From: Salpingoeca rosetta
Taxonomy: Eukaryota > Protista > Choanoflagellata
Direction of reading: 5' to 3'
NCBI GenBank assembly: GCA_033442325.1
Contig: JAWQFM010000009.1
Coordinates: 1,111,729-1,175,728 of the forward strand
DNA length: 64,000 bases
Shown: piece after piece, positions 1-64,000 of the stretch
Layout of the letters: every line of letters starts with the position of its first letter
Numbering within the stretch: the first letter of the stretch is position 1
Notes under the pieces: model-generated
What the model was told of the DNA's origin: nothing
Database searches by the model: none
Seen by the model: the letters and a program-made list of their open reading frames with translations, nothing else
Position numbers and translations under genes: made by a program

Positions 1-3000
1 CTCCCCTTGGCTTCGACCATCGCCTCCCCCTCCACCACTGCGGCCACACCCGCCAACAACAGCAGCAGTGTCAACAGCACGGGTACTACAACTGCCACTA
101 GCACCAGCGCGATGACAACAACAACAACAACAAGCACAAGCAGTGACGGTGGTGGCGATAATTCACTTCCGCTGACGCTGACTGCACAAGGGTTTGAGTT
201 GCGGCTTGCGCACCTGCGTCCATTTCAGCGCGTGCACATTGTGATTGAAGGGCAGGTTGTGCAGGACGTAATCCCACAAGACAAGCTTGTCAACTCCGCA
301 AGCCTGCGCTACGACACAAGCCCCGACAACGAGACCGCCGCGTACCCTGGAAAAGAGTACGCGCTTGACCTTGACGTGACGACGGTGGTTGTCAGCCCCG
401 TTGCCCGCTACGAGGTGACCAGCTTATCCGAGGCTGAGACCCTGGACAACGTGCTCACAATTGGCGAGGAGGCGACCGTGGATGTGCTGTGGAACCTTCC
501 TGAGGGTGAGATGCCGGGCGCGGTGCTGGCGGTGTCCGTGCCGCCGCACACGACGTTCCTCAACGCAACGATAGTTCGCATTGGGCGGTCGATTAGCGGC
601 TCCAATGTTGTGCCATATCAGACGTATGACGACAACTTTGCTGTGCTTCCATCTGACCCAACCGCTGTTCTCATCGACCTGGGTGACCTCAGCAACACCT
701 TCAACAACACCGTCAACCTGCAAGACGACATTCACGTGAGTTGTTTGTGTGTGCGTGTGCGTGTGCGTGAGTTGTGTGCGCGCGCACGTGTGTGTGTGTG
801 TGTGTGTGCGTGTGTATGTTAGTTGTGGTTATACGTTTTCTTATATCTGTTTACCTGTGTGCGTGTGTGTGTTGGACGATCATTTCTCATCTCACCTCAC
901 GCAAACTCGACGACGTTGTTGTGCGCATCGACTTCTCTGCCTTTCCCTGCACGGCTTTCATAACCACAGGTCCGCGTTCGCTTCTTCGTGGACAATGATC
1001 CCGCCAATGCGCTCAACACGTTCATCAACGTTGAGACTGGGCTGGCGTGGCTTGGTTCTGCGCGGTGGGTGGACAGCAGCTATCCCATCAAGATTGCAGA
1101 GCCGCTGGTGTCCAGCTCCGTCTCCACACCAACAGCCCGCCCTGATGCACAGGACCTGCTCACATACACAACCATTGTGCAGCATGACGCTGCTTCAACG
1201 TCCCCGATTTACAGGGTGCGTGCGCATGTGTGTATGTGCATTTGTGCACGTGTTTGTGTGCGTACTTGTATGCGTACTTGTGTGCGCACTTGTGTGCGTA
1301 CTTGTGAGCAGTTTCGTGCTCGTATAGTTGATGTGCATGCATACCCATGCCGCCTTCTCATCCAGCCAACACTCGTGACGTGCGCACACACATGCACTCA
1401 CTCACTCACTCACTCATACTCGCTCACTCACTCACTCACTCATACTCGCTCACTCATACTCGCTCGCTCGCTCGCTCACTCTTCCGCTTCCGCTATTCAT
1501 GCAGGCGACAGTGGTGGTGACCACACCAGCAGAGGTGCAGCTGCAAACGGGTAGCATTGACATCTTCAGCGGAACAGTGCTGTCATCAACCCCAACACTG
1601 CGCGTGGTGAACGCATCTGTGTTTGAGGTTGGGTTTGAGAAGATGAGCGTGCTCGCGAGCGACGGGGACGAGAAGCTGACCATCACATATGACGTCGTGG
1701 TTGTGGATGAGATTCGAGCAAACGAAGACATCATCGTGACGACGACCAACTCGTGGTGGTCCACGCCAACCAACTTTACCCACCCTGGCCGCTTCCGCGA
1801 TGGCTTCAACGACACATCACCCTACTTTGGCGAGACATCACAGCACATCAACCCGGCGAAGCAGAACAGTGTGACCATGTATCTGGATCGCTCCTCCCTC
1901 GAAGACACCATCGGCACGCAAGTCAACGTTGCTGAGGAGCTGGTGTATCGCTCGTGCATCACCGTGCTGGAGGGCCACACCAACGTGTCCCTCGCCATCG
2001 CCATGCACTCTGGACTGGACTTCCTCAACGCCAGCTTGTACTCCGTCGGCGCCGACATCGCAGAGTCGCTGTCCTTTGTTGAAGGCGACATGTTCAACGC
2101 CACAACAGATGACAGCACCGGTGGACCTTTGGTCCTGTTTGCCTTTGGTGAACTCGTCAACACCGCCACGAACGTTGAAGATGATGGTGACGCCATCTGC
2201 ATTGAGCTGGCCGCCCTCGTTGCAAACATGTGCGTATTATTGCGTGTTAGGGAAGTGTGTGTGTGTTGCGTGTTTGCGTGTGTGTGCGTGTGTTTGTGTG
2301 TGTGGTTTGTCTGTGTTGTGTTGTTGCATGTGGTTTGTGTATGTGTATATGTGCGTGTGTTGCGCATGTGTGTGTGTGTATGTGGTTTGTGTGTGTGTAC
2401 AATTGACGCCATGTGTCTCCGTCTGTACCGTTTTGTCTCTCCCTCTCTGTATGTCTCCTGATGTGCGGTTGAGTCGCAGACGTCTGCAATAGCATGCCAT
2501 CGCTCACCCTCTTCCGCGTTGTTGTTTACTAACACTCCCAGCCCTGAAAACATCAACGGGATTGTGCTGCCGGCGACGGCCACGCTCGTGACCGACACGA
2601 CGCAGCTGACATCCAGCACTGAGACTGTGCGCGTCATCGAACCCGTCGTCACCACCGACCCCGTGGCCATCACAATCCCAGGACAGGTGGGTTCCAGCAT
2701 GCGCACAGTCTTGATTAGGCGATTTGCACCACTTGTCTCGTGTCACTCTGCCCATAGCATCTTGCACACTTGCCCTGTTGGCCACACTACAACCACTGTG
2801 GTTTGGGGCCATCGCTGGACACACGCACACTCACACACACATACACACACATGCGCTCGCATTCGACACACACACACACACACACACTCACTCATACGCA
2901 CACACTCACCCCCCCCCCCCACACACACACACCATAGGGCGCTGTGGAAGTGCTGAGCATTGACAGTGAGGCGGTGGATGCTGGCGATGAGGTTTCATTT

Positions 3001-6000
3001 GAGATTACGGTGCGGCACTTGCCATCATCGACCTCCACGACGTTTGACGTGTTCATCGAGGCTCATCTGCCCGACTACACGGCTGTCGTCTCCGTGCAGC
3101 AAGGCACCCTGCCGACCACCATCAACACCACCGTGCCGGGGTATGTCGTGTGGCACCTGCCCAAACTCACGCTGGAGGAAGAGTCCTACACCACGTCCGT
3201 CACTGTCCGCGTACGCAACGACATCATCCCATCTGCCGCCGACCTGAAGTGCGACGTCACCACCACGGCACACTCGTCCCCGCTCGCAGACAACGCAGAC
3301 GCAAAGGCGTTCACCAGCGTTGCAGAGTCGGCTGTTCTCCTCGTCAAAGGTGTCAACGACGACCTGGAACTGGTCAGCACCAGCATCGCCGCCACAGCCG
3401 GGTACGACGTTGCTGTGCACGAGCTCGCCACCTTCCAATACACATTGGTGCTGCCCGAGGGCACCGTGCCGTCCATCACACTCATCATTGACCAGCCGAG
3501 CGATGACAGCCTGCGCCTGGATCGGGTTGAGCTGCATTTTGGCGCAAACGTGGCGTGCGAGGGCGTGCCTGTGCTTGAGGATGCTGCGGGTGCGGTTGAC
3601 CACGTGCTGCAGTTTGACAACTGCGTCAACACGTACGACAACGAGGATGACGACGCTGATCTCATGGTGGTGACCATCGTCACGGTCGTGCAAGATGTTG
3701 TGTCCACGCTTGAGGACCGCAACAAGGCGATGCGCTTCCGCCTGCAGACTGTGCACACACACGGGACGCCGGGCAGCACGCGAAAATCATCGTACATGGA
3801 GACGCTCAGGTTGCAGCTGCCAAACGCGGCAATGGCGCTTGACACAGTGGTGCGCAACCATGTGCTGCCTGGGGACACGCTGCAGTTCGATGCTACTGTT
3901 GAGCAGGATGGTAACTTCCTGGCCCCAATGTTCAACACCAGCCTTGATATTGCCATCCCATCGTCCCTGATTCCCGTGCTTGTGCTGGTCGGCGTGAACG
4001 GCGCGCCGCTCACCGACCACCCGTTCACCCTTCGCGACGGCACCAACGGCACTGCCACGTCCGTGCTGTCCATTCCACTCGCCACCATTCTTCCGGATGA
4101 CACGGCTGCCGTGCGCGTCCTTACTGAGGTTGGCTCCGATGTTGAGCAAGGGCTCGCCATTGCCGCCAACGCCACGCTCACGTTCGACACATCCGAAGGG
4201 TCGCCGACCTACCCTGGCCGCGTGTATGCTGTCGCTGATGACTTCAAGACACTCTACGTGGCAGCGCTCGTCCTGACGCAAGACATTGTCCGCCTCAACT
4301 TTCCAGGCGAAACTGATGTTACAGAGGTGTCCGTGTACGAGCCCCTCACACTTCGCCACACCGTGCGTGTGCGCGGAAGCTATGCGCTGACCACCACCAT
4401 CAGCCTTCCCGCTGGCGGTGGTGCTGGTGCTGGTGCTGGTGGCGGGGACGAGGAAGCCATGATCGTGGACACATGCACGACAGTTTCTGTTGGCGACAAC
4501 GTGCTCATCACCCCTGGTGCGACATCACCAGGCAATGTCGTGCAGCCCACAATTGTGCATGATGCGAACACACACACCATCACGTTGGCGTGGGGCGATG
4601 CCGTGAACGAGGCCACGTCGGCCGTGTACACGCAGGATGACGACATTGTGTACGAGTGCAATGCGCGCGTGCGCAACTTGGTGTGGATCGAAGCTGGTGA
4701 TGTGTTTGCGTTGGGCGGCAACGCAGAATACGCCGTGTTCACGTCCTCGGAGGAGCACATGCTCACCGTGAGCGACCCGGAGCTGGTGTTTGCATCCTTC
4801 ACTCCGTCATTTGGCGCCACAGAGCAATCGCCGGTGACGCCCGTGCAAGCACAGGAGGCTGTAACGTTTGACTTTGCCGTGAACAACTCCCTCGCCGCGA
4901 GCGTCGTTGCTGCCACCGCATTTGATGCGCAGCTGCTGCTGTTCTTGCCGGGAATTTCAAACGCCGTCGTCGCCAGCGCAGACCCGTCAACGCAGCTTGA
5001 GTATGACACAGACTTGGAGGCGTACCGGCTGCTCGTTGACCGCGTCGGCGAAGCGGAGATGTGGACCGTCACCCTCGCCGGCACCGCCATCACGCAACTC
5101 CCCGTGGGCGTGCCCGTTGAGCACTCCGCACAGCTTTCGTGGCTGAGCACAGCGGACCCCACCCGCGAGCTCGCCCGTCTGCACACGGAGGAGCCACCCA
5201 CATCGTGGACCATGACAGTGCGCCATCCACAGCTGGACTTGGCCGTGTACTCCACGCGCACTGTTGGTGGGTGGAGGCGTGTTGCTGGCGACGCACAAGC
5301 TGGTAGCAACAGCAGCCCTGCCCCCGAGGTCACCGTGGGTGGTGTCATCTGGCTCACCCTGACTGTGGATGTGTATGCTGGTTTGCACACGGACCTCAAA
5401 GCGGTGCTGGATGTGCCCGAGGGCTTAGTGCTCGTTGACCACGTTGTGAGCGATGGCCACCCCAACATCGACCTTGGTGCTGGCCCAACCGTTGTTGAGA
5501 CGGGCAGCGCTGACGGCGAGTATGAGTTTGTGTTTGGCAGCCCGCTGGCAACTGCTGAGGACACTGTCGTGCTGAACGTGTACTTGCGGGTGGCAGATGA
5601 CAAGAGCGTCAACTTCAACGGCGCCGTGAAGACCCTGCGTGCGCACCTCGACTACACAGAGTTCACGAACCAAGACGACCAGCAGCTGGACGTGGTGGTG
5701 GTGTACCCGCTCTTGCAGCTCACGGGCGACACGAGCGTGGCAACCGCAGATGCAGGCGACACGATCGTGCTCACGCAGCTCCTCAGGCACACGGATCAGT
5801 CTGAGGCCCCCGCCTACAACATCACCGTGGGCTTGATGGTGCCAGGCGCAGCGCTGCTCACCAACGTGACGGCTGTGCGCTCGATGCAGCACACGGGCAC
5901 CAACGGCACAGTCTTTGTTGAACACGCCTTTGAGCAGTACGAACCAACGCCCATCATCGACCTTGGCTTGCTCAACGAAACTGATGCGGTGGTGGTGACG

Positions 6001-6912
6001 TGGACGTTTGTGGTGCAGCAGCGCGTGCAACCGTCAAGCACGCTTGCCTTTGCCGCAGCAGCAACATACAAGCACGGCTCCCTCACCACCAGCCGCCAAG
6101 AGACGGCCGTTATGGCTCCACTGGACGTGGTGGTTCCTGGTATTCACCTGCAAGCCCCTGGCGAGGACGATGAGGGTCGGGCGCGCGACTACGGCGTCGG
6201 CGATGTCATTCACATGCAGGTTGATATGGACCTGCCTGAGGGCACGCTCCCCGAGCTTGTGGTTGATCTTCACACTACGCCTGGCACGGCAATTGTTGGT
6301 GCCAGCCTCTCTTCGCTCACAGGCCACATCTTTGCCTCTGACAACGAGGGGAGCGTGGCTGTGATGCAAGGCGGCCAGGAGAGTGCGCTGCTTGGCGCTG
6401 ACAGCAACAGAAGGAGACGCCGTGCTTCCGGCAACGATGACGACGATGATGGCGCAATGATGAGCAGTGCTGCCAACGCCACTCAGCGGCTGTTTGATGT
6501 GGAAGCTGACGCCAACCAGCGTGTTTCAGCCGTGCGCGTGCGCGTGTTCAACGTCACGAACAACTTCAACAACGTTGAGGACACCCGGGACCGCCTTGTT
6601 CTCAACGTGACGGTGGCTGTGCTGGACGACGAAGCCATCTCTCGCAACACAACCGTCAATGTTACGGCAAGTGTGTCTGTGCCATGGAGCGCGGCCAGCG
6701 TGGCCGTCAGCCCGACTTACAACATTGGCGAGCCTGCGCTCAACGTTGAGACGTTCTGGGCCTTTGATGACTCGACGGCTGTTCTCGTGTTTGTGCACAC
6801 GATTGCCCACGCCAACAACTCCGACCTGAACGCAGCCAACCTCCACCTCACCTCAAACGTCACAGGTACGGCGCTGTGGGTGTATGTGTGTGTGTGTGTG
6901 TAAGTGTGTAAG

Positions 6913-6974
<62 letters not shown>

Positions 6975-9900
6975 CGAGTGATTTAGTGCTTGAGATGCAT
7001 GTGAGTGTGCGAGAGTGTGCGTGTATGTGTATGTGTGTGCGAGCAGGAGAGTATGGGCTTGAGATGAATGTGGGTGTGTGTGTACCGTCTGTTGCGCGTT
7101 CTCACGATTACCAACTGTTTGATCACCCCACCGTGTTCACCACACAGGCACACTGATTGTGACCACGAGCAACATGACCAATGGAACCGACTGGGTGAGC
7201 AGCCACAGCCTGCGTTTTGTAGTTGCTGTTTGACATGTGCTTTGCGTGTTTCATGCTGCTTGCAAGCACGGCAAATGTCAAATTGATCGGCCTTTTCTTT
7301 CTTTGCTTTCGCTCATGTACGCACGTACGCGCGAAATACAGGATCTTCTTGTTCGCGGTGAGAGCATCGTGGCGTATCATGTGGTGGTCGTGGACAGCGC
7401 GTCGCCACAGGGTGCATCCGTGTGTGTGCAGCCGACAGTCGAGTACAACAACGCAGGAAGCAGCAGCCCGCGTGCATACGCGCAGACGGAGCACCGAGAC
7501 TGCTTCAAACTGCCCGAACCAGCAAGAAGCCGGTGGCAACGGTCCATGTTTGTGACGCTCCTTGCCATTGCGTGTGGCGTGCTGTTCCTCGTGCTGCTCT
7601 TCCTTGCTGTGAGCGAGCGGCGGCGGCGTCGTCGCGGTGGGAAGAACGTGGGCAAGCTGCCCAAGCCAGCCAAGGTGATGGTGCGACCAACGTCACTGAT
7701 TCGCCGACAAGGCTCAGCAGCAGCGTCGTCGCCACGCGACGCGCTTGCCCTTGGCAATGATGACGAGGACATGGACTACCTTGTTGTTGGCGATGACATT
7801 GATCACACATACGCAGCACCGCGAGGGCCGCTGATTGCGCTGGGTGATGGGCTGTACGCTGAGATTGACCAGGTGCTTGAGGCGCACGCTGGTGACGAAG
7901 AGGGTGACTACTACTGCACCATCAACTCGGCGTTTCAGGATGTGTATGAGGACATCAACAGCTTCTATGCCAACGCGCGTGTGCGGCTGCCTGATGGCAC
8001 GTATGCGCAGATGAATCGCTACTTCTTCAATGACGACGGCAAACTACGGCGCAAGAACCGTGACACGAACGATGAGCACATCTACGAAGGTGTGTTTGTG
8101 CTGCATGTGTGTGTGTGTGTTTGTGCTGCGTTTGTGAATGCTGTGTGATGGAGAAGTGCTATGTGCGACTTGAGTGTGTGTGTGTGTGTGCACACACGTT
8201 AGTCTGGGTGGTATTTGTGCTTTGTGTATATGTGTTGTTTGTGAGTATGAGTGAGTGTGTGTTTGCCCTGATGCTGCCTTTCTTGAACTTCTAAAACCCG
8301 CCACCTTTACACCAATCTCACACTGCTTCTCGGCCCGTTTTCTCTTTCCAATGTCGCGTGTGCTTCACGCTGCAATGTCATTGCAGAAATTCCCGAGGAC
8401 GATCCAATCTACGAAGAGATCAAGGATGTGCTCGCGGGCACACGGCCCCGCCAGCCAATGCCTGTCATCCGCACGAAGGACAACCGGCAGCTTGGTCTTC
8501 GCCGCGTGTTCCGGCGCAACAGCGACGGCTCCCTCGTGCCGTGCTTCTACCACGACAGCGGGCTGTATGCCGATGCTGCTGTTGTGCGCACGGAGAATGG
8601 CGAGTATGCTGACGCCTCTGACTTCTTCAAGCGAGACGGGCGCGTGTTTGAGCCGCTGTACGAGGAAGCGCACATTCTGCACGACACTGGCGAGTATGCC
8701 GGGGCCAGGGAGGCCATGTACGACGTTGCCAACCCGTCCCATGACGAATATCTGGATGCCGATGCGATTTACGACATTGGCGAGGCGCAGGGGGACGAGC
8801 GCATGTACGACATGGGAGCAGACGTGCAGACCGACGATCCAATCTACACCATGGGCAACGACAACGAGGAAGGTCTGGATGCCATTTATGACATGGGGCA
8901 GGAGACAGGCACAGATGCGCAGTACGCGCTTGGCAACACCGACAATGCGGATGCTGATGGTGACGCCACGTACGATGTGGGCAACGCTGATGCCGTGTAT
9001 GGCGCTAGCGCAGATGACGACGACACGCTTGAACCCGTTTACGATGCCGGGCAGGAAGGACTGAACAGCGCAGATCCCCTGTACGATGTCGCCAACCGCC
9101 CTGGAACTGCAGGCGGCGGCGGCGGCGGCGCAGATGGCGGTGGTACCAGGGTTCGCAAGCGTGACAGTGAGCCAACCTATGACACCGCCACATTCCGCCG
9201 GCGTGCGTCTGATCAGCCGCCGCCGCTGAGCGGGCAGCGTCTGGGCAGTGCCGCAGACACATACGATCTTGGGGATGGAATGGCGCTTGGGGGTGGTGGA
9301 GATGGCGACGCAACGTATGACATTGGCAACGAGGAAGGGGACGCGCTTGTTGGCGGCAACAGCCATGGTGCTGGTACGACTACCGATGGTGATGATGATG
9401 CGGTGTACACGCTCGGAGACGAGATGGACGGGTTCATCGATGACCACCCACTGTCCAGCGTCGTCAGCAGCGGTCAATCCTCGCACCGCCACCACTATGG
9501 CGGGCGGTCGTCAGCGGGGCCCATGATTGTTGCACCAGAGCCATCCATCCGCAACAGAGGCGACGGTGATGATGGCAATCTCTCTGTGGCAGCGTCGAGT
9601 GACGTGTACTCCATTGCCAAGTCCGACGCAAGCCGCACCGGTGGTACCATGGGCCATCAACACCGCCACCACCAGCACCACCACCGCCACCAGTTCCACC
9701 GCCACCAGCAGCAGCAGCAGCAGCACGAGGCGACGTATGCACCATACCCGCTGCAGGATGGCGCTGATGACATTTACGACGTGAGTCCCCTCAACAACGC
9801 CGTTGCGCCGGAGGACGTGGACGAGGAAGGTGATTACGACGCGCAAACGACGAGGAAGGGCAGCAGCAACATGAGCAACGCTGGCAGCGACGGCGCTGAC

Positions 9901-10539
9901 GATTTGTATGCGATGGCCAACAAGTTTGGATACAGCGGCGGCGGTCGTGACAGCATTGATGAGCTGCCGCTGCCGCCACCACCGCCACTGCCACTGCCCA
10001 TGATGGGAGCAAACACCGCAGGCAACAGCAACACCAGGACACGGCCGGCGAACACGTCGCCGCAACAGGAGAAGCGCGCACAGCAGCGGTACAAGCCCGT
10101 GTACGAGGCGCTGAACGAAGCAGAGGACGATGAGAGCGACGCTGACGATGGCTACCAGCGCGCAGACAGCACAGACGAGGACGAGGACGAGGACAGCGTG
10201 TATGGCCACGGCCGCTCCGGTAGTGAGCGAGGTGACTCGTTTGACGCAGATGCGCTGGAGACGCGTGCTGGCCCCAACAACACGTTGGTTGTGAAACGCC
10301 GCGGGACACGCGACGTGGAGGACATTTATTCCGTGATTCAAAAGGCGACGACACCGCCCCCACCGGACCTGCCGTCCCGCTCGCACTCGTGCGCGTCATC
10401 GGTGGTGTCGATCCAGTCGCTTGAAGCATCGCCAAAGGGACAGCGCAGCGTGCGGCCGCCCCCACGCCTCCGAGCCCCGAGCGGACAAGTGAAGCAGAAG
10501 AGCACCATCTCCATGGAGTGGGATCCACACATGCAGTAG
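1..10539 (+). CDS. Giant type-I membrane protein (>2900 aa, 5'-truncated): alternating DUF11/fimbrial-D2-like Ig-fold repeats, one TM helix, long Tyr-motif-rich cytoplasmic tail without a kinase
   Basis: Exons <1-735, 970-1215, 1505-2229, 2542-2686, 2938-6865, 7148-7194, 7342-8089 and 8387-10539 join in frame with GT-AG introns (8727 nt). Ectodomain repeats: TS..T...(I/V)GE......LPEG and EP......DAGD...H...S. TM segment MFVTLLAIACGVLFLVLLFLAV (~7546-7611) is followed by RRRRRR. The tail carries about 35 Tyr motifs. Confidence 0.85.
2527..2541 (+). other. Canonical branch point TACTAAC plus 3' splice site of gene 1 intron 3
   Basis: The sequence tactaacactcccag ends at the AG (2540-2541) that restores the reading frame. 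Confidence 0.6.
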
Positions 10540-11399
10540 GCAGTAGCAGCATCCGCTGTTGTGTCTGTGTGTGTGTCTCTGTGTGTGCGTGTGTGTGTGA
10601 AAGCAGCTTGCGCGGAACACGAGGGCGGGTTGTGTGATGTTGTGTGATGTTGCGTGTGTTGTCGGGTTTTGTGACAGTGCAGCTGAGCTGTACAGAAGAC
10701 ATGTGTGTGTTGTGTTGTGTCGAGAAGAAGCATGTACAAATTTGATTCATTGATTGAACAAGGTCCATCCATAGCGACAGCCAATTAAAAGTGAAGCAAC
10801 AACAGAACGAACAAGGACTTGTATCACATCATCACGAAACACAGCAGAAATGAACACCAAGCCTGCGAGAGTCGTGTGAACAAGTACATGCGAAACAGAC
10901 AAGAGCATGGGAACAGAACCAGCACACACAAGCACACACACACACACACAGCCGTGTCATAGGATACATGAAGCAGTCATACATGAACACATGAATACGT
11001 TAAAATGAGCAAAACACGGACAAGGCACAACGACAAAAGCAACACATCAGCATGCTCTGTGCCCGGAAACGAACAAAAGAACACCGGAGCAGCTGTTGAA
11101 GACAAAGCACAAACCACAAACGACTAACCACCGGCGAGAAGTTGCACGCAATGGACAACATGTGCACACACACGCGCGCGCGGAAAGGCGCACTCGCACA
11201 ACTGCGTCTCGCAGAACCACAACGACAGCGCAGAGAAAGCAAACCGCTCATGACGACTGTCACAGGGCGCGGCCTTGAACAATAGCTCGCCAGTGCACGT
11301 GTCACACCAGCGGGTCTGCATGGCTCAATCCTTTGTGTCTACACACCATTGTATCGAGTTATTCTGCGACACAACAGCGTCTGTACACCATCACGATGT

Positions 11400-11647
11400 C
11401 TACATGTCCTCGTGTCCGTGTGTGCGGAGTTGACCGAGTGGGTTGTTGAACTTGGCGCGGTCTGCGGGTTCGGGATCAGATGTCAGTGGCGCCGTCTTTT
11501 GTGCACGCGCCCTGGTGGTGGTGGTGGTGGTGGTGGTGAGGAGGAGGAGGAGCGAAGGGGGTACGTGGAGTAGGTGAGCAGACGATGAGAGGGAAGGGAC
11601 GAGAGGAAATGGTGGGTTGTAGAAATTGCAGAGATTCAGTGGATGGT

Positions 11648-11708
<61 letters not shown>

Positions 11709-13881
11709 CACACATGCACTATCATACGTGCGCGTATACACAGACACACACACACTCTCTCTCTCTTCAAACCAGCAAACGAGGAGCAAAACACTGACAA
11801 GGAAAGCAAGCGTACTCTGCGGTGATAATGTCCGTAAGGAGGGTGCTGGCATGCTCCAGCCTTGCCACGACGGAAGTGGTTTGCAGCAGCTGCTGGCACG
11901 TCGCTTTGCTCTCCTCAGTGCTCGGCAGCGCAGCCTTGATCTGCAGTGCAACCCAGAACGAGAAGGGCGCCACGCCTTTCGTCGCCACGGCTGCATGCCG
12001 CATCTGAAACCGGTTGAATCTGGGGACATGTGTGTAGATTGGGTTGTGAGTGAGTGTGTGTGTGCATGTGTGTGTGCATGTGTGTGTGTGTGTGTGCGTG
12101 TGTGTGTGTTGTGAGAGGGAGAGAGAGAGAGAGAGAGAGTGTGTGTGTGTGTGTGTGTGTGAGTGTGTGAGTTGAAAGCGACCCATGTAAGTAGTTTGTG
12201 TGTGTGTGTGCTTGTGTTCCATGTGTGAGTTGATAGTTGACAACATAAGTACGGTTTCCCGGCACTTACAGGCGCGGATTGTTCACGAGGGCGAGCTTCG
12301 CGTACTCGTTCAACAACGCCTGAGAGATAAGATGGAGCACAAGCAATGGAGGAGGTGGTGAGGGGCACAAAGGGTGGCACAAAGAGAGGGAGAGGCGTAT
12401 GAATGGCAGTACGAGAGTACAAGGAACCCCACACGCGCGGCAGTTGTGTTTAATCACAGAACAGGCGGCCATAAGCCTTAGCCACCAGCACGACAGCAAT
12501 AACGCGCTTCAGGCACGCTTAGAGTTTGTACCGAGACTGTGCGCGAGAGCACGTCGGCCTGCTTCAGGTCCTCCTTTGTCACGGGCTCATCTGAAGACAA
12601 CACGAGCGAGTGAGCAGCAAGACACAGACGAAGCACAAACACAAGCACAAACACAGACACAAACACAAACACGCACACAGGGAGTGGAGGTACCTGTGAG
12701 GCGCTGGACGGTGCCTTGCCAGTATCCAACAAATGCACGTGATGCGTCTGTGACTGAGAACCGCTCCGTGAATCTGAACGGTGGGAGGAAGGCATGTTGC
12801 AGTGGCCGATGGCAACACACACGCGTGAGTGATAGATACCAAAACAGCACACCCCACAGTCACATGCAAACACATGCAAACACATGAAAACACGTGCAAA
12901 GTACGTACAACACAAACACACACATGTAAGCACAGACAAACACAAATGCAAACACAAATGCAAACACAAATGCAAACACACACACTCACACACACTCACA
13001 CACACTCACACACACACGTGTGTGGCTGACCTCAGTTTGACGAGTTCGGATGTGTCCTCGACGTCGATATCGAGGGGTGCGGTGTTGTCGCGCTCGTGGG
13101 CAACCACTTCAGCGAGCGTGCCGACGGTGGCGGAGTACCAGTCCGTGCTGAGCGGCATGTGCTCGCTGTCCTCTTCCTCGTGCTGTACCGCCGACGGCTG
13201 TCTCACAAACCCAATCACGGGTCTCTCCTGATCAAGGCTCTGCATCATCAGCTGCGTTTGCACACGAGCGAGCGACAGCACGGTGCGAGTGTGACATGAG
13301 TTAATTGCTTTCGCGTAGCAGCATGTGTTAGATCAGGCGCACAAGAACAGCCTCTTCAAAAGCGCCTAACCCTCAACCAAGTGTGTACGGATGCCAACGA
13401 CGATGGGTTCCTCACCTTGTATTTTGGTTCAACCACGTGGATGGTGGCAACTTCACCGGGGAAGTAGACGTCTGACGTGGGGAACAACGGCACCATCTAT
13501 ATCGGCGAGCGTGCGCGTGTGTTCGTATGTGTGTGTGTGTGGATGTGTGTGTGTGTGTGTGGATGTGCGTGTGTGTGTGTGTGTGGCATGGGTTGTGTAA
13601 GCGTTGAGGTCGAAGAAGCACTTTGGAAGCCACAAGCAGAGACATGGTAATTCAACCCAAAAAAGCGTTTGTGGGTGCGTGTGTCGTGCGGATGCGCGCT
13701 GCCTCACCCGAGTTGGCTTCATAATGTCTGTTGAGCGGAACGAGAGGTCCCCCGTAGAAGCGCTTGTCGCGCTGCTGCTGCACAGCCTGCCCAACACCAG
13801 GGCCCGCAGTCCAACGCCTCTTCTTGTTGCACCACTCCTTGCCATTTGCATGGCTGCTCGACTTGCCGCTGGCAACGCCAT
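11400..13881 (-). CDS. Stand-alone Lon protease N-terminal (LON_substr_bdg) domain protein with probable mitochondrial presequence
   Basis: Exons 13881-13708, 13496-13416, 13251-13031, 12773-12694, 12590-12532, 12319-12270, 12019-11816, 11511-11400. MVPLFPTSDVYFPGEVATIHVVEPKYK matches the Lon-N start (PLFP..V.FPG...LH.FEPRY). Also VGTLAEV, FSFWVA and QQLLQTTSVVARL. The N-terminus is Arg/Ala/Ser-rich and acid-free. Confidence 0.8.
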
Positions 13882-14310
13882 CACGCTCCCGTGTTGTACT
13901 GTGGAAGTGCTCTGGTTGTGTTGTTGTTGTTGCTGTGCGTGCGTGTATGTGTGAGTGCGCGTGTGAGCCTCAGTCGCTTCCTGCGCGTTTGCTCGACGTA
14001 TGCTTCGAGTGTCTGCTTCTGCTGTGTCCGTATCCGTTGTCTCTGCAGGTCCTCCTCGTCTCTTCGTCTGTGTTCGTCTGCGTGCAGGTTCGGTTGTGCG
14101 GAATGTGTCGTGGTTTGCTTTGCTTTGGTTTGCTTCTTGGTTTGCTTTGCTTGCTTGTCAGCGTTTGTTGCGATTCCGGATAATTGGATGACATCTTGCC
14201 ATGATTTTCGACGCAGCCGAAACCCTCAAGCAAGCGCACCCTCGCCATTCACCCCAGGCGTACAGGCACAGACCGCACCCAGACACCCAGCACCTTCCTC
14301 CGCAATACAG

Positions 14311-14397
<87 letters not shown>

Positions 14398-14408
14398 TAC
14401 ACACGTAC

Positions 14409-17400
14409 ATGGAGGAGCGATTGAAGGAGCTGTTTGTGTGCTGTGCACAGCAAGATGGAAGAATCAGAAGAAGGGGAGGCGATAGTGGCAATGAGGATGG
14501 CGCTCCGGTGCTGGTGGCCATCGACAACATTTTGCACTACGTGCACCAGCAAGGGCTGGTGAAGCAAGCAGACCTGCCGCACTTTCGCAGCGTCCTGCAG
14601 CAGGCAGACCACGATGAGGATGGCGCAATCTCTCTGGACGAGTTCCAGCACGCCATCTACACAGCCCTCAGTGCCGCGTCTGGGTCCATGAGTGCCTCCG
14701 TTGCCAGCAACGACAACAGCACCGATGCAGTGCCACAACACGGAGACAACGCCACCGCTTCGACAGTCGAGACAGATGTCCCAAATAATCATAATGCCCA
14801 AACAACAGCAACAAAGGCCGCCTCCAACGATACAGCAACACCATCGGCTCTGCAGGCTTCGGTAACCAGGGGCCCACCAGCAACGAGGGTCGCTGCATCA
14901 TCACAAAGCACCGGCACCCCCACAGCCGCTGTAACAACCACAACAAGCACACTGGCTTCACTGAATGACAGCAGGACGCGGCCATCTAGCCGAGAGGCGT
15001 TTGGCTCACCAGCTACCCGACGACAGCCATCTCCAGGTGCGCATGGTTGATGCGACTGTCAGTCTGTGTTGCTGTGCGTGTATATGTGAGCGTGTATGTG
15101 TGTGTGTGCAGAGTTCAATCACAGAGACACAGACACAAAACATCCACACACTAGAACACCCACCTCACACGCTCGCAGTCACACTCACACTCACACGTTC
15201 ACACCCTCGCACACACTGACACTGACACTCACACTGACACTGACACTCACACTCACACTCACTCACACCCTCCCACACCTCGCACTCACACCCTCGCACT
15301 CACTCACACACTCCTACACACACACACACACAACATAACACACACACACACACACACTCACACTCTCGCACACACTCCTACACGCACGCACACCCTCGCA
15401 CTCACACTCACAGAGCGGTTGAGCGCCAAAGTCATCTTTGATTTGTTGGATCCGGAAGGCAGAGGATATGTCAGCGTTGAGGAGCTGCAGACGCGCTGGG
15501 AGGAGTTGAGCGAAGACATCCCGTTGCCACCAATCCCAGAGAGCTTGGTGGAAGACGGGCAGCACGAGGATGTCACGGCCGAGGACCTGCTGGAAGCGTT
15601 CCAGAGCATGCACGCTGACTCCGATGGCGATGAGGAGGCTGACGACATCAGTGATAGCCGAGGCGATGTCAGTGAGATGATGACAGACGCGGGTGCTGCC
15701 ATGGCCACGGCAGCGATGACCATGACCCTGGTCAATGGGGTCTCGGCGCCATCCCCGCTCTCCCGCCGTCAGGACGGACCTCCCGTCACATCCACCCCAG
15801 CCCACCATCTCACACGACCACACCTTCCACCCCACATGGCCCAAGCACAGCAGCAAGAACACAACCAACACCACCAACACCCCCACCATCTCCACGGCAC
15901 AGCCAGTCCAGTTGGTCGCGTGTCTGCGCTTTTCTCGGGTGACGTGTCATTGCATCGTTCACTGCCATCAACACCCCACAGCGCCATGGCATCGCCGGCC
16001 ACGGTGCGGCGCAAGACGCCCTCGCGCCAGCGCGCAGCGGTGCTGGTGGACACGGGGGTGCGCCTGCTCCGCAGCCAGGTTGAGGTGTTGAAACAGCAGC
16101 TTGTGGACAAGGATGAGGAGGTGCGACACCTGCAGCGGGAGGTCGACGCCGCTAAAGAGGCGCTGCACCACGCGTCCGACCTTGCCGACGTGCATATTGG
16201 TGAGACGGAGAATCAGCTCAACGCGACCGTGTCGCTAATGGAGGCCAAGCACCAGCGGCAGATTGAAGACCTCAAGGCACGCCACGCAGACGCAACGAGC
16301 GCGCTTCGGCTGCAGGTGGACAGGCTGAACGAGCAGAACGCAAAGCTCGCCGGGGAGCGGGAGGAGCACGTGCGCCAGATCAAGGAGCTGCACGTCGACA
16401 GGGCGAAGCTGCTGACAGATAATCAGCTGTTGCGGGAATCCATGCACGAGCAGCACAAGGCGAGCGCCGCAGCGGCCAGTGACCTCAACAAGCAGACGCA
16501 GCTTGTTAGTCAGCTGGTGGAGCTGCAAGACGCACATGCGCTCAAAGCGCAGCGCATCAACGAGCTCGAACTGGAAGCCGCGCAGCAGCAGGACGAAATT
16601 GCTTCCCTCAAGGTGACGCAGGCAGGGAGACACGTTGTTGTGTTGGTGTGGATGTGTGGATGTGTGCGTGTGCGTGTGCGTGTGCGTGTGCGTGTGCGTG
16701 TGCGTGTGCGTGTGTTGCGGGATTTGTTGGTTTCCCACATATCCTGACTCCAACCTCGTGTGCACATGCCCTCATTCCCTGTTTCTTTCTCTCATTCATG
16801 TCAATCACCACCATTCAACCACCATCAATACGATAGAGCGTGCTTGGGGAGGTGCGCGGACAGCTTGCAAAGTCTGTGCTGGCGCAGCACGAGCAACGGT
16901 GGGAGACGACGGAGACGCTCGCGGCGGAGTTGAGCCGCATGGACAATGAGGCTGAAGAGCAACTGCGCAACAAAGCGGAGGAGATGCAGCAGGCTGCACA
17001 GGCATCGGAGAAGCGCGTCTCTGTGCTCCTCAAGGAACTCGCGAGCGTGCGGGAAACCAAGACGGCGCTCGAGGTGAGCGCTACAGAAGGAAGGGGGTGA
17101 GAGCATCCAAAGGAGGTGGTGAAGGAGAAACAGGAGGAGGAGGAGGAGGCCACTGGCAACGACATGGTGGGTGCATTGTCCATGCGTATCTCCATGTGCT
17201 TGTTCTCCACCATTCCCATTCAAACGCGTGTGCACATGCGTGGTTCCTGCAGGAGCGTGCTGGGCGGATGCTGGCGCAACTGCGCAACCTGGTTGGCCAG
17301 CAGCGGTCGTACATCGACGAGCTGGAGACGGAGGTGGCGTCGAAGAAGCTGCGCATGGAGGTGCTGGCTCTCGAGCTCTCGCTGTCCAAGATTGGCGGCG

Positions 17401-18191
17401 GCAGCGGCAGCAGCGGCAACGGTATTAACAGCAATCAGAGGAGTGGTGATGGGGAGCAAGGGGACACATCCGGCAGAAGCGTTGGGATCGAAGCAAGTGC
17501 CCCAGCACATGGAGGCGACAGTGATGTTGTGGGTGATGGTGGCAGAGGAGTGCCTGACGCTGACGCTGGGGCGTATGAGGACTTGGAGAAGCTGTTGCAA
17601 ATGGCGAGCGAGGTGGAGGGCGGCATTGCGGGAGAGGGGCGGACTGGCGATGACGGTGATGGCGACGATGAAGTGGTGGCGGCCATGTACGAGGCATTGG
17701 CAAGTCCACAGGCTGCGGCTGTCCGTGTGGACGCCAAGCACCTGGAAAAGTGGCTTAGGCGGCGACGCGAAAGCAGGCGCAGGGATAGGAGGCGCAGCTC
17801 AAGGAAGAGTGCAAGGACATCGGCGGCAGAGCTCGTGCCTGCAGGCAAGGTGGGCCGCGACGACAGCGCGGGCGTGTCATCATCACACACACCGCGTCGA
17901 CGAGCAACCTGGGCAAGGGAAGGCGGCGGCAGCCAACACAGATTGGGCAGCCGAGATCCAGCAGTGACAACAGTTGCAGACAACGTACAAAGCAGTAGAA
18001 CAGCGCGAGCAAGCGCAACAGCAGCGACATCATCAGCGTTTGCATTCGCGGGGCGCAAGATGTCTGCACCATCAGCAGTCGGTCGCCCTTTCGCTGGCTT
18101 GCACGAGTGGCTGCAGGTCAACACAGACACACACACGCGCCGTCGATCATCGATTCAGGCCCTCAAGCAAGCGTTGCAGGGGGCATCGTGA
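14409..18191 (+). CDS. EF-hand and long coiled-coil protein (ninein/MCC/Rab11-FIP3/CRACR2-like architecture)
   Basis: Exons 14409-15036, 15414-16612, 16837-17073 and 17253-18191 are in frame. EF loops DHDEDGAISLDEF and DPEGRGYVSVEEL. Heptad-rich region ~16060-17390. Confidence 0.75.
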
Positions 18192-18863
18192 CACAGTGCG
18201 AGGCAAAACTATTCATCGAGGTGGAGGGGCGAGGGGGAAGTGTGTGCGTGCGTAAGTGAGTGAGTGTGTGTGTGAGAGAGTGTGTGAATGAGTGAATAAG
18301 TGAGTGAGAGTGAGTGTGTGCATTGTGTGCGTGTGTGTATTGATTGAGGAAAGACGCAGAGGGTGCGCGCATGTGTATTGTATGAAGTCGATTGTGCATT
18401 TTAATGTGCATGGACATGAATGGTTGTGGAATACACACAAGAAGCAAGAAAAAAACAGCCAGAAGCAAGGATGTCATCTCATGTCATGTCACAAAGACAC
18501 GATGAAAGACGCGTCAGCGACTGCCTTGAAGACGAGCAAGCGAGGGCACACAACTCCCACAACGACACACGTGACACACTTGTGCAGTGTCGTTGCATGG
18601 TTCAATGGAGGTGCGCCAAATACCACACGATTAGTACAGACGTTCAAGAGCAACAGCACACGAAAGCACGCGCCAACTGTTGCAGAGGATAATACGCAAG
18701 CGTGAGATGTGCACAGAACAAGTGCACTACGGAAATGAACAACGTAAATGCTTGCAAGAACGCATGCCAGAACAAATCCACAGGCACACACACAGATGCA
18801 CACACACACACACACACACACAGATGCACACACACACACAAATCCACACACACACACACACAA

Positions 18864-19075
18864 CTACCACTGGCCAACGCTGGCAAGAGGATCAACGGCC
18901 ACAAAGTCCTCCTCCGTCAACACCGTCTTCTTCCCATCCGCATCACCAGCATTTTTCTTCTTGCCCTTCTTGCCCTTCTGCCCTTGCTTGTCCTTCCTGC
19001 CCTTCTTGTTCTTCTTCAGCAGCGCCTTGCCAGGCCTCACTGCAAGAATGCCAGACTTGACAGGGTTGTTCACCT

Positions 19076-19125
<50 letters not shown>

Positions 19126-20637
19126 GCAAGCAGTTGCAAATGGGGGTGAAGTGAGTGGGAATGTTTGAAACAAAGGCGGCAGACAGAGAGGCCTGGGGTA
19201 TTGCAGACAGGGACAAGAAGACGACAGTTGCAGCACCAAGATGCAGGCAGCGTGCCATTCTTAAACATACATTGAGTTCGATTGCCTTCTTGTCCAGCTC
19301 CTTTGATGCAGATTCACTTCTCTCCGTATCTGCAGCAGTTGCAGCGTCATCAGCAGCAGCACGCTTGTCGTCCTTCTCCTGGTCGCCTGCTTCGCCTCTC
19401 AGTGTCGCCCCGTCACTGCTGTGTTGCGCAGCACTGCTCTGCGTCTTCTTGTTGGCCGCTTTCTTGTCATCCGCCTTCATCTCTCCCTTTGTCCCAACTT
19501 CCCTTTGCTCTTCTCCTCTCCTTTTCTGCTGCTGTTGCACCTGTTTGCCTAGCTTTGCCCGCTTGGCCATGTGTCCATCACCACCATCCTTATCTTCATT
19601 GTCACGGCTGTCACCTCCTTTTCTCCTCGAGTCCTTGCCGCGCTGCTTGTGCTGTTGCTTCTCCTGATGATGCCTTCCACCAGCACCGCTGCTGTCGGTG
19701 CTGCTGTCTGCTGCCTTGTGCCGCTTCGCGTGCTGCTGCTTCTGTTCCTCCGCAGTGTCATCTCCACCAGCGCCACGTTGCCCGCCGCGCTGTTTCCTCG
19801 CACCACTCGCTTTTCCCTCTGTACCCTTCCGACCAACTGCATTCCTCACACCGTCACCACCATCACCATCACCATCGCCGCTGCCGTGCTGCTGGTGCTG
19901 CTTAATCTTCATTTTCTCTGCAAACCGCTTTCCGCGCGTCTTCTTCGGCACAAGTGGCTTCCCATCCAGCACTTGCAGCGACGGCACAAGCGCTCGGATC
20001 TATCATGTGTGGCGTGTCAGCGTTGGTGAGTGAGTGGGCGAGTGAGTGAGAACGTGAGACCGTGAGACCGTGAGAGAGAGAGAGAGAGAGAGTGAGTGAG
20101 AGAGACCGTGAGTGAGTATGCGTGTGTGTGTCAGTGAGTGAGGGTGTGTTTGAGGGTGTGTTTGTGAGTGAGGGAGTGAGTGCGTGGGTGAAACGTTGAA
20201 GTAGAGGCTGGCACGTGCCCCACCTTTGTTGCGTAATCGTCCAGCTCGCAGATGGGGTTGCCACGCAGATTGAGGTTCGTGAGGAACTTGAGGTGGCCCA
20301 ACACAGCAATGTCACTGCACACACACACACACATGTGGATGAGCGCCACGGTGAAATTGAACATGGGGGTGAGCTGTGCTGGTGTAAATGCGGTAATGTA
20401 CTGTGGCTTCCATGACATGTGTGTTTGCATGTGCGCGTGTGCGTGTTCACATGTGTCCGCATGTGTGTGTGTGTGTGATCGAACGCACTCAAAGGAGCGA
20501 ATGAGGTTCTTGCCGACATCGAGGAGACAGAGGCTGAAAGTGGTGGTGATGGTGATGCAGGGTGTAAGGGGTAAGCGAAGCAGCCACGAGCGCGTACGCA
20601 AACAGATGGCAACCGAACAGTGCCGATACAAACGCCC

Positions 20638-20676
<39 letters not shown>

Positions 20677-20980
20677 GCACACATACTTCATATGCACACG
20701 TGAAGCCACAAAGCAACACCCAGGATCACTCACTGCAAGTTGAACATGAGCGCCTCTGGGAGGGCCGTGATTTTGTTGTTGTTGAGTCGCAGCTCCTTCA
20801 AACTCGTGCACGCCTGCACATTTGTCCACAACCCAAGACGTGGTGTGGTGTCGGTGTTGGTGGTGGTGATGAGACGATGGGCAGCAAACGGTGACGGAGA
20901 AAGTTGGCAGTGATTTGCTGAGCGGTTCTCAATGCGCAACCGACAAAACCACAAACACAGACAGACAGACAGACAGACAG

Positions 20981-21013
<33 letters not shown>

Positions 21014-22615
21014 AACACACACACACACAAACAGACACACAAACACAACACATAACCAAAGAAACAAATGTCGGCACACCTTCAGGTTGGGCACTTGACG
21101 CAGCATGTTGTGCGAGAGTGCAAGTTTGCGCAGCTCCTTGAGCGAATTGAACGTCTTGGCATCAATCTCCTCAATCAGGTTATGCGAGGCGACTACGATC
21201 GCGCGCGCGCGCGTGTGTGTGTGTGCGTGTGTGTGTGTGTAATGGGCGCATTGTCGCGCGTTGGTGAGACGCAAACTTGAGTGCGAGACGCACAGCAGCA
21301 ATTCCCGCACGAGAAAGTGTGCGCTAACACAAGAGCATCACAGCACAATCTTCTCCCTTCTCTCTCGTTGCATACCGAGAGCGTCGAGATTAGCAAGGAG
21401 TCTGACACCATCGATGCTCTTGATCTGATTGTTGTTCACGACAAGCGCCTTCAAGCCTGCCACAAGCACAGTACACGCATGTGTGTGGTTGTGTTTGCGT
21501 GTAAGTGCGTTTGTGTGGGAGTGTATGCGTGTGTGTGAGTGAGTTGACATGGCATTACTCTGGCGTGCACGTGAAAGCTGACATGCTCCCACTCACACAG
21601 CTGGTGTGCGTGTGTGTGCGTGTGTGATCACATGTGCAAATGGAGCCGCACAAGGCACTGACTTCGAACGTCTGCGACGTGCTGGATGCTGGCGAGGTTG
21701 TTGTGGCTGGCCTTGAGTGCTGCAGCAAGCACATGTCATTCAGACACAACGTGAGCAGGGAGCACCCCAAGTTTGAACCGTGAGTGAGTGAGTGAGTGAG
21801 TGAGTGAGTGAGTGAGTGAGTGAGTGAGTGAGTGAGTGAGTGAGTGAGTGAGTGAGTGAGTGAGTGAGTGAGTGAGTGAGTGAGTGAGTGAGTGAGTGAG
21901 TGAGTGTAACTGTGAGTGAGTGCGTATTGGGTGGGGGTGAATGAAAGTAAGCATGCGTAGATGCCATGATACGCACTGATGAGGTTTGTCAGCTTTGTGA
22001 GGCCCTTGATAGCGCGGAGCGAGTTGTGTGAGACGTCCAACAGCGACAGCTGTTTCAAATCACCTGAAGGACAACACGGCAGCGCCACAACCGTGAACGT
22101 TTGTGCAAACAAAGTGCATGCGGTGCCAAGCGTGTGCGCCCGAACGTGGAATCATGGAATGTCATGTGCTTGTGCTGTGCTTGTGCATACCGAGCGGTGT
22201 GGTCTTTGTGAGGTTGTTGCGAGAGAGGTTGAAGCGTCGCAGCTCCACGCATGGACTAAGAATCACAAGACATGACATCACGTTGTATGTCGTGAGTTTA
22301 ACAAAGGCGCAAGAAGAGAGATAGATATGCGCCTGTGAGCACGAACACACGCAGATACACACACACACACAGACGTACAGACATACAGCTACACAAGTAC
22401 AGACACACAGACACACAGAGATACACAAGTGCACAGATACACAAATGGAGTTGCACATACACACACACGCACATGCACATGCAGTTACACACACACACAC
22501 TGCACCTGATGTCATCTTCAAGGGCGGTGATGCCTTTGTTGGAGGCGTTGATGGAGGTGACTGTGCGCAAGTCTTGGTTGCACAAGTCCGACAGCAAGGC
22601 CAGTGTCAGCTTCAT
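18864..22615 (-). CDS. SDS22/PPP1R7-type leucine-rich repeat protein with LRRcap and Lys-rich (possibly nucleolar) C-terminal region
   Basis: 11 exons: 22615-22506, 22255-22191, 22063-21977, 21719-21663, 21456-21376, 21192-21080, 20813-20734, 20533-20489, 20314-20224, 19999-19271, 19073-18864. Repeats LxxLxLSHNxL. LRRcap NLRGNPIC...Y..KIRALVPSLQVLDG. Tail KKNKKGRKDKQGQKGKKGKKK. Confidence 0.8.
21781..21906 (+). repeat. (TGAG)n tetranucleotide microsatellite, intronic (reads CTCA on the pre-mRNA)
   Basis: Direct inspection; lies in the LRR gene intron 21976-21720. Confidence 0.95.
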
Positions 22616-25077
22616 CGTGAATCACCCCCTTTTATGCGTCTGTTTTGAAAAGCAAAACAAAACAAAACAAAGCATAAGATGAGAAAGAGCCATGGCTGAT
22701 ACGGTGAGAGGGGTAAACGTTGCAAGTAAAGAAAAAGAGACGCATTGTTGTTGTTGTTGCTGTTGTTGTTGTTGTTGTTGCTGCTGCTGCTGTTGCTGTT
22801 GCTGTTCCATGCTGCTGTGTGTTCCCATCTCACACCACTCACACCCACACACACACACACACACGCACACACATGCACGCCAACCTTTGTCTTCTCTCTG
22901 CTTTGTTTTGTGTCCGGTGCACGTGTGTGTGTGAGTGTGTGAATTGTGTGGCAGGCTGACAGTGGTGAAAATTTATGGTATCTTTCACCAATCGTCACGA
23001 ATGGCGCAACCGAACGAAGGACTCGTCGTTGCTTTCTTCGTTGCTCGTGCACACACACCGATTTCACACACACACAACAACAACAACAACACGACCAATC
23101 AACCAACCATCGACACCCTTGTCCTCGTGAGCCCACACCCCAACCTCACGACCTCACGAGCAGCCTGTGGGTGACGCGACTGTGTTCCCATGCCGTTGTG
23201 GCCGCTGCCACCCTTTGACATTCCTGCACCAGCTACTAGGACCAGGGTAGATAGTCAGGCAGTTGCAACCATCCAACATCCACCAACATCCACCAACAGC
23301 AAAACAACGATCGACAACGACAGCCACTGCCAAGCTGTTTTTCTGAGCTGTGTATCCGTCTCACTTCCCGTTCCCAGCCCAATCTCTCGATCGGCCACTG
23401 TGCCTCTCTGCCTCGGGCTGCACTACACTGCTTCTTGAGCAAGCCAAAGCACCGCCCACTGACCAACACACACACCCAACTGCTTTTCAGTGGCGGTCCG
23501 GTTTTCTTGCACACTCCTCTCTTTCCGCAACCAATCCACCAACCAAAACAACAGCAACCCAACTGCTGTTGCTGCCTCACCCAATTCGCAGCACAGCACA
23601 GTACAACAGCTTGCCAGCGACAATAACGGTGCGTGAAACGCACATCCCGCGCATGCACGGCCTAGTTTGAGTTGCGTTATTCTTGGTCATGTGAATGAGT
23701 GCCCTTCAGCACCTTCACACAACTCCACACACACACACACACAACATACAACACAACTCCACACACAACCAATGTGCCTCGCCCATATGCGTCGTGTGCA
23801 AATCGCAGTTTGCTGACACGTGTTGCTCACACACACACACACACGCACACACACATGAACACACACGCACACATACGTGCACGCGCCTTTGCATTGGTTG
23901 GTTGCTCACAGCCAAAGGGGGTTTGTTGCTGTCAAAGCAGACAAGTCTGGTTGTCGTCAGGTGGGCCGTGACCAAACCGTCCACAACTCACCGCCGCCGT
24001 TCCACCCGAGCTCAACGGTTCGTGCCCTCCCCCCCCCCTCTCTTCCCACTCGTTGCCCCCCCCCCCCTGTCGCCGTGTCTCTTCGCTTCGTTTCTGCGCG
24101 TGTGAATCGCATGCCATACCATCACCAAAGCACACCGACAATGCACACGGGTAGCTGTTCGTGCGCCATTCATGCTCGCTCGCTCGCTCGCACGCACGCA
24201 CACATTCACGCACGCACCTACAAACCAAAACAAACGAGAAGCACACAAACACACACTCGCTCGCAACCACATCAAACCAATCAACCTAGCGTACGCTCTC
24301 GCTCACTTGTTGTGCTTTCTTGTTCGCCTTCATTGCCATCATCATCATCATCATCATCATCATCATTGTTGTGGTTGCTATTGTGTGGCTGCTTCCCACC
24401 CTCTGATCGATCACCATCGACTTTCCCTCGCCACCGTCAACCTCGGGCCCGCATTCACCCTTGCTCTTCTCCGCGCGTGTGTTGCTCGATTTGGCACACG
24501 TTGCTGCTGCCGCTGCTTCTGCTGCTGCTGCTGCTGTTGCTGCTCGTGCCATCCCGTGTTGCGCATCATCCCTTTCTCTCCTCTCGATTTCCTCCTCGCA
24601 CGAACCGTCATTACCACCAACTCCATCTCCCGCTCCAACACTTGCCACGAACACCCTCTCCACACCCACGCACGAACCTAAACCTTCTCCCTTGACCGTG
24701 GCTCGCCTCCCTCTGCACTTCAATACCGTGCTCCTTTCTCGTCCGTCGGCTTTCCGTCTCGGGCGCGCCATTTCTTCACAACATCTCACCTCGCCATCGT
24801 CACTTACCATTGCGCACCTCTTCATCAAACACCATCAACGCGCACCCTACCCTGATCAACTGGCAACCGCCAACTCCCATCGGCGTCTTCTTCACTTCAT
24901 CCCTGCCTGCCATACATCTCCTTCTGCGCCTCGCCGCGGACGTCTTGTCGTCCTGTGTGCGTGTGTACGCGCGTGTTACGTGTACACGTCTTCATCCCCT
25001 TTCCTCTTCACACACACACACACACACGCACACACACACCCAACGCGTGCGCGTGTGTGTTCGTGTGAACACCGACG

Positions 25078-28000
25078 ATGGCGGATCTCCACCTCGAACC
25101 CGTTGTTGATGGCGGCTATCAGGAGGTCGAGCCGGCCACCATGGACCGCGACGATGCCGTGAAGCAGCAGCTCCTGCAGCTGGAGGCAGACTACCATGCT
25201 GGTGAGTTTACATTTGCCACTTTGTGTGCATGTGTATGTGCGTGTTGTGCGTTGTGTGTTGTGCGTTGTGTGTGTGTGTGTGTGTGTGTTGTGTGTTGTG
25301 CATGTGTGACTTCTTGCGCTTACACCGCTGTTGCGTTACATGCCGCCCATCCCGCTGTGTCACCTTTCCCCATCAACACTTCTCACCTTCACCCCTCACG
25401 CCTCCCCCACGCCAACCAACCAACCAACCAACCAACCAACCAACCAACCAACCAACCAACCAACCAACCAACCAACCAACCAACCAACCAACCAACCGAG
25501 CAGGCCGTATCACGAAGAAAGGCTACCAAGAGTACTACCACGAGATTATGCTGCAGCGCAACGGGCCAACAGCGTCCGTGCTGCCCGGCTCACCGGGATC
25601 GCCGGCGTCACACCGTCGCTCCTCCTCGTCACCGAGCGAAACGAGCTCCCATTCCCCCGTGAGCCGCGGGTCGTCGACGCCGAGATCGGGCGACCACCAC
25701 CGCGTGGAGTCGCCCTCAAAGTATGGCCTCCTCGCACAGCTGCAGCAGCAGAAGCAGCACATGCAGCAGCGAAACGGCCACCAGCACCAGCAAGAACAGC
25801 AGCAACATCAAGAACAACAGCATGGGCATGTCGTGCGCCACCACACGATGACATCTGAGCTTGATAGCGACGGCGAAGGGAGTATGGACAGCTTCGACAC
25901 TGCTGTAGGCAACAACGCCGCCGTGCTTGAACTCCCGCGCACAGACGGGTTTGACGTGACCGTTGTCGCCGAGGAAACAACCGAGCACGTGTGGGACGAG
26001 CGCAGCAGTGCCAGCCGCCGCGCTGTCTCACCACGCACCGGCGCCGAGGGCAAGTCGCAGCGGAGGCCCGTTGCAGAGGTTACCACCACCACCGCCACCA
26101 CCGCCCACGGTAGCAGCCAGCAACACCACCACCACCATACCGCTGCTGCTGTTGATGATGACGACGACGATGATGACGGCCTGGACTACGATGAGTGCGA
26201 GAATGAAGGCGTGGAGCACTCACAGCGCGTGGATGTGTACGCGGCGTTCAGCAGCGTGCGTCCACCCACGTCCCCTCGCCGCCACACGGAATACGAGGAG
26301 GTCATGGTGGCACCCGGCGCTGGTCAACACCCCCACCACCACCAACAACAGCAGCATCAGCAGCATCAGCAGCATCAGCAGCAGGATGCGACGCTGTATT
26401 CGCAGCCCGGGGACGAAGATGATGCCATCCACGAGCAGTGGCAGCAGGTGGCACCCGTCGACTACAGCGACCACTTTGACTTCCCACTGCCGCCGCCGCC
26501 GCCACCACCGCCACTCCCGCGCCACGCAGACCGCTTCCAGGGCCGCGAGTACGAGACCGTGGACAGCCTCCCGCCGGAGATCTTCGGGCCGGACCCCGTC
26601 GGCGCACGTGCGCACGAGCAGAGCGAGGCCCGCCGCAGCAAGAAGAACAAGAAGGCGTCCAAGCAGCGCAAGAAGAAGAAGGACGAGCCCGTGTACGTGC
26701 CCTCTGCCCAGCAGCCGGGCCGTGAACACCAGAGCCTGTATGAACAGCCGGCAGCCGTGAGCAGCTCCTCGCCTGCACGCCGTGGCCGCAGCGAGCACAG
26801 CGCACTCCACGACCCCATGCGCCGGCTCAGCGGGCAGCACAAGACGCTGTCGTACAAGCCCGTGCACGGGCACGTGGAGCGGGTGCAGCGAATGCTGCAG
26901 GAGGAAGCGCAGAACAGGGGGCGCATCCCGCGTGAACGGTACGAGACGCTCTCGCGCCAGCCAGAGTCCGAGGCACACCGCTTCCTGACGCAACTGCGCA
27001 AGGCAAAGCGGACCGTGCTTCCGTTTAGCGAGCGCGCCCTGCAAGGCATGGAGACCCCCACCCCGGGCAACGTGGGCGTGTCCCCGCACGGCAATCGCCA
27101 GCCGTTTGCGTCTGGGTACAGCTTCCCCTTTGACAACTCCACAGACGGCGCGCCACAGAGCACCGATTCGATTGACCTGACGAGCGCAACCACGTTTGCA
27201 GAGTCGCTCACGCTGCGGTACAGCTACGTGCCCAACGCCAGCGCCCTGCAGGTGCACACGCGCGGGGGAAAGGCGTGCACGTCGTTCACGTGGAAGATGC
27301 TGCGCAAGCAGGCGCGAGCCGTATCGGAGGTGCTGCAGCAGGCCATGGCAGCCCGCCGCGGAGAGGCAAGCCTCATTGCCAACACGGACAGGGCGCACTC
27401 TGGCTCGCGACAGCACTACGCAGCGCTCATCTTCGACTCGAGCAATCCCACCAGCATCTCCAACTTTGCCGTTGCCTTCCACGGCGCCACCATGGGCGGC
27501 CTCATCCCCGTGCCGCTCGCCTTCCCCATGGCAGACGACCCGGCGAGCATGCACGTGCGCGTGCGCTCGCTCGGCTTCGTCATGAGCTCGTGTGCTGTCA
27601 GCATCGTCATCAGCGACACGACCATGCGCAAGGTGCTTGACGAGGCGTGTGGTGGCGCCCTCACCCGCGGCCCGCTGCCCAAGGGCTGGCCCGACGTGCC
27701 GTGGATGTTCGTCGACCGCCTCCCCCGCATGAAGAAGACGAGGCAGCGCGGTGTGCACGTCAGCAACAGGGACGACATTGCGTTTGCCATGCCGGACCTG
27801 GCCACGTACAACGACATCAAGACTGTGGCAATGACGCACGACAACGTGTTTGCGCAGACGGCCGCGTTCAAGGCCTCACTCAGCCTCTCCAACACGAACC
27901 AGGTGTCTGTGGTGGCAGACGTGACGACAGGGCCAGGCATGTGGGTGGCGCTCGCCACGGGTGTCACGTGCGGTTATGAGACAATTGTCATTCCGTCGTA

Positions 28001-30435
28001 CACCATTGACAAGAAGCCAAAGCAGACCTGGGCGCACCTCTCCAAGTCTCCTCGCGCAGGTGCCCACAATGCTGCTTGCTTGCTTGTGTAGTTGTAGTTG
28101 TGTGTTTGTGGTTGTGCATTTGTATTTTGTGTGTTTGTGGTTGTGCATTTGTATTTTGTGTGCTTGTGGTTGTGTATTTGTATTTGTATTTGTATTTGTG
28201 TTGTATTGTGTACATGTGGTGTGTGTGTGTGTGTGTGTTCTATGGCGTGATGCGCCTACTAACCCGCCACACACACACACACACATTTTTTTGTCATCTT
28301 CGACTTGTGACAGACACACTAGTTGTGGTTGATGTGGACGGACTGAAGGCGCTGACGGGCACGCGCGAGGCGATTGATGCGTTTGCTGCACATATCCCGG
28401 ACGTGGGTCGCTTTGTGATTATGCTGCAGAACGTTGTGCAGCGCGACGTGGTTAAGTGCGTCAAGGCGCTCGTTCACAAGGGGCTTCCCCAACAGGTGAG
28501 CTGCATGTGCATGTGTGTGACACCTTTTTGTTGTGTGTGTGCGAGTGTCTTGGTTTTGTTGTGCGTGATGTTTTTATTGTGCGAGTGTGTTGGTTGTGTG
28601 CATGTGTGTGTGCATGTGTGTGTATATGTGTGTGTGTGTGTGCTTGTTGTCGTACGTGATTGTGTGTGTGTGATTGGCTGAGCGTCATTTTGAGCTTGGC
28701 AGTTCTAGTTTCACCTGCAGGTCACTCACCAGTATTGTGCACGCCTTGAACGCTCTGCCATGAACGCAACCCGCCACCACACAGCGCGTGCTGGTGTCGA
28801 TGTTCAGCGCCACAGGCAATTTCATCATGACGGGGCCGCTTGCACAATTCCGCACAGACGGCGAGCACGTGCGTCTGTCGTGTGTTCTCCCCGCCCCGGG
28901 CATGCAAGCCTCCATGAACATGGGCCTGGTCCTCGCAAGTCCCCTCGCAGGTGCGCTGGGCGTTGAGTGCGTGTGCGTGCAAGTTGTGTGGGCGTTGAGT
29001 GCATGTGCGTGCAAGTTGTGTGCATGTGGGTAGGCGTGTTTTGGTGTACAGACCACAAGTTGCCACCGTCTGCACAACATGTTTCACTCTCGTGCCCTTA
29101 CGCTCGCCCACGCCTTTTCGCTCTGCACCGCTGCTGCCACAGGCGCATACGTTGGTGTCGTCCGCGTACACGCGGATGAGCCGTGCGTGGAGACTGAACA
29201 GGGCGAAATTGTCATCAGCAGCAAGACCGCTGCGTCCCAATTCGTCGGTGCGTGACAGCGTGTATGTGGTTGTATCCCCTGTTGCGTGCATGTGTGTTGT
29301 TGTTTGTTGTGCAATGTGTGAGTGTGCTGAGCGTTGACTTTGAGTATTGGCTTTCCATCCTCTCAATTCCGCTCTCACACCCACTTCCATCGCGCCCCCG
29401 TCCCCTCCAGGCCTTGAGATGCAATCTGCCAACACGTTTGCTGTCACTGTTCCCGGCGCTTCCGAGTCGATGAAGTTCACACGCACCGGTCTCCTCGGAT
29501 GTGTCAACTTCAAGGCGGTGCGTCCACCTGTTGCTGCTGTTGAGGGGAGGGCACATGCATGTGTGGTTGTGAGTGAGTCCGTGAGTGTGTGTGTGTGTGT
29601 GTTAGATGCTTCCCTTGCCCTTACTTGTGTGTCCACGCGCGCAAACCATACCGAAGACCTCCTCACCCTACTCCTCATCGTCATCACCAACCATCACCAC
29701 CCATTGCCCCTGTGCAGGATGGCAAACCTGAGGTTGTTGTGACGGGACTGCGCCGTGATCTGATGATGGTGGAGGGATTTGCCATTCTTCGATTCGGCAT
29801 TGAGAACACCATCACCGATTGCCAAGAGGTGCGCGCAGCCGCCATTGCCACTGTCACTCCCCCCCCCCCCCACCACCACCACTGCTGCTGTTGCTGCTGC
29901 TGCCGCTGTTGTTTTTGCTGGTATGTGTTGCTGCTTCTCATGCATTCAGCTCAAGTCTCAAGTCCACGCATCATCCCCATGCCCTCTTTGCCCTTGATCC
30001 TGCCTCCATCATGTGCGTGGCACCAACAGAAGTACAAGCTGGAGCTTCCGATGAGCGGTCGCGATGCCGCCATCTTCGTCGATTCCGTCGCCGGCAGCAA
30101 CCGCCTCGTCCTCATCCTCGAAACGGCGTTTGACGTGCTGGACGAGACAGACCCGAAGGACGTGCGTACACACACATTGCTGCGTGCTGCGTGCTGCGTG
30201 TTGTGCGTTGATAGTCATAATGCTGTTTTGATATCGCTTGTCTCTCTACTCTTCGCATCGCTGCTGCGATGGCACTTCAACTCACACCATGCGCTGTGTG
30301 TTGTACGTTGCAGGTTGATAAGACGCTGCAGCTGCTGGCAGGCCACATTGAGAAGCACAACCAGATTCGCCCCTTTGCCATGCTTTTGGTTGAGGACAAT
30401 GTGCTTCCACGCAACATCAACGGTGTGGGGCTTGC

Positions 30436-30493
<58 letters not shown>

Positions 30494-32586
30494 TGTGTGT
30501 ACATGCGTGAAGTGTATATGTTGGGCCTTGTGGCTTGCTTGCTTGTGTGTGTATGTGTGTGTGCTCTTCATGGGCTCTCCCCCTCTCTGTGGAGCACTCT
30601 CCAATGTCACATCGCTCACCGATGACAACACGTCATTCATTGCATTGCATCAGGTCGCGTGGACTCCGAGCTGTGTGCGGAGTTGTACACCTCTGGCCGC
30701 ATTGACGCCTTGCACGTGTGCGTGGACTCCATTTCCTGTATTCCAGACATTGTGGAGCAAACTTCCGCAGAGTCTCTCGACCGCCACGGATCGGGTGCGT
30801 GCATGAATGTGCACGTGTGCGCGTACATGCAGTGTGTGTGGGTGTGCGTGTGTGCGTGTGTGTGTGTGCGTGTGTGTGCGTGTGTGCTTGGTGGTGCTGT
30901 GCCTTCCTTGTGGGCATCAGTACGCTCGATCACCGCGCTCACACTTCGTCTTCACATGTGTTTGTGCGCGCGTATTCAATGCAGTCGGCATCATTCCTGC
31001 ACTTGAAACGGCGCCATCACAGCTGTCGCAACTGTCTGGACCGGAAATCCACCTCGAGAGGGTGCGTGTGTTCATGAGCGTGTGCATATGAGCGTGAACG
31101 TGTACATGTGTATGTGCGTTCATTTGTGCGTTCTTTCTGTCCTCGCGCACGATTCAATCGTACTCACAATCACCACGCTTGCCACCAACAGAAACTTGCC
31201 AGCGCCAACACGATCCTGAGTCTGCTCGTGAAGAAACTGCGTCGCTCCCCGGACACGCCCATCTTCACCTTTGTGGACGAAAAGGTGCGCGTGCGCTTGA
31301 TGTGTGTGTTTGTGTATGTATGTGTGTGTGTGTGTGTGCTTGTGTTTGTATGTGTGTGTGTGTGGTACGCCTTATTCGGTGACACACCCTCTGACGCACG
31401 TCTTATTTTGTCCATCCTGTCCATGGTACTTACGTTCGTGTGCGTGCGTGCGTGTGCTTGTGCATACATGCAGGCAAAGCGACTTGCAGTGACGCCGAAG
31501 ATGTTGATGACACGCGCGCGTCAGATTGCGCAATCGCTTCACAACGCGGACGTGAAAGTGCACGACGTTGTCCTTGTCATTGTCCCGCCATCCCCAGACC
31601 TGGTGCGCTCACATGTGTTTGTGTGTGCGTGTGTGTGTTTGTGTGTGCGTGTGCGCGTGTGCGTGTGTGCAATCGCCCAGTGCACCTGCTGTGAACCATC
31701 CACGTCATCTCCTCCTCCCTCCTGCTGCTCCTGCTCCTGCTCCTGCTCCTCCTCCTCCTCCTCTTGCTTTACCAACCACTTTTTGATTGCAGGTTGCATC
31801 CTTCTACGCGTGTCTGCTGCTTGGCGCTCTCCCCATCCTGCTGCCGACAGCGACGACGCGCGATGATGTGCACACCATGAGTAAGTGAATGGAATGGACA
31901 TGGGTGCTGTGACACGCTGTATTGTCGAGCACATGATGTGCAACTGTGCGCATGATGTGCAGTCCCGCGTGCGAACGTTCGACCGTTTTGGCTCAGGCAC
32001 CCTCCATGCTCGCGCCTCCTCATCCCCAATCACCTTTACCCTGTGGCAAATAATCCTGCGTTGTGCGCAGTGCCTGTGTGGGAGAGTGTTGCGCAGGCGA
32101 TGCACGCAGGTGTGATGCTGACCACTCAGAAGCATCACCAGCGCGTTAAGCTCGCGGCAAAGGCCGAACTTCGCGGACGTGCGTGTGCTCATGATGCGAT
32201 CAAGTGCTGTTCGTGTGGTGGTGTGCTGTTCGTGTGATGTCATATGTCGTCATCCTGGGCTTGCTTACCATGCCATTTCTAGTGTTTCTTGGTTGCCCCT
32301 TTGCATGTGCTGGCATCTCACCCCTCCTCAATCCTGTCGCATTCGTACATACGTGTGTGCGTGTGTGCGTACATGTGTGCAGTTGAAGTCCAGACAGTGT
32401 TTGCTGATGCGAAGCAAGGGCGCGAGTACACGAACATGCACACACCCGATGACCGCCGCAGCGCCGCCTTTGTCGAGTACACTGTCAGCAGCTCCGGCCT
32501 CCTCACGGGCGTCGAGGTCTCACACCTCAACATGCTCGCCCTCGGCCAGGCCTTCAAGGTCCGTTTGTTCGTGTGTGTGTGGTTGT

Positions 32587-32646
<60 letters not shown>

Positions 32647-33147
32647 GTGTTGTGTGTGTTGTGTGTGCTGCGTTGTGTTTAGATTGTGGGCAGTTTTGGG
32701 TTGACGGCATGCCTCACTTTGCCCGGTGTCGCACGGGGTTTGATGCATGCTGGTCCATGTGTTTTGCAGAATCAGCTGTCACTGGATGACACGCACACGA
32801 TTCTTGTGCAAGCGGATCCGACGTCCGGCCTCGGTCTTGCGTCATGGATGTACCTGCACCTCAGTACGTTGTTGCGCACTGTATTTGTTGTGTGTGTGTG
32901 TGTGTGTATGGCACTCGTTCCTTGATCGCATTTGCACACTGCGTTCACGTGGGCTTTTTTTTTTTTTTTGGTATTCATGTGCGCGGACGTTGTTCTTTCG
33001 CCACTCTGCTCACCGATACGTCTCCGACACACATCCGTGCACACATGCGCATGCGTGTGCAGTTGTTGACCAGCCCTTTCTCCTCGTCTCCGAAGGACGA
33101 CAGGTCAACCCGCTCCTCTGGCTCCACCTCGTCGCAAAACTCGACGG

Positions 33148-33230
<83 letters not shown>

Positions 33231-34774
33231 ATGAATGTCTCTTTTTGTCTCCCCGAATATTTTGCGTGTGCGTTGCCTCACCGTGACATGCCTGCTTGCT
33301 TCTTGCTTTTTGCATCCTCCTGTGTTGGGTTTCAGTTGAGGTGGCCATCTGTACGCACAAGGCGCTCTTTGCGAGTGTTCAGCAGTTCCTCCGCTGTCCG
33401 CCACAGCTTGACAAGGGTGAGCCAATTGCGGCCTGTGTGTGTGTATGTATGTATGTGTGTGTGTGCGCGCGCGCGTGTGCATGTGAGTGTGTGTGTGCGC
33501 TTGTGTCGTGTCCACATCAGTGTCCACGTATCGTCCACACCACCGCCGCATGCATTCCACACCCCATCCCTTCACACCGCTCACCGCCGCCACACGTAAC
33601 TCCAATCGCCATCACCACCACCATCAGGGCTGTCGTGCCTGTCGCGGTGCATCGTTCTCTGCCGTGACCGCCCCTGGTCCTCGCTCATCTCCTACTTTGA
33701 GACGGCATTCAAGGTGCGGGCGTGATGATGGCGGTGATTGATGCCGTGTGGAAGAGAGGAATGCATTGTGTGAGCGTGTGTGATTGCATGTGAGTCGCGT
33801 TTGCGTACGTCTTTATGAGCGAGGGAGCGATACATGTTAGAGGAAGGCAAATGTATTGGTTTCGATGGGAATGCACGAGGGATCTCGCTCCCTCGCTCGC
33901 TCTCGCACTCTCCTATCATCACTATCACCATCACCATTATTTGCTGCTCCCCATCCTGTCCCTTCTCATCACCACCGCCGCCGTCGCCACCACCACCATC
34001 CAGCTGATGAAGCTGCGGCGCCACGCGTTGTGCCCCGTGCTGGAAACGCGTCCAAACGCGTTTGTGAGCATGGTTCCTCCAGACGCCGATCGGCAACAGG
34101 CGTTTGTTGATCTCCTCAAACTCTCGCGCGACCGCATCCAGGTTCGTGTGGCCTTTGGTGTTGTGTTTGTCTGCTGTGTTGTGTTTGTAATCTGCGGTCG
34201 TGTGTTGATGGGTTGTCGTTGAGACGAATGTGTGTGTTTGTGTATGTGTGTGTTCGTTCACCCTGCTTTGACCCTGACCTGTGCTCTTGCCTCCGTTTGC
34301 GCCTGCAGCTGCTTGAGCGTGGCTCCACCTCGGAGGCGTGTGTATGGGCACTCGGCGAGCCCGTCCCAGGAACAAAGGTCTGGCGTGTGTATGTGTGTGT
34401 GTGTGTGTGTGTGTTTGTATGCATCTGTGCATGTGTGTGCTTGTATGCATCTGTGCATGTGTGTGTGTGTGTGTTTGTGTGTGCACTTGTCTCCTCCCCT
34501 CCTTTCATTGCCTCACGGTGTCACTGGTGCGTGGTGTGTAACAGATTGCCGTCTTGACGCCGGACAAGAACGCGCTCTGCGGCGCGCAGCAGATTGGCGA
34601 GATTTGCGTCTCCAGCGCACACAACGTCAAGCGTTACACGGGCATCGGTGAGGCGCCAATGCTCTGTGTGTGCGTATGTGTGAATGGGTGTATGTGGTTT
34701 GTGTGTGTGTGTGTATGTGGTGCGCATGTGTGAATGTGCTATGTGTGTGTATGTGGTGCGCATGTGTGTATGCG

Positions 34775-34831
<57 letters not shown>

Positions 34832-35952
34832 GTCGTGTCCTTGGTATCGCATGCACTCACCACCACAACACCCACAACTGCCACAACGACGACCACGACG
34901 ACCACCACCACCTCAGCCCAAGCGTCTGTGCGGAGCGTGAACCGGCGGCTGCTTGGTGCGCACCTCCCCGGGCGACAGGAGGCGTATGCGCGCACAGGCC
35001 TGTACGGGTTCCTGCACGACGGACAGGTGTTTGTGGTCGGCAACAGGGAGGATGACGTCACCCAGCTTGGCCTCAGGTAACGCCGGCAGTGCTGGCGGTG
35101 GCGGTGATGGTGACAATGATTGTCAACAGTGGAGGTGCCACTGTTCCTGGAAGGCTGTTTGAGGTGATTTGCCAGTGACAAGTGGCTTTGCCGGCTTCTC
35201 CTTCGACTCCTTCGACTTTCTTGCTCACCAACCCCCCCCCCCCAACACACACACACACACACATTACTGCTGGCACGTTCTTGGGTTGCTTGCAGGCACC
35301 ATCCCGTGGACATTGAGGACACGATTGAGCGCGCGTTTACGTTCATTGAGATTGGCGGGTGCGCGGTGTTTGGCATGGGCGACTATGTGATTGTCGCTGT
35401 TGAGGCAGAGGAGCTGCAGCAGCCCGTGCTCACCGCCGCCCCACGCATCATCTCCCTCTGCATGAACAAGCACAGGGTGAGTTTTTTTTTTTTTTTGTTT
35501 TTTTTTCCAAGTGGTCGTCACGGTACTCGGCCTGGGGTGGTTGGGAGAGGAAGGGAGGGAGGAGGGGAGGAGGCTGGTGTTGATGCCTGCACTTTGCGAG
35601 TGTGGCGTTGCGCTTGCTGTGTGACCGCTGTGTTTCGTGGTGTTGCCCTCCCAATCAACCACGCCCTCCCTGCACTGCCTCACCTTCCTTCCACACACGT
35701 GTCTCTGCTTTCCCGCCAACTCCCCCCCCCAACTTTTTTTCCCCGCTTGCTTCCATCTCACATGCGTCCATCCACAACCAACCACCAATGATGCACCCGC
35801 ACCAGGTTGTGGTGAATGCGGTGATGTTTCTGCAGCGTGACTCCATCCCCATGGACTCTGGCGGCATGAAGCAACGGCAGCTGCTCAAGCACCTCATCAC
35901 CAGCGGCCAGCTCAAGCCCGCGCACGCCATCCTCAACCACACCATGGCTTGA
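25078..35952 (+). CDS. DIP2: Disco-interacting protein 2 homolog (DMAP1-binding domain + two FAAL-like adenylation-fold domains)
   Basis: 26 GT-AG exons, from 25078-25201 and 25504-28059 through 35296-35476 and 35806-35952. N-terminal [19 protein letters not shown] fits the DMAP-binding motif. [53 protein letters not shown] and C-terminal [14 protein letters not shown] match DIP2 signatures. Confidence 0.92.
25412..25497 (+). repeat. (CCAA)n microsatellite at the 3' end of DIP2 intron 1
   Basis: Direct inspection; ends just before the GAGCAG tandem acceptor. Confidence 0.9.
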
Positions 35953-36479
35953 TGATGCGCACACGTGCATGCGCACGTTATCTGTGCTTTCTAGTGTGGG
36001 TGTGCGCGCGTGCGTGTGTGTGTGTGTGCATGCGTGTGTGTGTGCATGCGTGTGTGTGTGCATGCGAAAGTGTGTACATGACGTTGCTTCTTACATGGAA
36101 TAGCTTTTTGGGCGTTATGTGTTGTTGAATCACAGCATCCCGCATCATCGTCCCCAACAGTCCCGTGTGTTTTGTGTGCTTCCAGCGTCGTGTTATGTTG
36201 TTACTTTGAGCTGTTCGTTCCTGATCGCTGTTTTCTTTATCTGCTCCTACACTGAAGCGTAATCGTGTGTGAAAGCCGACCCTTGTGTCCCATTCATTGA
36301 TTCATTGTCACTGTGTACAAATATACCCATCTTAACCAACACGCGCGCGGGTGCAACGCGACAAGGGCAGGATTCAGAGAAAGATGCCGAGGCAACGGAG
36401 GGAGAGGCATGATTTGATGTTGGCAATGGGACAGAGACACAGCAACATGGCAGAGGAAGGGAATGGGGTCGGATATGAT

Positions 36480-36561
<82 letters not shown>

Positions 36562-36598
36562 GGGGGGGTGGAGTGTGTGTGTGTATGAGTGAGAGAGA

Positions 36599-36664
<66 letters not shown>

Positions 36665-36781
36665 TACAGACACACACACACACACACATTCACACAATTT
36701 CACACACACACAGATACAGACACACACACACACACATTCACACAATTTCACACACACACACATACACACACTCAGCAAGTT

Positions 36782-38314
<1,533 letters not shown>

Positions 38315-38614
38315 GTTGGTGGTTGTTGGCGTTGTTGTCAGCGTTGTTGTTGGTGTTTGTGATGTGACACTCGTTTCTCTCACCCCCACCCACACAACCC
38401 AGTCTCACTCTCACACTCTCGCTTCACTTGCTGCTTGTTGCTTGTTTGTATTCACGTCACCAACACGTTGAGCCTGACACACGTCACACCTTCTACTCAC
38501 ATACACACACGCACAAACGTTGTGTGGCGCACTGAACACGCCTCGTGCCACACACCCTACGCACAGGAACGCCACGCACTGCGGCACCAGCAGTCACGCA
38601 CACGAGCCACCACA

Positions 38615-40116
38615 TCACTGCCAAAGACCGCAGAACAAGGAAGCAAGCCGCAAGTGAGATTGGTGGTGGGGAGGTGGTGGTGGAGGTGGTGTGTAGTGAT
38701 CAGAGAGGTATGGCATGGGCCCCCCATGTGCAAGTGTAACGGATGACCATGTTGGGCAGACACAAGCCGACACACATGCCAATACAACCGCAACGGCGCG
38801 CAGGCACAAAAGCACATACACAGACACATGTACACACACCCAGACATATGCACATGCACACACACGTACATATGCACACAGACACACAGACACACAGACA
38901 CACAGACACACACACACACACACACACTTACACATGCACACACACACTCTCTCTTTTCTCCTCCCTACACACGCGGACAACTTCCTTTCCCGTCCCCCCC
39001 CCGTCTGCCCAACAAAGATACGTACGTTCTTGACTTTGATGTTGTACTTCTTCTGGTAGTCGGCAAGGTTCTTGTTCGTTGTCTCCAGCTGCTTCTGCAG
39101 CTGCTTCACCAAATCCTCAATCTGTAGCAAGGGATAATGAGCAGGCAGGCAATTTCACAGATCAGTGCTTGTGTGGTTGTGCGTGTTTGTGCATGCGTGT
39201 GCTTGCGGTGAAGCGAAACAACAGCGCCAAGGACCGCCGAACAGGAAAGTCTCAGAAACAACGAAAGTAACACCAACAGAAACACACACACACATGCAAA
39301 CGCAAAGCTGTGTACCTGTGACTTGTTTTGTTTGATGGCGGGAAGCACCTCGGCAACTGTGCGCTCGATGAGGACGCCGCTGACCATTCGGAAGCACTTG
39401 CGGTCGGCTTCTGTCTTGCTTAGCGCATCCTCCACAACCCTGTTGTTGGAGGTGAGGGACAGCAGTGTGCGTGTGTGTGCGTGTGTGTGCGTGTGTGTGC
39501 GTGTGTGTGCGTGTGTGTGCGTGCGTGTGTTGTGTGGAGCATGCTTTCATCAGTGACACGGCAACGCACAGGAAAAGAGAAAGTGTAGTGTTGCGCAGTC
39601 ACACGGATACACCACGCCATCCGCAATCTAACTCTTCATTCACCAACACGTGGGCGCACATACTTTGCCCCCCCCCCCCCTTACACACATACACGCACTT
39701 ACACATACATACACGCACACGCATACACGCATACACGCATACACGCATACACGCATACACGCACACGCATACACGCACACGCACACATGCACACGTGCTT
39801 TGTGAACGGACTTGTGTTCTTCCACGTCGCCGCCGAGCTCAGCAATCTTCTGGTTCAACTCCATCTGTTGCTGGCGCATCTGCTGGAAACGGTAGACGAT
39901 CTCCTGATCGCTTGGGCGCTCCTCGGACCTGCCGCCATCCACACACGCACACATCACAACAAAGCAACCACACGTGAGCAGTGACAACAACGAGCAAAGA
40001 CAAAGGCAAAGCAGCAAAGCAGCAAAGCAGCAAAGCAGCAAAGCAGCAAAGTAGCAAAGCAGCAAAGCAGCAAAGCAGCAAAGCAGCAAAGCAGCGACTA
40101 CATCCACCACCCACAT
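38615..40116 (-). CDS. PFDN2: Prefoldin subunit 2 (~113 aa)
   Basis: Exons 40116-40115 (AT of a split ATG, inferred), 39928-39812, 39439-39316, 39121-39026, 38617-38615 (TGA). FQQMRQQQ...KIAEL..DVEEHK.V..L...[22 protein letters not shown] is the PFDN2 signature. The two terminal exons are less certain than the core. Confidence 0.9.
40008..40095 (+). repeat. (AAAGCAGC)n octamer tandem repeat in putative PFDN2 intron 1
   Basis: About 11 copies, one with a GTAG variant. Confidence 0.9.
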
Positions 40117-40763
40117 GATTGGCTGTGTTGGTTGGTGTGGTCGGTTTGGTTGCCTGCTCGCTTTTCCTTGTTGTGTGAGAAGGCAAAATTGCCTTTGCGC
40201 GTCGTCAATTTTGACCTTCAAGGTGGGCGAGCACAAAAAGAAGAAGAGCCAAAAGCAGAGCTCTGTTGTGTTTTGTGTGTGTTTTACCCCTTGCTTCTTG
40301 TTCCACACAAACAAAAGAGCCAAAAACGCAGCAACCACCAGCACCAGCGCTGCGCTCCGCCTTGCTTGCTTGCTGACAGAGTGTTGTTTTGGGGTGTGTC
40401 CACTCAGCTTCTTGAGCGCCACCCGTCCGTGTCGCGGTTCACACCCTTTCGCTTGTCGTCGCAAGTGGGTTGCAGTGCCAAGCACCCATCGCTGCCCCTC
40501 GAGTTGGCAGTGAGACCCTTCACCACTTTACACGACTTCCAGGGCGTCCTCTTCCTTCCTGGTGTTTTGGTTGGTTGGTTGGTTCGTGTGCTGAAGGTGG
40601 CTGTCGACACTCTTGTATTCCACCAAACACACACACACACACACAAACACACACATACACACATCAACACACACATACATACACACACACACATACACAC
40701 ATCAACACACACACACACACATACACACACATACACAGACACATACACACAAGCACCACCACC

Positions 40764-41810
40764 ATGTCGGAGGAGAGCATCAACAGCACAGACGGCCCCA
40801 CGCTGCCGCCGAAAGCGTCCCACCAGCACAACCGACAACAGCAACAACAGCAGCAGGCAGCTACCACAGCAACAGCTACAGCAGCAACACGACAGAAGCA
40901 GAGCGACCGCTTTGTGGAGGTCACGCTGGAGCGTGATCCCAAAGTTGGCTTTGGCTTCTCCATCTACGGCGGGCAAGTCATGCCGGGCGCCCTCATCATG
41001 CTCCCCGTGCGCATCTGCAAAATGAAGCCCAACACTCCGGCCAGCCTGAGCGGCAAAATCAAGATCGACCACCGCATTGTCGCCATCAACGGGACGGACG
41101 TGTCCAGCTCCAGCCACGGCGACGTGGTGCGCTTGCTCAAGGCGTCTCCAGAGACACTCGTGCTTCGCCTGCAGGACGACATTGAGGAGGCGCAGTCCAT
41201 CCTCAAGCACCAGCTCAAGGCCACGGGCCTCAGAAACGCAGACCAGGACAAGCGACGGCAGCAGCAGCAACAACAACAACAGCAGCAGCAGCAGCAAAAC
41301 ACCAAGGAGAGCGCTGGCCAAGAAGCGCAGGGCAGCAAGAGTGAAAGCGGTGGGAAGGCAAACAACGAGGCTGCACAACAGCAGGCGTCTGTGCTCAAAC
41401 CCGGCGCACAGGCGTATCTGCCGGGCAAGACACAGGATGCCACGGACGCATCGTCGTCGGCAGCGCAGGCGGTGAACGAAACCGTCCGCATCATGTACAA
41501 CTTCAACGGGTCAGACCCCTCTGAGCTGACGTTGCAGCGCGCAGACCTCGTGCACGTGAGCATCCGGCGCAGTGACGGGTGGTGTCTTGGCCGCTGCTTC
41601 CGGACAGGGCAGCAGGGGCTGTTCCCAGGTAACTTTGCATCGAAGGTGCGCCTGAAGCCCATGCAGCAGCAGGCGGAGAGCATATACGCGGAGATCCAGC
41701 ACGTGGCGGGCGACTCTGCAGAGAACATCTACGAGGAGCTTGGCCAGGAGCGCGCCGGCAGCAACAAGGACAGCAGACCGCGCACACCAACATACCAGCA
41801 CCTGCCACCC

Positions 41811-41842
<32 letters not shown>

Positions 41843-43924
41843 GTCATCTGGGAAGCAGGAGGAGGACCCATACGGGCAACCATACCCGACAGCACAACAG
41901 CAGCAGCAGCAGCAGGGGCAACAAGAGGAGATCTACCAGCCCATGCGTGAGCAGGTGGTGCGTCGCACGCAGGACGCCATTGAGCTTGCAAACGGCGACA
42001 TTTACGCGGTAGTGGCAAAACCGCCTGTCCGGCGGCCATACGAGGAGGAGGCGGTGTACTCCACGGCCGGCCACGTGGACGAAGCGGGGCCGCAGTATGT
42101 GTATGACGATGATGACGACAGCATGCTGTATGCCAAGCTGGATGACGTGGACGGCGATGGCGCCCCGCCCCCAGTCCCATCTCGAAAGTCAGTAGTGCTA
42201 GTTGTGTGTATGTGTGTATGTGTGTATGTGTGTTTTGTGTGTGTATGTGTGTTTTGTGTGTGTATGTGTGTATGTGTGTGTGTGTGCGTGTGCGTGTGTG
42301 TGTGTGTGTCCATGCGCACTGTATGTGTGGGTGTTGTGCGTTCAAGCGTATGCACACGTGTGCCTGTGCGCCAACGCTTGACCAACTGACCAACCAACCA
42401 ATCGATGCACGTGTCCACAGGTACGACGCCACGCTGCTGCCGGCACTACAGCAGACGCGAGCGGACAGCATCTACGAGTCTCTGTATGACAGCGTCGACG
42501 ACAGGAGTGTCGCTTACGTCTCAACATCAGACATGGTACGCAGCCAAGCTGCGCTGTGTCGTGCATTTCGTGTGTACGCGCGTGTGTGCGATGCTAATTG
42601 CATACATGCACGTTGGGCCACTGGTTCCTTGTTATTGCATGTTGAGCATCTGCTGTTGCATCATCCTCCACATCGCCTTTCGTGTGCACCTTCACCCACT
42701 CCAGCCCCTACTCGCGTTCCTACTCACTCCTCCCTCCGCTCAACCATCAACCATCAACCATCAACCACCGCTCCCCTGCACCCCCCTCCCACCTGCAGGG
42801 CACTGTGGACGACACGTACGCCAGCCTGCCCTCGTCCCTGCTCTACGCTGCGCTGCCCATGGTCCCACCGGTACGTGGCCTCGATGCACGACATCATGCC
42901 GCTCGCTGTTCTGGATGTTGTCGCGTTTGCATCAATGGCTGGTTGGTTGGGTGGTTGGTTGATTGGTTGCTTGGGTGGTGGTGGTGGTTTGGGAGGGGGG
43001 GAAGCTGGCTATGCATTGGTTGTGGTCGTGGTGCGTACAAGCCTCAAGCACCATTCCTTAGCACCATCCGAGTTAATCGCCCATACAACTTCGCCACCCT
43101 CCTACCCCACCACCCTTCCCACTGACTCACACCACGCTTCCTCTGCTTCCCTCCCCCCCCTGTATGGCGGGCAGGCGGTTGAGGAGGATGTGAGCGAGCG
43201 CAACCCGGACCAGAACATGGCGCCCGCCGTTGATCTTGCATCCCATCCGTCGCAGCAGCACCAACACAGCAGCCAGCAGCAGCAGGGGCAGCAGGAAGGC
43301 GCAAACGGAAGGGAAGGCGCAGGCAGCGACAGCCACAATGGTACTGGTGATGGTGGTGCTGTGAATGGAACATCACCTGCCTCGGCACCATCATCGTCGT
43401 CGTCACTGCCATCACCATCATCGCCGCTGGAGGGAGGGACGGATGGTGGCGTTGTGCGCAAACTCACGCGCAAGGAGAAGAGGGAGCAGAAGAAGAAGGA
43501 GAAGGAGCAGAAGAAGAAGGAGGCGGAGGAGAGGAAAGAGAAGAAGAGGAGGGACAAGGAGCAGAAGAAGAGGGAGAAGAAGCAGAAGAAGGAAGCAGAG
43601 GAGAAGAGGAAGAAGGACGACAAGGAACAGAAGAAGCTTGAGAAGCAGCGCAGCAAGCAGGAGGTGCGGCCGCGATCGGGCTCGCGTCGGTTCACATTCC
43701 GCCGCTCAAAGGGAACGCAGCAGCAGGAGACGGAGAAGGAGTTGAAGGAGAAGGATGAGGTGGAGGGGAAGGGGAAGGGGGTGGACAGAGGAAAGGAAGA
43801 CGTTGGTGATGGTGGTTTGAAGGGTGCTGATGAGGGAACACCGGCTGTGGAGGTTGGCGGCGTTGAACAGCAAGACACCACAGCAACAGAAACAGCAGCG
43901 GCAGCAGCAGGAGCCAGCGAGTAG
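40764..43924 (+). CDS. PDZ + SH3 adaptor with multiple tyrosine motifs and Lys/Glu-rich tail
   Basis: Exons 40764-42187, 42421-42535, 42799-42870, 43175-43924. PDZ: VTLERDPKVGFGFSIYGG...IVAINGTDV...HGDVVRLLK. SH3: MYNFNGSDPSELTL...DGWCLG...GLFPGNF. Confidence 0.85.
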
Positions 43925-44191
43925 TCGTAGTGCTGGTGTCAGTGGTCGAGGCCATTCATGGGCGGTTGAGGTCATGGGCGGTTGAGGACGAGGGCTCATG
44001 TGTCATTGCGATCACAGCATTTGAATGGAGATGTGCTGGCCTGCTCGGTTGATTGTTTTTTTTTTTTTTTTTTTTGTTAAAGCTGTGGCATGAGAGCTTC
44101 ATATGTACTGGTTATCCCTTCTTCCTCCTGTTTGGTTTGCGCACGCGCGTTTTTTGTTCATCTTATTTCACATGCTCTCTCTCTCTCTCTC

Positions 44192-44263
<72 letters not shown>

Positions 44264-44562
44264 AAGAGCGCGACAAGTGCATCGGCGTCACATGGGAGGT
44301 GCTTCTTGCTTGTGAGCGTGCTTTTATTGATGGTCTTACCAACCATCCATTTGCTTCGTTTCTCCACTGCCACTCTTACTGTCCATGCTTGATGCTTCTT
44401 GCGTCTTGGCCGTCGGGTTGGGTTGTTGTCAATACATTCACAACACACGCAGATGGAGACAGGGGACGGAGGGGGTTCAAGTAAAAAATGAAACACATGA
44501 CACGGCGCACGCACAACCAGCCAAACGAAACAGCTCTTTCATCATCATCATCATCATCATCG

Positions 44563-46145
<1,583 letters not shown>

Positions 46146-46482
46146 TCAGCGTTTCGGCGTCGTGTGTTGCCTTCTTGCTTCTTGGTCACTCAGGGTGTTT
46201 GTGTTGTGCTTTGGCGCTGCTGCGTTGTAGAATTTTGGCGAATGTTTTCAAGTGCTTTTCGAATTTGGAGCGCAACACACCACACGAGCACCAAAACATC
46301 GCTCGCTCATTCATCATCCAGCGTGCTTGTGAGTGAGGGGATACACAACTTTGTCGCCCACACCCTCCCCCTTTCCTCTCTGTCTCTCTCTCTCCAAATC
46401 CGTCGGCCATTCGCACGCCGTTCCTTTCGCCCATCTCTCTCTCTCTCTCTCTTTTTCTCCGTGTGGATAACAACAGCCAACC

Positions 46483-47166
46483 ATGCAGACGCCGTACCAC
46501 TTCTTCCTGGCCATGCTTATGCTGGTGTCGGGATCCATCAACACCATCACCACAAAGTGCGTGCACGTGGTGGTTGCGTTGTCCTTGAGTTTTGCTGGGG
46601 ATTGCTTGTGTGAGTCTCATCGACGATTGTGCAAGGGTCGCTTTCATGCATGTTCTTCATGGCGCACACTCACACACTTCATCGTACACTTGCCACACGC
46701 ACACGCACACGCACACACACGCACACACACACGCACACACGCTTGGTTGGGTGAAGGTATGCCGATATCACCTGCGGTTATGGCGTTCCATACTTCCCGC
46801 GTGACCAGAGTGCATCGGACAACTCCTGTCCGGATCGCAGTGAAGGACAGCACGTGTTTGACCATCCATTCGTGCAGGTACACGCCACGATCTCTCCTTT
46901 GTCGCTCTGTGTGTGTGTGTGTGTGTGTTGTGCGGTGGCTGACCAAGCGGTTCTGGCGCTGGTGGGCACCCTGATTTGTTGGCTTCGCTCACCATTTGCT
47001 TGATCTCTTTCATGTCCTCTCTTCTAGGCCCTGGCCATGTTCATCGGCGAGTTCACATGCCTGTGCGCCTTTGTGCTGGGTCGCTGGTGGCAACGATGCC
47101 GCGTAAGTTGTTGGACGTGTGTAAATGAGAGTGTGTACATGTGTGATGCCTGCTTCTGTGTTGTGC

Positions 47167-47215
<49 letters not shown>

Positions 47216-48207
47216 CGTATATATATGTGTGTGTGTGTGTAAATGAGAGTGGGTAATGTATGTTTGCCTGCGTTTGTGTTGTGCATGTGTGTGTGCACGT
47301 GTGTGTACGATTGCCTGTCGTGTCTTATGTGCTGTGTTGGTTTGCTGATCTTGTTATCCTTGAAGTACCATCCTTTTGCTCCCATCCGACCATCGCAACT
47401 CCCTCTTTGCACCCTGTGCAACCTGTCACGCCCGCTCACACGCTTGCATCGCTCCTGCAGGGACGCGAGCCGCCAAAGGTCAAGGATTTCAACCCCATCA
47501 TCTTCCTCCTCCCAGCGCTCTGCGATTGCACCGTACGTCATGGCACGTGGTCCTGTGTGTATTGGTGTATGGCGATGAGAGCGTCGATGAGCGTCGTGCA
47601 TGGGGTGCCTGCCCATCAGCGTTCCCTGTTGCGTGGGAGTGAGACATAACTGCTGCGCAATGTGGCTGCTGTTCCTCTGTGGTTTGTCACGTTGTTGTCT
47701 CACCTCCATTACCAACACGCCTTCCTCACGTCGACACGTATTGGCTGCCACTTCCTGCATGTGTGTGTGTGTGTGTGCAGGCGACCAGCACCATGTATGT
47801 CGGCCTGACCCTCACCTTTGCGTCCCAGTTCCAGGTCCGATTTCGAGTGTGCATTCATGTGTGTGTGCGTGTGTGCGTGCGTGTGTGCGTGCATGTGTTT
47901 GTGTATGTGCGTTTGTGCATGTGTTTGTGTATGTGCGTCTGTGTGCGTGTGAATAAATTCGCCTGTTTGCGCTCTCTTCCCCCGACTGTAATCGTCGACT
48001 GTCACATCACCGCCTCCCATCACACCCCATCATCCCTCACCCTCACTGCCCTCCCCCTCTTCATATTGCGTTGTGGTTTTCCCGCCATTTCCAGATGCTG
48101 CGCGGTAGCGTGATCATCTTCACCGGTCTTCTCAGCCGCTTCTGGCTCAAGAAGCCCCTCAAGGGCTACCAATGGGTCCGTTTGCCTAGCTGACCTGTGT
48201 GTGTGTG

Positions 48208-48239
<32 letters not shown>

Positions 48240-49070
48240 CGTGTGTGTGTGCGTGTGTGGGTGTGGGTGTGGGTGTGTGTGTGCGTGTGCGTGTGTGTGT
48301 GTGCGTGTGCGTGTGCGTGTGCGTGTGCGTGTGCGTGTGTGTGTGCGTGTGCGTGTGTGTGCTTGCATTTGTCGTGCGCGCGTGGCGATGTTGGTGCGAT
48401 CGTGCGGCTCACGTTTCCAACCACTCCACATCCATCCCACCCCACCCCACCCTTCCAAATCAGGCTGGCATGGTGCTTGTGCTTGCTGGCCTGGTGTGTG
48501 TTGGCCTGGCTGCCTTCTTCAGCGGCGCCAGCGGCGCGCAGGCGCGAAACCCGATCCTCGGCGATGCCCTCATCATCGCAGCCCAGGTAAGGAAGGTGTT
48601 TGTTGCTTGGTGGCTTGGTTGCTCGGTGGCTTGGTTGGTTGCTTGTTCGTGCCGTTTGCTTCGGCGCTTGCTTGCTTGCTATTTTGTTGCGCAAGCACCC
48701 AATCCCCCTCACCACCACCACCACCACCACGACGACGACCACCACCACCAACACTGTGCCGCGTGTTTCCCTTCCGCTGCCTGCAGCTTGTTGTCGCCGT
48801 GCAGATGGTGGTTGAGGAGAAGTTCCTGACCAAGTACGAGGTGCCTGCGCTGCTTGCTGTTGGCTGGGAGGGCGTCTTTGGCCTCCTTGTCATGTCGACG
48901 CTCTCCATGATCTTCTTCTACATCCCCGGGCCCCGCGCCGGCGGCACTTTTGAGAACATCAACGACGCCATTGTCCAGGTCGGGCCCTGTGATGTGATGT
49001 GGTTTGTTTTGGTTCGGTTTGTTTGCGTGTGTGTGTGGGGGGGGGGTGGAATAGCGAACAATATCTAGTC

Positions 49071-49149
<79 letters not shown>

Positions 49150-49527
49150 TCACATGGCTGGTGGCTTGACCGCGTACACTTGCACATTTCCTCACACCTC
49201 TCTGTCGCATCGCTGCATGTGTGCTCGCAACAGATCTTCGGCACGTGGCAGATTGGCCTTGCGATTGGCGGCACCATCTGCTCCATCGCCGTCTTCAACT
49301 TCAGCGGCATCAGGTGCACACGGACGCACACAATCAACTGCAGCGTGTTTATTTGCACACACGCACACATGCTCACGCTCTTACGTCCTCACACACACAC
49401 GCACACACACGCACACACACACACACAAGCACACACTCACACACACTCACACACACACTCACACACACACACTCACTCACTCACTCACTCACTCACTCAC
49501 TCACTCACTCACTCACTCACTCACTCA

Positions 49528-49576
<49 letters not shown>

Positions 49577-50163
49577 TCACTCACTCACTCGCATGCGCAC
49601 GAGTACAGCGTGACGAAGGAGATGTCCGCCACGACGCGCATGGTGCTTGACTCTGTGCGGACGCTGACAATTTGGGCATACGGCCTTGGCGTCGGCTGGG
49701 AGACGTTCGCGCCGCTGCAGATTGTCGGCTTTGCGCTGCTGCTGCTGGGCACGTTTGTGTACAACAACCTGCTCATTGTTCCGCTCATGCGCAAATACGG
49801 CATTCTCCGCCCGGAGGAGCCCGAGGCCAAGGAGCGTCTCATTGTACGTTGCGTCATGGAGATGCGGAGGGGAGAGGCAGGGGCACTGTTGGTGTGGTGT
49901 ATGTGTGTGCATGTGCGTTGCCCTCTTTGTGCCTGTGTGTGCGTTATCGAGTGTTGGATATCATCCCCCCCCCCGCACACACACACACACATGCACTTGC
50001 AAGTGTAAGCTCTTTGTGGTACCTGCGGGGATGGCAAGACGTTGCTGGTGGTGTGGACTGCACTCACTGCGCGCCGTGTGTGCTATGCATGCGTTTCCAT
50101 GCTTCAAAGCAGGCGGACAACACGTACGACGAGAAGCAGCCTCTGCTGGTCAACAGGGATTAG
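46483..50163 (+). CDS. SLC35F6: Solute carrier family 35 member F6-like drug/metabolite-superfamily transporter
   Basis: 11 exons from 46483-46556 to 50113-50163. LVSGSINT..TK, FDHPFVQ..MFIGE..CL, PALCD, ASQFQMLRGSVIIFTG, QMVVEEKFL, VGWEGVFG and SVTKEMSATTRMVLDSVRT. C-terminal acidic dileucine motif DEKQPLL. Confidence 0.92.
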
Positions 50164-50643
50164 GATCACACGCGCCATCCACCACGCCATCCACCATCAC
50201 CACCATCATCGCCACCATGACTACCACCAGCAACAGGCCACTTCAACTACCACAACTACCCCTGCAACGACGATTGCGGCTTTGGACATGGCTCACGCAC
50301 ATACACACACACATACACACATCACGATACACAACGCCATCGCACTTCGCTTTCCTGCCCCCATTCTACCACACTGCATCGACAAAGTAGAGAGAGAGGA
50401 GAAGAGAAGAGACACCAGGCGCCCACCACCTTCGTTTGCCTGCCTTGCTTGTTGTTGCTTGTCTGTTCGTGTGCTCGTTTGTTCGTTTGCCTTTGCTTGT
50501 CTGTTCGTGTGCTCGTTGTACCCCAACGTTGTGTATTGCTGCGGATGTGTTTCAACTGCTGTGCTTCGATGACCTTTGACACATGCATGATTTGAAATAT
50601 ACAAACAACCAACCCAAACAGCAAATCCAAACAAACAACAACA

Positions 50644-54161
<3,518 letters not shown>

Positions 54162-54505
54162 TGCACTCGTGCATACAATTGCGTGCGTGTGCGCGTATGT
54201 TTGTGTGTGATTGATTTGTTGCGTTTCTGTCTTCCTTGGTTGCCTTGCTGGCTGGTCGCTTTGTTCGGCGCACGTCTTGCCGAAGTTCCACCACGTTGCT
54301 ACACACCATCCCCATGGCATGGCACGGCATGGCTGCAGCTGACAAGAGGCAAGAAAAGAAGCAACGTGTGAAGAAGGCGAGAGAGGAGGACAACACACAC
54401 CATTGGAGATGACTCATCATTTTCTTTTCTGCTTCGTCGACACTGTGCACTGTGCCAAACCGCGCAACAAGCAAGCCAAGCCGCTCACCCACGACTTCGT
54501 CAACC

Positions 54506-59291
<4,786 letters not shown>

Positions 59292-59447
59292 GATGAATGA
59301 GATTGATGTGGCGCGCAGCAGCAGAGGACAGACGTCCGCACACAAAAAGGGCAAGCACAAGCAACCTGCCAGCAGCCACACAACACACACACACACGCAC
59401 ACACACTGACAAGCACACACACGCACGCACACACACTGACAAGCACG

Positions 59448-59482
<35 letters not shown>

Positions 59483-59565
59483 ACAAGCACACGCACGCAC
59501 ACACACACACACACACACAAGCACACACAGACTGTTGATTTTTCTTAATGGCTTTCATAAATTTC

Positions 59566-59605
59566 CTCGCTTGACGACACAAAATACGAAGAAGGGGTTG
59601 TTGCC
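59566..59605. promoter_or_regulatory. Possible RFX X-box-like sites upstream of CFAP57
   Basis: Imperfect palindrome CTCGCTTGACGAC (59566-59578) and half-site GTTGCC (59600-59605), 130-170 nt upstream of a ciliary gene ATG. The match is imperfect. Confidence 0.3.
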
Positions 59606-59682
59606 TCTCCCACAAACAACCCATCATCACCACAACCGCATACACTTGCACGTCGGATCAGCAGCGACACCAGACACACACA

Positions 59683-59729
<47 letters not shown>

Positions 59730-59733
59730 CGAG

Positions 59734-61109
59734 ATGGTGTCCACCATCGTCGAGCCATCCTTTGTGTTTGGCTTGAAGGGTGATGTGAGCGACAACATCT
59801 GCTATTTGGACGAGCAGAACGTCATCTACCCGGCCGGCTCCTCCGTTGTCGTGTACAACATCCAACAGAAGACACAGCGGTTCATCCACGGGACCGAGGG
59901 CTCGGCGGGCTTTACCGCGCTCGCTGTCAGCCCAAACAGGCGCTATGTCGCCATAGCAGAAAAGGCCGAACGCGCCTCCGTCACCATCTACGATCTGCAT
60001 TCCCTCAAGAAACGAAAGGTGCGTGTTGTGTGTGTTTTGTGTGTGTATGTATGTATGTGTGTGTGTGTGTGTGCTTTGTGTATTTGTGCGCGCTGTTGCA
60101 TGTGTGAAAATGATTCACTTGTGCTGCTCGTACCCCTCTCCCTCATCTCCATTCTTTTTTTCTGCACCCTGTCGTGTACACACACTCATCTACGCGCACC
60201 ACCACACTCATCTACGCACACACACACACACACATGCACACACACATGCACGCACCACCACACAATCCAACCAACCCTCCAACCCTCCAACCAAAACATC
60301 ACAAACCCGCAGTTCCTGAGCGATGCCACATCAGATTGTGAGGAGTTTGTGTGCATGACGTTCAGCCCCGACTCCAAGTACTTGGTGACGCTGGGTGGTG
60401 CACCAGAGTGGTTCATGCACTACTGGGCGTGGGAGAAGAGCCAAGGCCCCATGGCCGTCACAAAGTGCTCGCTGGACCCCAGCATCCCCGTGTACCGCGT
60501 CACCTTCAACCCACAGGACAACACGCACCTCTGCGTGACCGGCAGCAACACGCTCAAGATGTACCGCTACACAGAGGGCAACTTCAAGCAGCTTGCGTTC
60601 CAGAAGATTGAGGGCCAGGACTATTTGAGCCAGTGCTGGCTGGCAGAGGACGCGGTTGTATGCGGCACTGCATCCGGCAAGATCCTCCTCTTTGTTGGCG
60701 GCGAACTCAAGGCGGAAATGAACGTGTCGGAACGCGTGACCTACGTGGCCGCCCTGAACAACGGGTTTGCGTGCGGCACAGCGAGCGGCAACGTCATCGT
60801 GTACGAGGCGACAGAGGACGAGGAGCTGTACAAGCAGGCGCAGGAAGTGCCGCTTCCCGCCGACATCGCAAACACAACACAGAGCGTCCACTGCATCGCC
60901 GTGTCGCCATCGGAAGACGCCCTCGTGTGCACAACGAAGGAGGGCCAGATCTACACCCTCAATCTCGCAGCCACAGAATCAGACATCCTCAGGGTGCGCG
61001 AAGCATGGGTTGCACGTGTGTGTGTGTGTGTGTCTGTGTCTGTGTCTGTGTCTGTGTCTGTGTCTGTCTGTCTGTCTGTACGTGTGTATGGGTGTTTGTA
61101 TGTGCGTTT

Positions 61110-61153
<44 letters not shown>

Positions 61154-63216
61154 TGATCGTATTGTCGATGTGTGCTGTCGGATTCGACCATCCTTGCAAC
61201 CCGTTTTTTCTCAACAAACATCACACGCACACACACATACACACACATACACACACATACACACACATACACACACGCGCGCATACAGGGGGACCAGCCT
61301 GTTGGGCTGCGGCTGCTGTCTGACCTGTTCCACCACCGCGCCATCACGGGGCTCGACGTGGCCGTGCGCAAACCGCTCATCGCCACCACCTCCCTGGACT
61401 GCAGCATCCGCGTGTGGAACTACCACACACACGCGCTGGAGCTTGTCAAGTACTTCTCCGAGGAGGCACACTCCATTGCCATCCACCCGAGCGGCCTGTT
61501 TGTGCTCGTCGGGTTTGGCGACAAGCTGCGGCTCATGAGTCTGCTGATGGACGATATGCACACCATCAAGGAGTTTAGCATCCGCGAGTGCAAGGAGTGC
61601 CGCTTCAGCAACGGCGGCCACCTCTTTGCAGCAGCACAGGGCAACGTCATTCAGGTCCGGGGCATGCGGTGTCGTTGCTCGTGTGGGCTGCGATGGCAAT
61701 GATAACACTAGCATAGGCGTGTGTGTCTGTCTGGCTGTATCTGTGTGCGTGTGTCTGTCTTTCTTTTTGTCTCTTGTCTGTGTGCGTGTGTCGAGCTGTG
61801 TGTATATGTCCCTCTGTCCCTCTGTTCGTATTTGCATTACCATCACTGGCACTTTGTACCGACACAACCACATCCGTGAGACCATGCACCACCCCTCTCC
61901 ACGCCAATCCGCCCTGCATTTGCATCCCGGCTCACTCCCAATCGCCGCGGACATGTGTGCGATCATCTGCACAGATCTATTCAACGTGGACGTTCAAGCC
62001 TGTCGGGAGCCTCAAGGGCCACAGCGGTCGCATCCGGTCCATCACCTGGAGCCCAGATGACACGCGCATTGTGTCCACAGGCGCTGACGGCGCCGTGTAC
62101 GAGTGGTCCACGCTCGAACGCCGCCGCATCAACGAGTGCGTGCAGAAGACGTGCAGCTACACTGGCGCAACACTCGACCCAGAGACGGGCGCTATTTATG
62201 CTGTCGGGTCCGATAAGATGCTGAAGCGCATCCACAACAGCGACATGGAGCTCGAGGTGCCCGTGAGCGCACGTGCCACGTCCGACCTGGTGCTGACGCA
62301 AGTGATCGTGTCGAGTTCCGGCAAGATGCTCCTGGCGGCGACGGCGCAGGGCAGTGTCAGGTCGTACAAGGTGCCGCTGGAGCTCAAGGCGGAATGGACG
62401 TCCACCTGCACGCATTTCGGGGGCGTGACGCGGCTGCGCATTTCGCCAGACGACCAAACACTCTTCAGCGTCGGCGAGGACGGATGCTTGTTCCTGCACA
62501 AGCTCACAGACAAGGTGTGGTGGGAACAGGAGCGCGAATCACTCTTGCAGAACTTGTGTGTGCATGACAGCATGTGCATGAGCGAGCATGTGTTATGAAC
62601 AACAACATAATAGCTTCAACTCACCTTTATGCATGCTCGAATGTTCTCTTTTGTGAATGCACGTATGTGTGTGTGTGTGTGTATGTGCAGGACGGGCGAG
62701 CGGGAAAGCGCCGCGCCCTCAGCGATTGGGCCGACGAAATCCTCATAACCAAATCGGACCTCGAGGAGAAGAACACGCTCATGAGCGAGGTTTGTGCGCA
62801 CTGCTGCTGATGTTGCTGTTGCTGTTGTGGTAGTGGTGGTGGACGAACAACGATGCGTATCGACACGCCATCCTCACACTCACACGCACACTCAAACTCA
62901 CACTCGCACTCACACACACACGCACACTCAAACTCGCACTCACGCTCACGCTCACTCACTCACACACACACACACACACACACACACTCTCTCTCTCTCT
63001 CGCACTCACACACACACACACACAACATGCGTCGCACCTCCGCAGCTGAAGCGGCGGGTTGAGGAGCTGCAGATGGCGAGCGAATACCAACTCCGGCTCA
63101 AGGACATGAACTACAACGAGAAGATCAAGGAGATCACAGACAAGTTCACGCAGGAGAAGGAGGACCTCAAGCGCCAGCTGCAGTCAGGTGTGTGTGTGTG
63201 TGCTTGTGCCGTTGTA

Positions 63217-63248
<32 letters not shown>

Positions 63249-63670
63249 CTTGTGCCGTTGTATGTGCGTGTGCGTGTGTGTGTGTGTGTGTGTTTTTGCG
63301 TACTCCGCTGTTATGTGCGTACATCACATACTCACATCAACATCACAACAATATCAACACAATCAACCACAACCATCCACTGCAGTGAAAGCGGAGAAGG
63401 AGAAGGAGGAGAACCGCCACAACGAAGAGATTGCGTCACTCAACGACCGCCAGCTGCAGGAAATCCAAGAGCTGGAGCACCAGCACAACCAGAAACTCAT
63501 GACAGAGTACGAGAAGTACCAGATGCTGCAGAAGAAGTCGCAGGAGATGCAGTCTGATTACGAAGAGCAGCTCGAGCGCATGGCGTCGTCCAAGGAGCAG
63601 GCCCTCAAGGACCTCGCAGAGTACTGGGAGGTGAGGCCTGGATTGCGTGTGTGTGGTGTGTGTGTGTGTT

Positions 63671-63702
<32 letters not shown>

Positions 63703-64000
63703 GACCTGCTTGTGTCGTCTTGTTTGGCATTTGGGATCACTCCACTCCCTAGCCATCACACACATGCACACAATTGCTCACACACAACATACACGCACAA
63801 CCCCCCCCCCAAAAAAAACCCCCTCCAGAGCAAGCTGCGGGAGAAGACGGCGATGCTTGAGGCGGCGAATGAAGCTGCGCGGGACCAGCAGCGCGAGCAC
63901 GAGGAAATTGTGCGGCAGATTGAGCTGGACGCCGACAAGGAGATTCTCGCCATGCGCCTCAACTACGAGAAGGCGCTCAAGGAAGAGAAGGAGCACGGCC
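59734..64000 (+). CDS. CFAP57: Cilia- and flagella-associated protein 57 (WDR65), 3'-truncated by the window
   Basis: Exons 59734-60018, 60313-60993, 61289-61654, 61975-62514, 62691-62789, 63046-63187, 63386-63630, 63829->64000. [57 protein letters not shown] and [17 protein letters not shown] match CFAP57. Confidence 0.95.

What the first reader, a model, noticed from the sequence alone, without database searches (positions are those of the whole stretch)
1..10539. Giant kinase-less receptor joining a bacterial-adhesin-like ectodomain to a phosphotyrosine docking tail
Seen: >1900 aa of extracellular repeats, one TM helix, and a ~880-aa cytoplasmic tail with about 35 acid-preceded Tyr motifs (IYEEI twice, LYAEI, VYEDI, IYSVI, VYEAL) and no catalytic domain. 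Established: choanoflagellates have rich tyrosine kinase/SH2 networks, and acidic-I-Y-E-E-I is an optimal Src substrate and SH2 ligand. Inference: a non-catalytic tyrosine-phosphorylated receptor, analogous to animal immunoreceptors, that couples adhesion or prey/surface contact to SH2 signalling.
Basis: partly seen in the sequence, partly recalled or inferred. Interest (0 to 1): 0.8.

Follow-up and report, generated by a model that had tools for sequence, protein, structure and literature searches.

The report
Giant kinase-less choanoflagellate receptor, tyrosine tail
A real, expressed 4835-residue surface protein of the choanoflagellate Salpingoeca rosetta joins a stalk of bacterial pilus-like modules to an enzyme-free tail whose tyrosines are unusually conserved, which makes it a good but still untested candidate for an early relative of animal immune-type signalling receptors.

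Summary
Window 1-10539 (+) carries the last eight exons, 2908 residues, of one annotated 4835-residue protein. The part in the window has 2010 extracellular residues, one membrane helix (7546-7614) and an 875-residue tail with 44 tyrosines and no domain hit.

- **Ectodomain:** at least nine ~315-residue two-domain units related to bacterial fibrillar-adhesin and pilin stalks (CLIPPER/DUF11). The model has pLDDT 89 and matches 9IFR at Z 12.9. The choanoflagellate units lack the isopeptide Lys/Asp/Asn residues and often carry a cysteine pair.
- **Tail:** tyrosine contexts are non-random. An ocean-metagenome ortholog keeps 75% of the tyrosines against 40% of other residues. It also keeps an exact ITAM-consensus pair, YEEI-x6-YEEI, split by the same intron.
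- **Family:** paralogs and relatives share 11-16 copies of acidic-Y-x-hydrophobic-(A/G), never with Phe or Trp in place of Tyr.

Phosphorylation, SH2 binding and the ligand remain untested. The scan flagged many similar kinase-less receptors in this genome, including this gene's paralog. A 2016 paper described YxxP-tailed ones. I rate it a new variant of a known kind.

The parts
1..735 (+). Exon (first in window; the gene continues upstream, P0001 residues 1-1927 lie off the window). Thr/Ser-rich linker and end of stalk unit 4.
   Evidence: Frame-1 ORF; donor CAC|GTGAGT at 736; translation identical to P0001.
970..1215 (+). Exon, stalk units 4/5.
   Evidence: Inferred GT..AG junctions; identical to P0001.
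1505..2229 (+). Exon, stalk unit 5.
2542..2686 (+). Exon, end of unit 5 and start of unit 6.
   Evidence: The junction 2686|2938 is read from spliced contigs in X4 and X6.
2938..6865 (+). Large exon (1309 codons): stalk units 6-9. Each unit is about 315 aa, a CLIPPER/DUF11-like CnaA-type sandwich followed by a second pilin-like sandwich. Unit spans in nucleotides: 2648-3915, 3868-4791, 4816-5724, 5671-6771.
   Evidence: Iterated HMM search places 9 units in P0001 922-3822. The AF2 model of unit 6 has pLDDT 89 and pTM 0.81. VIA-align gives 9IFR Z 12.9, rmsd 2.2 A over 121 aa; BcpA Z 13.4; CppA Z 11.8 for domain B. The family profile hits 9IFR at E 1.5e-6. Coordinates.
7148..7194 (+). 47-nt microexon inside the last half unit (an A-type domain).
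   Evidence: Spliced contigs X4 record 3 and X6 record 5; GT..AG after shifting the boundaries.
7342..8089 (+). Exon holding the juxtamembrane half unit, the TM helix and the membrane-proximal tail (YLVV, YAAP, YAEI, YY, YEDI, YANA, YAQM, and the first half of the ITAM-like pair).
7546..7614 (+). Single transmembrane helix, followed by an SERRRRRRGGK positive-inside signal.
   Evidence: Kyte-Doolittle 19-residue mean up to 3.0, the only such segment in the window's part of the protein and in the whole 4835-aa protein; coordinates.
8074..8421 (+). ITAM-consensus element E-H-I-YEEI-PEDDPI-YEEI, split by the intron 8090-8386.
   Evidence: Strict pattern [DE]xxYxx[LI]x6-8Yxx[LI] occurs once; at least one match arises in 0.86% of shuffles. 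Sequence, spacing and intron position are conserved in the Tara ortholog L004.
8387..10539 (+). Last exon: the rest of the tail and the stop codon (10537-10539).
8707..9420 (+). Central array of acidic-x-(I/V/T/L)-Y-(D/A/T)-(I/V/M/L)-(G/A)-(N/Q/D) motifs; most successive tyrosines within it are 7-16 residues apart.
   Evidence: 13 Y-x-hydrophobic-[AG] motifs in the whole tail against 0.83 expected, 0 of 5000 shuffles. The array is not a DNA tandem repeat. The same motif class occurs in four other family tails.
9964..10008 (+). Polyproline stretch LPLPPPPPLPLP, a candidate SH3/EVH1/profilin ligand.
   Evidence: Read from the sequence. Only loosely conserved in the ortholog.
10273..10347 (+). 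Conserved island PNNTLVVKRRG-x-DVEDIYSVIQK.
   Evidence: Nearly identical in the ortholog.
10510..10536 (+). Conserved C-terminus S-M-E-W-D-P.
   Evidence: Conserved in the ortholog P0060.

Best explanation
This is the 3' two-thirds of one S. rosetta gene for a 4835-residue type-I surface glycoprotein.

Shown:
- A signal-peptide-like start, about five EGF-like modules and a Thr-rich linker.
- A long rod of at least nine and a half tandem two-domain beta-sandwich units related to bacterial fibrillar-adhesin and pilin stalks, without their isopeptide residues.
- One membrane helix and a compositionally disorder-like (Asp/Gly/Ala/Ser/Pro-rich) acidic 875-residue tail without any catalytic or other known domain.
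- The tail tyrosines are the best-conserved residue type, apart from the single Trp.
- The tyrosines fall into three zones: a membrane-proximal Yxx(I) cluster with an exact ITAM-consensus YEEI-x6-YEEI pair plus YAAP, YxN and YxxM sites; a central array of about 13 Y-x-hydrophobic-G/A motifs; and conserved distal islands.

Inferred mechanism:
- The stalk holds the distal EGF and head region far from the membrane, where it engages a particle, surface or neighbouring cell.
- Clustering or force then lets cytoplasmic tyrosine kinases of the Src, Abl or Syk-like type, abundant in choanoflagellates, phosphorylate the tail.
- The phosphorylated tail recruits many SH2 or PTB proteins at once and links contact to the cytoskeleton or to uptake.
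- In that sense it would work like an animal non-catalytic tyrosine-phosphorylated receptor or transmembrane adaptor.
For: - One transcript: contig X6 record 5 (10,051 nt) runs 2601-2686 | 2938-6865 | 7148-7194 | 7342-8089 | 8387-8600 and beyond; X4 record 3 shows the same last junctions. The stranded raw reads of X22 nearly all have the first mate on the - strand, which fits a + strand RNA.
- The gene model equals annotated protein P0001 with 0 mismatches.
- No enzyme domain in the tail or the whole protein.
- Tyrosine context is far from shuffles.
- Ortholog on Tara metagenome contig L004: 33 of 44 Tyr identical (75%) against 40% for other residues, binomial p 2.5e-6, with one Y-to-F change. 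The ITAM-consensus pair and the intron that splits it are conserved.
- The Y-x-hydrophobic-[AG] motif occurs 13, 16, 13, 11 and 11 times in five family tails (S. rosetta x2, M. brevicollis, two environmental) against fewer than 1 expected. There are 0 Phe/Trp-substituted copies although the tails hold 45 Phe.
- The central array is not a recent DNA repeat.
- Language-model features of the helix plus tail lie nearest to PAG/LIME, SCIMP, vaccinia A36R and HCMV UL135 clusters. Scores are 0.78-0.88, so this is a lead only.
- Background: M. brevicollis has 136 tyrosine kinases and 123 SH2 proteins (PMC4342544), and the substrates of pre-metazoan FAK, SRC and ABL orthologs are stated to be unknown (PMC5043372).
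Against: - There is no phosphorylation, localisation or binding data for this protein or any relative, and no S. rosetta phosphoproteome was found.
- The dominant motif (hydrophobic at +2, Gly/Ala at +3) fits no SH2 or PTB ligand class known to me, so its reader is unknown and need not be phospho-dependent.
- The ITAM-consensus pair is absent from the paralog and M. brevicollis tails, and I did not show that S. rosetta has a tandem-SH2 reader.
- The ligand-binding head is not identified: residues 370-920 give only weak DUF11-like features.
- Raw-read coverage is low (35 and 2 reads).
Confidence: 0.55

Rival explanations
1. A structural surface rod (glycocalyx, theca, ECM or cell-cell adhesin). 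The tail anchors it to the cortex through phosphorylation-independent binding of the Y-x-hydrophobic-G/A and polyproline motifs, so no signalling role is needed.
For: The ectodomain is built from stalk modules of bacterial fibrillar adhesins and carries 80 N-glycosylation sequons. The main tail motif matches no known SH2 class. Polyproline and conserved non-Tyr islands (PNNTLVVKRRG, SMEWDP) exist.
Against: Tyr is never replaced by Phe or Trp in 64 motif copies across five tails, and only once in 44 positions between orthologs. That would be unexpected for a purely hydrophobic contact. The acidic flanks are typical kinase-substrate contexts. YEEI, YAAP, YxN and YxxM sites and the ITAM-consensus pair are textbook phospho-ligands.
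Confidence: 0.25
2. The tyrosine motifs are sorting signals that drive endocytosis or recycling of a scavenger or phagocytic receptor through adaptor complexes, not docking sites for SH2 proteins.
For: Nine Yxx[LIV] sites fit the YxxPhi form. Choanoflagellates are phagotrophs, and acidic clusters often accompany sorting signals.
Against: One or two signals suffice for sorting; 44 tyrosines and a 13-copy array do not fit. The dominant motif has Gly or Ala at +3, where YxxPhi needs a bulky hydrophobic residue. The paralog tails have almost no Yxx[LIV].
Confidence: 0.1
3. An artefact: bacterial contamination, a fused gene model, or a low-complexity tail without function.
For: The closest named domain is bacterial (DUF11/CLIPPER). 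A 2025 survey treated its eukaryotic isopeptide-domain hits as likely contamination (10.1101/2025.04.25.650565).
Against: There are seven GT..AG introns, four of them read from spliced transcripts. The gene lies on a 1.69-Mb contig and includes EGF-like modules. Relatives exist in M. brevicollis, a second S. rosetta locus and environmental eukaryote-like contigs with the same intron. Tyr-specific conservation argues against a functionless tail.
Confidence: 0.02

Closest known systems
Bacterial and archaeal fibrillar-adhesin and pilin stalks built from CLIPPER (DUF11, PF01345) and pilin-type beta-sandwiches (PDB 9IFR, BcpA 3RKP, EbpB 9M00, CppA 5XCB)
   Same: Tandem ~315-aa two-domain units alignable with bacterial proteins such as P0010, which has 9 DUF11 hits and sits in an operon with OEP and HlyD-like secretion genes. 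Domain A superposes on 9IFR at Z 12.9 and 2.2 A over 121 of 123 residues; domain B on CppA at Z 11.8.
   Different: The Lys/Asp/Asn and Lys/Asn positions of the putative isopeptide triads are absent in every choanoflagellate unit aligned, against roughly half to two-thirds of the other units; only the Glu is kept. A Cys pair appears in 10 of 14 units. The anchor is a eukaryotic TM helix plus a long cytoplasmic tail, not LPXTG, OmpA or type I secretion. The gene has spliceosomal introns and EGF-like modules. The protein's own Pfam score is below the cut-off (21.8 vs 24.6 bits).
Animal non-catalytic tyrosine-phosphorylated receptors and ITAM receptors (Fc receptor gamma, CD3 chains; Draper/MEGF10 engulfment receptors). 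From my own knowledge.
   Same: No intrinsic enzyme, single-pass topology and a conserved tail tyrosine motif set that includes one exact ITAM-consensus element. Like Draper/MEGF10 it has EGF-like modules outside.
   Different: No sequence homology was shown. The ectodomain is about 3900 residues rather than small Ig domains. The tail is 875 residues with 44 Tyr. Most motifs are of an undescribed Y-x-hydrophobic-G/A type. Phosphorylation and a tandem-SH2 reader are untested.
Transmembrane adaptor proteins (LAT, PAG/Cbp, LIME, SCIMP) and viral mimics (vaccinia A36R, HCMV UL135)
   Same: A membrane helix followed by a disorder-like multi-tyrosine scaffold. These are the nearest clusters by language-model features (scores 0.78-0.88, lead only).
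   Different: Those proteins have almost no ectodomain and far shorter tails. The similarity is compositional and motif-level, not homology.
S. rosetta transmembrane proteins with YxxP tails, PTSG_05573, PTSG_12435 and PTSG_12436 (PMC5043372)
   Same: Same organism and same idea: kinase-less TM proteins whose cytosolic regions carry repeated tyrosine motifs, proposed as pre-metazoan SH2 (Crk) docking sites.
   Different: Different ectodomains (DUF5011, C2, EGF) and motif (YxxP). This protein has a single YxxP (YAAP). It does not match those three proteins' described ectodomains or YxxP motif counts; its own accession was hidden by the tools, so I could not search that paper for it. An accession search for two of its relatives found no paper.
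Teneurins (PMC13018210)
   Same: A precedent for bacterial surface-protein architecture reused as an adhesion receptor in the choanoflagellate and animal lineage.
   Different: Unrelated fold (YD shell or toxin cage), type II topology, no tyrosine-array tail.
Integrin alpha-subunit leg (calf-1/calf-2)
   Same: The two-domain unit superposes on alphaV residues 598-956 at Z about 12.7.
   Different: rmsd is 6-7 A at about 10% identity. I read this as a generic tandem beta-sandwich resemblance, with no sequence signal.

Membership tests
CLIPPER / DUF11 (PF01345) | Sequence scores above the Pfam gathering threshold | tested here: not met
   Best hit is 21.8 bits against a 24.6 cut-off, on residues 8-110 of the large exon; TIGR01451 gives 15.9 vs 24. 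Homologs P0002, P0004 and P0010 do pass, and the family profile hits the 9IFR sequence at E 1.5e-6. This makes it a remote homolog.
CLIPPER / DUF11 (PF01345) | CnaA-like Ig-type beta-sandwich fold | tested here: met
   AF2 model pLDDT 89. 9IFR matches at Z 12.9, rmsd 2.2 A, 121 aligned of 123; BcpA at Z 13.4.
CLIPPER / DUF11 (PF01345) | Intramolecular Lys-Asn isopeptide with a catalytic Asp (present in many but not all members, per 10.1101/2025.04.25.650565) | tested here: not met
   In 14 aligned choanoflagellate units, Lys 0/14, Asp 0/14 and Asn 0/14 at the three columns, against 50, 65 and 61 of 97 in the other units. Per protein, P0001 has 0/7, 0/9 and 1/9. Model geometry could not be inspected.
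Bacterial fibrillar adhesin | Tandem stalk repeats plus a distal adhesive domain plus a bacterial sorting or anchor signal | tested here: not met
   Stalk repeats are present. The distal domain is unresolved. The anchor is a eukaryotic TM helix and tail, and the gene has introns.
Non-catalytic tyrosine-phosphorylated receptor (functional class) | Surface receptor without an intrinsic catalytic domain | tested here: met
   Only subthreshold EGF hits in the whole 4835 aa and none in the tail. Single TM with positive-inside residues.
Non-catalytic tyrosine-phosphorylated receptor (functional class) | Conserved cytoplasmic tyrosine motifs | tested here: met
   33 of 44 Tyr identical in the ortholog against 40% background. 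The motif array is shared by five tails.
Non-catalytic tyrosine-phosphorylated receptor (functional class) | Tail phosphorylated by cytoplasmic (Src-family) kinases, with recruitment of SH2 proteins | not testable with these tools
   No S. rosetta phosphoproteome was located; the supplement search for tail peptides was empty.
ITAM-bearing receptor | [DE]xxYxx[LI]-x6-8-Yxx[LI] in the cytoplasmic tail | tested here: met
   EHIYEEIPEDDPIYEEI. Chance of at least one strict match in shuffles is 0.86%. Conserved with identical spacing in L004.
ITAM-bearing receptor | Read by a tandem-SH2 kinase (Syk, ZAP-70 or Shark type) after dual phosphorylation | not tested
   No tandem-SH2 kinase of S. rosetta was examined. 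Scan notes mention only Syk-like kinase domains in a FERM-SH2 protein. PMC4342544 leaves open when Syk and Shark arose.
S. rosetta YxxP docking proteins (PMC5043372) | Several YxxP motifs in the cytosolic region | tested here: not met
   Only one YxxP (HTYAAPR) in 875 residues.

The most novel reading that the evidence does not exclude
A choanoflagellate-wide family of giant receptors recycled a bacterial pilus or adhesin stalk, swapping isopeptide cross-links for disulfides, and coupled it to tyrosine-phosphorylated docking tails. This member carries a functional pre-metazoan ITAM, and the family-wide acidic-Y-x-hydrophobic-G/A array defines a new phosphotyrosine-reader specificity. Immunoreceptor-style contact or prey sensing without a receptor kinase would then predate animals.
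Probability: 0.25. Interest if true: 0.85.

Novelty: new variant of a known kind. Interest (0 to 1): 0.62.

Why it matters
Choanoflagellates carry as much tyrosine-kinase, phosphatase and SH2 machinery as animals, yet their kinase substrates and receptors are essentially unknown (PMC5043372 says so for FAK, SRC and ABL).

- **A defined candidate.** This gene gives a concrete, expressed, evolutionarily constrained substrate and receptor. It has a conserved ITAM-consensus element and a repeated motif of unknown reader. Both can be tested in S. rosetta, which is genetically tractable (reverse genetics in PMC11984502).
- **Bacterial-type modules in a eukaryote.** CLIPPER/DUF11-type adhesin modules exist in bona fide intron-bearing eukaryotic genes. 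A recent survey limited to proteins of 1280 residues or fewer could not have seen them. In this lineage the fold persists without the isopeptide residues.

Tried and rejected
- Self-BLAST of the ectodomain found no internal repeats even at E=100. The units are too divergent, and only iterated profiles revealed them.
- The word-index search with the 1309-aa exon gave nothing because the real protein lies outside the length band.
- Pfam and NCBIfam gave only subthreshold hits.
- The Foldseek ranking was led by integrin alpha legs. I read these as generic tandem sandwiches once VIA-align showed tight single-domain matches to pilins and 9IFR.
- TRF found no DNA-level repeat under the tyrosine array, so it is not a recent expansion.
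- P0001's tail does not BLAST-align with the paralog tails; only the motif class is shared.
- I looked for published phosphorylation data and for the relatives' accessions in papers and found none.
- Neighbouring genes (PDZ-SH3, WD40 and others) show no kinase or SH2 linkage.
- Nck-type (YDxV), Grb2-type and ITIM readings of the central array were considered and dropped, because +3 is Gly or Ala and -2 is not I/V/L/S.
- The unit tree is unrooted and a quick search only, so I make no donor claim.
Full report
**1. What is there**

The + strand of window 1-10539 holds long open frames separated by short TG/CA-microsatellite stretches, the look of exons and introns. I laid two raw RNA-seq runs and two sets of assembled contigs on 2601-8600. 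That gave one spliced contig of 10,051 nt (X6 record 5) covering 2601-2687, 2940-6860, 7143-7193, 7341-8087 and 8385-8600 and running on at both ends. A second run (X4 record 3) showed the same last three junctions. After shifting each boundary to its equivalent GT..AG position, the introns are 2687-2937, 6866-7147, 7195-7341 and 8090-8386. One consequence is a 47-nt microexon at 7148-7194 that no ORF scan shows.

The three upstream introns (736-969, 1216-1504, 2230-2541) were inferred from frame and splice consensus. The joined coding sequence is 8727 nt and translates to 2908 residues without an internal stop. An exhaustive HMMER search returned a 4835-residue database protein, P0001. Its last 2908 residues are identical to my model. 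It lies on a 1.69-Mb contig and is held by NCBI, UniRef and EukProt.

The organism is Salpingoeca rosetta. The paralog P0014 is PTSG_13117 of that species, and earlier scan notes on this genome say the same. The raw reads of X22 nearly all have the first mate on the - strand, as expected for a + strand RNA in a standard stranded library.

**2. Check of the observation**

The window's part of the protein has 2010 residues before the only strong hydrophobic segment, at window 7546-7614. That segment is followed by SERRRRRRGGK, and then by an 875-residue tail.

- The tail has 44 Tyr (5.0% against 2.2% in the ectodomain) and is rich in Asp, Gly and Ala.
- The first IYEEI only exists after splicing exon 7342-8089 to exon 8387-10539.
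- Against 5000 composition-preserving shuffles, the residues around Tyr are far from random: hydrophobic or Thr at -1 is 30 against 9.6, D/E/A at +1 is 27 against 12.4, upstream acids 56 against 32.5. No shuffle reached any of these values.
- No Pfam or NCBIfam family matches the tail at E<=1. The whole protein gives only two subthreshold EGF hits near the N-terminus.

The main correction is that the protein is much larger than the window shows.

**3. The ectodomain**

BLAST self-comparison sees no repeats. An iterated profile started from one stretch finds nine consecutive units of about 315 residues in P0001 between 922 and 3822. A weak extra half unit lies at 3826-3929, next to the membrane. 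The same unit tiles the paralog PTSG_13117 (15 units), M. brevicollis MONBRDRAFT_37818 (11 units), several environmental proteins and clearly bacterial proteins. One bacterial example is P0010. It has nine DUF11 hits above threshold and sits beside outer-membrane efflux and HlyD-like genes, the setting of a type I secreted giant adhesin.

An alignment of 111 units gave an AlphaFold model with mean pLDDT 89 and pTM 0.81, made of two beta-sandwiches.

- **Domain A** superposes on the crystal structure of a CLIPPER (renamed DUF11) domain, 9IFR, at Z 12.9 and 2.2 A over 121 of 123 residues. It also matches the CnaA-type domains of the Gram-positive pilins BcpA, EbpB and SpaD.
- **Domain B** matches pilin domains such as CppA at Z 11.8.
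- The unit profile also finds the 9IFR sequence at E 1.5e-6.
- The integrin alpha-leg matches that head the Foldseek list have rmsd 6-7 A. I read them as generic.

**4. A difference from the bacterial modules**

The paper that solved 9IFR shows a Lys-Asn isopeptide catalysed by an Asp, and notes that some DUF11 domains lack it (10.1101/2025.04.25.650565). In my alignment the bacterial-type units mostly carry Lys, Asp and Asn at the corresponding columns of domain A. They carry a Lys, Glu and Asn set in domain B. For domain B the triad is my reading of the alignment columns, not a solved bond. The 14 choanoflagellate units have none of the Lys, Asp or Asn residues and keep only the Glu. Ten of the 14 have a Cys pair in domain B.

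Counted per protein, the split is clean: P0010 has 10/10, 13/13 and 13/13, while P0001 has 0/7, 0/9 and 1/9.

A quick, unrooted tree of 85 units puts 15 of the 16 choanoflagellate units, together with triad-less environmental units, in one group (SH-aLRT 92). That group nests among intermediate and triad-bearing groups. Units at equivalent positions in different species pair up, so the array is old. I make no claim about donor or direction.

The same paper dismissed its eukaryotic isopeptide hits as probable contamination. It could not see proteins longer than 1280 residues. The present genes are unquestionably eukaryotic, but they do not restore the isopeptide claim, since the residues are missing.

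**5. The tail: evidence for function**

Three independent lines bear on this.

- **Family-wide motif.** The tails of P0003 (28 Tyr), P0014 (29 Tyr), the environmental P0007 (18 Tyr) and a further environmental gene on L001 (23 Tyr) are otherwise barely alignable or unalignable. All carry 11-16 copies of Y-x-(L/M/F/I/V)-(A/G) after an acidic run, against fewer than one expected. P0001 has 13. In all 64 copies the aromatic residue is Tyr, never Phe or Trp, although the tails contain 45 Phe.
- **An ortholog.** A word search with the tail found P0060. It is the last exon of an ortholog on a Tara Oceans metagenome contig (L004) and on a second ENA contig. The preceding ORF on L004 ends in the same way, and the intron interrupts the same codon of the first YEEI. 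In a global alignment of the two tails, 42% of the S. rosetta residues are identical. For Tyr the figure is 33 of 44 (75%), the highest of any residue type apart from the single Trp, with one Tyr-to-Phe change. The binomial p is 2.5e-6 and Fisher's is 4.6e-6.
- **Conserved named elements.** These are HxYA(A/Q)PRGPL, GDGLYAE(I/V)DQV, YHDSGLYA, PTYDTATF, LY(A/S)MANK, DVED(I/V)Y(S/A)VI, PNNTL(V/I)VKRRG and the C-terminal SMEWDP.

The sequence D(E/D)H(I/V)YEEIPEDDP(I/V)YEEI is also conserved. It satisfies the strict ITAM consensus [DE]xxYxx[LI]-x6-8-Yxx[LI]. Such a match arises in 0.86% of shuffles of this tail and is absent from the paralog tails. The central array is not a DNA tandem repeat, so the motif recurrence is maintained at the protein level.

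**6. How it most likely works**

Shown: a type-I, heavily glycosylatable (80 sequons) rod-like surface protein without enzyme activity, whose cytoplasmic tyrosines are under selective constraint.

Inferred: the tyrosines are phosphorylated by cytoplasmic kinases after ligand-driven clustering or force, and the tail then acts as a multivalent scaffold.

- The membrane-proximal zone offers Src-SH2-type (YEEI x2, YAEI, YEDI), Abl/Crk-type (YAAP), Grb2-type (YANA) and p85-type (YAQM) sites.
- The central array has a reader I cannot name.
- Hydrophobic residues at -1 in this protein, against Asp at -1 in the paralogs, hint at different kinases. That is speculation.
- Language-model features of the helix plus tail lie nearest to clusters of PAG/LIME, SCIMP, vaccinia A36R and HCMV UL135, all tyrosine-phosphorylated membrane scaffolds. 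The scores (0.78-0.88) are below the level that counts as evidence.

I put 0.55 on the docking-receptor reading. A phospho-independent structural anchor gets 0.25, a sorting-signal reading 0.10, and an artefact about 0.02.

**7. Relation to what is known**

The idea of kinase-less choanoflagellate membrane proteins with tyrosine-motif tails is published for YxxP proteins PTSG_05573, PTSG_12435 and PTSG_12436 (PMC5043372). This protein has one YxxP and different ectodomains from those three, although I could not search that paper for its own accession. Accessions of its M. brevicollis relative and S. rosetta paralog occur in no searchable paper.

This scan has flagged several other tyrosine-tailed receptors in the same genome, the same tail in another window, the upstream EGF part, and what appears to be the paralog's 14-module ectodomain. 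The class is therefore recurrent in S. rosetta. Three things are particular to this gene:

- the bacterial-type stalk without isopeptide residues;
- the quantitative proof of Tyr-specific constraint;
- the conserved ITAM-consensus pair and the family-wide Y-x-hydrophobic-G/A array.

No published phosphoproteome of S. rosetta was found. The one kinase-inhibitor study used anti-pTyr blots only, and its supplements hold none of the tail peptides.

**8. Limits**

- The N-terminal 1927 residues lie outside the window and were read only from the database protein.
- The head region (370-920) is unresolved.
- Isopeptide absence rests on alignment columns, not on model geometry.
- The environmental relatives are assigned to eukaryotes from their intron-like gaps, composition and similarity, not from taxonomy.
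- Expression level and condition are unknown beyond 35 against 2 reads in two runs.

Noticed in passing
window 7148-7194: A 47-nt microexon, flanked by 282-nt and 147-nt introns, lies inside the last extracellular half unit. It is visible only in spliced contigs, and without it the frame between ectodomain and TM exon is lost.
   Followed up: yes
window 736-969, 1216-1504, 2230-2541, 2687-2937, 6866-7147, 8090-8386, 10560-10599: Most of these introns, and the start of the 3' UTR, carry long (TG)n/(CA)n microsatellites, which translate as the CVCVCV runs seen in ORF scans.
   Followed up: partly
window 2601-8600: Two raw RNA-seq runs of the same study, read to similar depth, gave 35 reads (X22) against 2 reads (X21) on this gene. 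This may be condition- or cell-type-dependent expression; the sample identities are coded.
   Followed up: no
window 40416-42386 (+): A long ORF encoding PDZ and SH3 domains (E 2e-11 and 8e-11), a scaffold-type gene 30 kb downstream with no evident link to the receptor.
   Followed up: no
window 59575-61320 (+): An ORF with WD40 beta-propeller hits (MABP1/WDR62-like, E 5e-12).
   Followed up: no
L001 6060-11216: On a marine metagenome contig (SOLA station), the ORF after the closest ectodomain homolog P0002 carries a TM helix and a ~740-aa tail with eleven (V/I/T)YGL(A/G)-type motifs. The gaps between the same-strand ORFs look like short introns, so these may be pieces of one giant eukaryotic gene.
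   Followed up: partly
P0011 (Fabomonas tropica transcriptome, 3442 aa): An ancyromonad transcriptome protein made of the same two-domain units keeps the domain-A Lys/Asp/Asn set (5/7, 9/10, 8/10) but lacks the domain-B Lys and Asn. It could be a separate eukaryotic acquisition or prey-bacterium contamination.
   Followed up: no
P0001 residues 1-370 (upstream of the window): The annotated start has 54 residues before a signal-peptide-like MLLFFLLASCLQAQVLA, so the true start may be the internal Met. About five EGF-like Cys patterns and a poly-Thr linker follow.
   Followed up: partly
window 10510-10536: The C-terminal S-M-E-W-D-P is conserved in the Tara ortholog and contains the tail's only Trp. 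It may be a distinct terminal ligand motif.
   Followed up: no
window 4034 and 7493 (tables 7-8): A second, - strand contig (7576 nt, depth 151) shares only 18-21 nt with the gene at two places, probably chance or low-complexity overlaps.
   Followed up: no
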